From contig BAAIJX010000018.1 in assembly GCA_054600435.1 (NCBI GenBank), forward strand, positions 62,001 through 126,000: DNA of 64,000 bases. The letters run 5' to 3'. A program made the translations under genes and the position numbers. The notes under the pieces were generated by a model, which was not told the DNA's origin, ran no database searches, and saw nothing but the letters and a program-made list of their open reading frames with translations. Origin of the DNA: Neophaeotheca triangularis (lineage: Eukaryota). Below are positions 1-64,000 of this stretch, piece by piece; the first letter of the stretch is position 1; each line of letters starts with the position of its first letter.

Positions 1-341
1 ATATGTCCTCCTTGCTTATCTACCGCCGCCATTGATAAGGACCCACAACAGCTCTATCAACATAACACTACCACGACACTCCACTACTATCTGGATGTGA
101 CAACTTGGAAGTTGATAACTCGTAGCCAGCAAACACTACCTCTGTCTAGATATCGAGCTCCTCAGATTCGGTAGCTTCCACACCGTATTAGTACTGGCTT
201 TGTTTCCATAACATTCAACAGACCTGCTTTCTCATCAACTCGTCTCTCTATCTTTCACTTTAGGACCTCGCATACCTCTCTCTCCTTGCTCGAGTCTACG
301 CCGCAGGACACGACTGATATCAACTGCCTCCGATCGAAGCA

Positions 342-2183
342 ATGGCGGATGGCAATATCTCGGGGGCTGACACAACCGCCATGCTGCGAGAAATCCTGTC
401 TTCGGTTCGGTCCCTCAAACAAGATCAAGCACAGCTAGCTTCCGCAGTAGACGCCATCAACGGCAGAGTCAACGTTTTGGCCGGAGTCAAAACGACACAA
501 GATGGGTTGGCTCACGCCGCCTCGCTACCAAAAGAATCCCCATCGCAGCAGGTTGCCACTGTAACGAGCCCACCTGATTCCAGCGATGTCAACGGACACG
601 CTACTTCGACATCGCCTCCCCCTGCGAGACGTTCCAGTACCGCCACCTCTAAGATCATCTTGACGACCCACCCTGGCCAAGCAGGCGTAGATCCAGTGCA
701 TCTGAACTGGGGTGCCAAAGATCCAGCAGTCCGCGGTCCAGGTAAACGAACAATTACTGCCGGTTCGGGCAACTGAGCGCAGCTAACTCTGCTGTCACCA
801 GTCGTCGTCGGACGCAACCCCGGAACATTCCGACGTCGAAATGCTGTAGGTGCTCATGGCGGGTCTTATAGTACCTACTACGCCCTTGCAGTTGCTTCGA
901 AGCAGCTCGACACTGACCACAAGCCCGACTTCACCAACACTGAGCCTGCTGCAACGATTGGCCCTTTCGCGGCATGGTCGGATCCCAAGAAGATAGTTGC
1001 CATGGATCCTTTGGGCCACTTAGCGCCGTGGTTGTTCAAAGACTATATCGACAAGGAAAACATCGAAATCAGGCCGACAAGTCAGTAACTTCTACTCCCG
1101 TGTACGTAGTGCAGCTAGTGCTCACACATAGCAGTTGCGGTTACTCGTGCCCATATGAAGCTTCCGGAGCTACAAGAATCTGTTCGACAAGGACGACTAA
1201 AGCCTGACGGCAAGATATGCATCAACGAAACAGGCGAGTTAGCAGTCACCAAGTTTGCAGTGGAACCTGTCTGGTATCTTCCGGGCGTGGCAGAACGGTT
1301 CGGCATTGACGAGGCCACGCTCCGACGCTCGCTGTTCGAGAACACAGGTGGAAGCTATCCTGAGCTCATCACAAGGTTCGGCTTTACTACGATTCTCAAC
1401 CCGGTCTACAGAAGTGCTGATGTTGTTGAACCCAAGGAACGACATCAAGACTTTCCTACCGCCTATAGGTTCGGCTCCAACCATAACCCCTTTGATTGAT
1501 CCAAGACAGTGCTGACATTTTGCAGGAGGGCTTACTGTTTACTGCTTCGGAGATCCGGCCAAGATGAGTGACCCAAACGTCAAGCTCGCCTTGCGAGTTC
1601 ACGACGAATGCAACGGCTCGGATGTGTTTGGTAGCGACATTTGCACGTGTCGCCCCTACCTGATCTTTGGTGTTGAAGAAGCCGTCAAAGAAGCTCAGGC
1701 GGGCGGTTCAGGCGTCGTCATATACTTCCGGAAAGAAGGGCGTGCCCTCGGGGAGGTGACAAAGTACCTTGTCTACAACGCTCGAAAACGTGGCTCCGAC
1801 AAAGCATCCGAGTACTTCTTGAGAACGGAGAACATTGCTGGTGTCAAAGACATGCGCTTCCAGGCGCTTATGCCGGATATCCTACACTGGCTCGGCATCA
1901 CCAAGATCGACCGAATGTTGAGTATGAGTAACATGAAGCATGACGCAATTGTTGAGCAGGGTATTCCGATTCGCGAGAGAGTGCCGATTCCAGATGAGAT
2001 GATCCCAGAGGATTCGAGGGTTGAGATTGATGCCAAGATTCATGCGGGCTATTTCACGACCGGAAACGTCATGACTATGGAGGAGCTTGGGAATGTCCAC
2101 GGACGAGCATGGGAAGATGTCGATGTGAGTGCCATTGGTTAGGAAATCTATGTGGAATCAGACTAACGGTGTGACAGCATTAA
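342..2183 (+). CDS. urg1: Urg1-like GTP cyclohydrolase II family protein (uracil-regulated protein 1 type), 6 exons
   Basis: Introns 742-801, 1081-1134, 1376-1436, 1469-1525 and 2125-2177 join the ORF pieces in frame. Motifs RRRNAVGAHGGSY and RVHDECNGSDVFGSDICTCRPYL, IYFRKEGRALGEVTKYLVYNAR (GCH II zinc-binding region). Ends WEDVDH*. Confidence 0.9.
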
Positions 2184-3018
2184 TGAACATATGAGGTTGA
2201 TGGGAAGGCGTAAGTCGGTCACAGGTGATACTTGACAATAGCAACACGGTTGACGTGGTTCTTGATGCTGTGCTTGAGCTCTTCCGGTCAAATGCTGGCT
2301 TGCACGGAGAATCTATCAATTTAACATCCAGTCTACTGCCTCACCTCCACGCCCGAAATGTTACCGAAAATGGAGGAAGAGATAATAGGTTCGAAAACCC
2401 ATGTCTCCGGTTCTCGAATCCATGCCTGCGTGTCTTACCATGTGCTCTCTTCTTACGTAGCACTATCGTATCTTGAGCAGTCATAGTTGCCTCTCTCCGA
2501 GCCTACCGCTCTATTGCATCGCCGAGATCGTCCCTCGCTCGGCATCACCATTGAGTTCCTATTCGAGAATCCATCGAGATCATTCCGTGACGTGAAATCT
2601 TTCCGATCTATGCTGCAACTGCCGTCCGCGTGCCTATCGTTTTCAGTCTGGCAGAACACAAACCCTTACCCTAGACTTACCCTTTAGCACTCCAGGCGAG
2701 CTACCGCTCATCTATTTTCGCCAGACGCAACGATACCTAGTCCGTCTGTATCATAAGGACAACGGTAGATGCACTGCGACTGAAGCAGTCACGTTCAAAG
2801 CAATCAATTGATGCAGAGCTTGAAATATTATTGCGAAGGCACACTGCCATGCAAGTCTCACCGCTCGTATCGAGTACCGAGGTCTTTGTCGGTAGGAGGT
2901 TCAACAACTTTCCCTCATCAATGCCTACCTACCTAGCTGTCCCGCACTTCTACGACACAAGGGGCAGACTCTGAACTAAGATAGATTGACACGGATTCAA
3001 CTACGAGTGAAAACAACA

Positions 3019-3642
3019 ATGGCTCCCCAGGATAGCAAAGCAACGTTTCAGCGGATACCTTGGACCGCCGCTCTGATCAATCGTCCAGATACCATATGCC
3101 GTGTGCCAGGATCCAGAGAGCCAAAGTCGACATTCGAAGACTCTCTCTTCGCCGAAACCCTCAAGACGAATCGAACCGTCCGATCATGCCTCAGCTTCTA
3201 CCAACGACCGAGTGCAGAAGCAACGCATGTAGAAGAGGTCTCGACTATGATGACGACAGGCACGGGCATGGATGGCCACCCTGGCATCATGCACGGCGGA
3301 ATAGTAGCCAGCGTCATCGACGAGGCAATGGGAGTGCTGCTGAACGTCAACCACGAGCGAGACCATCTGGTGGCCGTTGAGAAGGGACTGGCTGAAGGGG
3401 AGATTCCTTCTTCTGGATTCCCCAGCTTCACCGCGGAACTCAAGGTCAAATACTTGAAGCCTGTCAAGACACCAGCACCTCTCATAGCTATTGCCAAGTA
3501 CGAGAAGAGAGAAGGTCGTAAGATGTGGATAACGGCTGAGGTGAGGCAAAGGATTGGGCAAGCTGAGGACTATGACGGGGACGATGTGCTGTGTGCCACT
3601 GGCGAGGCATTGTTTGTTGAGCCAAAGGCAAGCAGACTGTGA
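3019..3642 (+). CDS. Hotdog-fold acyl-CoA thioesterase (PaaI/4HBT-like)
   Basis: Single-exon ORF from ATG 3019 (ACAATG context) with GHPGIMHGGIVASVIDEAMG and FTAELKVKYLKPV motifs. Confidence 0.85.
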   Translation: MAPQDSKATFQRIPWTAALINRPDTICRVPGSREPKSTFEDSLFAETLKTNRTVRSCLSFYQRPSAEATHVEEVSTMMTTGTGMDGHPGIMHGGIVASVIDEAMGVLLNVNHERDHLVAVEKGLAEGEIPSSGFPSFTAELKVKYLKPVKTPAPLIAIAKYEKREGRKMWITAEVRQRIGQAEDYDGDDVLCATGEALFVEPKASRL

Positions 3643-3809
3643 GGAAGCACCGAAGACACAAGAATACGATGATGCTGGTCTGCCTTTTGGGGGAACGGCT
3701 GTCAAATTCGAATAGCGAAGCGAGCTGGGATGTGGCCGGGCCTCGGAAGGACCGTCACAACCGCCGTTTTGCCCAAAGTGCGCTACCGACAGGAGAAATG
3801 GCTTAAATG

Positions 3810-5579
3810 TCACGCAATGTCTTCGCAGACTCTCTCAGCGATTGCTAGCACTTTCTCCTCTTCTAGTCTTCGGCAAACAAGCTGAAGGCTGACCGGAAGA
3901 CCGTGGGCGGCAACAGGGTCATCTGCACCCGAGGAGGTCAGCAGTAAGTCGCAGAAGACACATAGAAAGGAACTTACAGGACGCTTGAACCTGGGCATCG
4001 ACCTCAGAGAAAGGCTCTCTGCTGTCAGCAGTGTCGGTAGCGCTGTCAACACTGACGCCAGAACGGAAGGACACGGCACTGTAATCAAGAACATTGTATA
4101 CGCCCGTGTACCTGGGCAATCGTTTCAGCGTCTCCGTGTCTCCGCGTTCATAGGCCATACGGTTACTGTGAAGCTTACCCAACGTAGTTGAACTTGCCGT
4201 TTTGAACTGTTGCCCAAGGAGTGGTGGGACCTAAGGAGACGTTAACTCGTGCCCTCCCTACAAGCGCAGCCGTAGGGTAACATACACAGTATCGCGTCCA
4301 GGCCTTTACATGCCGCCCATCGATCAAGATATCGCTTGGCAAGGGTTGTACGCTTCTTTTGCAGCTGCCAAAGATCGTAAACGCCGAGCTCTGTGGCTTC
4401 TTCATAGGCTTTCATCTCGGGTCGCCACGTTTCATCGGCGGACTCGACGATCTTACGGATACTTTTCCCTCCATCAGCGGTAAAGAATCTGGCGAGCAAA
4501 TCGACCAACTCGGCATGATCTTCGTTGCTCCACTCAACAATCTCGTAACCCTTGCTCCGCAGAGTTTCCACGGTACTTCGCAAAGCACGTCTCACAGGCG
4601 GCGTCGGCATTACGAGGCCATCATTCCACATGACAGCAAGCTTCAGCGTGGACTTTAGCGCCACATCTCGCCATGGGATGGGCATGCATTTGGGGTCTTT
4701 CAACCATGGCGAGGCGCCGACGACGCTCGTGATCCAGAGCTTGGCATCCTTTAGGCTCCTGGCCATTGGTCCATGGATCGCCCCGACGGCCTCCTGACCT
4801 GCCATACCTGATCTTGCATCGAAATGTGGGAACCTGCCAAACGATGGCTTCAGGGTGTATATCCCAGTTGAAGCGGCTGGGATGCGCAGACTTCCTCCTA
4901 TATCCGTCCCAATGCCTAACGGGCTGCCTCGCATAGCTATCAACGCCGACTCGCCACCGGAAGAGCCTCCCGAGGTCATGGACCGGTTTTGCGGATTTAC
5001 AGTGCGACCATAAACATTGTTGACGGTCTCTGCGATCATCATTGCTGTGGGCACATTGGTTTTGACGTACTGCACCGCCCCAAGGTCTCTCAGAATACCA
5101 ACAATAGTGCTCTCTTCGCCCATTGGCTCGGTGGCCCATGCCGCGAACCCGACCGATGAGACCTTTCCTTTAAGACTAAAATTGTCCTTGAGAGATACCG
5201 GTAGGCCATGAAGAGGACCTTTGACCTTTCCATTCTTGGCGTAGTACTCGTCCAAGGCTTTGGCTTGCTCAATGGCCTCGTCAAAGAAGACTACAGTCAG
5301 GCAATTTACCAGCTGGTGGGCGATGGCAGCCCTCTTGCAAAACGCCCTCGTGACATCCTCTGCCTTCCACTCGCCACTTGCTATTTTCTGCACAATGTCA
5401 ACGGCGAAGCTGTCGGTGATGTCTAGTTCGAGTTCCGAGAGCAGACCGCATTGTGACGGAAAGCCTGTCACATCGAGCTGGGAATCTGGTGGGAGCTTAT
5501 CGGGGGTCAAACGCCATTGCTCAGGTATGGCATCCAGCACTGCCTGTTTCGCTTTGGCTGAGATGTCTTGCCAAGTCAT
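3810..5579 (-). CDS. Amidase signature family enzyme (acetamidase/general amidase), 4 exons
   Basis: GPLHGLPVSLKD, GGSSGGE and GTDIGGSLRIPA (Ser-cisSer-Lys triad). Introns 4285-4231, 4178-4112 and 3977-3923 restore the frame through YTGVYNVLDY and HGLPVSLQLV to the stop at 3810. Confidence 0.92.
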
Positions 5580-6205
5580 GTCGTCGGCGTGGGTTAGGGA
5601 ATACGGTTAGAGGGGATGTATGATAGGAAGAGCAATTGTTCCCATGATCGATATCAAAATAACGACCCCGTTGATAGGATTCCTGCCGAGGTAGTGGTAT
5701 GCGAGCCAAGAACGAGCTCCATTTGAACAGCAGCAGAAGGCATTAGCCAGAGTAGGAAGGCTGGATAAGCCGGCCGTATTTCCCTCTTAGCGGCACCTCC
5801 TAGCAATACCTCTTACCAGTAAGTTAGCTACCTAGGTAGTAGCTCACAAGTGTGAGCATTGCGCTCTTTTACCAACCCGGACGACTCTAGCCGCTGCTGC
5901 CGAGATGTTGTTATTGCAAGTACTAGGAGGTAGTTAACTTATTAGCTACCTCCTACATACAGTATCGGTATGTAGTGGTCCCGACCCCGCCACGGCTCAC
6001 CATGCACGTGCTGCCGCTGGGGTAAATGTCATCTTGTCCGTCATGTGAGCGATGAATACCTAAGTTAAGGTAACTTCCGATCTCTATTTTCCATCGGCCT
6101 TCGCTCGTCCTTTGACCTTCCCGCGCCAACACAACTCCATCACAGCAACATCAACATAGGCCATACAAGCAGTTCGGTTTGCATACCAATACCGACATCG
6201 TCACC

Positions 6206-6967
6206 ATGAAGATCATCCTCGTAGGCGCCACCGGCTTCATCGGCTCCGAGATATTGGAGCAGCTGATTGCCAACCCTTACATCTCTGACATATTTTGCCT
6301 CCTTCGCCATACACTCGCACCGCACTTCCGCAAGTCGCCAAAGGTTCACATGGTCCTGCACGACAATCTCGAAGAGTATCCGATCCACATCATCCAGAAG
6401 CTCAAGAACGGCGGCGCAGAAGGTTGCATCTGGGCGGCGGGCGGACAGGTCCACAAATTCAAGACATTGGAAGAAGCGCGCCAGGTCAACATCAACTACC
6501 CTTTGCAAGCGGCAGAGGCTTTCTCTAAAGAACTCGCTACCGAGCTGGATCCTAACCCCGCGCCGAACACGACCAAATTTCCCTTCCGGTTTGTGTTCAT
6601 CAGCGAGACCAGGGCCGAGCAAGACTCCAACAAAGCGCTGTGGTTCTACGCCGATAGCCGAAAGATCAAGGGTGCTGCCGAGAAGGGACTCTTCGATATT
6701 GCGAACCAGTCGAAAGAGGTGGAGGTTTCCGAAGGGAACTACAAGCGCTGTTTCGATGTGATAGCTTTGCGGCCCGGTGCTGTGATTCCAAAGGGAGAAG
6801 CATTGTCCAAGTACTTTGCCGAAGCGACAAGTACCTCTTGTGCCGTGGATCGCGTTGCGAAGTTGGCGATTCGCAGCGCCATGCAAGGTGCGGGCGAGAA
6901 GAAGATACTGGAGAACGCGGACATCCTTGGGAAAGAATGGATGCAGATCAACTCTTTGAACATATGA
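6206..6967 (+). CDS. NAD(P)-binding Rossmann-fold protein (atypical SDR/epimerase-like)
   Basis: ATG 6206 gives MKIILVGATGFIGSEIL (GxxGxxG), followed by PFRFVFIS, KIKGAAE and ALRPGAV. Confidence 0.85.
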   Translation: MKIILVGATGFIGSEILEQLIANPYISDIFCLLRHTLAPHFRKSPKVHMVLHDNLEEYPIHIIQKLKNGGAEGCIWAAGGQVHKFKTLEEARQVNINYPLQAAEAFSKELATELDPNPAPNTTKFPFRFVFISETRAEQDSNKALWFYADSRKIKGAAEKGLFDIANQSKEVEVSEGNYKRCFDVIALRPGAVIPKGEALSKYFAEATSTSCAVDRVAKLAIRSAMQGAGEKKILENADILGKEWMQINSLNI

Positions 6968-7012
6968 GGAGGCATCAAGACCGTTTGCAAGCTTCGCACC
7001 AGACTATCCCCG

Positions 7013-7531
7013 CTACGGCTCCCGAGTCTTTATTGCCTTTTGCCTCCTGGTACCTGCGAACGCACTAAATTTGTGTGGCACTTGGATCCCTTACCATTCT
7101 TGGTGAGCCGTCATACGCTTCGAGCATCGATCCGTCGCCTTCTCTATCGACTCCGCTTGAATGGGCAGTGCCATATCGTCGTCCGGACCGAATCCCAGCG
7201 AACGCCGGGAGAACTCCGCCCTCCGCCGGATATTCTCCTCCCACTGTGCTGCCTTTCGGCCGTTGGATGCCTTCCTATTACCAAGAGAGTCTGCGACAAG
7301 TCTACTTCCTGGCAGAAGGTGGCAGGGAAGGAGTCCATTGTATGAGACTTCGGAAGATTTTATAGACAAGCGAAATATCGAACCTTGGCGTTGTGTTAGA
7401 TGCCACGTTTTGCAAGTATCGTAAAAGTCTCGAAGATGTCGTTGCGCGTCTGCAAGAGAAGGGGGATGGAGGGAGGGACTGATGGGCCTCGAAAAGAGCA
7501 TAGTCAACGTAGAGCCAACATAGTCCGCCAT
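7013..7531 (-). CDS. Possible hypothetical protein
   Basis: 146-codon ORF ending at a GTAAGG donor (7094). An AG at 7054 gives a short in-frame last exon (WYQEAKGNKTREP*). The intron would be only 41 nt with no clear branch site, and no family is recognised. Confidence 0.25.
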
Positions 7532-7751
7532 CCGACTTTACCGATCGAATCGAGACATTGTACCATCGTTGAAGTGCTTTAAGACACAGGATCGCTACCG
7601 TTGCTATCGTACTGTCCAGGAAGCAGTCTCTTTTCCATATCCCAGCTTCAGCCCCACCCTCATCGAAAGATTGCTCTAAACCGTAGTCCTCACCCATGAG
7701 GTTGCGCCTCAGCGGACATACCAGAGACTCGGATATGCTCTTTGCGACCAC

Positions 7752-8554
7752 TCAAAATCCAGGCTCCCAGTCGCTCACGTCGCTGTCGTCACTGATAGAC
7801 CCCGAAGCCCTCATGGAACGCTTCCCCTTCCCACGGACAGTCTTATCAGCGGCCGAAATGTTGGCGGACAAGAACGGGTTGTTGTTCAGTCCCAGCTCGC
7901 GACCGTTCAGGCGAGCAGTGAAGTCCATGGGGCCAGCGATACCGAAGGAGTCTGTGGCACCATCGATGCGAAGACCGAAATCCTCGCAGGCTCCATTGGT
8001 ACCCTGGCTGACCACAGGCTCGTCGAAGTCCTCGTCGTCCTCGCTGTCTGCGCCGTCCTTGTAGATCTTGCCGGCCGGCTTGCTGGAGCGGGCGAGAGAG
8101 CGACGAGGGCCTACGCTTTCAAGCTTGATCGAATTGGCATCCACGTCTATCTCGGACTCCTCGTCGTCGTCTTCGTTACGGCTGGGGCGCTTGGTTTTGC
8201 TTGGGGTGGCGGCCTTGAAGCGCTTCTCGCTGGTAGGTGCTGTGGATGGAAGAGCGCGCTTGCGAGAGGCAGGAGTCGCCTTCGAAGGTGTGGCTCCCTT
8301 GCCTGCACCACCAGCTTGGCTGCGCAGCTTGCCGATGTGCTCGGTGATGGCACGCGCTGTGGGCAGATCCCCGCCGTCGGTTCCTGAAGACTTCGTGAGC
8401 TTCATTGAAACGCTTGCAAGAATGAATCCGCAGGTCTTCATTTACCGTACTTCTCCGCCCATTTGCGCGCCAGTTCATCTTTGTCGTAGGAGACGCTGTC
8501 GATGATGAGGAGTAGAAGACGCTGGTCGTTGGCGGCGTCCCATTTCACAGGCAT
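7752..8554 (-). CDS. Small Myb/SANT-like domain protein A (~246 aa), basic then acidic low-complexity tail
   Basis: Exon 1 (8554-8446) MPVKWDAANDQRLLLLIIDSVSYDKDELARKWAEKY. Intron 8445-8384 (GTAAAT...CTCAC...CAG). Exon 2 continues in the 7752 ORF with PTARAITEHIGKLR. Confidence 0.8.
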
Positions 8555-9525
8555 GTTGACTCTGGTTGGAGTGCTTCACTTGTTGATCAGCTTCTGGTAT
8601 TGAGTATATGAAGAGGCTTGGATCTTAACTAACGTGCAATAGCGAAGTGACGTGTTTGGTTGACGTCGAGCGAAGGAGAATAGCAAGTTCCCTGAAGGCG
8701 AACACTTGCTGGATCGTCTTACTTCTCCAAGTCGCTCTGAGAGGAGGAAGGCAGGTTGTTGGGCCCGAAAGCGCAAGTGAAGTAGAAGACGCGGGATCGA
8801 ACCACGTGGACGTCTGCAGAAACGCCCGGCTGGGCGTCATAATCTCCATGGAAACCAAAGGGGCTACTGTATATGATAACACTCGACACCAGGAGAGTTG
8901 CATCCGTGGTACTATCATATCACTGTAACTCCAAGTTGCTCACATGCATGCACTCGACACCTGCAGGACCACTGGGACGTGACTCACGCGATACATCAAA
9001 AGTGCTTGCAGCTGCTTCTGCTGTGTCACCGGCACCTCGAGCCGGCTGCATGTTCCCTGGCCAACCTTGTATCAACGTCACTGGCGCTATCCTATCTATG
9101 CATCTTTGGCGAATCGAGAGCCTGGTCCGTCTCGCAAGGAGGAGAGCAATCAAGGCTTTCAGACCTTACCTGCAACGCTAAGGTCCACCACGGTGGAAGC
9201 AAGCAGCGCATCGTGAGCAGACGGCTTTCGTATAGCTGCCGTGCAGTATCTAGCATCCACTGTTCCGAAGAAGAACGTTAGGATGAACTCTTAGACTATA
9301 GGCGACTGTGTCGATGCATTTGCGACAACATATCGTTCCCGGTCAAGGTCTGCGCAAAGATGCCATAAAGGAGTCAATACTTTCAAGCCATTGCTTGCTT
9401 CAATACCTACAATGATACACGAGAAAGACGCCGTTGTCATCAGACCTGCCCATCATGAGACTGTCATCGCTACCGTAGTCCTTTGATATCCTCCGCAGGA
9501 GCCAGAGCCAGACCACGCAGCCCCT

Positions 9526-10127
9526 TCAACCGTAAGCGGGCCAGGTGTTGTCCCCCATGCCCTCTTCACTTTCCATACCCAAGCTGTTCAGGCTCCCCGT
9601 GACACTGCCAACCCCGAAGTCGAGCGATGGAATACCGTGGGCGAAGGCATTGACATCCTCGAACTCGGCAGCCTCCTTCTTGATAGCGCTGCCTTTCTTC
9701 GCAGAAGCCTTTGCGACTCTTCCGTTGGCGACGGCTGGAGAGGTAAATGGTCAGCTGGTCACTAGACTGTGTGTATCGCGGGGGAAACGGCACTTACACG
9801 CGAGAGGATCCTTCTTCGGCGTCTTTGGCTTCCTTGGGGTGGAAGGGGCGGATTTTTTCCTGATAGGGGAGATTTCACCGCGCTGGCCAGAGTCCACCTC
9901 CTCCTTGAGCTCCTCGCCCAGCTTCTTGATGCCGCGGAACTTGTTCTCGAGGGTGTTGTAGGTGGTTCCGTAGTATTGGGCAACCAATTTGAGGTTGGGC
10001 TGCGACGTGACTTAGTGGGTGATAAAAGCCATGGGTACTCAGAAGGGGAACTCACTTTGGCGCCGGATGCGTAGATGGCGGCGATCAGGCGTTGCCAGGT
10101 TTCCGTGGCTTCCCAATCCATAGGCAT
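9526..10127 (-). CDS. Small Myb/SANT-like domain protein B (~160 aa), 3 exons
   Basis: MPMDWEATETWQRLIAAIYASGAK | PNLKLVAQYYGTTYNTLENKFRGIKK...TPRKPKTPKK | SVANGRVAK...AYG*. Introns 10055-10000 (GTGAGT...CTAAG...CAG) and 9797-9735 (GTAAGT...CTGAC...CAG) keep the frame. Confidence 0.8.
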
Positions 10128-10947
10128 GTTGATCTCGAGATTGTTCGTAGGAGGGTTTGGTCGAAGTTTTTAGTGTGGTATGTCGAGGTTTTAGTAGATG
10201 AGTTTGCCTGTGTTGTTGTCGGATGGAAGCCGGTATTGATGAGTGAAGGGTTGGGGGAGGAGAGGGATATGTCTGGAAAAGATGCCGAGAATGTTTATTC
10301 GATACAGAGGCTGAGAGTGTCAAGTGAGAAGGTTGGGTTGGTGCCTGTTGCTATGCTACGCAGCATAGTGTCGAGCGCTTCGAGCTGGTACGTTGCAGGC
10401 CGTCAAAAATCTGTAGAAACCACCTCTCCGTCACCAATACATGCACGCGTTACGATACAGACCACAAGCGCAACAACGAAGGGAACTCAAGACCTCTCTA
10501 CAGTCGGGTCTCTCCTCTCATTGGCTTCCACTCGATCCAATGCTACGGGTGAAAACAAACGGCGAATGCCCCTCTTGAGCGCTGGACCGTGACAGGTCGA
10601 CACGCGTCCGATGCAAGCGCTCTACGCGAGCGCTCAGAGTCATACTCTCTTGTTGCACAATGCACGCCGAGTAGGCGACGAAGCGCAGTCAAAGTGATAT
10701 ATCGAATGTCGTCCCTTGGGATCTGCAGCTGCCAGGGCCTCATGCATAGAGCTAAACCCGATTGGGATGGGAGATCATATAGCAGGAACGGTTTCACTTG
10801 ACAATACTTCTCACGACTGGTGTACCTAGATACTAGTTGGTGGTGCTGTTGGCCCGGAGAAGGCAGTTTGAAGAATGCTACCCTGTTGTCTCCCCAGCTA
10901 TGCTGCGTTGTCGGCTGCGGTGAACCTGCGTCCCGACAAGCATCCCC

Positions 10948-11399
10948 TTAGTCCTGCTCGCCATCCTCACCCTCCTCCTTGACATCCTTGATCGGGGCAG
11001 CGGCAGCGCTCTTGCTGGGGCTCTCCTCCACGTCGTCCATGTCGGCTTCCTCGACCTTGCGTTTCTTCGCTGCCGGCTTCTTGGTGGTGGATTTGGGAGT
11101 CTTGGCCTTGCTCTTGGTGGGAGACTTGTTTGGGGTGTCTCCGCCTGCAGCAGTGCCGGCATCGCCATACTGAGCCTTGACCTCCTTCTGCAACTTTTGG
11201 AAATGCTGACTGTGAAGCATGTCAGCGGTTGATAGCTAGTGAAGTGGATGAGCGATGCTTACCGAACGGATTCCTTTGTGTAGGCATCTCCCATCATGGT
11301 GGCCACAGTGCTCCAGTCAGGGCGAGGCGCATCCGTGAGGTGGATGATGGCCATGAGGAGCTGGCGGTCTTTCTCGTCGTTCCACTTTTCGCCGGCCAT
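10948..11399 (-). CDS. Small Myb/SANT-like domain protein C (~132 aa)
   Basis: Exon 1 (11399-11263) MAGEKWNDEKDRQLLMAIIHLTDAPRPDWSTVATMMGDAYTKESVR. Intron 11262-11210 (GTAAGC...CTGAC...CAG). Exon 2 QHFQKLQKE...AKKRK...EQD*. Confidence 0.85.
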
Positions 11400-11756
11400 G
11401 TTGGATGTTAACCTTTTTCGTGTAGAAGGGTTCGGTCCGAGTGTGAAGTTGATCGGTTGTGTGGTTTTTGTAGGATTGGTAGGATCGAGTTATCGCCGGA
11501 GTAAAGCAGACTTTAATCAGCAAACATGTGAGACAACAAGTCAGAAAGGGTTGAGCAAGTGTAAAGCAGGCATTGATTGAGTTTACTCACTTCGCACACC
11601 TAGCCATTACGACACATTGAAGCTTGGACGTGCTCCCAAAACGCATGCGACATCTTGGCAGTGGTTGTCAGGGAGGCAATGCTGCATGCAGTCGCATCTA
11701 GTGCGCCCACTGTTGGCATTCGCCTTCTGGTAACAGCCAGCCCTCACTATGCGGTC

Positions 11757-12207
11757 CTAATCCTGCTCCTCGTCGTCTGCCGCCTTCTTCTCCTTGCCCT
11801 TCTTGGTCTTTTTGGTAGCTTTGATCGCCGGCTCAACGTCTCCCTCCGCATCCTCATCATCGCCAGGCTGCTTGCGCTTGCGGCCTTTGCCCTTGCCCTT
11901 GCCGCCTTTGGCGGGGCCCTTGGTGGTCTCCTCGGTCGCCGCGGCGGTGCTGGCTCCAGTGGCTCCGTCTCCCACCTCCTTGCGCAGTTTCTTGAGGTAG
12001 CGTTGCCTATTTTGGAGATACACGATCAGGATGAGTAATTAATTAGTAGTGAAGAGAAGTATGGACTTACGAGACACTTGAGTGTGAGTATTCAGTACCC
12101 ATGCGCTTGGCAGCCTCTTGGTAGTGGGCCGTGGTGAGCTTCACACCGCATACATCGAGAAGGTGAAGCAGGAGAGCTCTATCGGTTTCGGCTGTCCAGT
12201 TGACCAT
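11757..12207 (-). CDS. Small Myb/SANT-like domain protein D (~128 aa)
   Basis: Exon 1 (12207-12071) MVNWTAETDRALLLHLLDVCGVKLTTAHYQEAAKRMGTEYSHSSVS. Intron 12070-12007 (GTAAGT...TAG). Exon 2 QRYLKKLRKE...GRKRK...EQD*. Confidence 0.85.
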
Positions 12208-12660
12208 GATGGCGGATTGCTTGGTGGAGGTTTGGTCGATGATGTAGAGATGGGGGAGAATGGCGGAGCGAAGAAGTTGTGAAAGCCGACTGGTCGACGG
12301 AAACACTTGGAAAGTTAGCAACCCAGTGGTTCACTCAACAGCGAGAGAAAGCTTGGACCCACATAATTTACACGTGCGTCCTCCTCACTCGGACGCCTGT
12401 GAAGCCTGGCATCCGAATTAGTGGAGCAGTGAACGCTCTGATAAACAAGTGTGCTTCTTGCATTCCAAGTGCCTCCGATTGGGATGCTGGAAGGAAGACT
12501 ACATTCATGCCGCCAATCTCGATATCTCCTCTTCTCCGCGTCGAACGATACCAAAACAAGGGAACCACTCTTCGCCGCGAAGACCAACACACCAGTAGGG
12601 AGAAGACCAATGCTAGGCCGGAAGGAAGGATGTAATGCTGTTGTCTTCTTCTTACTGGCC

Positions 12661-14112
12661 CTATCCGCCGTTCTGCTTCCCATCCTTCTCCTTGGGGTAC
12701 TCTTCACGATAACCAGCCGCTCGATTTGCCCTTGATCTTTTGGCAGACTTCTGAGGCGTGCTTCCCACCCGTCGAGCGCACAGCTTCTCATACAGTTTAC
12801 CTGGCACCCTCAGCGGCACCACAACAATCGAACAGACCATTTGGAACGGCCACGCGACCAGTTCGGTTGCCGTACCCATCACGTTCGACAAGACACCCCG
12901 CCTTTGGCTCGACTGTGCAGCAACGGCGGCTAGCGACAGAGCATCTTGAAGTCGGGATTCCAGGTTCTGCAGACGCTGCTCGGTAAGCATCACCATCGTC
13001 GTCGATCGTTTCTCGTAGCGTCGCACCGCGCGCTCCAGCCCATCGAGCCGAGGTTCGTACCGTTTTCGTACCTCAGCTGAAAGGTCGGATAGCTCGGCCT
13101 TTTGTGCAACAGTGGCGCCCGCAGGAGCGGCAGTGTAGTCCGCGACCTTTGCTTCCAAGCCTGCCAGTTTCGCATTCAAGTCTGCTACCAATTCATCGGA
13201 AAGTTGAGCAGCAGGTTGGGAGTCTACACCAGATGCTACGCGCTGGAGATGTAGTGTGCGTGCGGAGACAAGTTTTACAAGCTGCCTCACCGGGCGAAAG
13301 AGGGCGGCCAGCAGAAAGATGGTGAGATTGTAATCGGAGACGAGGGTAGACGGGCCGCGCGACAGTTGAGATCTTAGCAGATGTAAGCCGTACGCGGCTA
13401 TCATGGGCATGATGAAAGTTGCTGCGAACGCGAGTCTCTCCCGACCACGCAACTCTGCTGCTGCCTCTTCCCGAGCTTGCTTGTCTTCTGCCCCTGTGAT
13501 ATTGTCTTTCTCGCTTTCGGTTGCCGACACCTCCTCGTAAGAAGACCCAGCAGTGTCCAACGCAGCATCATCTTCATCCAACCTTTCGGGTATGATATCG
13601 CGGCTTGTTCTCTTTCTGGGTCGAGCATCTTTTCTGATAGCTTGCGCTGCATAGTACCAATCCCATGGTAGCCTCACGCTCCAGTTCAGGAAGACTGCCG
13701 CTAGACCCAAGAGTAGCACATCGGTGACGAAAGCCGAACCATTGTTGAAGATCAGCCCTCCGACCGCTGGCAGAACGGCAAAGATCAAAGGCGAAGAATG
13801 CCAATGTGTGGGTTCGGAGAGGTCGTCGATGGATGCAGACCGCGCGGGACCTGAGCCCGGGTTCAGGACATCGCCTGCAAACGAGTGGGTGGCATCGTCA
13901 AGGCTGGAGAAGGAGAGAATAGACGATCGACGGCGTCCGAGACTAGGGACACGCTCTTGACTGGTTCTCGGAGACGTGTCCTGTGGGTTCCTGTTGGATT
14001 GCCGGGACGACAAGCGGTGCCTGAACTGCGGCCGGTTTTGGTGCGATGCAGATGTTGAGCTGGCAGCTCTTCCCGTCGTCGTCGGCGGGGGCTCTGCATC
14101 AGCAATCTCCAT
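12661..14112 (-). CDS. Uncharacterised fungal membrane protein with C-terminal coiled coil
   Basis: 483-aa intronless ORF with hydrophobic segments (HWHSSPLIFAVLPAVGGLIF, VLLLGLAAVFLNWSVRLPWDWY, YNLTIFLLAALFRP) and a heptad-like region LDGLERAVRRYEKR...RLQNLESRLQD. Confidence 0.8.
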   Translation of the reverse strand: MEIADAEPPPTTTGRAASSTSASHQNRPQFRHRLSSRQSNRNPQDTSPRTSQERVPSLGRRRSSILSFSSLDDATHSFAGDVLNPGSGPARSASIDDLSEPTHWHSSPLIFAVLPAVGGLIFNNGSAFVTDVLLLGLAAVFLNWSVRLPWDWYYAAQAIRKDARPRKRTSRDIIPERLDEDDAALDTAGSSYEEVSATESEKDNITGAEDKQAREEAAAELRGRERLAFAATFIMPMIAAYGLHLLRSQLSRGPSTLVSDYNLTIFLLAALFRPVRQLVKLVSARTLHLQRVASGVDSQPAAQLSDELVADLNAKLAGLEAKVADYTAAPAGATVAQKAELSDLSAEVRKRYEPRLDGLERAVRRYEKRSTTMVMLTEQRLQNLESRLQDALSLAAVAAQSSQRRGVLSNVMGTATELVAWPFQMVCSIVVVPLRVPGKLYEKLCARRVGSTPQKSAKRSRANRAAGYREEYPKEKDGKQNGG

Positions 14113-15073
14113 GATTCAGAAGCTGTGGTAAGGGTGGTGATAGGGGCAGAGGAATTACTATATCAAAGGACGTCGGCGGTCTTTGGTTGACCAATGTAGC
14201 TACCTGCTACATCATCTCCACGGTTGAGGAAGAAGGTTCGGTCCTTAGCAAACAATCGGCGCGAAGGCAATCGCTTCCAACTCGTAATTCGCTCGATATT
14301 CCCCTCGTTCCCGGTACTATGTAGGCGTGATGCTGCTTGATGGAGCAGCGCAGTCGTTAGAAAAGTAACGCGAACGAACGACGTGACGTCTCGATAAAAA
14401 GTGGGGCCGAGCCGAGCACGCATCTGGAGCGTGTGCAGCTGCACGATATGTTTCTCACGCCTTTGTACGCTACTTGGAGTCTACTTGAGGCGGTCGGTTC
14501 CTGCAAGTGAAGTACATGTGGCATCGACAGGGAGGTACACTCTCATTTTAACATTGGCGACTTGCAGCACGCATCAAAGGTCGTGTGCCCGCTGCCTGAG
14601 GCATGTCGTGGAAGAGGGTATCGTTTCGTCAAACTCTGTCTAAGGTAGACTACAAAAGAAAAAAGAACAATGCAATACGCTAAATGCAACGGACATTTTT
14701 CTTTAAATCACCGCCCCGACCACCGCTCGCTAGCTCGTCCCCATCGCCGTACCCTGGAAATTGAAAACCGAAAGCTGAAACCGTTATGAGCCGAGAAGAA
14801 AGTACAGCCGTGGTCGTTCGTGGCTACGCATGCTGTTCCTTAGGCCGCTTGTGCAGACCTGCCGCCCAACGCAATGGCTTCACGCGCTTGCGCAGCGACT
14901 AACCCTTGCTGTCGAGCAGTTCGAAAGGCGGAAACATGTACAAAGCCGATGGAAATGGCCAGAGTCGTGAGCTACCGGACGTTCATTGTAAATCCACAAA
15001 GTCGAAGAGGAGAAGAGCAAAATCCGAGAAAAGAGCTCCCTGGTCCTCGTGACGCGATCAAGTGCTTCTGCCA

Positions 15074-16525
15074 TTACGAATGCCGTCGTTTCCGTTTCGT
15101 CTTTTTCATCGCCCTGCCGCTTGGACTCACGCCTTCCGAGTGGCTAGGCGCAGTTTCGTCAGAACCTCTGCGGTCAGCGTCGTCGTCGCCATCATCACTT
15201 TCGTCAGCGGGGCTGCTTGATCGGTCCCTGGCAGCCCTACTCTTGCCCTTCCTCGCTTCAGAACCCTTTTTAACCCCAACATTGAGTCCCTGCCGCCGCA
15301 GAGCTTTCAAGAGGGCGCTCGAGGCACGCATGCCGGGAAAGTCTTTCGCTGTATACACAGAAAAACAATCTGTCACAATCGAAGCGACTGAGCCGTGGAC
15401 AGTGCCTGGTTCAATATTCGTGGGATCGACGCGCAGCAGCTTGAAGCGCAGTCTATATTTGCCTACTTGCCTGCAGCTAAGATCGGGGAACACGAAGAAA
15501 GTCCCCGCGGTATTCTTCTCATCTTTGGCCTGATACGGTGATGCGACCAACGTGCCCATTAGCCTTCGGGTCGTCTGATGGCCTGGCTGCTCCGGTTGGG
15601 TTTCAGTCTCGTCTTTCATGTCCGGGCTCAGAAGCGTGCAATGGAGAGCCAGCATGGCATTGAGGTCCTGTTCTGGCCTGCCAGTATTCTTGTCCGTTAT
15701 TTTGAGCTCGAGAATTGGTGGAGGGTCAATGACGCGACGATCCCGCTCGCCATAACCACACGCTCTGGCCGCCATGGGCTGTTGTCTTATGCTAAGCTCG
15801 TAATTGTATGGCGGAGGCTGGCTTATGCGTGGCTGCCGTGGAGCCTGCAAGGCGCTCATTGGGGCGACCGAGCTTCGGGGCGAAGGCTCGCTGTAAACAT
15901 CATAGTGGCTAGCGGTAGATGAGTAGGAGGTCGGTGCTGGGCTGAAGTGCGCTCGGTCGCCGTACTCGGCGTTTGTGGATGGGTAGCTCGAATAAGCATG
16001 CGCAGGCCGAGGATCATTCGGATGGTGCGGCTGCAGAGACCGTATAGCCGCTCCAGTATGACCGTGGGATAGGAAGGCTGTGTTAGTTGGCGCGGACTGC
16101 CTTGACGATTGCGGAGCTGTCCGGACGCCAGCTGGAGATATTCCGTACGTAGTCGTCTCTTGATGACGACTCTGTTGTGTTGGTGGTCTCTGGTGTGACC
16201 TTTGAGGCGATTGTGGAGCAGCAGACAGCAATTGAGATATCGGCAGCGACCCGCTTGTGCGAGTCCTAGAAGATGGGGTCGTTGCTTCAGACGTTCTCAT
16301 GGGTGGAAGCTGCATTGGAGGTAGCGCGCCCCTACTGAAATGGGCCTGCTGGCCAGAAGACAAACTTTGAAGAGGCGGCAGCTGAGGTCCAGGCTCAGGG
16401 TGGATAATTGTCCTGGTAGAGCCATGGGAAGTTGGAAAAGACGGCGGTCTGTGTACTTGAGCCATTGCGCCGGCAGCGGTGGCGAAGTGTGGTTGGATAG
16501 GCGAGGGAGGGTTCGACCTAGACAT
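15074..16525 (-). CDS. velC: Velvet-domain regulator, VelC-like architecture
   Basis: YELSIRQQPMAARACGYGERDRRVIDPPPILEL, FFVFPDLSCR, FSVYTAKDFPGMRASSALLKALRRQG. The velvet domain is C-terminal, after a long P/S-rich disordered region, as in VelC. The subtype call is less certain than the family. Confidence 0.85.
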   Translation of the reverse strand: MSRSNPPSPIQPHFATAAGAMAQVHRPPSFPTSHGSTRTIIHPEPGPQLPPLQSLSSGQQAHFSRGALPPMQLPPMRTSEATTPSSRTRTSGSLPISQLLSAAPQSPQRSHQRPPTQQSRHQETTTYGISPAGVRTAPQSSRQSAPTNTAFLSHGHTGAAIRSLQPHHPNDPRPAHAYSSYPSTNAEYGDRAHFSPAPTSYSSTASHYDVYSEPSPRSSVAPMSALQAPRQPRISQPPPYNYELSIRQQPMAARACGYGERDRRVIDPPPILELKITDKNTGRPEQDLNAMLALHCTLLSPDMKDETETQPEQPGHQTTRRLMGTLVASPYQAKDEKNTAGTFFVFPDLSCRQVGKYRLRFKLLRVDPTNIEPGTVHGSVASIVTDCFSVYTAKDFPGMRASSALLKALRRQGLNVGVKKGSEARKGKSRAARDRSSSPADESDDGDDDADRRGSDETAPSHSEGVSPSGRAMKKTKRKRRHS

Positions 16526-19500
16526 CAGTCACACTGCCCGTCGTCAAAATTCCGGGTAGACCGCATCCACTGTGACACCGTAACAACCAAAGCCCAGTCG
16601 CGAAGGAAAGTCCGACAAGCGTGATAGACTGTATTCTAGGAGGCGCGCAGTGGCGCGCTGATCTTTGGTGCGTTCCAAAGAATCTGGGATCTGAAGTCGC
16701 AGACCCAAGTGTCCCTGATCTGAAGGTGTATCCTCCTGATACCTTGGAACGACACACCAGAATGCGTAAGTGACGACCGGCTCCAGGGGCTTCGGCGTGA
16801 GGGCTAGTCGACCGTGGGTGCGCTCCGTGGAATGCAATGACGGCGAGTGCTGGTGCTCGGTGAGTGATGAGAAAGCTGGGATTACGGGCTGAACAGCAGG
16901 TTGATTAGGCCAGTTGAAAGCAAGGTTGGAATAAGGCGGTCAAACAAAAAGCCAGGGCGGTCGGACGAGAGGCAGTAGTTGTAGTAGTTGTAGTAGTAGT
17001 GGTGATGATGGTATAGGCGCACATGGGGCACTGGGCGGCACAAGAGACGCGAGAAGGCGGCAACGATGCTTGCTAGATAACCATCTTTCGCGGAGACGGA
17101 GAGACAAGCAGGGGGCGCTCAAGGATGGGTGAGGTTCAAAAGGAGGAGTGAAAGCCGGTCGTAGGAGGTTTCGTAGGGGGCAGAGTAATAGTAGTGCAGG
17201 ACGAATAATGGCAAGGATTACGGACCCATGCACGAACAGCAAGTAGCGGCACTGGGGGTTGTAGAGACTAGAGTTAGACTGGAGGCCGTGGTAACTTGAG
17301 GTCACTTTAGGTAGGTGGGTAGTGTGGAGAGGAGGCACGGAAGACCTTTCGTCTTTTGCCTGCCCACAGACGGCGCTAGGCCGGCAGGATGAGTTGATGG
17401 AAACGTAGACCTGCAGCTTTTGCGCTCGTCGGCGCAGGTGAAATGCCCTGTTTCTCGGTAGCGAATAAAAACGTCTTGCAGGTTCGGCAAGCCGCAGGGC
17501 GACGGAATCGTCACTATTAGGTACCTAGGTAGGTAGGTAAAGTAGGAGAAGTCATGGTAGGTAGGTAGTAGTGGCATAGGTGGCAGTACCAAGCAGTACC
17601 ATGTACTAGCTATGTACCTACTATATACTGCTTGGGTAGTCCCTAGCAGGTACAGGTACAAACTCTACATTTAGTGTGCATAGTTTGACTTAGGGTATCT
17701 TTGCCAACACCCGACGATACCTACCTATACCTACCTACCTACAGTAGAACTTTGCCCGCGGTATGCTACAGACGAGTGGAGCCATACGGCAACGGTAGGA
17801 GGTAGAACGTGGGCCATCCATCAGTACCACGTCCCCTCGGTACTATACTGATATACCTACCTTGCAAAACTAGCAAGCTACTACTACTACTACTCCCGCC
17901 GACTTTAGATTGGCTTGCATATCACCCCCTTCGCTCCTATGAAAGAGTGACCGGGAAACAGGGATCCGAGTCAGCCACCTCGTGACAAGTCTGCGCACCA
18001 CAGGTGGCACATGTGTGACCGTATACAGAGCTGAACGGGATGCAGAGCACTACTCATGCATCTACGCGAGCACGTAGCCGCTACCGTGGCTGCTATCTCG
18101 CAAGAACCCGGTTGATGGGGTGAAGAGGTGACCTGGCCATTCCAAGGTTATTGGTATTGGGCAATAATGATGATGCCGCGGAATGTCCACCTCTATCTAC
18201 CTGTACTTTGCCCTAACCACCAGCCGGTCAAGTGGTAACTCGATGATATTATTACCCGACAGCCTCGACACCAGGTTTGCCAGGATCTTCCCACCCCCCA
18301 TTTCGGAACAGACATGGACAGACATACCGACACCGAGGTTAATCACCGAGACAATCGCCGGAGGTGTCACGCAACGGGAAACACCGGTTGCAAATGCAAG
18401 CGCCCAAAATCAATTTCTCGACCCTTGCAATCATAATGCCTGCCCTGCGGAGGTACAGGAGCCTACCGAACGCACCAGCATGCACGACTACGACTGCGTC
18501 GCTAATTGCCCGTGCCACCGAATTTATGGGACCGTTCCTACCTATACCACGCGACAAACAAGGGTAACCGACTGACCGGCCTTTAGCGGCAACAGCTTGT
18601 ACAGCTTGAGCCTTGAACCCACTTTGCCCACCACTACTACTCAGTATAAGTCGCAATAGCGGTATACTGTCTAGTACCAAAGTCCTGATCTGCCTCTTAA
18701 CACTGTGTTTATCACAGTCTCTACTACTTGTGTACACCTAGTATGCTTTAGGGCAATGAATTATCGGATATAGGTACCTTGTAGAAACGCGTTGGGTTGA
18801 CGAAAACTAATCGTCGCTCAAAGACCACTGTATGATCTAAGCCTCGAATGCGACCGAGCCTGGCTTTTCTTTTCTTTTTCTAACCGAACGCTCCCTCAGT
18901 CAATCTTACCGACAGTTGCCTTACCATTTAAAGTAATGCTTTACGGCCAATTGAACCAGGCCAGGCATATAGATGGGTACTCAACACCCACCTGGGTAGT
19001 GATAGGAGGTGTAGTACCTTGGCATACCTCTTCCGATTCGACTAGGGAACATGGGTGTTAGCGCCTGATGCCAAGCTTTGAAACAGAATCCCGGGTTTTG
19101 GGGTCGCAGTAGTCACGGACACACGGATGTATAAATTGGCCAGCCACAGCCGCGACTACCGTCAGTCTTACCCGGAAGCAGGAAAGGTCCTAAGGTTCGA
19201 CGAGTAACTAGTACGACCGGAGGCCAGATTCTTTCAAGACCGCTAGCCACTCAGAGGATAGACATTTTGGGGATAGTGGCACGACTGGTCTTCAGGAAGT
19301 CATCTAGGCGGTCTGCAGCCAACGAACCGGAGAAGACAGCTACGCTGCCTCCATTAGCCGGCGGCTAATATTCAAAGCCATTGTCATCGATCAATCGCTT
19401 GCTTTACGGTACAGTGGATGCGCGTAAGGGCGTCGATTCGTTTAGCAAGCAATACAGTACTTCACCGACTTGGTGTGGAAGACACAAGATGGCCCTCCCT

Positions 19501-21501
19501 TACCGACTATCTCCCACCCGACTCCATTCCCTCATGGTATTCCCCGATGGCGGGACTAGAGTCCAGAAACGCTTTCAACTTGCAACAGCCGACGCAAGAG
19601 AGGAGGTAAGGTATACTGGCCCATGCCAAGCATCATACCTATTCAATCCCCTACATCATCCATGCGACAACGTCCAAGGTTAGGCAAATACAAGTGCCTA
19701 GGTCAGGTAAGGTTGGTAGGGTTTGGTAGTCGACAGCGGGCCCCACTTTGACAGACACGTGGCTTTCCCGCTGGCGCCCACCGTGAACGAACGTTGGCCC
19801 GAGAGCGGACTGGGGAGACCTCATGTCGGTTAGTACAGTAGGTAATAATACTCCAGCTTCATAGTGCTAGTAGTTTCAGCGCCTACCTATTTAACATGTA
19901 GGTGGTTCTGGTAATTCTCCGAGACAAACGTCAAAATAATCAATACCCTGGGAAGGCCTTCGCACGGTCGATGGGACAACGAGCAGACGTCTCACGCCGT
20001 AACAATAATGCTTCACATCATGCAGCGCAGCCAACTCCCGAGGCATACCCGAGGCTACCACCGACAAGCTACAGCAATAATAATGCACATGAAAGTATAC
20101 CTAGCTGCGAGACCTCACCGATGCCATGGTCCGTACCTTCGTAGCGTCAGGGTGCAGCTCGCCACTTTGGGAATCGGTTTCTGCACCAAGGCCTCCCGAG
20201 TCCCTCCCCCTAGTTTGGTTTCGACGCCTTACTTCGCTGGGGTGGTCTGTACGCATGAGGCATGCAGAGAGGTATAAGTCGAAAAATGCGACCAACACGC
20301 AGTGGGAGAAAATTCGGTGACACGGTCCAAAACCAGTACCAACCTCCATCAAAGACTGAGCATGTATCGAGCAAAAGCTTGTAGCCGATGTGCAGCAACA
20401 GGGCCAGTCCACATGCACGCGATCTTTCATCTTCAGCGAGTTGCAGAGAGCCCAGCTTCTCCCGAGCAGCAGATCTACAACACTTGACATGCAAGTCTGT
20501 ACTGCAGCGTCCAACAAAATACCCGCATCCCACCACCAGGCTGCACGAGAACTTCGGTTCGTCACCAAACTCGATCCCAGTAACCCTAGCGGGTACTCGC
20601 TTTGACAGCAAGGTAGCACGAATGGCATTGACGGTGACGGAGTCAATTACGGCTTCGTGCATCGAGTGATGCTCGGTCGGCGACGAGGGACAGGTTTGCT
20701 GCCCTGGCGCCCGGGGGGTCTGCGAAATGGGCAACGTTGAGCGACGGTTGAATTCGCTTTGCTCGGTACCGATATGTGTGTCTCAGACTCTTGCTCCACT
20801 ACTGTTGACGCTCAAGGTGTGTTACGTGTGTAGACAGTATAAATGGCTTTGGGCCTGCCGAGGTTGGGGAGAATCCTTGCGGGTTACCTCAGGTACGTAT
20901 CGCCTCGACTCACCACGCTCGTCGGCTTTGCAAATTGCGCCTGAGGCTGTGCCTACGTCTTCTTCGTAGAGAGTGTTCCTCTTGGACCTGATCTGTAAGC
21001 GGTTCCTCGCGTCGAGGCACCCGTGGCTGATCATCTGAGACCGAGGCCTTGGTGACGATGGCAGGCTACCTAAAGGACATACGCTAGAAGCAGACTCGCA
21101 GGGTGGGCCGCTCAAGAAGTGCTCGACTGCCTTCTGGGACGCGATTGGCTGAGAGGTAGTCAATTATGGTCGGTGAGCTCGCTGGTTAGACGTGGAAGGA
21201 GCAAAGAACGTAGGTAGGCTCAATACGAAGCTAGGTACTTAGTGTCGCTTTTTCCAAATAGGTCGCTCGCTCTGTCTTTCCCAAGTAGCCGTCTTGTTCC
21301 AAGTCCTCTCGTCTCCACAGTCAAGACTACCTACCCATTGCACCGGCTCCCGCGGCCGGTCTACCAGCGCTTCTGCGCAAGCTCACACTCCAACATTCAG
21401 TCTTCACTCCCACCAACGCCTCAGCAATGCACCTTACCCAGAACGCCCAAATGCCAAACCATTGTTTCGGCACGCAGCCAAGCTTGACCGCAGATCGGCC
21501 A

Positions 21502-23509
21502 TCAGGCTGCTGGGGTGCCTCCATTCGCCAGGCTCATACCGTTCGCAGGACCTCCTGCCAACTTAACACCATCCATCTCCTCAGTTAAACCATTCATCGC
21601 GACAGCGTGCTTGTGTGCCTCGGCCTGTGCTTGCTGCGTAACTTGATCCAGAATGCCCGCGCTCGCGGCGATGAAGCCCAGGTAAGGCTGGCTGGGATGC
21701 AGCACTCTCGACAAGTACTCCGGGTGAAATTGCACACCAACGAACCAAGGATGGTCCTTGAGCTCAATAACCTCCATTCTTACACCGGTCTCGTCCTTGC
21801 CGATGAAAGAAAGACCCTTGCCTTCGAGTTGCGAGATGTAGGCCGGGTTGACTTCGTATCGGTGGCGGTGCCTTTCCTCGATCGATTCGCTTTCCATACC
21901 GTAAAGAGCCCGCAGGCGACTCCATTCGCTGCCTTCTTGCCAGATTGTCGGTCGCAGCCCTAATCTCATTGTACCCCCGAGCTTCCCTGGGTGATGTTCT
22001 GGCATGCTGATAATAAGGCGGTCCTCGTCGGCACTATCGACCTCGAAGGACGTCGCCTGGGGCTTGGGGATACCGCATACGGAGCGCGCAAATTCGATGA
22101 CCGCGATTTGCATTCCCAAGCAGATGCCGAGGTATGGTGTGCCGTTCTCACGTGCCCAGCAGGCTGCTGATATCATTCCTTCGGTTCCTCGAGCACCAAA
22201 ACCTCCGGGCACCAAGATGCCAGTTGCTGTGCAGACATCACGCCATGCTTGAATAATAGTTAGTAAGCGTGTTCAGGGGGATATCAGAAGAGGAAGCATA
22301 CCCTGGTGGTAGGAAGCTGGATCCTTGCGCTCCATCTGCCTTTCGAGAGCCTCTGCATCAACAAAGTGTAGTTTGAGCTTTCGTCTGCACCTCATCGCAG
22401 CGTGCTCCAAGCTCTTGATGACCGATAGATAGGAATCGGGGCATTCCAAATACTTTCCTACAAGTACAATGTGCACCTCCTCGAAAATGTGCTCTAGACC
22501 CAGGGTCAGATCCCTCCATGTCTTCCAGATGTACTTTCCTTTTTCAAGCAAAGCAGGTGCGATCTTCAGCGCGTCGAGGCGGAGTTGTGCAGTGAGCAAA
22601 GGCACCAGGTTCTGCTCAGACAGCAAGATGGGAACTTGGTATGTGCTGGGCATGTCCCTCACAGCCAGAACGGAGGGCAACGGGACCTGGCAGAAGCGCG
22701 CGATCTTGTCCATGGCTCCAACGTCGAGCGGTTTTTCGCACCGACAGGCGATCAAATCCGGTACCAGACCGGCGCTTCGCACAGCCTTGATGGCCATCTG
22801 CGTTGGCTTTGTCTTTTGCTCGCCATGCACCACAGGAACGTACGAGACATGCACTTGCATGAAGTCGTCGCGACCCACGTTGCGCCGGAGCTCACACATG
22901 GCCTCGACGAACGGCATGCTTTCGATGTCGCCAACAGTCCCTCCCAGCTCAATAATACACACGTCCGGCTCTTCTCCAGTGTCGTCGACCGGGATCTTGG
23001 CCACCCTCTTCACCCACTCCTCAATAGCGCCTGTGATGTGCGGCACAACTTGCACGGTGTGGCCCAAGTAGTCTCCCCTCCTCTCCCGGTCAATGACATG
23101 TTGGTAGATCTTGCCGGTTGTGATGTTGTTCTCGCGGGTCAAGGTGATGTTGAGATAGCGCTCGTAGTTTCCCAGGTCGAGGTCGACCTCACCACCGTCG
23201 TCCAAAACGAAGACTTCACCGTGCTCCTTTGGGTTCATAGTACCAGCGTCGACGTTGAGGTAGGGATCGATCTTGATGGAGGAAACCTTGAGACCGATGG
23301 TTTTGAGGAGCAGGCCGACAGAAGAGGCTTGTGTCATGTGAGCCAGAAGAACGAAGCGGATTGTGAGGCTCCATGTCTTCCATACCGATAATGCCCTTTC
23401 CCACGCCGCTGATCACGCCTATTGCGAATGCACGTTAGCTGTTGCTGCAGCACAAGTGCAGTAAGGGTTGGGCGGGGAACGCACCTCCGGATACCAAGAC
23501 GTACTTCAT
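21502..23509 (-). CDS. URA7: CTP synthase, 4 exons
   Basis: MKYVLVSGG|VISGVGKGII|ASSVG...KIDPYLNVDAGTM, GEVFVLDDGGEVDLDLGNYER; glutaminase GICLGMQ, RHRHRYEVN, QFHPE. Introns 23484-23419, 23385-23328, 22301-22248. Confidence 0.97.
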
Positions 23510-24131
23510 CTTGACTGCGAGTGATGAACCGTATGGCTGCCTCAGCTCCGAACTGGAGAGGGGAGAGGAGGGAAGGGGAAGAAACGAGGGAGAGAGAAAG
23601 GAATGTTGTATGTTAGCCAAACCCGCCTGACTCGACGGCTTCACAAGCTTTTTTTGAGAGAACCTCTTTCGACGCGCAGCGCCCTAAGCACTTCGAGGAC
23701 AGACGCGGTCTATCGATAAGATCTGAGATCAAGATAAGATACGGTGTCTGATGAGAATCCGGATGCCATTGCAACCACAGAGCCCGTGGAATCAACCACA
23801 GTTGGATAGATTCTCGTACTTTCTCTGTAAACTGAGCGGTCTGTAACGACACTCATTCACTACTAACGCAAAGCTATCCCAAAGCTACTTATGGTCAATC
23901 ACCGAAAACCATCTCCCGTCGGGTAAGGTAATGTATAGATCCAAAGTACGTGGAAGTGCAGATCATTGCATCACCACGCGAAGTGGAGAAGTGAAAGGTA
24001 CTGGCAAGCTGGGTAGGAGGTACGAAGGCAGGTAACAAACACGACCCGTTCTTTCATTTCCCTGCCTGCCTTCATCTATCCTCCCTCTTTTCCCAACTTT
24101 GGAAGACAACAGACGAGAAGCGGCTATAATC

Positions 24132-25263
24132 ATGAAGGTCGCATCTATCCTCCCACTCATCGCTTCGGCGTTCGCCCAACGAGACCCCGTGGTACAGGTC
24201 CCCCTGGAACCAAACACTGTTTTGCCAGCCGAACCTTTCACGCTCGACGCCATCCCGCTGTTGGGCTTTGGGACCTGGAACCTGAAGGGCGAAAATGCGA
24301 CGGCAGCAGTGTCACATGCTATCCAGACGGGTTACAGGTGGGAATGCTCGTTCGACAACAGATCTGCTGCACAGGGAGCTGACAATCCCCACAGACACAT
24401 TGATTGCGCACACGTCTATGGCAACGAGGAATACGTCGGCAAAGGTATTGCAGATGGCATGAAGAAGGCAGGAATCATGAGGGAGGACTTGTGGATAACT
24501 TCGAAGCTATGGAACGATCGGTATGTCGCAGAACGTGTGGTGGGCCCGAGCATATCGTTGACGTATTCGCAGCCACGACGCCAACCGCGTGCAAGATGGC
24601 CTTGACAAGACTCTACACAACCTCGGGCTGGAATACCTGGACCTCTACCACATGCATTGGCCTGTTGCATCTGGCTACTTTGGAAACAAGATCTCTTACC
24701 TCGACACGTACGGGGCCATGACCCTCTTCCTAGACAGTGGTAAGGTGAAGCACCTCGGAGTATCAAACTTCTCACCGGAACAACTCCAGGATCTGCTGAA
24801 CCATACCTCGCATCCCCCAAGCGTACATCAGATGGAGCTTCACCCCTACTTGCAGCAGACCGATTACCTTGAGGTTCACGAGAAACACGGCATTCACGTG
24901 ACCGGCTACTCACCCTTCGCGGGATCGAACCCGACTTACGAGGGAAACCGCGGAGAGACGCCCGATTTGCTCAACAACACCGTCCTTCAAGACATCGCGG
25001 AGAAACGGGGATGTACCGTGGCTCAGACTGCTCTTATGTGGGGCATGAGCAGAGGTACTTCTGTCATCCCGAAGAGCGCGCACCCCGAGTATATTGAGGA
25101 GAACTTCCACGCCCTTGAATGTGTGCTAGAGAAGAAGGAACTCGAGAAGATCGACAAGCTGCACAAATACCGACACAGGTACAATAACCCGTCGAAGAAG
25201 TGGAAGCTCGATCTCTACGAGGGCCTCGAAGACTCCAAGGGGAATCACAAGAAGCACTCGTAA
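24132..25263 (+). CDS. Aldo-keto reductase with N-terminal signal-peptide-like extension, 3 exons
   Basis: IPLLGFGTW, GYRHIDCAHVYGNE, ITSKLWN, YLDLYHMHWP, LGVSNF, QMELHPY, VIPKS. Introns 24338-24394 and 24521-24572. Confidence 0.92.
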
Positions 25264-25654
25264 GAAGGAAAGTGAGATAAGGGGTCGAGTGATAGTACAT
25301 TAATGTCAATTAATGTCAACACCAACGTTGAACTGAATCATGTTGTCCTTCACGCCCTCTAACGTGCAATCTTCATTGCAGTTGTACTCCTTGAGAAGAT
25401 GGATCGATGTTCAAGCCTGCTAGACCACCTCAAACTCTAGGTGTTCGTCTGCTTGTGTACCTAGCATCACACTCGTAAACCCACCTTCCCTTGTGCATGC
25501 ACTCAAGTTCTCTCACGTGACTCCGCGTTCTCTACGTCATACTTAACCCTCGACGACCGTGGGCACCTGCAGTCTCGGGCTTCCGCATAGTTACGGTTGA
25601 ACAGACATCATGCTGACAGCACGTGAAGCAACTTGATCCATCTCTAGAATCACC

Positions 25655-26785
25655 ATGGTCGGCACCGAACGGCCGGCAACGCCGCCTCGTACGACGGAGG
25701 GCCACAAATCGTCTTTGACGCCTGAACAGGTGCGGCGCACCGAAGAGAACCGCCTCCGAGCAAAGGCCTTGCGCAGTCAACAAGACGCCGCTTCGAAACA
25801 ACCGCCACTGTCACGAACGCCCTCAGGCATTCCAGTTGCCGGCACGAAGCGACCGCACAGTGCCATTGCCTCTGTCCCACCAAGCACTCGAGATGCGCGA
25901 TCTTCAGCTACACCGGGGCCGCGAGGGCCAAACAGCAACAATGGAATGTCGCAGCCTCAGGACACCGGTATCAAGGCTGCGAAGAAGTTTCAGAAGTTTG
26001 TCGAGTATGACTTCAGCAAGATGACAGACACCAAGGGTGGTTTCATGACGCACGAGGATGATCCCCACAACAGGGTCTTACATGCGCCGGAAGAGGATGG
26101 CAAGCCCGCAAATATGTCGTTGAAGGATTGGGAGCGCCAGCAGCTGTTGAAAAAACTACGTGACCAGCGCGCCGGGCCGTACGAGCCTGGGCTAAGCGTG
26201 CTAGACAAACGAGAGATAGACAAGAAGTGCAGAGAGTGCAAAAGCCTCGAGATAGACTGGCTGTGGGACGACACTCTGCACTGCCAAGTGTGCCAGTCTT
26301 GCAAGGACAAGTTTCCGGAGAAATACAGCCTGCTCACCAAGACGGAAGCGAAAGAGGACTACCTGTTGACTGATCCGGAGCTCAAAGATACAGAGCTGCT
26401 GCCACATCTGAAGAAACCGAATCCGCACAAGAGCACGTGGAACGACATGATGTTGTATGTACGCTACCAGGTGGAAGAGTATGCGTTCTCGGATAAAAAG
26501 TGGGGAAGTGCTGAGGCGCTCGATGCCGAGTTTGAGAAGAGGACACAAGAGACGAAGAATAGGAAGGAGAAAAAGTTCCGGAACAAGTTGGACGAATTGA
26601 AGAAGAGGACCAGGGTCGACGCCTACAAGAGAGCGCGCGCTGGAGGAGGCGGTGAGTTCGGCGATACGGTCGGTAGAGGCAAGCACGAACATGAATGGGG
26701 GAGAAGCGTAGAGGACCCAGAGACGGGCATGATGAAGAAGAGCTGCACAGAGTGTGGCATGGAGGTTGAGGAATTGGAGTTTTAG
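25655..26785 (+). CDS. RAD14: XPA-family nucleotide excision repair protein
   Basis: EYDFSKMTDTKGGF, C4 zinc finger CREC...CQSC, YSLLTKTEAKEDYLLTDPEL, KPNPH, KWGSAEALDAEF, C-terminal HEHEW...CTECG. Confidence 0.96.
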   Translation: MVGTERPATPPRTTEGHKSSLTPEQVRRTEENRLRAKALRSQQDAASKQPPLSRTPSGIPVAGTKRPHSAIASVPPSTRDARSSATPGPRGPNSNNGMSQPQDTGIKAAKKFQKFVEYDFSKMTDTKGGFMTHEDDPHNRVLHAPEEDGKPANMSLKDWERQQLLKKLRDQRAGPYEPGLSVLDKREIDKKCRECKSLEIDWLWDDTLHCQVCQSCKDKFPEKYSLLTKTEAKEDYLLTDPELKDTELLPHLKKPNPHKSTWNDMMLYVRYQVEEYAFSDKKWGSAEALDAEFEKRTQETKNRKEKKFRNKLDELKKRTRVDAYKRARAGGGGEFGDTVGRGKHEHEWGRSVEDPETGMMKKSCTECGMEVEELEF

Positions 26786-27676
26786 GCGTCTCGCCTGCCA
26801 TTTATGATACCCATTGCAAAATGCTTAACGATGCTTGTGAGAGACTACTCTGAACATGAGTCTTGATCCGAAATTTCAATCCTTTCTACAGATAGATTGT
26901 GGATAGACAGATCGATGCGAGTTTTTTGGGCGCAACGATCGCAGTTTCAGGGTAATCGACCTGCCTAGGAATGGACGATAGACGTGGTGAAAGTACTTTC
27001 GGCAACAACATTGATGAAGTGATGCTACTGTCCACTTAGGTGACCTGTCTTAAGGTTCCAAGGTTGTCTTGAAGACGTCTTACCTACCTTACCTAGTACC
27101 TTAACCTAGGAACCGGGCTCCTTCCTTAGGTTCCTTATCCGGCGAGGTGGGGTCTTCGTCATTTGTTCCTGCAAGCACTCTACGCGTCTGTGTACGACTG
27201 AGGTGGGCGGTATTAATGCCTAGCAGGCAGACTCCTCCTCGGCACATGTCAGGAACTTGAGTAGGTACGTTGGAGCTCCTTGACAGATTTTGACAGTCTC
27301 TTCCTTTATCTGAATCGTCAAAAACCACCGACGAGGTCGAGAGTCCGCCTGACACTGTATCTCAGTGACGGGACGTGTGGGAAAACAAGTCGGGTGCGGC
27401 GACGCGTAAGATTGGCGCAGTGGCGATTGATTGCGGAGGCGCGTGGCGACTTATCGATTCGGCGACAGAAGACTGACAGAAGATTGACCCCTGCCAGGCT
27501 AGAGGCTGCCTTTGCCTTTGGCCCTTTGCCTCCACGATCGTGTCCGATTAGATCTGACTAGTAGTCACTGCTAGCGACTTGTCGCCAAAGGTACTGTACT
27601 GTACTGTACTCTACCTACCTTCTACTTTACTTTTGCATCCGGCACGCTCCCCAGACCATTTACCACAAGAATTAAA

Positions 27677-30600
27677 ATGGCAAGGCCAAGTCGATCGGCC
27701 AACTCAATCCCACCTGGCGTGTCGCTCTTTCGGCCCTGACATTCACGACACAAGCTAATACCTCACTTTACAGCCAACACGACCAAAACACGCCGACACT
27801 CTCCCAGACACTCGATTCCAAACTCCTCCGACGACCAAGGCGACTCTGAGAACGACATCGCTGTCCAGTCCGAGCCAATCAGTACTGGCCGAGTGCGTTC
27901 CTTGCAATCGGTCTCAATACCCGCAATGGCTCGCCCATCCGCCTCTAAAGCGTCGCTATCCAAAGTCTCCACCACCGCGAGTCCAACCGATAGTACCTCC
28001 GCTAGCCTCGACCTCACCGTGAACGACACTGCAAGCGAGTACGATACCCCTGGCACTACGCCTGCTATGTCTGCCACTGGCCGGGCTTCCACGAAACGCA
28101 AGCGCAGCCAACTGAGCCACGCCATCCCGGACTCTGACGACATGAACGGAGAAGGCGAAGATGCAGCCCTCGCTGCAAGGCTTCAAGAGGAAGAATACCG
28201 TCAAGAGGGCGTTTCTAACAAGCGCGCCAAGATGGGCATGAACAGCATTCGCGATTCGGAGAGCGACCTTAGTGAGATTGAATCTTTCGACTCAGATGAC
28301 ATACCGCTATCGTCCAGCAAGAAGCTCTCTGCGCGCAACCTAGGAATAGGGAAGCTCAACAATGGCAAGGCTCCTGCCCGGCTAGCAACAGGCTCCGGCA
28401 AGAGCAAGGCCATGTCGCTTCCCAGTCGCACTGCTCGCGACTCTGCCCGGAAGTCTATCAACGACGCTCTGGATCCCACCGTCGAGGATAGTGAGCTTAG
28501 CGAGCTCGAGGACCCCCTGAGTGAGAATGATGGGAGCGAGGACAACTTCGAGGCCGGGGATACGGAGGGGGAGGACGAGGAAGCAACCGGTGCTAGTGAC
28601 GCCGAGGACGAAATCCCGCTTGCCGCTCGTCGGCCTGCGAAACAGGCCACCGCGGGCGCTGCGCAAACAACGACGGCCAGTCCTACAAGCGTCAAGCGGC
28701 GCAAATCTCGCAAATCTCGCGGCAAGAAAGGCCGACGCTTCGGTAACTACAGTGCCGAGGACGTCGATGCCATCGTGGAAGAGATCGGCTCATATCCCGA
28801 TCGCAAGACCCGTGAACGCAAGAAGCTTGAGAAGGCTCACCCTGGAATCAAGACTATGTGGGAGGACCTGGAGAAGCTCCCAGTTATCGAGCCTGTTCCC
28901 GCCGAGCAGCCAAAGTCAATCAACAGGACGCTGAAATCATTCCAGCTCGAGGGTCTCGATTGGCTCATCAAGCAGGAGAAGAGTACTTACAAAGGCGGTT
29001 TGCTCGGTGACGAAATGGGCATGGGAAAAACTATTCAAGCTGTTTCGCTCATCATGAGTGACTACCCTCAGAAGCAGCCTACCCTGGTAGTGGTCCCGCC
29101 TGTAGCCCTGATGCAATGGTCTACGGAGATCCAGGAGTATACCGACGGCAAGCTCAAGGTGCTCGTCTACCATGGCCAGAATTCCAAAGTTAAGAAGATG
29201 AGCGTGAAGGACTTGAAGCAGTACGACGTCATCATGATCTCGTACAACAGTTTGGAATCTCTGCATCGCAAGGAGACCAAGGGTTGGAGCCGAAAAGCAG
29301 ACCTGGTCAAAGAGGACAGCCCGATTCATGCCATCAAGTTCCACCGTCTGATCCTCGACGAAGCACACAGCATCAAGTCTCGCACCACTGGCGTTGCAAA
29401 AGCTTGCTTTGCGTTGAGCGGCACGTACAAATGGTGCCTCTCTGGCACGCCCGTTCAGAACCGTATCGGAGAGTTCTTCTCCCTTCTTCGATTTTTGGAA
29501 GTTCGCCCATTCGCCGATTACTTCTGCAAGAAGTGCCCTTGCGCCATGCTGCACTGGAAGCTGAACGATGACCACATGTGTGCTGGCTGCAAACACGCAG
29601 GCATGGAGCATGTTTCGGTCTTCAATCAAGAGCTCTTGAATCCCCTCACGCAATCCGAGGACGCCGTCGAGCGTAGCAAGGCGATGGACAAGCTCCACAT
29701 GATCACTGCACGGATTATGCTTCGTCGCATGAAGCGTGACTACACCAGTTCCATGGAGTTGCCACCCAAGGAAGTCATTGTTCACAACGAGTTCTTTGGC
29801 GAGATCGAGCGCGACTTTTCCAGTTCCATTATGACAAACACGACTCGCCAGTTCGACACCTACGTCTCTCGCGGCGTTATGCTCAACAACTACGCCAACA
29901 TCTTCGGTCTGATCATGCAAATGCGTCAGGTGGCCAACCACCCAGACCTTCTGCTCAAAAAGCATGCTCAGGAAGGCCAGAACGTCCTCGTCTGCAATAT
30001 TTGCGATGAAGTTGCGGAGGAAGCAATCCGCTCAAAGTGCAAACACGACTTCTGCCGTGCATGTGTGAAGAGCTTCGTGCAGTCCGCCGAGATCACTAGC
30101 GGTGATCCCGATTGTCCACGTTGCCACATTCCGCTCGAGATCGACTTTGATCAGCCTGACATTGAGCAAGATGAGGAGGTGGTCAAGAAGAGCAGCATCA
30201 TCAACCGTATCAAGATGGAGAACTGGACCAGCTCTACCAAGATCGAGATGCTCGTCTACGATCTGTACAAGATGCGCTCCAAGAAGCAGACTCTGAAGAG
30301 CATCGTCTTCTCGCAATTCACCAGCATGCTGCAGCTCATTGAGTGGAGGCTGAGAAGGGCTGGGTTCAACACTGTCATGCTTGATGGCTCCATGACACCC
30401 ATCCAGCGTCAGAAGAGTATCGAATACTTCATGACGAACCCCGATGTGGAGGTGTTCCTGGTGTCGCTGAAAGCTGGCGGCGTCGCTCTCAACCTCACCG
30501 AGGCTTCCAGAGTCTTCATCGTCGATCCGTAAGTTACCTCTCATTTTGCGTGCCGCATACCGTTCGTACTGACCATTTCGCCGCAGATGGTGGAACCCCG

Positions 30601-30815
30601 CAGCTGAGTGGCAGTCCGCCGACCGCTGCCATCGCATCGGTCAAAAGCGGCCCTGTGTCATCACTCGCCTGTGCATCGAAGACAGTGTCGAGTCGAGGAT
30701 GGTAATGTTGCAAGAAAAGAAGGCCCAGATGATCAGCGGCACGATCAACAACGACAAGGTGGCCATGGAGAAGCTCACCCCCGAGGACATGCAGTTCTTG
30801 TTCCGCGGATCTTGA
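27677..30815 (+). CDS. RAD16: SNF2-family ATPase/RING E3 ligase of global-genome NER, 3 exons
   Basis: [23 protein letters not shown] (CNIC...CKHDFCRAC...CPRC), [19 protein letters not shown]. Intron 30529-30586 leads to [20 protein letters not shown]...QFLFRGS*. The first exon (27677-27716) is tentative. Confidence 0.95.
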
Positions 30816-32033
30816 TCTGTTTCATGGAGATCAAAGGGTGGTGGTTCCAAACTAGTGTCATTCGGCTTATGCCTCATACCAGCGGGCACGGGGTTACGGA
30901 CGGGGTACTTGACGATGGCTTTCGCGTTGCTCCCGAGCAAGGCTACAGGCTGTGCTCGCTCACTCACGCGTTACGATAGACATGGTTAGATTAGGGATGC
31001 GATAGATTGCTTCAACTGCCCACAGCTAGACATACAGACTAGCTCATAGAAGTATCATTTCATGTGCAACGTTCGCGATTTTAGTACCCTCTACTAATGA
31101 GCTAGGAGCTTGCAGCCAGTGCACTTTCTCCAGAGGCGGTGTTTGCGCCTGCAATGCGGGCGACACAGCATCAACACTGCGGTCCATCACTTCCAAATCG
31201 CCTTCGGACCGTTTACAGTGGGCGTTAACTACCGTACCTACGCATTTTACACATATACCATCCGTCACTCCAACCCGTCAGTATCCATAGCCAAGCATAT
31301 TTACAGCATCTTCCGATCCAACCTTGAATCGTCTCTCGCCGATAGCCTTGTGAGGAAACATATCCGGAGCATTCACCTACCACGCTTTCGCTGAAGCCGA
31401 TACAGGGCCCGTTCGTTTACATTTATACCGAAGCAACTCCACCTCCCGAGATTCGATCGTGGCATACAAAATGGCGACTGGTATGACGGCTTGTCCGTGC
31501 GGCGGAGATCATTCGTGGCTTGACGGATGCCCTGGGGCTGCCTCGCAAGGCAACCCACGGGCCCAAGGGTCTTACTCGACTGCTGAGAGACAACCACAAG
31601 CTGGAGAGCCAGCGGCCCCAGTCATGTCATTGACGAGTACACATCTACCTACCGTTGCACTTGTATAATGCTGCTAACATGAGGTGCAGCTACCCCAAAC
31701 CCGTGCCGGGGATCGCTTGCAAAGTCTGGTCAGCTTTCTCCCGGTGACAAACGCGGGTTGTCTTCTAATCAGCCCACTTCACCTACCGCGATGTGCTGCC
31801 ATGGCTTTCACGACGGCGACATGCATCCCCTTGCGAGCCCTTCGACGCCAGGCTAGAATCAGACGTGTCACTCGCTGCGATCTCTCGCGTACATAGATTC
31901 CATTCCCCTGGATACCGAGCCAGATAGTCCCGAGCCGTTGACGCATAGCAGACCAGTCGTTCAGTTGGGTCCCTCACATGGTATTAGGTACGACAAGAAC
32001 GCAAAATTACCATCAGCTCTCGAGAAAGGGCGT

Positions 32034-32737
32034 ATGTCTCCCGAGAGCTCGGGAAGTGGCGTGCCCGGCCAAATACCCGACAAGGAGACTAGGCAGGATT
32101 CGGTCCCAGATGACATGCTCGCGCTCGTGGACAGCGGCCAGGCAGGGAGAATCGGAACAAACGCGGTCCCGGCAATCAAAGAGTCGGAAGAGGCGAGTGA
32201 CAAGGACCGGGGGTGTGTACAAGAAATTCCACGATGCTACCTGGAACAAGTACTGACGCACATGGCAGTCGCCGGAGATGGTCCAGCAGGATTCAAGATC
32301 CGTTCAAACGCTTGATCAAGGTGGGTTTGCCGATAAAGATGAAGATGAAGATCCTGAGCCGGAAAGTTGGAGTGTTAGATGGTGCTGACCTCTCTCTCTT
32401 GTAGGACAAGAATCAAGCCTACGGTGTCCTTGAAGAGCACCAACTAGCGTTGAATACCGCAGCGAACCAATCTGGAGCGCGAAATGCTTCGCAGATGGCA
32501 GAGCCCCTGAGAGCTCCATCGCAAGGAGCAGGTCAAGAAGGCCAGAAGAAACGGAAAAAGCATCTACCGTCCAGCATCAGGACGCCGGGACCAGTGGGCG
32601 AAGTAGGCCCGATGCTTGGGGTAAGACGGATTGGAGCAATCTGCAATTACGGGTGGAAGGGGCTGAAGATGGGCGGAAGGGCCATGAAAAAAATGGGAAA
32701 AGCAGGCGATCGCATGTTGTTTGGCGAGCATGCATGA
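32034..32737 (+). CDS. Hypothetical 3-exon orphan protein (~187 aa)
   Basis: Introns 32213-32268 (GTGTGT...CTGAC...CAG) and 32321-32404 (GTGGGT...CTGAC...TAG) join three separate ORFs in frame. The 5' end is uncertain. Confidence 0.6.
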
Positions 32738-33186
32738 GAGGAGTGCTGCGGTGGACGTAATGGACGTTTGGTATTGCGCGAGCAAAGTGAGGACTCTCGT
32801 TGAGTTAGACCTTTCATTTTGTACCTGGAGCAATGTGTGTTCAGAAGCGTTCTGTTCCTGTTGCCCGAATGATACGCTCAGCAGACGTTCCTCAGTCATG
32901 CTGCGCAGTACCAAGGAGAGTACCTAGGTAGTACTAGTAAGAGGCAAGAAGACTAAGCAGAGGATGAAGGTGCCCTGAGGTGGTCGTTGGAGATGTTCAT
33001 GTCTTGGCTGCGCTAGTATTCTCGCGTGTATCTGATTGGTCAGCCACTTGTGGGAGCAATTAGTCTTGGCGCACCTACGAATTTGCTGGAGTCGCCGAGC
33101 TTGTGAACTTCAGCGACGACAAGATCGACTTTCCGACCCACGGCCGCCAATCCAACACCCACGACCACCCGGAAAAACCAGTCACG

Positions 33187-33752
33187 ATGCCTTCGGAACA
33201 GGGACACAGGCTTTACGTGAAGTAAGCTGCCACTCCATGCCAGCCGGCGAAGACAGTGTCCAGCGCAGTGCTGCGAAGGATTATTGGGAGATATAGAGGC
33301 GGTTGCTAACGGTGCGGTACTAGGGGCAAGCACATCTCCTACCAGCGCGGAAAGCGTATCACGAACCCTGGCACCTCTCTCATCAAGATCGAAGGCGCCG
33401 AAGACCAGAAGGCTGCGCAGTACGGCTCCACCCATACCACCTAGTCGAACGTTTGGGATACTAACAAAGCGTTCCCACCGTAGATTCTACTGCGGCAAGA
33501 AGATCGCATACGTCTACCGCGGCAAGAGGGAGATCAGAGGCAGCAAGATTAGGGTCATCTGGGGCAAGGTTACGAGGCCACACGGTACGTGAAACACAGG
33601 GGACAAGATATCATGGCAATGTCGGAGATGATGCTGACAGATCTGGGATGGTAGGCAACTCTGGTGTCGTTAGGGCGCAGTTCAAGCACAACCTTCCTCC
33701 CAAGTCCTTCGGCGCGATGGTTAGAGTGATGCTGTACCCCAGCTCGATATGA
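33187..33752 (+). CDS. RPL33: 60S ribosomal protein eL33 (L35Ae), 4 exons
   Basis: [23 protein letters not shown]...|[65 protein letters not shown]. Introns ~33222-33323, 33420-33483, 33585-33653. Confidence 0.95.
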
Positions 33753-34205
33753 GTGCGGTTTTGGTGGAGAGGGAAGCCGGGAGTCGATGTTGCAAGGCGA
33801 GCTGAAGCGTGGGGGAGGCAGGTCAAGGGGCGTTGCGTGTATTGCATGGCTTGCGACTCGGCAGGGACCTCCTTAGCAGCAGTGCTATATACCGTGATCC
33901 GGTGCACAAGTGCTCGACACGACATACCAAGCAAACCTTTCCAACGACCAGTCATCCAACAGTGCCAATATGTCGGGCATGACGATGTATCAGGGACCAC
34001 GTGTGAATCAAGGGTGGTATCAATTACTGTGGCTGTTTACTCGTGAGATCATTGCCATGACTTGGCATAGACCACACCTATGTCCTGGTGTTTTGAACGC
34101 TGCGTCCATACTCCCGATCGTTCGCGCGAGCTGCTTGTAAGCGGGACGATAACGCTCCTTTCCCCCAGTTCCCCAAAGCTACTTGTGGGACGCCTATTGC
34201 TTCCC

Positions 34206-34941
34206 CTAGTCCGAGCTCGCGCACCCACGACAGCCGCAGTTGACGCATTGAATCTCATCGTCCTCCTTCAACTGTTTCCTCGGTACGCGACAGATGCAAG
34301 TGGCACCGAAATTGGATTCCCCCGTGTTGATGCAGCGCGTGCAGCACAACTGTGTCGGCGCATTAGCATGTGCGCGAGTGGGTCTTGTCCTTCAGAAATA
34401 GCTCACCTTCTCGTATCCGTTCTTCTTCCATTTCGCAATCAACATCGGATCCGCGTACTTCTCCTTGAGCAAGTAGTCGTAAAGCTTCTTGGAGATGGCT
34501 TCCTTCTCGTAGTACATGTCGTAGATGTATTTGGAGCCTGTGGGATCGTGATCGTCAGTCTTGTGACGTCGCAGCCCGCAGACACCGCTCGACAGTGAGG
34601 TCAAAAGGATGCAATGAGCCTCACCTTTGCGGCCCTTTTAGCGGGCATGTTCCATGTGTGTCTAATTCATGTTTTGTCATATCCTTCAGGGATCTTTCTT
34701 ACGCTGATGCGTGATCTGGAAGATGGGCCACAACGTCTCGTGCTTCTTCTTGCCTTCGGTGGAAGCGTCCTCGGCATCCTTCATCTTGTTGGAGAATTCG
34801 AGCAGAGTATCCTCGAGGTCTTCGAACCCCTCTGGAGGCGGCTTGCGGTTTTTCGCGGTACGGATGCTTGTAGGCGGGGTGTCAGGTTCGCGAATGTGCG
34901 ATTGAAGGATTTGTATGGTTGGATAGCACTTACGGCGGCAT
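34206..34941 (-). CDS. BUD31: G10/Bud31 spliceosome-associated protein, 4 exons
   Basis: MPP|IRTAKNRKPPPEGFEDLE...LWPIFQITHQR|SKYIYDMYYEKEAISKKLYDYLL...LIAKWKKNGYEK|LCCTRCI...CVNCGCRGCASSD*. Confidence 0.95.
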
Positions 34942-35209
34942 ATTTGCGAGTTTAGTCTGCTTATCCTTTCCGTGCGACGGGTTGATTGTGGACTAAGGTA
35001 ACAGCAAGAAGCGCGCGATCACATGGGAAGTAATACTAACGTGAAGGCGACTTTATCAATCTAATCTATCCGCTCCCGCTGCCGCTGCCGCTGCCGGACA
35101 AGTTACGTCCAGAGCTCCGAGCTAGAGCAACACCTTCTACCGCATCCTCTTCCAGGCACACGATACAAACACCTTCCCACCTCTCACATTCGACAGCTGG
35201 TCAAGAAAG

Positions 35210-38021
35210 ATGGCAGACTACGACAGACGCGACAACTATCGTGGAGGAGGAGGAGGGCGCGGCTACAATAAGCGCAAAAGGAACAGGGGTGAGTCGCGAT
35301 TTTCATGAGCTTCAAGGCTTCACTTTTCTTTGCACCATACTGACTGCTTTATGCATAGACGAGGATGACGAGGACGACCAAGGAGGCTACAGGGGTGGTG
35401 GGGGTGGCGGTTTTCGTAATCAGAGAAGGCGTCAGGACCCCCCACCTGGTACGCGCCTGCGACTAGGTCTACTCGAGATGGCCGAAGACGTGAGTACTCC
35501 GGTGATGTACAGACGAGCTCATTCACTGACACTGGTCCTCTAGCATGGCCGTCTCGCGCACGATGTCGCTCTCCATCTTGCGAAATTGGCGGCTCAGAAC
35601 TACGACGACTTTGTTAAGGAGACTTTTTACACGGTCACCCTGAAGCTGTAAGCAACTTCCTCACCGGATCGGTGATGATAGATGCTGACCAGAAACAGTG
35701 TTGTCGAGCAGCCCTTCAAGATCCCTTTCGTTGCGGCCACGGTACTCTACGCGAATGCGCAGAAAGAAGAGATAGGCCAACACGTGCTGGAGAACGCTAC
35801 ACCGAAGCTCCAAGAGTATCTCGCAAAGGGACAGTGGAGGGAGGTCAAGCTCATGCTCAGGTTCTTCGCATGCTGCAGTCCGTTGTTCAGCGAAGACGGG
35901 GTCATGCCGATACTCGACGAGCTGTTCAACCGCGCCGCCGATCTGCAAACCGAGTCCCCTGACGATGTGAGTGTTTCAGAATTTGTGATGACGAGAGTTT
36001 TGACTGACAGGAAAAAAGACTCTTGGTCCAGAGCTCATCAAAATCATCCTCCTCACTATACCTTACCTTGTTGCCGCCACCGAGGATGCGAGCTTGCAAG
36101 AGAAAGTGAGCGAGTTGCTTGCCAAAACGGAAATCATTGCGTCCAGCCCACAAGAACTGAATGCCCTCGTTCAACCCTACCCGAGCAACGGCGAAGACGA
36201 CTCCATGGCTTGTCCCAGTACGATCTCGCTTCTGCAATTTCAACTACAGGAAGAGGCGAAGAACGGATGGCCACTCTCTTGCATTCCTAGGCCGTACAAG
36301 CCAGAGCTGAACGCTCAGAACGGCGCTGACGGCGAGTTTGAAGTTGCTGAAGAGGCAAAGGTTCTGGTACGCCACGGCTTCCCTGTTGTCGAAGTACCGG
36401 TCACCGTCAGCCCTGGATCGCGTATCCCCTTCCCGGAGCTTTTCTTCTCTGTCTTTGCAGATCAGGAGATTGAGTCTGTCCCAACAACCTCGAACATCGC
36501 TTCATGCGTCATTCGAGATGCCATTCTTGACACGATGAACATTTTGGACTTCAACAGGAACGTCGCGGCGAAACTGATGAACGAGATCGATTGCTTTTGG
36601 GCACCAGATACCTTCATCAAGCGCGCGACACAGTTCGACAAGCTCAAGGACGTGCCAGAGGGCAAGTCAACCTGGAAGCCTGAAGACATAGTGGTTGACA
36701 GCATCTTCTCGCAAATTTTTCAGCTCCCAACGCCCGAGCACAGACTGGTGTATTACCATTCTCTGGTGACGGAGTCCTGCAGAATCTCTCCCGGAGCCAT
36801 TGCACCAAGCCTTGGTCGTGCCATTCGTTTCCTCTACCGCAATGTCGACCTCATGGATATGGAGCTGCGGTACAGATTCCAGGACTGGTTCGCTCACCAT
36901 CTCAGCAACTTCGAGTTTAGGTGGAAATGGACTGAGTGGTAATAAAAAGCATTTGTTTGACTATGTTGCCGCATCAGTACTAACGTTTTCCTAGGCTTCC
37001 CGAGGTCGACGAGCCGGACATTGCACCCAAAAAGGCCTTCATTATCGGTACGCTAGACAAAGAGATACGCCTCGGTTTTGCGAAACGTGTTCGGGATACT
37101 TTGCCCGAGCCATTCCATCCCTTGGTGCCAGAAGGCAAGGATCGCGAGATTCCACCCTTCAAATACAAGGACGACAAGACTCCGTACGCTGAAGAGGGTC
37201 GTGAAGTTCTTTCGTTGCTCAAGAAGAAAGCCCCCGATGAGGAGATCCAGACCATACTCGACCGCGTCCAAGAGCAAGCGGTAGAGCGAGGCGTAGAGGA
37301 CCCTTTGGTACCAATCGTCGACATCTACATGACGGCTATCCTCAGTACCGGTGCCAAGTCCTTATCGCATGTTCTGGCGACGGTCGATCGTTGCCGCGAT
37401 CGTCTGTTAGACACTGTGCGTCAGTCGGAAGCAGCACGTCGTCAAATCATCACAGCCGTCTTCGATTTCTGGGCTGACCATCCGGGCACTGCGGTCAACA
37501 TCGCCGACAAGCTGCTCAACTACACCATCGTCACTCCGATGAGCGTTATTGTGTGGGGTCTCCACGACCGCCTTGACCGTGGCAGGTCACTCGCATCGGG
37601 TCAGATCTACGAGCTCATCGCCACAACCATGCACAAGGTTACAACACGTGTGCGTCAAGTCAAGAACGAACGCGAGAACCTCAACATTCCCTACGAACAG
37701 CGCAAACAAGTCGACGAGGCTCTGCCGGCTGAACGGGAGGGCATGCGCGCTTTGTTCCAGTCCATCGAGGATTATGTTGCACCTGTCGCAAGTGGATCTC
37801 AAGATGAAATGGTGGAGCGTTTCGAGGGCAACGAGCAAGAGATGGCGTTGATCAAAGACTGGGGTGAGCGCTGGTTGAAGGTATGGAGGCGCAAAGCAGC
37901 TGTTGAGGAGGCTTTGGTCGGCGAGAGTGCCATCGGAGAGCTACTGGACCCCGTGGAGGAGATTCAGCAGGATGATGGTATTGATGCTGCCGTGCCTGTC
38001 GAGATGGACGTTGCAGCTTAG
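35210..38021 (+). CDS. STO1: Nuclear cap-binding complex large subunit (CBP80/NCBP1), multi-exon
   Basis: MADYDRR...GYNKRKR NLS; VVEQPFKIPFVA, GQWREVKLMLRF, LVYYHSLVTE, IAPSLGRAIR, DWFAHHLSNFEFRWKWTEW, KSLSHV (MIF4G-like). At least 5 GT-AG introns. Confidence 0.93.
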
Positions 38022-38824
38022 GAGGCTTTGGCTCGAACAGCCAGAACAACTCTGTGGTCGCGCGAGAGCTCCAGCGATGGCTATTTGCGTGATTTGTATC
38101 ATTAGGGTGCACTAAAAGAGCGATAATTGTGTATTAAACAGTGCACAGAGTGTAACCATGATTCGTCAAGCGTTGAAGAGTGTAACAGGGCCAAGTCGCC
38201 ACGATGCTACGGAGTAAAAGTAGTAGGACGCCCGGCTATTGATCGTCTCGGGCGACATGGAGGCCGGGCTATGTGGAGTTCCGTCACTTGCGATTCCGGT
38301 GCCAACACTCCGGCCGCACAGTGTCTAGATAGGTACCTACTACTACTGTCTAGTGCAACGACCGACCCGTCGGAGTCGCTCAAAGGCCGGTAAAGATACC
38401 TGAGGCCTCCGTATTATGCCAAAATGCCAATGTATTGTGCGAGGAAGAAAGAAGGCGGACAGATGGGGGTGAATACACTCACATTGTAGATACTTACTTA
38501 CCTATACTACTGTGGTATCATCACACCTCACTCCGTCCCCAATAATGTTAAAGTCATACTATGGCATGACGTAAAGTACCATGTGAAGGAAAATCGCCCC
38601 AGCACCCGTGGACGCATGGCGGCATGAGAGCTGAGCGCGGGCGTCCACCCCCACCAGGCGGCTTTCGTCTAAACACCCGACCGAAAGTTGTCTCTCAACG
38701 ACATTTCTGACACTCTACTACTACTCGAGTCCAATCCTCACCTCACCGCACTTCATCCCATCCAACACCTCTCCGACCCTTCACTTCGCCTCTACCGCCC
38801 TCACCACACCACTCCGCATTCACA

Positions 38825-40414
38825 ATGGCTGACACCGTCGTCCACCCCGACGTCGAGACCACCGCCGGCACCAAGGAGCTCAAGGACAACAGCGTCATCG
38901 TTGTTCTTGGTGCTTCCGGTGACCTCGCCAAAAAGAAGACCTTCCCTGCCCTCTTTGGCCTCTATCGCAATGGCTTCACCCCCAAGGACGTCAAGATTGT
39001 TGGCTACGCTCGCACCAAGATGGACCATGAAGAATACCTGAAGCGCGTCAAGTCGTACATTAAGACCCCTACAAAGGAGATGGAACAGCAGCTGGACGAG
39101 TTCTGCAAGTTGACTACCTACGTCAGCGGCCAGTACGACAAGGACGAGAGCTTCCAAGAGCTAGACAAGCATTTGTGCGAGATTGAGGGCGACCAGCAGG
39201 AGAACAACCGTGTCTTCTACATGGCTTTGCCCCCCTCCGTCTTCATCCCTGTCTCGGAGCACCTCAAGAAGAACTGCTACCCTAAGAATGGCATTGCCCG
39301 CATCATCATTGAGAAGCCCTTCGGCAAGGACTTGGCGTCCTCGCGTGAGCTCGACGGTGCACTGCAGCCCAACTGGAAGGAGGAGGAGATTTTCCGCATC
39401 GATCATTATCTCGGAAAGGAAATGGTCAAGAACATCCTCATCTTGAGGTTTGGCAATGAGTTCTTCGGCGCAACCTGGAACCGCAACCACATCGACAATG
39501 TGCAAATCACCTTCAAGGAGCCATTCGGCACAGAGGGCCGTGGCGGCTACTTTGACGAGTTCGGCATTATTCGCGACGTCATGCAGAACCACTTGCTCCA
39601 GGTTCTCACTTTGCTTGCCATGGAGCGTCCCATTTCATTCTCCGCGGAGGACATTCGTGACGAGAAGGTCAGAGTCCTGCGTGGCATGCCCGCCATTGAG
39701 CCCAAGAACGTCATCATCGGCCAGTATGAGCAGTCGCTGGACGGCAGCAAGCCCGGCTACAAGAACGACGACACTGTACCCAAAGAATCGCGATGCCCTA
39801 CTTTTGCAAGCATGGTTGCATACATCAAGAACGAGCGCTGGGACGGAGTGCCTTTCATCCTCAAGGCAGGCAAGGCACTCAACGAGCAGAAGACCGAGGT
39901 GCGCATCCAGTACAAGGACGTTACTAGCGGCATTTTCAAGGATATCCCTCGTAACGAGCTTGTGCTTCGCGTTCAGCCCAACGAGAGCGTGTACATCAAG
40001 ATGAACAGCAAGCTGCCGGGCTTGAGCATGCAGACCGTTGTCACAGAGCTCGACCTTACCTACAGGAGGAGATTCTCTGACTTGAAGATTCCCGAAGCCT
40101 ACGAGAGCCTGATTCTTGACGCGCTCAAGGGAGACCACTCGAACTTCGTGCGTGATGACGAGTTGGACGCCAGCTGGAGGATCTTCACGCCGCTCCTGCA
40201 CTACCTCGACGACAACAAGGAGATCATCCCCATGGGCTACCCCTACGGTGAGTACACTCTGTCGGATTACCCACACAAAGAACATTTGCTAACAAGCCTA
40301 GGATCTCGCGGCCCCGCTGTTCTCGACGACTTCACCGCTTCTTACGGCTACAAATTCTCGGACGCTGCAGGGTACCAATGGGGCCAAAACTCCAATGAGC
40401 CCAACAAGTTGTGA
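38825..40414 (+). CDS. ZWF1: Glucose-6-phosphate 1-dehydrogenase
   Basis: GASGDLAKKKTFPALF, EKPFG, RIDHYLGKE, GRGGYFD, DVMQNHLLQ. One in-frame intron, 40248-40301. Confidence 0.98.
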   Translation: MADTVVHPDVETTAGTKELKDNSVIVVLGASGDLAKKKTFPALFGLYRNGFTPKDVKIVGYARTKMDHEEYLKRVKSYIKTPTKEMEQQLDEFCKLTTYVSGQYDKDESFQELDKHLCEIEGDQQENNRVFYMALPPSVFIPVSEHLKKNCYPKNGIARIIIEKPFGKDLASSRELDGALQPNWKEEEIFRIDHYLGKEMVKNILILRFGNEFFGATWNRNHIDNVQITFKEPFGTEGRGGYFDEFGIIRDVMQNHLLQVLTLLAMERPISFSAEDIRDEKVRVLRGMPAIEPKNVIIGQYEQSLDGSKPGYKNDDTVPKESRCPTFASMVAYIKNERWDGVPFILKAGKALNEQKTEVRIQYKDVTSGIFKDIPRNELVLRVQPNESVYIKMNSKLPGLSMQTVVTELDLTYRRRFSDLKIPEAYESLILDALKGDHSNFVRDDELDASWRIFTPLLHYLDDNKEIIPMGYPYGEYTLSDYPHKEHLLTSLGSRGPAVLDDFTASYGYKFSDAAGYQWGQNSNEPNKL

Positions 40415-41082
40415 GAATAATCACAATGCTAACCTTACCTTTACTAAGCCCACCGTGGAGGCGCTCGAGTGCGTGGCCCTGAGCACCCCGGCAAGATCTT
40501 GAATGTCATTTGGTGGTTTTGATGATGTGACGAGATGAGCCGCAAAATCAAGCCGTGAAGCTTGATAATGATCACTGTCTGCGAGGCGTTGCAGCGCAAC
40601 TGAATTGAAGTGGTACACATCAGTATATAGACGAGAGAGAGAATTCCAAGTCAATTTTTACGATGAGGGTCATGGTCGAGTAAGGTACCAGTAGAGAAAT
40701 GCATTCTGTAACAAACTTTGCTTCGTGCAACGGACGGAGGGCATTGGTCTTGGCTGGCCGTGACGATCAAAGCCCGAGCTTGCTGCACCCGCACTCGACT
40801 ACCTCCCAACCTCCGTACCTTACCTTCTTACCTACACTTGACCAACTGTGTCACGTCACCTTTGTTGGTCTACCTGTAACAAGGCTCGTCGGAATCGATT
40901 CGTCGTTACTTTGATACAGCAACTACTCTTTCGACTACGACGAGCTCAATTCCAGGGCTGCTCTCGTAATCATCATCAACGCCATTGAGATCGTCACCTT
41001 GAACGACTGCTCCGATGTAGCCTAGGTGGACTTGAGACCTTACTCGACCACGCCTCTACTTATACGCTCCGCAACGACCGCC

Positions 41083-42956
41083 ATGGCCGTCACCCAAGGT
41101 CCTGTCTGGGCGGGACGCGCGCACATCCGCGGCAGCACCGAGTCGATGCGCATGTTGCTGCTCACCATCTCCCTGATCGGCTTGCAGTTTGCCTGGGGTA
41201 CAGAGATGACCTACGCGACACCGTATCTGCTATCGCTCGGGCTTTCAAAATCAAAATTGTCGCTGGTGTGGGTTGCGGGCCCTTTGAGCGGGCTCATCAT
41301 GCAGCCGGTCATTGGCATTCTCGCGGATAAGAGCACGAGCAAATGGGGCAGGAGGAGGCCGTTCATGGTCTGGGGCATGGCGCTGGTTAGCTGCTTGCTT
41401 CTTGTGCTCGGGTGGGCTGGGGAGATAGTTTCATGGTTGGGTATAGGTGCAGGCGACGAAGAGATGGTAGGTGTTGCGCATACTGTACTGCTCGCAGGGC
41501 GGATTGCTGATGTTGAGTACGCAGAGGAGAGAAGCGACTATCGTCCTGGCGGTCGTAGATATATATGTACTAGACTTTGCCATCAACGTCAGTACGTTTG
41601 TTGATACCCTTCCTACCACTCCTGTGCCTCTTGAGACGCCTGCTGATGCCTATTGTCAGTACAATCCACCTCGAGGAGTCTTATCGTCGATACTCTGCCA
41701 GCTTCCAAACAACAGCTCGGAAACGCTTGGGGTAGGTCTACGGGTCAAAAGAAGCCTTCGAACACACCCTTTGGCTGACTGTACCATAGCAAGCAGGTTG
41801 ACAGGAATCGGGCACCTCATGATCTATGGGATAGGCTCGCTAGATCTCGAGGCCTGGTTGGGGGACTGGCTGGGCGACACACAATTCAAAAAGGTCATCA
41901 TGATCGCTACCATTGCGTTGTTGACAAGTACATCAATCACCTGCTGGGCAGTGGAAGAGCGCGTGCTGGTCTCTAATGGGTGCGTCGGACGCGTCTACGA
42001 TATGTTATTGTGCTGGCTGACACATCATCAGTTCGGAGTCGGGCGGCGACGACGCCTCACTGCTCTCGCTTGCTGCTCAGCTCTATCGTACCACGCGGGA
42101 TATTCCTTCCAACATCGCAGCTATATGTCATGTGGTCTTCTGGTCGTGGATCGGCTGGTTTCCCTTCCTCTTCTACGGCAGCACCTGGGTCGGCGAGATA
42201 TACCTGCGCTACGAAGCACCCAAGACACCATCAGGGGCTCCACACGGCGACGTTCTCTCAGAGGTCGGCCGCATTGGTAGCAAGGCTTTGATCGTCTTTA
42301 GCCTCGTCAGTTTCAGCGCCTCGCTCGTCTTGCCATGGTTTGTCCAAAGCCCAGACGACGAGGAGAAGCCAGGCTTCACACCTCGACCGCCGAGGAGCCT
42401 CGAAGGAGTACTCAAAGGATCGCCTCTGACCGGAAAACCAAGTCTATTGAATACCTGGACGTTTGCCAATCTGATGTTCGCCATGAGTATGATCTTTGCG
42501 CCCTTTGTAAAGTCAGTGCACTTTGCTACGCTCCTGATCGCCCTCTGTGGCATCCCTTGGTGTATCACTTCATGGGCGCCGTTCGCATTGCTGGGCGTCG
42601 AAATTAGCAAGCTCGGCAATTCACTCCCCACGGCTCGGAAGCGAACCAGCTCTACGACAGAGGTTGATGGTGAGAAGCCTTCATCTGGATCTACTGGCGA
42701 GCTCGCTGGTGTCTACCTGGGCATACTCAACTTATACACCACGTTGCCGCAGTTCGTGGGCACGGGCATCAGCACGATAGTTTTCAGCATATTGGAGCCT
42801 GGGAAAAGCAAAGAGCTGGCTGGCGATGATGGTGGTGGCGGTGGTGAGGTTCAAGTCAACGACGGTTACAGTGGGATTGGTGTTTGTCTGTTCATCGGTG
42901 CTATTTGCGCTTTTGGCGCTGCTTGGTCAACGACAAAGGTCAAGGGAGCAACGTAG
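41083..42956 (+). CDS. Sucrose/general alpha-glucoside:H+ symporter (SUT/SLC45-like GPH family), 5 exons
   Basis: GLQFAWGTEMTYATPYLLSLG, VWVAGPLSGLIMQPVIG, WGRRRPF, WIGWFPFLFYGSTWVGE, AGVYLGILN..TTLPQF. Introns ~41467-41524, 41592-41659, 41732-41789, 41980-42031. Confidence 0.9.
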
Positions 42957-44061
42957 TCCAGGTGGGGGAAGGGGTAATAGTAGTATCCATAGCACAGGGT
43001 GGCATTGCGCACCTAAAGGATCAACTGTGAACATTTGTCTGTCCGGGGCGGCGCCAGCTGATGGATGCTATGCTGGTATTTGAATGCCGACAGTCTGTAA
43101 ACCATCGCGATGAGGACAAGGCAGGCTTTGAACAATCGTCTAGAGCAGTCTCAGGCAGGCGTTGAGCCACGACCTCGAATGCCCATCCGACGTGAAAAGG
43201 CCTCGTACTTTAAACGAAGAGTCTGGCCTGGGCTTCGCCCTAACCTTCGATTCGAAGGTTTGACTTTGGTCACGCTACTCCAAACGTCAGCCGAACACGC
43301 GGGAGAATGGTCGAAGTTTGATGACGGTCTTGGATTTTGATGAACATGGATGTCTATAATTGCCCATAGGAGAGTGGGTGCCTCGCAAACGGGAGAAGAT
43401 GTCTCCTACCCTTACAAAATAAAAAGGCACGGGATTACCTCCAACTACGATAGCGAGACTGAAATATCCTCTAGAGACATTTTAAAGTGCTAAATGCTAC
43501 TGGCATTTACATAACTATTTATTATGGTCTATAGGTACATAGAAACATATCCATTATTGTCCGACATCAGGCACACCCGGCAATGGCTGCAATGATCGAT
43601 GCCGTCTACCCCATCTAACTTCTGATTGGCCATGGGCCGGCAAGATGAATGCTAATGGCTACGGGGTCGGTACCTGCAGGTCGCTTGATTTGGGATTGCG
43701 CAGAGAGGCCTGGGAAGCTTGGCCGGAGCAGCATGAAGAGATGGTAGTCAATGCCATGACCCATCCCATCCAGCAGCTTCGTCGGTGCCGTACTCCAAGT
43801 ATAAAAGGTACCTACCTACCTAACCTGCCATACCATCTGGCTGGCGACAAACACAAAACAACATTTGACTGACCTGACCCGACCCGGATTAGGGCCGACT
43901 CATCAGCGGTTGGTCTTGAAAGAGGCCGCCGACAGAGGACGACGGGATGACAGCAGTAGCAACAAGTGCTCGCAACTTGCAAGCAGTCGAGTACGTACCG
44001 TACCGTAGGTCCGCTAGGTACTAGCAGTAGCTGGAAGCGGGCGCCAGGATTCAGGAAGCAC

Positions 44062-44092
44062 GAGACGAGGCGAGACGAGACGAGACGAGAGA
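44062..44092. repeat. (GAGAC)n pentanucleotide microsatellite
   Basis: gagacgaggcgagacgagacgagacgagagag. Confidence 0.7.
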
Positions 44093-45299
44093 GAATTGTC
44101 AACATGCAACACATGTTCAGGTCTTCTTTCAAAGGTCAAATGACTGCTCCACTCTTTTTGCTAGCGCACATGATTAGTGCCACAGCCATTGACCTTGATT
44201 ATCGAGAATGACATTATTCTTCTTCTTCTTGATGTGAGATGAGGCGAGGGTAGCTTCATAGAGCTGCAGCAGAAGAGGCTGCAGTTCACATATTCGCTAC
44301 ACACACCGTAGTATGCATCGGTAGGTGTGTATGGCATTTTCAAGACGAGGTACATGGTAAAGTACAGTAGGTAAGTATGATGAACAGGCGGCGGCCAGGG
44401 CGGCAGCTTGTGCTTTTATGCCAACAGCAGCCACTGCCGCAGTTTACTAGTACTAGCCAGCTCTTGGTAACAACCTATTCACCACCATTCATGCTGCTTA
44501 GAACGAGACCATGGAAGCTGTTGTGAATATAATAATATAGAAAACAAATATGTATACATATATATACACGTATGGATCGAGTATGATGGTACGCATTTCG
44601 TGAGTCGTGATGCTGTTTCGTCTTGACGCTGCCTCAACGTTAATAATTAGTACCTTATTATTATTACCTAGGTACTATGTAGGTAATAGCCCAGGTTGCT
44701 GTCGGGTTATGAGGTAACGGTAAGGTACTAACGTTAGGTAGTAATGATAAGTAACCTCCACTACTGAGTTAGGTGACTTAGGTACTACTACTACCGGGTC
44801 TTGCAGCAACGTGGACGGTGGAAGGGAGTCGTCGAATGGAAATGCGACTGCCAAGCCACCCTCTTTCCCTCTTCCCTCTTTCCCTCTCCCGACGATCTTT
44901 ACTACTCTCCCGCCAGCCGCAGTCGCTTTGCTTCCAACTAGAGCCAGCCCGCCCAACCCACCCACCCCCAGCACTTCACCTGGCAGCCCCTCCATTTGCG
45001 CCATCATACTACTACTGTACCTACTGTACCTCTTACCTACCTTGCCTGCCTACCTACTACCACCACTACTCCACCCAACCCCCTCCATCCCATTATCATC
45101 TGTCAGCCTCTTTCAAAGCAGCTTCATTCACATACTTGCTTACTCTCACACCTCGTCGTCCGTCGCTGCCCGCCCTCGGACCACCACGACATCGACAACT
45201 TCCATCGACGCGCTTGAGCGAGTGACTGAGCAAAGCGCGCACGGAGCACCCTCCACCTCCTCGTGACCACTCGTCCAAAACCTCATCACGAGCTTTCTT

Positions 45300-45347
45300 T
45301 CCTCCCCCTCCCCCCCCCCCCCCCCCCACCCACCCCCCTCCCCCCCT
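45300..45347. repeat. Poly-C tract upstream of GSK3
   Basis: Near-pure C run including ~18 consecutive C. Confidence 0.9.
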
Positions 45348-45553
45348 CGCCGTCTCCGCTTCCGGCCATTGCTTCCCACCTCTGCGCGCCATAGGGACCC
45401 ATTCACCTCTTCATCCCTCACCCCGATTCCCAATCCACGACGGCGAACCTTGCGACATCGTGCCCTGCGCACTCATTGCCCACGCTTGACCCACTGCCGC
45501 ACAGTAGCAGCTTCTAGTTTGCCAAGCGCGCGACACCGACAACAGCAGCCAAC

Positions 45554-47082
45554 ATGTCACAGAACCGGCCGTCCGCCTTCTCTAACCTTCGAATGGGTGG
45601 TACGAACTCTGGCCACCCCGCTAATGCGACTCTGACTGACAGTGCCACTGCAGAGGTGATCCGCGAAAAGGTGCAAGATGGTCTGACGGGAGAAACAAAA
45701 GAGATGCAATACACCCAGTGCAAGATTGTAGGCAATGGCTCCTTCGGTGTCGTTTTCCAGACAAAGCTCTCCCCATCCGGCGAGGATGCCGCCATCAAGC
45801 GCGTGCTTCAGGACAAGCGTTTCAAGGTGAGCCCCCAATGCCGGTGCTGCCTTCTTTTGAAATGGAGGCTAATGCTGTGCAGAACCGCGAGCTGCAGATT
45901 ATGCGCATCGTCCGCCATCCGAACATTGTGGAGCTGAAGGCATTCTACTACTCCAATGGAGACAGGGTTCGCGAGACTGATAACCTTATGGGTGTTACTA
46001 CAGCACTGATCGCGGCACAGAAGGATGAAGTCTACCTCAACCTGGTCCTCGAGTTCGTGCCAGAGACCGTTTACCGCGCAAGCCGTCACTTCAATAAGCT
46101 GAAGACGACCATGCCGATACTCGAGATCAAACTCTACATCTACCAGCTTTTCCGCTCTCTGGCATACATCCACTCCCAGGGCATCTGCCACCGCGATATC
46201 AAGCCGCAGAACTTGCTCCTCGACCCGCAGTCCGGCATTCTCAAGCTCTGCGATTTTGGCAGCGCGAAGATACTGGTGGAGAACGAGCCGAACGTGTCCT
46301 ACATCTGTTCTAGGTACTACCGTGCCCCCGAGCTCATCTTTGGAGCCACCAATTACACCACCAAGATCGGTATGTGCGCAAGGCTCATTTTGCTTGTTTC
46401 GCTCGCGCTAACCCGTCCGTTCTTATAGATGTTTGGTCCACGGGCTGTGTGATGGCTGAGCTAATGCTCGGACAGCCTCTATTCCCTGGAGAATCTGGTA
46501 TTGACCAGCTCGTCGAAATCATCAAGGTGCTCGGGACGCCCACCCGCGACCAGATCCGCACCATGAACCCCAACTACATGGAGCACAAATTCCCTCAGAT
46601 CAAGCCTCACCCATTCTCCAAAGTATGTTTATTATATCCCCGCATGCACTTCCCCGGCGGCATGGTCAATCTAACAGTATGGAAGGTCTTTAGAAAAGCC
46701 GACGCCAACGCGATCGACCTCATCGCCAGGCTTTTGGAGTACACTCCGACCCAGCGCCTCTCTGCCATTGACGCCATGGTACACCCGTTTTTCGATGAGC
46801 TGAGGGATCCCAACACCAAGCTGCTCGACTCTCGTCACGCAAACGGCGGCAGCAGGGAACTGCCAAACCTCTTTGATTTCACTCATCACGGTAAGCTTTC
46901 TGACTACGTTCCTCGCCAATGCAGCAGCCATCTGACCAAGGTGCACAGAACTCTCCATTGCTCCTCAACTCAACCACCAGCTTGTCCCTGCCCACATGAA
47001 GCCCGTTCTCGCGTCGAAAGGCCTCGACATTGACAACCTGGTCCCACTTACCAAGGATCAAATGATTGCTCGCCTTGACTGA
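45554..47082 (+). CDS. GSK3: Glycogen synthase kinase-3 family Ser/Thr kinase, 7 exons
   Basis: [57 protein letters not shown]. Introns 45600-45653, 45827-45882, 45967-46020, 46370-46428, 46623-46685, 46891-46948. Confidence 0.97.
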
Positions 47083-47976
47083 GACTGAGGGGACCTGCTT
47101 GATGGTAGCATCGACTATCACTAACAAGGGGATCCATCGGAACGTCTTCGCAGCCAGGGACGAGCGACAAGCAACAAGTCCTACATTATGAGATCACGCA
47201 GCGATGCATAACTTTATTCAACAACCCATTGGTGTTTTCTCTGCGCGGCGGGCCCGGCGTTTGAGGTGAACAAAGGGTGTGAGCGATTAGGGCAGAATAC
47301 ACCTCAAAATGATTCCTGCAACGGCGGTAGCTCAGATGCGGGTCGGACAACGGTTCATACCCCTTTCTTTTGCGAAAAAAATGCGACGGAATGGCGAGAT
47401 TGCACGTCGGACCCCGTCAATGTAGAAGTTCAAACCCGTCGAGAAGTTGGCTTGATGCATCTGGGTGCAGAGGGCTGCACTTTGAGCAGGCTGGCTTCGG
47501 TCTATCCATAAGGGTTTCAAGGGCGTTCCTATTTGCTGTTCAAGACTCTATAAAAAGGATGGATGGCTTGCTGGCTGGCTCTGGCGGAAATTCTTGCGGT
47601 CCGGTGCTGAATACCCGCCGCGAAATCTCGTTGAATAGCTGTGCTTTCTCAATGTTGAATGCATAGCCTTTTGCATCTTTCTCGTTTACTCTCCATCTTG
47701 TTTGGGTTTGGTTTAGTGAAGGCAGAGTAGGATAAATCGAAGCAGGTGTCGCGTTTTTTCTCCTATAAGCCTGTGATCACGTGATGCGTTCAGCCGCTTG
47801 AGCCTCAGACTCCGCACCAGGCCAAGCGGACCTCACCTCACTCCGCAGCCAACCTAACCCAAACATACCGGCCGACCCACGCTCAGTCTACATCCATAGC
47901 CTTGCCCCAAGGCGGCCTCGTCTCTCTCCAGTCTACCACAGCAACCGAAAATACCGGGGTTACTTCGAGCGGCACA

Positions 47977-48858
47977 ATGATTAACCCAACCTACCTCGCG
48001 CAGAGGACGCGATCCTGTACGACTTTCCCGTATCAGCTTGCAACGGAAGAACGGTCATGCTAACAGGGAAAATCTAGCGGTGAACTGGGGCGATGCGAGC
48101 AGCAGGGTCATCAAGAGCTACCGGGACTGGATCAGAGCGGTAAGTGGGCAACAGCAGGTCGGATCTTATTGGAGGAGAGGGCACTGGCTGCGGCAGTAGG
48201 CTTGGTGAAACTAGGGTTTGGGTTTGCTGGCAAAGCAATGCAAGGGCTATGAAAGGGCTACGCATGCGACAGTGTCGCTGTTTCGCCATGCCGCGCGAGC
48301 TGAGGGAGGGAGTTATATGCGCGCAATTCGTAAAGAGCAAGGCGGCATGGGCAGAGGCATGCAGACCTGGGAGAGACTGCAGTTGGACAACGGATACATG
48401 GCGCAACATCAGGAGCTGATACAAACTTCGCGACCAGGCCCCCGAAGTTCAGCAGATGTACTCTCTCGACATGCCCGTATCCGCCATCCGCACAAAGATC
48501 CGCCAGGAATTTGAGAGGCACCGATATGTCAGCCAACTGCGGACCGTAGACGTCTTGCTGTTCAACTCGCACTCGGAATTTCAGGTACGATTCCTCCACC
48601 CATGGCATGCAGGCATGGTCATGCGTATCACCAGCAGGCCGGTGAGTCGTGGACTTGGATGCTGATTCGGTGCGCTTGATAGGAGACGCTCAACTACTGG
48701 AAGCAACTTACACACGTTCTCAAGTACTTCCGCACAGACGAGGACAAGCAGGCCAGCTTGCCGAAGAACTTCATCCAAGGTTTCATTGAGGGTAAAGACA
48801 TTCAACCAGCAAATCTTCTTGGACATATACGCTGACCGCATCTACAGGGAGGAATTGA
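47977..48858 (+). CDS. NDUFA6: NADH:ubiquinone oxidoreductase B14/14.8 kDa LYR subunit, 5 exons
   Basis: [65 protein letters not shown]...[20 protein letters not shown]...[11 protein letters not shown]. Confidence 0.92.
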
Positions 48859-51070
48859 ATTGCGCACCCCATACACCTGCGCAGTAGCGTCTAAAGAGAC
48901 AGAGACTGTATATACCATGAATTGTAGCGAATTTTCCAACAGCTGCTCCCCATTCGTTTTTGTCCGTTTTCGCCGCCGTCTCAGTCCCTCTGCTGGCCAT
49001 CGACATAACGATCTTCGCAGCCTGCTCCCAATGCTTGCCGTGCGGTTCGCCTGCCCAGAATGGCCTTGCCCCCGAGACTTCAGCGCTTCATCATCAGCGA
49101 TTTTCTTCGTGGCTCCGACCCTGTTACCTGAACAAAGCACGCAAATATACTAGCACTGCTAGCAGCTATCGTAAAGGCACAGCTCGAAGGAATGATGCTT
49201 CAACAAGGCCCAACCCAAGCCAGCTTTGCCTGAGCACAAATCTCGTTCTCCTTCTTCATGGAACGCGTCAGGTTCGAAAGACAGCACAACGAGAGCAGCG
49301 CCGCCCCCGATTGCCCGTTATTCTATCATATAGCACTTGCTCACGGAAACGTCAAACACAGCTCGAAATCCAGGAATACACACAAGACATGCACGACCAA
49401 AGGCTCTTTCTTCTTGATAGGCACTCGCGAAACCCGTTGAGAGCAAGCACAATACAGACGCAAGACGGATACTATCCTTGCGTATCTACTTGCCAAAATC
49501 AGAACAACTTCAGGAAGCTGCCATTCCAATCAGCAATCTTCTTCACACAACCCCAAGTCTTCTTCTTTCTCAGCGTCGTAGCCCGGGTGCCCTTGGCCAA
49601 TGCCAAACCTGACTCAATAGGTCTCCATGCATGCTCCACAGAAAGTATCCTGAGTTTCTTGCGAAATAGCTTTGCCATGTAGTGGTCAAAGGAGGAGAGG
49701 GCATTCAATGGTGCGTGCGGGTCTCGTCGGTTCGGAACTCTTGATCTCGGGACGACTCTACGGAGATCTTATGGTGCTTTTGGAACCTGATGATAGATAT
49801 ACGTAGGACTCGGAGACATGGGCAGAGGCCCCCTTTCTCATCGGCGTCTAACTGCTATCTTCTCAAGAACGCGTATAGGCGACGTGGTCAGGGGAAGATG
49901 CAAGCAAGCCATTCAGGAAACCTCAACTCATGCTGGCTGGGCAGCTAGCCCTAGATCCATCCCTCCAATGCTGTCTTCAGGTCAGTCTGTTAACGAGAAC
50001 AGCCTCATGCCGGTGCCCATGCTATGCTGATTCAAAACCACTCACATCTTATTATGGTGACCAGTTCGACTTATCGAGATCTGGCTCAACAAAAGCTTTT
50101 CACTTGGAGAAAAAACCACAATCTAGCCAACAGCGATATAGGGACAGACATGCTTCACTGCTGAAGAAACCAGCTCGTCCAAGATGAACGACATGTTGCT
50201 TGCTAGCCCGGTGACTCGAGCAGGGCGTTCCCCCCTGTATGCAACTAACTCTAGCTGATAAATTTCTCTACTCTTCGAACGGGCACAGCTCCGGTGTACC
50301 GAAGGCTTCGACCTCGTCGCACAGGCAGATGTAAATGCTCAATGCCTGAGTTGGCGACGTTCGTAGCGCTTAGGTTACACCTTGTTTACAGGCCAAGCGA
50401 GTGGGACTTGGCTGCTGTTGGCTCGTGTCTAGAAGTGAGCTGTGATGGCGATGGAGGCAGGGTAGAGAGAAACGATTTGCTGTTGTCTGATGAGTTTTAT
50501 GTTCGACTTGGGTCCATCTTGGAGGCGTGGGTGCCATGTGCTATTGGAAGCAATCGCCTGCTGCTTGCTATACATCCATCTTGGGCCGGGTTCTCGGACT
50601 TGTGTTCCTCTACAATCTTTCAAGCGCACAGTTCTACAACTTTGGCTCCGGAAAGAAATATACTATAGTAGGCAAAGGTAGCTTTGTAGCGTTTGTGTTA
50701 CTACAGTGAGCGCAGGCACATCTATTTGACCTTTGAAGTCAAGCATGGTAGTACTAGGTGGAACCAACACAACAGCGTTGTTTAACATTTGGACTCAACG
50801 TTTAGTGTTGTTCACGCTACTGCAAATGACTAGACGAAATCTGCGGGCGGTATTGACTAGACTAAGACGGGTGTCTGGATGGAACTCTTTCCGGAGACAA
50901 TGGTGCATTGTACCATTGTTTGCAGTGGTATAGCATGTCGCTATGCTTATTTCAGGGTATAGTACAAACTCTTTACATCGATCCAAAAGCAAAGCAGGCT
51001 TCTTCGCATTCATCTCAAAGGTGCCCATCCACTTTGCTCCAAGCCCGGGACTGTTGAGCAGCTACTTCGA

Positions 51071-52662
51071 CTACTTCTTGCTCGCCTCATCATCCTCCGT
51101 CAGTATTTCCTCGTCAACATTGTATGCCAGCCAGATGGCAGCCGCAACGACGCTCCCAAAAGTCACACCGATGATAGCGCGGCCCCGAGCTCCCTGCTTA
51201 GCTTTGAGCTGCTCGTTGCTGCCTAGAATGGTGACGGCGTTCTTGAGGTACGCGTAACTCAACCCGCTCCATGCCGTGGTGCCCGCAACTAGCCATTGGA
51301 AGTAGGTCATGGCCTGGTGCAAATCGAGGCCGCTCATTCCGAGATCGTGCAGCAAACCCAGATGGTGGCTGTCGGCCGTCACCACGGGCAGTGCGAGCGT
51401 CGAGCCAATGAGGACGATTTGAAGAAAGGTGTTGTATTTGGAGACCGTCGTTGGGTGCACTTCGGCGCTAGGAAGGGAAAAGTCCCAGTAGCGCATGAAG
51501 GTTTTGGGAGCAGGCAAAGATGCAAAGCGGTAATAGATCGCGGCCAACGCCAAGGATGCGTCACGGCCTAGTATCAACGTTGCGAGATATACTGCGCGCC
51601 GGTCAGTAATGATGGTCTCGATTTTCTTTGTGCCTGGATCTTCTCCTCACCTGGCAGCAGTCCCTTGACAGCCAGCGTGACGGTCAGAATAATCATCAAA
51701 GCCTTATCAGCCATTGGGTCGATAACACTGCCAGCTACGGTCTGAAGTTTGAAGCGTCTAGCAATCCATCCGTCGACAAGATCTGTGATGCCTGCATAGG
51801 CGAAAAGTCCCAGTGCCCATTTATGGTAATCATGAAGAAGCAGATATGCCGTTATCGGGGCTGCGATCAACCGCGAGACGGTCAAGATGTTCGGTACATT
51901 GTAGATGTTTTCCCGAGTCTTAGGTGTAAGACCAGGGATTGCAGAGCGTACTTTGGCGCTGACTGCTTTTGTGCGCTCTTTCGCTGCATCGAGACGTTTT
52001 GCTATCGGCCTATTGTTGGTCTGTGGCACAAGGAACGATTAGCGTTGCTCATGCGGCACTCCAATGGCTCGACACGGTTGCAAGCAAGACTGATAGCGTC
52101 TGTTTGGTGGCTGCGTTTCTGGTTTTCGTACAGAAAATGGCTTGCCGCAACTGATAAGATACCCGGCAAAGGCTGCGATGGGGATTCAGGGGTAGCACCA
52201 GGCTGCAAAAAATAAAACGAACAAAAGGTGCCTGGGAAATGGTGGGCCGGATCATGCAGAGAGAACCGTGCATACCTCTTCATTCTTCTGGCTATGGAGG
52301 TCTTGCTTCTCGGGCCTCTGGTCTTGAGATCTTTCTGAAAGTAGGCGATGGGATTGGAGGAGCGCTGAACGCAGTGAAGGTTTTCTGCGGTGGCAATGTA
52401 TGAGCATTTGACCCTTGGCTTCGAGACAAATCACGAGCACGCACTTAGGTACTCGAGGCCTAGTAGAAAAGTAAAGCAGACTTGATGGCTGCTCGACATA
52501 GGATGCCGTCAATTTTCTCGTCGATGATGAGTAAAAAAGGCGCCGAGATGATGGCCAGTTGGTGATTGATGGTTTGGGGCAAATGGTCAAAGAAGCGGCC
52601 GTGGCAGGTTTCAAGACTGCAGCAGAGCCTGAATGCGCTCGAAGAAGAAGCAACGGCGCCAT
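51071..52662 (-). CDS. CRD1: Cardiolipin synthase (CDP-alcohol phosphatidyltransferase) with mitochondrial-type presequence, 4 exons
   Basis: ENIYNVPNILTVSR, TDLVDGWIARR...GSVIDPMADK, YLATLILGRD, RYWDFSLPSAEVHPTTVSKYNT. Introns 52444-52385, 52275-52021, ~51650-51592. R/S-rich, acid-poor N-terminus. Confidence 0.9.
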
Positions 52663-54170
52663 CACACTTCACCGAGCCATGGGGGGGAGGCTTATGAGTA
52701 GGGGACCTAGGGGTTAGGGGTGGGGGGTGGGGGAGGGCGAGGAGGAGGAGATAACGTGACGTGCTGAGTCTACTACTACTGTACTAAGGTAGGTACCTAC
52801 CTACTAGGAGCTAGAGGGTTTTAGATACAGATGGAGAGAGTTTCCGGCAGGGGCAGGTATAGCGAAGCCGTGTGCATATCAGTTATTAGTCATCCATCGG
52901 TTATCACTCGGGACGGGAAAGCCCGGGGCCGGCGGAAGCTGAGTCGGATAACAATCCACTGGATGTCATGGTTGATCTCATGGGCCATGGGCTATGGCGG
53001 ATCACTCTCGTCCCAAGGACCCGGATTGCTTTCTCTCATACTTTGAACTACCCGCAAAGGCCTACCGTCGACCGAGTCTAAAGACTAAAGCGAAGACAAT
53101 GACAGCTTGACTTTTGCAACGGTTTGCGGGGAGCATAAAAGCATGAGTAAGGTATAGTATAATATGAGCAGATGTAGGCTCAAAAGGGAAGCAACAATCA
53201 AAGACACCAAGTAACTAATGATGAAACACTACTACATACCTAGTACTATGTAGGTTTTTTAGGTAGAATGATAATAACAATATTATTATTACTATTTACT
53301 GCCCGAGCAGACACTCGACCGCTTTCATTTCCCCCATTTGCCGAACACGCCATGCCGAGTGCCGTTAATAAGACATTCAATAATGTCGCATCAGGCGAAA
53401 TGCAACGACACCTTCCGACCGGTTACACTGCAGCGGCGCAGCTTCCCCATTGCCGTTTTCCACCGTCTTAGGGTGCTTAGCATGCTCGGCCGTCGATCGC
53501 AAAGCACATCTTTACCTATCGCTACTTACACCTCTCGAGTCTTCGTCTCCTATTCCCATGGAATTAATCTCCGTCTGGGTGAAGCAAGAGCGGGTGTGGT
53601 CGCCGTTCCTCTATGTATTTACGGTACCACATCAACGATGATCGTCCGTAGTCGGCGAGCTCAACCAATTGCACTTGGAGCCGATACTTGGTAGCTTGTG
53701 AAATTCGAATTCTGCAAAAAGGAGCAAGTTCTAAATGTACTACTATGTGTCGTTGTATCGATTATCTCGGTATTGCTGCGTCTACTCGTAAAATGCCCTC
53801 TGTTTTAAGCAACTATAAGTACAGATCTCCATCCCCATAGCCACACGCCTACAAACTTAGCGCTGAATGCACCCCTCGTTTCTTTCAGTACACATCCTCC
53901 GGTGAAAGTGGAGACAACGTTCCGTTGAGCGCGTTCCGTAAGTCCTTCGATCCGGTGAAAAGGGGTATCGTCGTGTTTCAGCGTGATTCTCATGACTTCG
54001 CTCCGCAGGTACTGTGTTCACCCTGTGCGAAGTATGCGTAAAGTCCGCATGACGGCTTGCTTTGGTAAGAGAGCGTCAAGCTATGGTTCGCTGTGTTCGT
54101 GGCCGGGCGGCTCTTCTCCCACTTGGCTCGTCTTAGGCTCCTCCTCAAGCAAACTTTCCTCGCCTCCATC

Positions 54171-55793
54171 CTATTGAGCGTAGGTAGAGCTTGCGACTTC
54201 AGGGCGATACATCTGGCCAGTCGTGCCGTAGCCATGGTAGCCCTGCGGAGCCTGTTGCGTCGAGTAGCTTGAACCACTGCTGATACCCAGACCGTTCATG
54301 TCGCGAGGCTGGTTGGACGAGTTGGATGTGCCGGCGACTGCGTAAGACCCACCTCGGTATGGCATCTGATTCGAGTACGCTGGTGCGTAAGGCTCGTGGC
54401 TCTGCGGGCCAGCCATCGTCGCCGACCTAGGACTCTTGGCGGCTGGATGTGGTGATTGCGTCCCGATAGGCGCACTGTGCATGCCATAGCCTTGAGCCGG
54501 AGACCGCACAGCGTAGGCCTGGTTGGAAAGGGCCTGGGGAGCTTGCGGCTGGCTGTAGAGGGACTGGCTTCGGCCGTCGGCGGGTGGGCTGGCGACACCA
54601 CTGCCACTGTAAGGGGTGCGATTGCCCTGTCCGCCAATGGTGCCGAAACTCGATGAGCTGGACTGGACGGGCGTTTGGTAGGAAGATTGAACCATTGAGG
54701 GTGTTTCGTTGCCTCTGCCGTGAATGGCGGAGTAAGACGATGCGTACTGGTTGCCGTACGAATGCCCCGCGGGTGGCCCGCTCTGCTCTTCAGCCTTTAC
54801 CGGAGGCGGCGCTTGTCCAGGTGCCTTGTAGTAGTTGGAATAGCTTGGTGGCGCATAGGCGGGTTGGCTGCCGTACGCAATGGGCCCACTTGAAGTAGAG
54901 TGTGCTGGCCAGGAAGTTCCAGTCATACCGCCATACAGGTTGGGAGCCGAAGAAGCCATGCTATACATCGCAGGCTGGTATTGTGGCTGACCGAAGTATT
55001 GTCCAGGTCTCACGCCATACCCACTTGGTGCCATGGTGGAATACATCATTTGGGGATGGGCGTGCATGTTGCCATCAATTGCGTAGTGCTCAGTCTCCTC
55101 GACAGGCGCGCGAAAGTTCTGCTTGAGATACAATTCTGGGCGCACCATGATATTTTGTAGACGCGGGTCGGAGGCTGGTCTCGGGAGCAGATTGTTCTTG
55201 ACATCGTCCACCTTGTAGTAGGATACCATGTGGTGAGAAATGCCGTTGACTGAGATGCTCATTGTTTTCTTCACCAGTCCGTCAGGTCGGAAGCCGTAGC
55301 TATCGACGAGGCTGCCTATCAAAGACCGCTCGAGCTCCTTGTCCTGGTCCGTGTTTGATGCTTCGTTCTTCACACCCTCCTCTACGTTGGGGGACGGCGG
55401 AGTAAGAGGTGCTGCAGCTTCTACGCGCTCGTTTTCGTTGGAATCTTGTCGTGGATACGGCTCACCGGGGATGCTGGCCCGTTTGCGTTTCATTGCACGC
55501 TTCTTTTCTCCCGGGGGAAAAGGCTTTTCAAGCTCTCTGTAGATCAGAAAGTTGCCCAGGATTCGACTCGGGCTCCAGGCAACACCGTCGGTCCAGCGCT
55601 TGATTCCGGATGCGTTCTCCTCATAGATGAAGATGCTGCCGCTTTTGATGAGCTGACTGCGCTCCCGATCGTGCGGTCTACGGGGCACATGATGCAGCTT
55701 GCCACTGAGACATGCTTCGAACAGCACCAGGCCGTCCATGCTGTTGTGAACGAAGCCATGGAAGGTTGGGACCAGAGGCCCCGCTCCTGTCAT
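54171..55793 (-). CDS. WOR1: Gti1/Pac2 (WOPR) transcription factor, Wor1/Ryp1/Sge1 type
   Basis: PTFHGFV, RRPHDRER, GIKRWTDG..WSPSRILGNFLIYREL, PPGEKKRA, DSYGFRPDGLVKKTMS, HHMVSYY, then a Y/P/S/Q-rich tail. Confidence 0.93.
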   Translation of the reverse strand: MTGAGPLVPTFHGFVHNSMDGLVLFEACLSGKLHHVPRRPHDRERSQLIKSGSIFIYEENASGIKRWTDGVAWSPSRILGNFLIYRELEKPFPPGEKKRAMKRKRASIPGEPYPRQDSNENERVEAAAPLTPPSPNVEEGVKNEASNTDQDKELERSLIGSLVDSYGFRPDGLVKKTMSISVNGISHHMVSYYKVDDVKNNLLPRPASDPRLQNIMVRPELYLKQNFRAPVEETEHYAIDGNMHAHPQMMYSTMAPSGYGVRPGQYFGQPQYQPAMYSMASSAPNLYGGMTGTSWPAHSTSSGPIAYGSQPAYAPPSYSNYYKAPGQAPPPVKAEEQSGPPAGHSYGNQYASSYSAIHGRGNETPSMVQSSYQTPVQSSSSSFGTIGGQGNRTPYSGSGVASPPADGRSQSLYSQPQAPQALSNQAYAVRSPAQGYGMHSAPIGTQSPHPAAKSPRSATMAGPQSHEPYAPAYSNQMPYRGGSYAVAGTSNSSNQPRDMNGLGISSGSSYSTQQAPQGYHGYGTTGQMYRPEVASSTYAQ

Positions 55794-56127
55794 GGTCGCC
55801 GGATTTGGAAGAAGCGCGCAGGTCTAGGAATGCGCGCGTTGATTCGCGTGCGCAACGGAGGACAGGAGTGAGGTGGCGCGGGTTATCCGAGTGAAAAATG
55901 AATTGCCGCGATTACTGACTGACTGTCGTGAGGTGGACTCTCTACGTGAGGAAGCGGTGAAAGGAGACGTCACTGGACGTTGGTGAATTGCTTAGAATGA
56001 AAAGGCGGGACGCTGTCGGCAGGTTCTTTCGAATGCTCGTATGCTGACCTCAAGGTAAGGTATTGGTATTGAAACAATGGCAACAGCGAGTAAGATTGAC
56101 CTCCGCGGTAATGTTTCTGTTTTTGTA

Positions 56128-56161
56128 GTTGTTGTTGTTGTTGTTGTTGTTGTTGCTGTTG
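56128..56161. repeat. (TTG)n trinucleotide microsatellite
   Basis: About 9-11 TTG/CTG units upstream of the WOPR gene. Confidence 0.85.
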
Positions 56162-56254
56162 CGCGAATCTGGCAGGCACGTTGGAATAAACCTTCCGAAG
56201 CGAGTCAGCGATCAATGCCAGGGCCAAAAAGCATCGTTCACGACGTAGAGCAAT

Positions 56255-56294
56255 GAACGACCGAACGACCGAACGAACGAACAAACGAACGAAC
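56255..56294. repeat. Imperfect (CGAA)n repeat
   Basis: gaacgaccgaacgaccgaacgaacgaacaaacgaacgaac. Confidence 0.75.
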
Positions 56295-56919
56295 CTTGAG
56301 CTGATTGGTGCTGTGCAAAGAAATTAAAGTGTGTTGCAAGAATGCAAGCAATGTACAGGCCTCGAAGAAACAACCCAAAGACAATGATTGGGTTGCGTGC
56401 GTGTGTGTGTGTGTGACGGGCGGATCGTGGGTGGTGGGCAGGCAGTAGTAGTAGGACTGTAGGAGCAGCTGTCTTGGTTGTGAGGAAGCTCAAGGTTGAA
56501 TGCGGCCCTCACGAGAGAAGGAGCTTAGATGGGAAGCAGAGTTTGAAGAGGATGGGGACAAGCGTGAACTATACGTGCTGCGACTGACTCTTCACGTGAT
56601 GCAAGAGAATGGTGAAGACGGGAGGAGGGTGAGGTGCTGCTCCAGGTCGGTGCGTGCTCGGGGAGCGTTTTTTTGGCTCTGAGGGGAGGGAGAGAGGTAG
56701 GTTCCGGCTGGATCGCCGCCGTGGAGGATTTGTTGTTGTTATGCTACTACTACTACTGCTAACTAGCCACTACTACTGCCACCCTCGACGAGGATTAAGC
56801 ATAACGGGGACTGAGTTCAAACATACCTATGACAAAATTGCGGTCGACCCGGGCTCAGGTACTCCACCTCGAACCGTTGGTTGATGCGCCGCGGACAGGG
56901 CTCCCAGCGATTTGCAAAT

Positions 56920-56960
56920 AATGGTAATGGTAATGGAAATGGAAGTGGAAATGGAAATGG
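56920..56960. repeat. (AATGGW)n hexamer repeat
   Basis: aatggtaatggtaatggaaatggaagtggaaatggaaatgg. Confidence 0.75.
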
Positions 56961-57132
56961 TCGATCATCCAACGGGCAGCTCAGTAACGTTACCTAGGTA
57001 GTGTGCTCGACGGCGAGCACGGCTTCTGCTGAGCTCGGGGCAGAAAGAAGAGAAGCAGTGCCGCTGACGAGACAAGGGCCCACGAGTGGTCGTATTGACT
57101 AGCGCATCGAGGGTGACGCTGGTCGAGACCCG

Positions 57133-57164
<32 letters not shown>

Positions 57165-57173
57165 GTCTCTCTC
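57133..57173. repeat. (CT)n microsatellite
   Basis: Near-perfect CT run. Confidence 0.85.
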
Positions 57174-58023
57174 CTGCTGGCACCTGCAGGCTGCAGGCCG
57201 GGTGCCCAGCTGCTGCTCCTCAGTCCTCAGTCCTCACAGCCCCGATGATGATCGATCAAGGCAGAGCAAAGAGACGTACACCGTACTTGGACAGACGTGC
57301 GGCCAATAATGACGCCCTCGCTGCCTCGAGCCCGTGAGACGCTGGCGTCCTCTTCAGCTAGGCCTACTAGCGCGCAGTCCAGGTGGGCTACTATTGAATG
57401 GCCCGATGGCGCGGAAGAGGCTTGGATGGGAGCAGCTTGCCGGAACAGTAGAGGCAGGGTAGTAGGCAGGGTACCTGTGTACGTACATGGATACTGCGAC
57501 TCTGCGAGGACTAAGTTACCCGTCCGGTAGCAGCGGGGGAGATGGGAGCACGATGATGGTATCCGCCTTGCAGACCACCTGGGCACCCTCTAGTATCTAC
57601 CGGCGAGCTCCACCTGAAACATCGACATGGCCGAGGCACAGCGAAGCACACTAATTTTGACAGCACCCAACGGCAGCGCAGTAGTCGATTGCAATTACCA
57701 TGAGAAGATAGTCATCCATCGCTGTTGTTCTACATTTCCGCTTCTGCTGCAGGTCTGGCCGGTCGCTCGAGCGACGCTGAACCAATGGATCGTTTTATCG
57801 ATTTGGTGATAGCTACGATTTGACTGATGATTGATGACCTATCCGCCGCACGCAGGGGGGTACGTGCGAACGATCAAGACGACAAATACGGCGCGAGCGC
57901 GGAAGATACGGATCTTACCAGTAGTATCAAGTATCAAGTTCCCAAAAGGCGCGGCTGTGGGCTCGGTCCGATAGTGACTATTGTTTGGGTCGAGAGAGGA
58001 GGTGGGGTCGAATTGAGAGGGGA

Positions 58024-58048
58024 AGAGAGAGAGAGAGAGAGAGAGAGA
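58024..58048. repeat. (GA)n microsatellite
   Basis: About 12 GA units. Confidence 0.85.
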
Positions 58049-61000
58049 AGGAAAAAGGAGCGAGGTCGTTCTGCTGCGTCGATGCGCCATCCCGCGGCTT
58101 CTCGCAGCCCCGGACGAGGGCAGCGCCGCCAGCACGCGCACCGTTGCGAACATTCCATTACATGGGTACCTTGGTCAGCGGGATTTAATGCCATTATTAT
58201 TATTATCTTCGCTTCTTCACAGGAGATGGGCAAAGGGAAGTCACTGCCGGTTTCACATGACACTACTAGGAGGTACTTAGTGCTAGCTTAGCCTACGACC
58301 TTTTAGGCCTCAGCAACTGCAAACTTGACAGCAAGCGTAGCGCAACGACAGCACTAACCTGTTACCGATAGCTCCTGGCCGCAACTTCAATCGTTTGAAT
58401 GTGGCTCTAGCAGGTCACGTAGGTGCTACCGCATTCTTGCGGGCCGCGGTACCTCAGCCTCACATCAAGGTGCCAGCTTCGTGTCGCACAAGATCTGGGA
58501 GCGACGGAGTTGGGCCCGGCTCGGACAGCAACAGTCACCGAAAACCCGTATCTCCGTAGGAAACAGCCACGATCGCAGCCAAAAGACGGTACTAGACATG
58601 GCAGACACGGTAGACACAGTAGTAGTAGTGACTGAGTAGTGGTAGACCCTCTGGCGGCTTTGCGAGGCGCCATGCAACGGCAGCGTCGATCATCCTGGTA
58701 CCGCCGCCTTCACCAATTCCTAACCACCGCAGGCTGCAGCGAAGGGTGGAACGAGCTGCGAGGCTGCACAGTATTTGTTTGTCGTATCCGTGTTTGCGTC
58801 GTTGTTGCGAGGCAAATAATAATAATCATACAATGACTGTGACAAAGAGCCCACCCGTTCTGGCTCGCCCTTGACGGCTGACGCTATTCGATCTGTTCCA
58901 AATTTCGTGCATTCTCTGTCGCCCCCCCTCGGCAATCAATATCTATACTGGCCTGACATTGTTCACTCGCCCAACAAGAACGAATGTTGACAATTGTGGT
59001 CGAGCCTCCCTGCTTCTTCTACACCATGACCCCTGCGAGCCCATCTCTTTGCCTCGCTGCCAACGTCCACGTCTCGCCGCTTTTACGTCAAGACTCAAGA
59101 CAGCAAAGACGTCTACGTGTGGCTGTCCCTTTGCGACCAATGACAGACGCTCCGGCATGTAATTCCTAGCGCAAGCTACGGCTTTGACCAACATGGAAAT
59201 CGCGTTTGGCATGGCTACGCGTCCTGTGACATCCGGGGATAGCAGTAGTCTATGTACTAGACTACTACTACCCATGTCCATGTATTCTGGTACAGGCGCT
59301 TTTACTGCTCTGCATGTCCGCGGCGTGGTCGTCCCACTACTCTCAGGTACCTGCAGGCTGCTGCAGCCCGCCGGTGCGCCGTTCAATCGACGAGGTAGTA
59401 GTTCGCCACACTGGCGATGCCAGAAGGCTCGGAGGGACGGTGAGCGTCGTTGTCGCGAATTGCAGGCTCCCGTCTGCAGGTCCGGCAGCCGCTCTCACAC
59501 CGTCACACGTCTGTCAAACCTTTGGCATGATTGTTGTTGTGTAGGTAGGTAGTATAGATATGCTACAGGGATCTTTTGTCAGCCGGTGGGCTCAAATTCT
59601 GCCCAGGGAGCGGGATCGCCCCCGCGAGATGATGATCAGTCTTTGAGCCAGACGGCTGCCCTGAACTCTGAAGCGGCTTCAACCTTCACTTCGGACAGAG
59701 TAGCCTGAGTTTGCCAAGCATCAGTATCCGCATGCTGTAGTACTGTGTCTTTGCAAGGTGAGAAGTTTTAGAAGGGTCATGTGGCTGTACAAAAAGGACT
59801 CCAAGAGAGCCAACCTGAAAATGCTGGTTGTAGACTCACTCGTCCAGGGGTACCCTGTAGGATGCTGCATCCGTCTATGGATCTCGACCGAGCCGTCACG
59901 TTATTGATTGCTGCTAGATCACCAACGATCTGCACCCTGCAGGACTCGGTCTAGTCCAACGGCCTGCGAAAGCCACCTGCATTGCTCTCGGTAGTCGCCG
60001 GATCGTCATCCCAGACAGATGCACTTCATCAAGCCTCCACTGTGCTAGGATGTCTCTCTGCGGAAGAGGGCGCGCGAGGGAGACTTGCCAGCACTAGTAG
60101 TACCAGTAGTACTGCAACCCACCAGTCCAAGAGCATCTTAATAATATTAATAATAACAAAATGCCGCTACGAGAGAGGTACGTCACACGGTTAATGAAAC
60201 CGCCGTCATCGGACAGACATATCCCCGCGACCGGTCGAGGTATGGATGGTAGTAGTATTTACATCAATAATCAAGACCATTGAGCCGTCATGATTGCTCC
60301 ACGGAATCAAGCTCGATCAGCGAGTCACGCTTAAGACAGCGGCTCGTAGAGAGTGCTAAGTAACGACTACCAACTTGGAAGTGTTTAAAGGAGTTGATGA
60401 TGCTTGACCGTGAGACGACCGTCATCACATAATTCTACCCAAGGTTACTCTCCTCACAAGCTGCCTCAGGCCCTCAGCTCAAATGCCGAACTGTCGTCAA
60501 CGTACGTCCTTGTTGGCGGTAGTCTTCGCGCAATGCAATAATATTAACAAAACTAATCAAATATCTTCGCGTTCCACCGCGCTAAGATTGACACCTGCTA
60601 TTCTACAAGAAGATTTCTTTTGGTAAGTTGTAACCCACCAAAACAGATTCCGCTCCAGAAAATGCCCAAGGCCAAGGGTCGGCGTGCCTTTCCGACCGAG
60701 CGACGCCGACGATATTGCTAACCTCACCCCGGCGGTCCGTCACCCTCAGCATCTGCACAGAACGGGCACCATTAATATTACTTTGTTGCGGATCGTCGCT
60801 GGAAGAAGTGGCTGGCATCATACCACTATAGCTAAACCCGCAGGTTCGTAATTTACGATCACGCTTCTGCACGTCCTGCTTTTCGATTCTTAGTTAGCTT
60901 GAGGCTGGTCCTCTGCAGCTTATTACTCCCCGAACATCAGCGTATCGCCGTGTCTTCAATCACCTGAGGCCCGTACACATGAGAATCATGGAATGGTAGG

Positions 61001-62969
61001 ACAAGTGACCTGTCAAGGAGCGAGGACGAGCTTGCCGTATTCGGGATGGTGCCGTTAAGGTACGTCTTTTCTGATATTACCATCCTCCTCAATGAATTAT
61101 TATTTGCGCCGAACACTCCTTTCAGCTGCACTGGAACCGCGCTACTATATGCTTGATTGAGCCATTGCAGCGCCAGACCTGTACACCGTGTACAGTGTAG
61201 GGGCTCTGACCTTTCCCAGTATCGGCCAGCTCGGCGTAACACTCGTGGCATAATCATGGCAAAGCCACCGCAAGAGACCCTCGCTTCGTCGGGGGAAAAC
61301 TACAGAAGCTATGGTAGGTAGGTAGGCAGGTAGCTCGGCGATTGGGTACATTGACCACGCATGTCATTGGAGTGTGTCTACGACTTGGGCATTTCGCCGA
61401 CGCCCTGCCTGTGCAAGCTCGACCGACTGATAAGAACCACTTGTCAGAAATCTCTTTGCAGAAGTCACCGCATCGTCTGTGAGAAGATCGATCTGTCCGT
61501 CGAGGACTCGTGAAGAATCCATGTGCGTCTTCATGAGTCGTTACCTGCAGGGAGCAATGATATCGTGCGTCTTCGATACTACTCCCTACTGACCGGTAGT
61601 CATCAGACTCCAGTCGCCAGATATTTCCTAAAAAGATTCTCAAGCCGAGCGCCATCGGTTGCCGAATGGCATTCCGGAATTGCATCGCTGACGGCTAACG
61701 GCTATCCTACTAAAGGAGCACTTCTCTGCTGCTGTGACACCCCACCTCTCACTCAGCCTCCCGCAGCGGTCAAGGGCAGCTTGTGTACGGCGAGATGCCG
61801 TTGGGCTGTCTTGCAGCGTGCTTGTCGGAGTCAAGTCCATGTACTTGGTGGGTTTCAAGGGCAGGCGCAGAACCGAATCGAGCTGGCGCGCATGTCCGTC
61901 GTCGATTGTATGTGGGCGCGACGAAAAGATCGGCGCTGTCCGCATGCTTGGGAACAAGGGAATCGTTCGCGCCGCGGCGGCCGTCGGCGGCCGTCGGCCT
62001 GGCCTGATATCGCCTGAGAAGCATCTTCCTTGAGATGTATTGTATGAACACTTCTCAAAAACTGACAGATTTCGCTACTCTGGCGTGATGGGTGACTTCA
62101 GCAAAGCAATAGGGGCTGAAGGCTTAAAACTGGTAAATAACCTTTTCCCCTTATAATCGTTTGCTCTCCATGGTGATCCTCTCACGAAACATTCCCGGAG
62201 CTAGCTCCAATCACCCAACTTACCGACTTTGGAGACTGATCTGCGTGACTGCGTCCGCGCAGCCCGGCCATATCTCAGGAACGCGACATAATGTAGGGGT
62301 GGAGGCCGGACGGCACGCAATCGCGATCGCGTGTTGCTTGTGCTCCTCGAGGTTGCACGCAACTAAGCGCTCACAGCGATTGCCAGGTACTAGACCAATT
62401 GATCGTCGAGCCTGGATGTGGTCTATTTTCCAAGCGAGATTTCGTACGACGCGGCGACGACGCTCCTTGCTACTTTTGACACAGACGGCAAATGTTCATG
62501 CTGAGTGGAATGCGGGTGGATGCTCCCTAGGGTTAGAGTTTGGGTTGGAATGCACCTTTTTGATATGTATCCAGCAGGTGTTGTGGCCATGGATCTATCA
62601 TGTGGGAATAGCTCTTCGTGCTGGGAATAGCTAATGAGTATCTTCTCGCGTTTATAGGCGGAATGAAGGTGATGATGTCTGATCTGAGGCATTCAAGGTG
62701 GTCGAATACCTACAGGCATGCACCGTAGTAGTTCTAGGCGCTCACACAATATTTTCACGCGGCAATGGAGCAATGAGACTTGAAAGGAACCAAACACGTT
62801 CGTACTGTATGCCGTTGCTAAGTAGATTACGACGTGGCAGCACGCTGTACCGCTGCCTTGCAATCAATCCACGACACTAATCCTACAGTCGCACATTTTC
62901 AGCAGAAACAAACCCTCTTAGCTAAACGCCCAATATACTCTTCAATCCGGTAGGGTATCACAGAGAACA

Positions 62970-64000
62970 CTAGCCGACATCACCGTCAATGACGGCAAGC
63001 CTTTGTTTAACCGTCTTCGCCTTCTTGCTCATACCACCAGCACCCCCCTTCTTCTTCTTCGAAGGTGGCCCGTCGCCAGCGTCGACCGGGGTGGCGGCAC
63101 CTGAAGGTTCATGAGAAGCGTCTGCGAAGTTGCCCTCGCCTATGGGAGAAGAGTCAGTATCAGAGTCCAGTCGAGTTACATGGAGACCTTTGTCCAGCTG
63201 TGACTCACCTTCATGGTACATGTCATCCATGGACATTTCTTTACGCTTGCTGGCCCCACCCGGAGCTTTCCGTTTCTTTCCCTTGCCGCCTTCCTTTGCC
63301 TCTTGCTCCACAACTTCCGCCTCGCGCTTCTCAATCTTCTCCGCCTCATCTTCGTCTGCGAGCCACATGGCAATCTCTTTGGTACGGTTGTTCTCCCTGC
63401 TCCTCGAGTTGAAATCGACGACGTTGCCTTCGCGTGCGGCCTGACCGGATATGACGACACGTTGCACCTCCTCCTTCTGGAGCGCCCGCTTCCGAATGCG
63501 TTCCTCGATGGTACCCCGAGTGATGAGCCTGTAGACGGTAACCTGACGAGTTTGGCCGAGACGATGAGCGCGGTCCATGGCTTGAGAATCGATGGTAGGG
63601 TTCCAGTCCGAGTCGTAGAAGATGACGGTGTCAGCAGAAGTCAAGTTGATGCCCAGACCACCGGCTCGCGTGGATAGTAGGAAGACGAAGATGTCTGGCG
63701 AGCTTTGGAATGCGGCGACGGTGTCGCGACGGTCCTCTAGCTTTGTTGAACCATCCAAGCGACAGTATTTGTAATTACGGTACGTCAAGTACTCCTCCAT
63801 GAGGTCGATCATGCGTGTCATCTGGAAGTAGAGGAGTACGCGATGTCCGCCCTCCTTAAGCTGTCGCAGGAGCTGATCGAGTTTGGCAAGCTTGCCAGAG
63901 TCCGTGACGAAACGACGCATGCTCGGAACTTGTATCTGGGTGTAGCGCTGCTTAGTGGACTCTGGAGCCGGGAGAAGATTCGTCACCGGGTACTTGGAAG
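62970..64000 (-). CDS. INO80: Chromatin-remodelling ATPase Ino80, 3' portion (gene starts beyond the window)
   Basis: [76 protein letters not shown]. In-frame intron 63208-63140. Confidence 0.94.

Follow-up and report, generated by a model that had tools for sequence, protein, structure and literature searches.

The 64-kb stretch of DNA analysed here (the window), from the salt-tolerant black mould Neophaeotheca triangularis, contains an array of four co-oriented genes (A-D). On sequence comparison these are diverged paralogues; the ascomycete family to which they belong is large and akin to Pfam PF22980 (Myb_DNA-bind_8). TGCA[AGT]GCACT, a conserved element that often stands next to a CGCG core of the Mbp1 type, is found upstream of A and B orthologues and also precedes two repair genes in the window. 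The promoter evidence suggests that A and B, not all four genes, are a co-regulated pair.

Gene models

The first-pass annotation had proposed four spliced minus-strand genes carrying a set of short motifs, and the genes and all of the quoted motifs are present (Table 1). All introns are GT-AG and 53-64 nt long. The splice models of B, C and D are identical, letter for letter, to NCBI hypothetical proteins. No NCBI model of spliced A is among those returned; its junction finds support in orthologues whose intron lies at nt 106-113 and in L008/P0019, an orthologue that has no intron. The intron of D is in phase 2 and interrupts helix 3 of the domain described below, and the phase 2 intron of C is in the same position. 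Since three of the four genes are already annotated, the description of the array as hidden is true of the open reading frame track only. The NCBI models, the orthologues and the family HMM matches rule out an open reading frame artefact. Across the whole 64 kb the family HMM matches exactly A-D, and the reversed sequence gives no match of 8 bits or more.

Table 1. Coordinates of genes and upstream sites in the window.
Feature	Position	Strand	Remarks
NAD-binding epimerase-like gene	6116..6967	+	Pfam; conserved downstream neighbour of A
Gene A	8554-8446 / 8383-7752	-	246 aa; own splice model
TGCA[AGT]GCACT upstream of A, two copies	9001-9010, 8945-8954		TCGCGT core nearby
Gene B	10127-10056 / 9999-9798 / 9734-9526	-	160 aa; equals NCBI MBLNU230_g2115
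X-box-like palindrome upstream of B	10347..10359	-	
ACGCGT sites upstream of B	10602-10607, 10445-10450		
18-bp composite before B	10612..10629	-	CGCG core + 2 nt + AGYGCHTGCA; ~490 nt before ATG
Gene C	11399-11263 / 11209-10948	-	132 aa; equals NCBI MBLNU230_g2116
Gene D	12207-12071 / 12006-11757	-	128 aa; equals NCBI MBLNU230_g2117
TGCA[AGT]GCACT upstream of XPA/Rad14 gene	25494..25503		~150 nt upstream
18-bp composite upstream of Rad5/Rad16-family gene	27170..27187		16/18 identical to B copy; ~490 nt upstream

N-terminal domain

Each of the four proteins appears to have one Myb/homeodomain-like three-helix domain followed by a disordered basic/acidic tail. The proposal of such a domain with a basic third helix is supported by sequence profiles, by models of B and C and by the helix 3 charges. 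The six pairwise scores among the N-termini are reached by 0, 0, 0, 1, 8 and 15 of 2000 shuffles, and alignment of subfamily profiles gives an HH probability of 99.2% for B against C-like members and 96.2% for A against B. The net charge of helix 3 is +2 to +4 in A-D, at least +2 in 114 of 121 family domains and zero or below in none. Histone-binding SANT domains are acidic and lack a basic DNA-contact helix. The family has the basic recognition helix of DNA-binding Myb domains, and not one of the 121 segments is neutral or acidic as on an acidic SANT surface. The Trp-anchored Myb pattern holds for the first Trp, which is invariant, but the three-Trp pattern is absent (W-W-W in 0/121); Myb repeats tolerate aromatic residues in place of Trp, and the three slots read W-W-F in C, W-Y-Y in D, W-L-F in B and W-x-I in A. 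Helix 3 of B contains invariant residues specific to its subtype.

The AF2 models of the two proteins modelled, B (helices 8-21, 27-34 and 38-60) and C (pLDDT 80), each show three helices. Fold searches with both models return no match at E<=0.001. B superposes on DNA-bound homeodomains with an rmsd of ~2.7 A over ~51 columns (E of at least 0.89; Z 5-5.6), and its best structural match is the N-terminal protein-binding domain of Atg29 (Z 6.5). The C model fits Myb repeats badly (superposition rmsd 8-10 A; best Z 4.0 in a wide search), and its first Foldseek row is c-Myb (E 0.52). PDB sequence searches return nothing below E 0.09, the nearest sequences being Ada2 SANT/Myb domains (E 0.095-0.64). 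Exon 1 of C is a weak match to ATG29_N (E 0.073).

None of A-D reaches a Pfam cut-off. The C domain scores 23.4 bits against Myb_DNA-binding (PF00249; full-length C 20.7, cut-off 24.4) and C scores 16.8-19.8 bits against PF22980 (gathering threshold 27). The PF00249 scan gives no match to the other members, and the PF22980 scan gives none to B, D or the exons of A, which were scanned separately. Of 12 A-type members one gives a Myb-family match at E<=0.05, and of 38 B-type members none does.

PF22980 proteins have the same N-terminal three-helix pattern and size as A-D, but all four score below the gathering level and the A and B subtypes barely match the model. Canonical Myb repeats (PF00249; c-Myb R2/R3, telobox Myb) share the Trp-anchored helix 1, the aromatic/hydrophobic slots spaced ~19-24 and 17-27 apart and the basic helix 3; beyond the missing Trp residues and the poor superposition of C, A-D differ in having a single repeat. 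Among SANT domains (Ada2, Swi3, N-CoR) those of Ada2 are closest in sequence, but A-D are small stand-alone proteins whose helix 3 is basic rather than acidic. Linker histones (H1/Hho1) offer a functional analogy, a small folded domain with a Lys-rich S/T-P-x-K tail; A-D differ in giving no winged-helix match, in tails that end acidic and in a net pI of 5.2-9.1.

Family membership and age

The ascomycete family of A-D includes 714 clusters. Of 68 C-like relatives, 26 match PF22980 and 15 match Myb_DNA-binding at E<=0.01; relative P0271 carries PF22980. The profiles of A, B and C are homologous, which ties the subtypes to PF22980 through the C-like relatives. Relatives are labelled as fungal 'Myb-like domain-containing' or 'AT hook motif' hypothetical proteins. 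In the ESM Atlas, B and C have ascomycete clusters rich in PF22980 as neighbours (0.79-0.89), which serve as leads only. A literature search on PF22980, Myb_DNA-bind_8 and fungal 'AT hook motif protein' found no function, array or regulation. A distant multi-repeat relative bears the label 'polarity defective-2'; deletion of N. crassa pod-2, by that label a putative member of the family, has no phenotype (PMC3276140).

The subtypes were placed with a quick tree from which P0040 and P0105 were excluded as off-target, and in which the models of the window stand for P0001-P0004. B is the best-conserved subtype, in a clade (support 98) that takes in Morchella and lichen fungi, and D is the most divergent member and is unplaced in the tree. 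In this tree the A and B subtypes diverged before the Pezizomycotina classes. Since the B subtype reaches Morchella, the duplication is old, as had been supposed. The copies also lack DNA identity, the best blastn piece being 26 nt (E 0.019); therefore, a recent duplication is rejected.

Tails and CDK-type sites

The CDK-type sites first noticed in these genes are a property of the family: 193 are observed in 102 tails against 20.5 expected, and 92 of the tails have them. B and C have three each; D has none, nor any S/T-P site. The tail of B carries a GRV-K motif. The tail of A has conserved KR..acidic and RRS..Y-acidic motifs and a C-terminal DSDVSD-aromatic-x-P motif. Acidic/aromatic short motifs of this kind bind histones or repair/transcription factors.

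Linkage and first exons in relatives

Linkage was followed in 23 loci, all of which look like close Dothideomycete relatives; they fall into only 7 related groups, one of which takes in 13 loci. A adjoins B in 13 loci, and the other 10 hold at most 1,216 nt downstream. C is linked in 6 loci and absent from 5 that have at least 2.7 kb of upstream DNA, the epimerase-like gene is linked in 8, and D is linked in none. In L001-L003, B is inverted relative to A and C, and A and B diverge from one shared upstream region. The idea of a maintained cluster is thus supported for A-B and partly for C; D has no linked orthologue in the 23 loci, and a fixed four-gene co-oriented unit is not supported. Outside the Dothideomycetes no adjacent pair was found by locus tag among the named matches; in Sarea two family members have distant locus tags.

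Protein records of relatives in other classes indicate several Met-started first-exon cassettes before one shared second exon, for example in the XP_016233963 and KAK4942644 regions, an apparent arrangement that is new here. The proposed alternative first exons would be spliced to a single tail exon, with the junction falling midway along the recognition helix. The stacked first exons resemble variable-first-exon loci such as the clustered protocadherins and UGT1A; the window has another layout, with a separate exon 2 for C and for D. A splice from D exon 1 to C exon 2 could be made in frame over 861 nt, but D has its own exon 2 and no sign of this splice was seen. Neither the window nor the DNA upstream of C in six loci yielded an extra cassette above the control level, and a limited literature search found no fungal protocadherin-like arrangement of first exons. 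Should the stacked first exons of the relatives prove to be genuine alternative promoters feeding a single tail exon, they would give a rare example in fungi of a DNA-binding domain diversified combinatorially.

Upstream elements

With the window counted, TGCA[AGT]GCACT is present in 12 of the 13 regions upstream of A, against ~2% of Markov-shuffled promoters; the count is 8 of 17 for B and none of 6 for C/D. It is missing in L001 and, upstream of B, in L019 and L020. Beyond A and B, the element occurs in the window only before an XPA/Rad14 gene (Pfam XPA_C, E 1e-26) and a Rad5/Rad16-family gene. The latter encodes a SNF2-RING ATPase (Pfam) with Rad5 as its best PDB match (E 5e-46); it is probably Rad16 rather than Rad5, because it has no HIRAN match. 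The pattern was composed after the A and B upstream sequences were inspected, so only the XPA and Rad16-like matches are out of sample. The 18-bp composite has two matches in the window against 0.00 expected (100 shuffles), and is also found in L004, L005, L006, L010 and L018. With a matrix built from the locus sites, the top five window matches are A twice, the Rad16-like gene, XPA and B. The occurrence of the element before A, B and repair genes is new here; a search for literature on the cluster, the element and Rad14/Rad16, by title or abstract, found nothing relevant.

Of 13 regions upstream of B, 10 contain the ACGCGT (MCB) site (background 12%), and of 17 such regions 13 contain the X-box-like palindrome (background 9%); both counts include the window and related loci. 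By its consensus the palindrome is taken to be of the RFX/Crt1 type. The conservation of both sites upstream of B is as expected for an MBF/Rfx1 damage and S-phase regulon. The CGCG core of the element agrees with the motif that PMC2975146 reports for Mbp1, and yeast Mbp1 and Rfx1 mediate damage-response transcription (PMC12520088).

Interpretation

A-D are paralogues of long standing, arranged in tandem and drawn from a large family of single-repeat, Myb-like proteins allied to PF22980. The favoured, still tentative reading is that A-D are CDK-regulated chromatin-binding proteins, with A and B induced alongside repair genes. Each protein would most likely be small and nuclear and would use a single helix-turn-helix, whose recognition helix is basic, to dock on DNA or on nucleosomal DNA. 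The Lys-rich S/T-P-x-K/R tail may aid binding, and phosphorylation by CDK may loosen it, by analogy with linker histones. A may contribute its extra acidic/aromatic motifs as contacts to histones or repair/transcription factors. A and B would be the functional core, and C and D looser members without the element. A and B stay neighbours, and the element before them also stands before the XPA/Rad14 and Rad16-like genes; the pair would therefore probably be induced jointly, during S phase or upon DNA damage, and act as chromatin accessory factors. Several results weigh against this reading: the Pfam scores below the cut-offs and the near-absence of Myb-family matches among A- and B-type members, the poor superposition of C on Myb repeats, the Atg29 match of B, the few related groups among the loci, the lack of the element in L001 and before B in L019 and L020 and, if pod-2 is a family member, the lack of a phenotype on its deletion.

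The element may also serve developmental control instead of a damage response. Its TGCA repeats beside a CGCG core presumably resemble StuA/Efg1-type APSES sites, and together with the linker-histone-like tails this would fit A and B as chromatin proteins of spore maturation, dormancy or the sexual stage, with a developmental factor also raising repair genes in resting cells. We consider this unlikely, since the only other window matches precede repair genes, and control by damage or in S phase would account no less well for the X-box-like palindrome and the Mbp1-type core. A and B could instead be sequence-specific transcription factors that bind the element and control their own genes and the repair genes; the element is conserved upstream of both, helix 3 is basic with invariant residues specific to the B subtype, and the acidic/aromatic C-termini could be activation domains. 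A single degenerate Myb repeat seldom reads 10-18 bp alone, however, and the CGCG half already matches Mbp1, which makes this the most improbable of the readings.

It is also rather improbable that the four genes are functionally unrelated old duplicates, kept as neighbours by slow local shuffling in Dothideomycetes with upstream motifs inherited in the duplication. The unrelated epimerase-like gene is about equally linked, C and D drop out or move, the Sarea members have distant locus tags and the loci compared look like close relatives, all of which would fit. The element, however, also precedes two unrelated repair genes, and since A and B split before the Pezizomycotina classes, an unselected 10-mer would not survive in both promoters. 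A similarly low probability is given to the three-helix domains being protein-interaction modules, Atg29-N-like or SANT-like, through which the paralogues form a heteromeric complex, an idea raised in the first-pass annotation. The Atg29 matches of B and C, the Ada2 domains nearest in the PDB and the open packing of the C model, as though it needed a partner, point that way; the basic recognition helix conserved across the family, unlike acidic histone-binding SANT domains, and the frequent lack of linkage of C and D argue against it.

A wider picture, which we regard as doubtful, goes beyond these readings. Small Myb-like chromatin proteins would form an undescribed ascomycete family kept in arrays, with A-B placed in a damage/S-phase regulon with excision-repair genes through an undescribed 18-bp composite; some lineages would diversify the helix-turn-helix by alternative first exons, and C/D would be the resolved two-gene form. 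The family includes hundreds of predicted nuclear proteins in fungi, several per genome, and no function was found for it in the searched literature. The upstream element, which A and B share with the XPA and Rad16-like genes, gives a first testable hint at their function. It is itself a candidate site for a regulator of excision repair in fungi, and any part of A and B in repair would bear on how black fungi survive extreme UV.

Four related genes

At 7752-12207, the window has four related minus-strand genes, named A, B, C and D in order of increasing coordinate. After splicing of GT-AG introns of 53-64 nt, they encode proteins of 246, 160, 132 and 128 aa, respectively. NCBI models g2115-g2117 (Neophaeotheca triangularis, Dothideomycetes) are identical to spliced B, C and D. 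Protein searches returned no spliced NCBI model of A; its intron position is matched in orthologues, one of which is intron-less with continuous sequence across the junction. The proposed relatedness of the N-termini holds, since the similarity of the six pairs was equalled by 0-15 of 2000 shuffles and subfamily profile-profile comparisons gave HH probabilities of 99.2% and 96.2%. A family HMM run over the 64 kb matches these four genes and no others. Copy-versus-copy comparison found no DNA similarity among the four, as had been judged by eye. The domain kind and the annotation of B, C and D were known already; the shared upstream element is new here, as are the stacked first-exon cassettes located outside the window.

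With a 15-sequence profile and a cut-off of E<=0.001, 714 clusters at 50% identity were found; the best 150 were examined, and 2 of these judged off-target. Named members among the matches listed are Dothideo-, Eurotio-, Leotio-, Lecanoro- and Pezizomycetes plus Saitoella; therefore, the family extends across Ascomycota. A quick tree of 121 domains puts B in a clade (support 98) that includes Morchella and lichen fungi; the groupings of A and C are weaker, and D has no firm place. By these placements the subtypes are very old, which, with the absence of DNA similarity between copies, upholds the claim of an old cluster over a recent duplication. The family is allied to Pfam PF22980 (Myb_DNA-bind_8), which 26/68 C-like members match at E<=0.01. 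None of A-D passes a Pfam cut-off, and Myb-family matches at E<=0.05 occur in 0/38 B-type and 1/12 A-type members. A search of the accessible literature found no paper on the family, array or upstream element.

Six Leotiomycetes proteins (P0051, P0055, P0064, P0236, P0248, P0260) form a B-related subfamily with 4-7 tandem helix 2-3 half-repeats; two Rutstroemia members of it are labelled 'polarity defective-2'. The A-type protein P0018 (Zymoseptoria brevis) has an internally duplicated domain.

Domain and tails

The AlphaFold model of B has helices at 8-21, 27-34 and 38-60 with a disordered tail, and that of C has three helices (pLDDT 80). The B model is homeodomain-like, with the Atg29 N-terminal domain as its top structural match (Z 6.5). 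For C, c-Myb ranked first, yet with poor superposition (rmsd 9.8 A), and a wide structure search gave Z 4.0 at most. The three proposed helices are modelled in B and C, with their packing tentative. The proposed basic third helix is well supported, being found in 114/121 domains and neutral or acidic in none; the three-Trp pattern occurs in 0/121.

Full CDK-type sites (S/T-P-x-K/R) number 193 in 102 family tails against 20.5 expected. The proposed sites are present in A (2), B (3) and C (3) but absent from D. Three short motifs are kept in 14/18, 14/18 and 17/18 A-type tails and one in 31/38 B-type tails; the motif patterns come from the very alignments in which they were counted, so these figures are descriptive and no independent test.

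Linkage in relatives

Scanning with the B alignment recovered 23 loci from metagenomes, which fall into 7 relatedness groups. A adjoins B in 13, and the remaining 10 have at most 1,216 nt downstream. A Cryoendolithus NCBI model (P0017) fuses B and A, which is further evidence of adjacency. C is adjacent in 6/23 and missing from 5 loci whose upstream DNA measures 2.7 kb or more, no locus of the 23 has D, and B is inverted in L001-L003, giving A and B one common upstream region. The conserved unit within Dothideomycetes is therefore A and B, often with C, and not the maintained, co-oriented set of four originally proposed.

Other genes lie in the window. The velvet-domain gene, presumably VelC-like, has a C-terminal domain and a long Pro-rich N-terminus; it was linked in none of the fetched loci. 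The 484-aa gene has predicted membrane segments, a coiled coil by eye and no Pfam match; its orthologue is linked in L020.

Positions of features in the window
Feature	Position (strand)	Context
Genes A-D	7752-12207 (-)	
Degenerate element copy	11681-11694	~280 nt before C; seventh in the matrix ranking (score 11.9)
484-aa gene	12661-14115 (-)	directly upstream of D
Velvet-domain gene	15074-16528 (-)	~3 kb upstream of D
TGCA[AGT]GCACT copy	25494-25503	~150 nt upstream of XPA/Rad14 gene
18-bp composite	27170-27187	~490 nt upstream of Rad5/Rad16-family (Rad16-like) ATPase gene
Second ACGCGT	27402	XPA/Rad14-Rad16-like region
Short CTGTA and CTAC repeats	27551-27620	just before Rad16-like start codon
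Gti1/Pac2 (WOPR) family regulator gene	54171-55823 (-)	ordinary

Shared upstream element

In 10/13 regions, against 12% of random windows, ACGCGT lies 320-535 nt before B, and in its context a second motif was found, TGCA[AGT]GCACT on either strand. Counting the window, this element lies upstream of A in 12/13, B in 8/17 and C/D in 0/6 regions, many from related loci, against ~2% in shuffled promoters; it is lacking in L001 and L019/L020. An X-box-like palindrome precedes B in 13/17 regions against 9%.

The window has five copies of the element (1.26 expected): two before A and one each before B, XPA/Rad14 and the Rad16-like gene. A matrix built from the locus sites alone ranks these five at the top. 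The full 18-bp composite (CGCG core, 2 nt, AGYGCHTGCA) precedes only B and the Rad16-like gene, 16/18 identical where none is expected in the window, and occurs in 5/23 loci. The patterns were written after the upstream DNA of A and B was viewed; therefore, the out-of-sample hits are the two repair genes only, both from this window. The XPA/Rad14 and Rad16-like genes are adjacent and co-oriented, both with the element of A and B. The CGCG core agrees with the Mbp1 motif (PMC2975146), and yeast damage-response transcription is carried by Mbp1 and Rfx1 (PMC12520088).

Probable first-exon cassettes

Two or three Met-started segments occur in 7 of the best 150 of 714 matches (P0038, P0039, P0047, P0091, P0061, P0160, P0053). 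Records with such cassettes, P0083 and P0147 among them, come from Chaetothyriales, Verrucariales and Venturia. Named records are Exophiala, Endocarpon, Venturia and an assembly labelled Elasticomyces. Each cassette encodes the first two helices and the N-terminal half of helix 3 and stops at the position of the C/D phase-2 intron. The rest of helix 3 and the tail follow once at most, after the last cassette (3/7 records); the remaining 4/7 end or enter intron-like sequence before it. Corresponding cassettes are 70-81% identical (three records), spacers 26% (two unspliced records) and different cassette types 33-40%. The inter-cassette gaps of 42 and 49 codons in two unspliced records leave too little room for an intron together with a second exon of normal size and another promoter. 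In one record, the second exon after cassette 'c' is nearest to those that follow cassette 'b' in models from Exophiala. The simplest reading of these protein records is that the cassettes are likely alternative first exons sharing one second exon.

Possible function

The leading reading, possible but short of probable, is that A-D are small nuclear DNA- or chromatin-binding proteins, with A and B switched on with excision-repair genes. One basic helix-turn-helix would bind DNA or chromatin, the Lys-rich tail would assist binding and be tuned by CDK, and A and B would be induced jointly with the repair genes. It is unlikely that A and B belong instead to a developmental regulon; the element they share lies before two repair genes. 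The one functional result nearby counts against a strong phenotype: a multi-repeat relative carries the label 'polarity defective-2', and deletion of N. crassa pod-2, a putative relative by that label, gave no phenotype (PMC3276140).

In 8/23 loci the linkage extends to an unrelated epimerase-like gene, which makes some of it ordinary synteny. That the genes are simply neutral neighbours seems improbable. A heteromer built for protein interaction, with the Atg29 match on one side and the basic third helix on the other, is equally improbable. A role as sequence-specific factors regulating their own genes, which would suit the element before A and B, is very unlikely. The significance of the locus lies in the lead on a regulon and in how the cassettes of relatives are built, more than in the array by itself.
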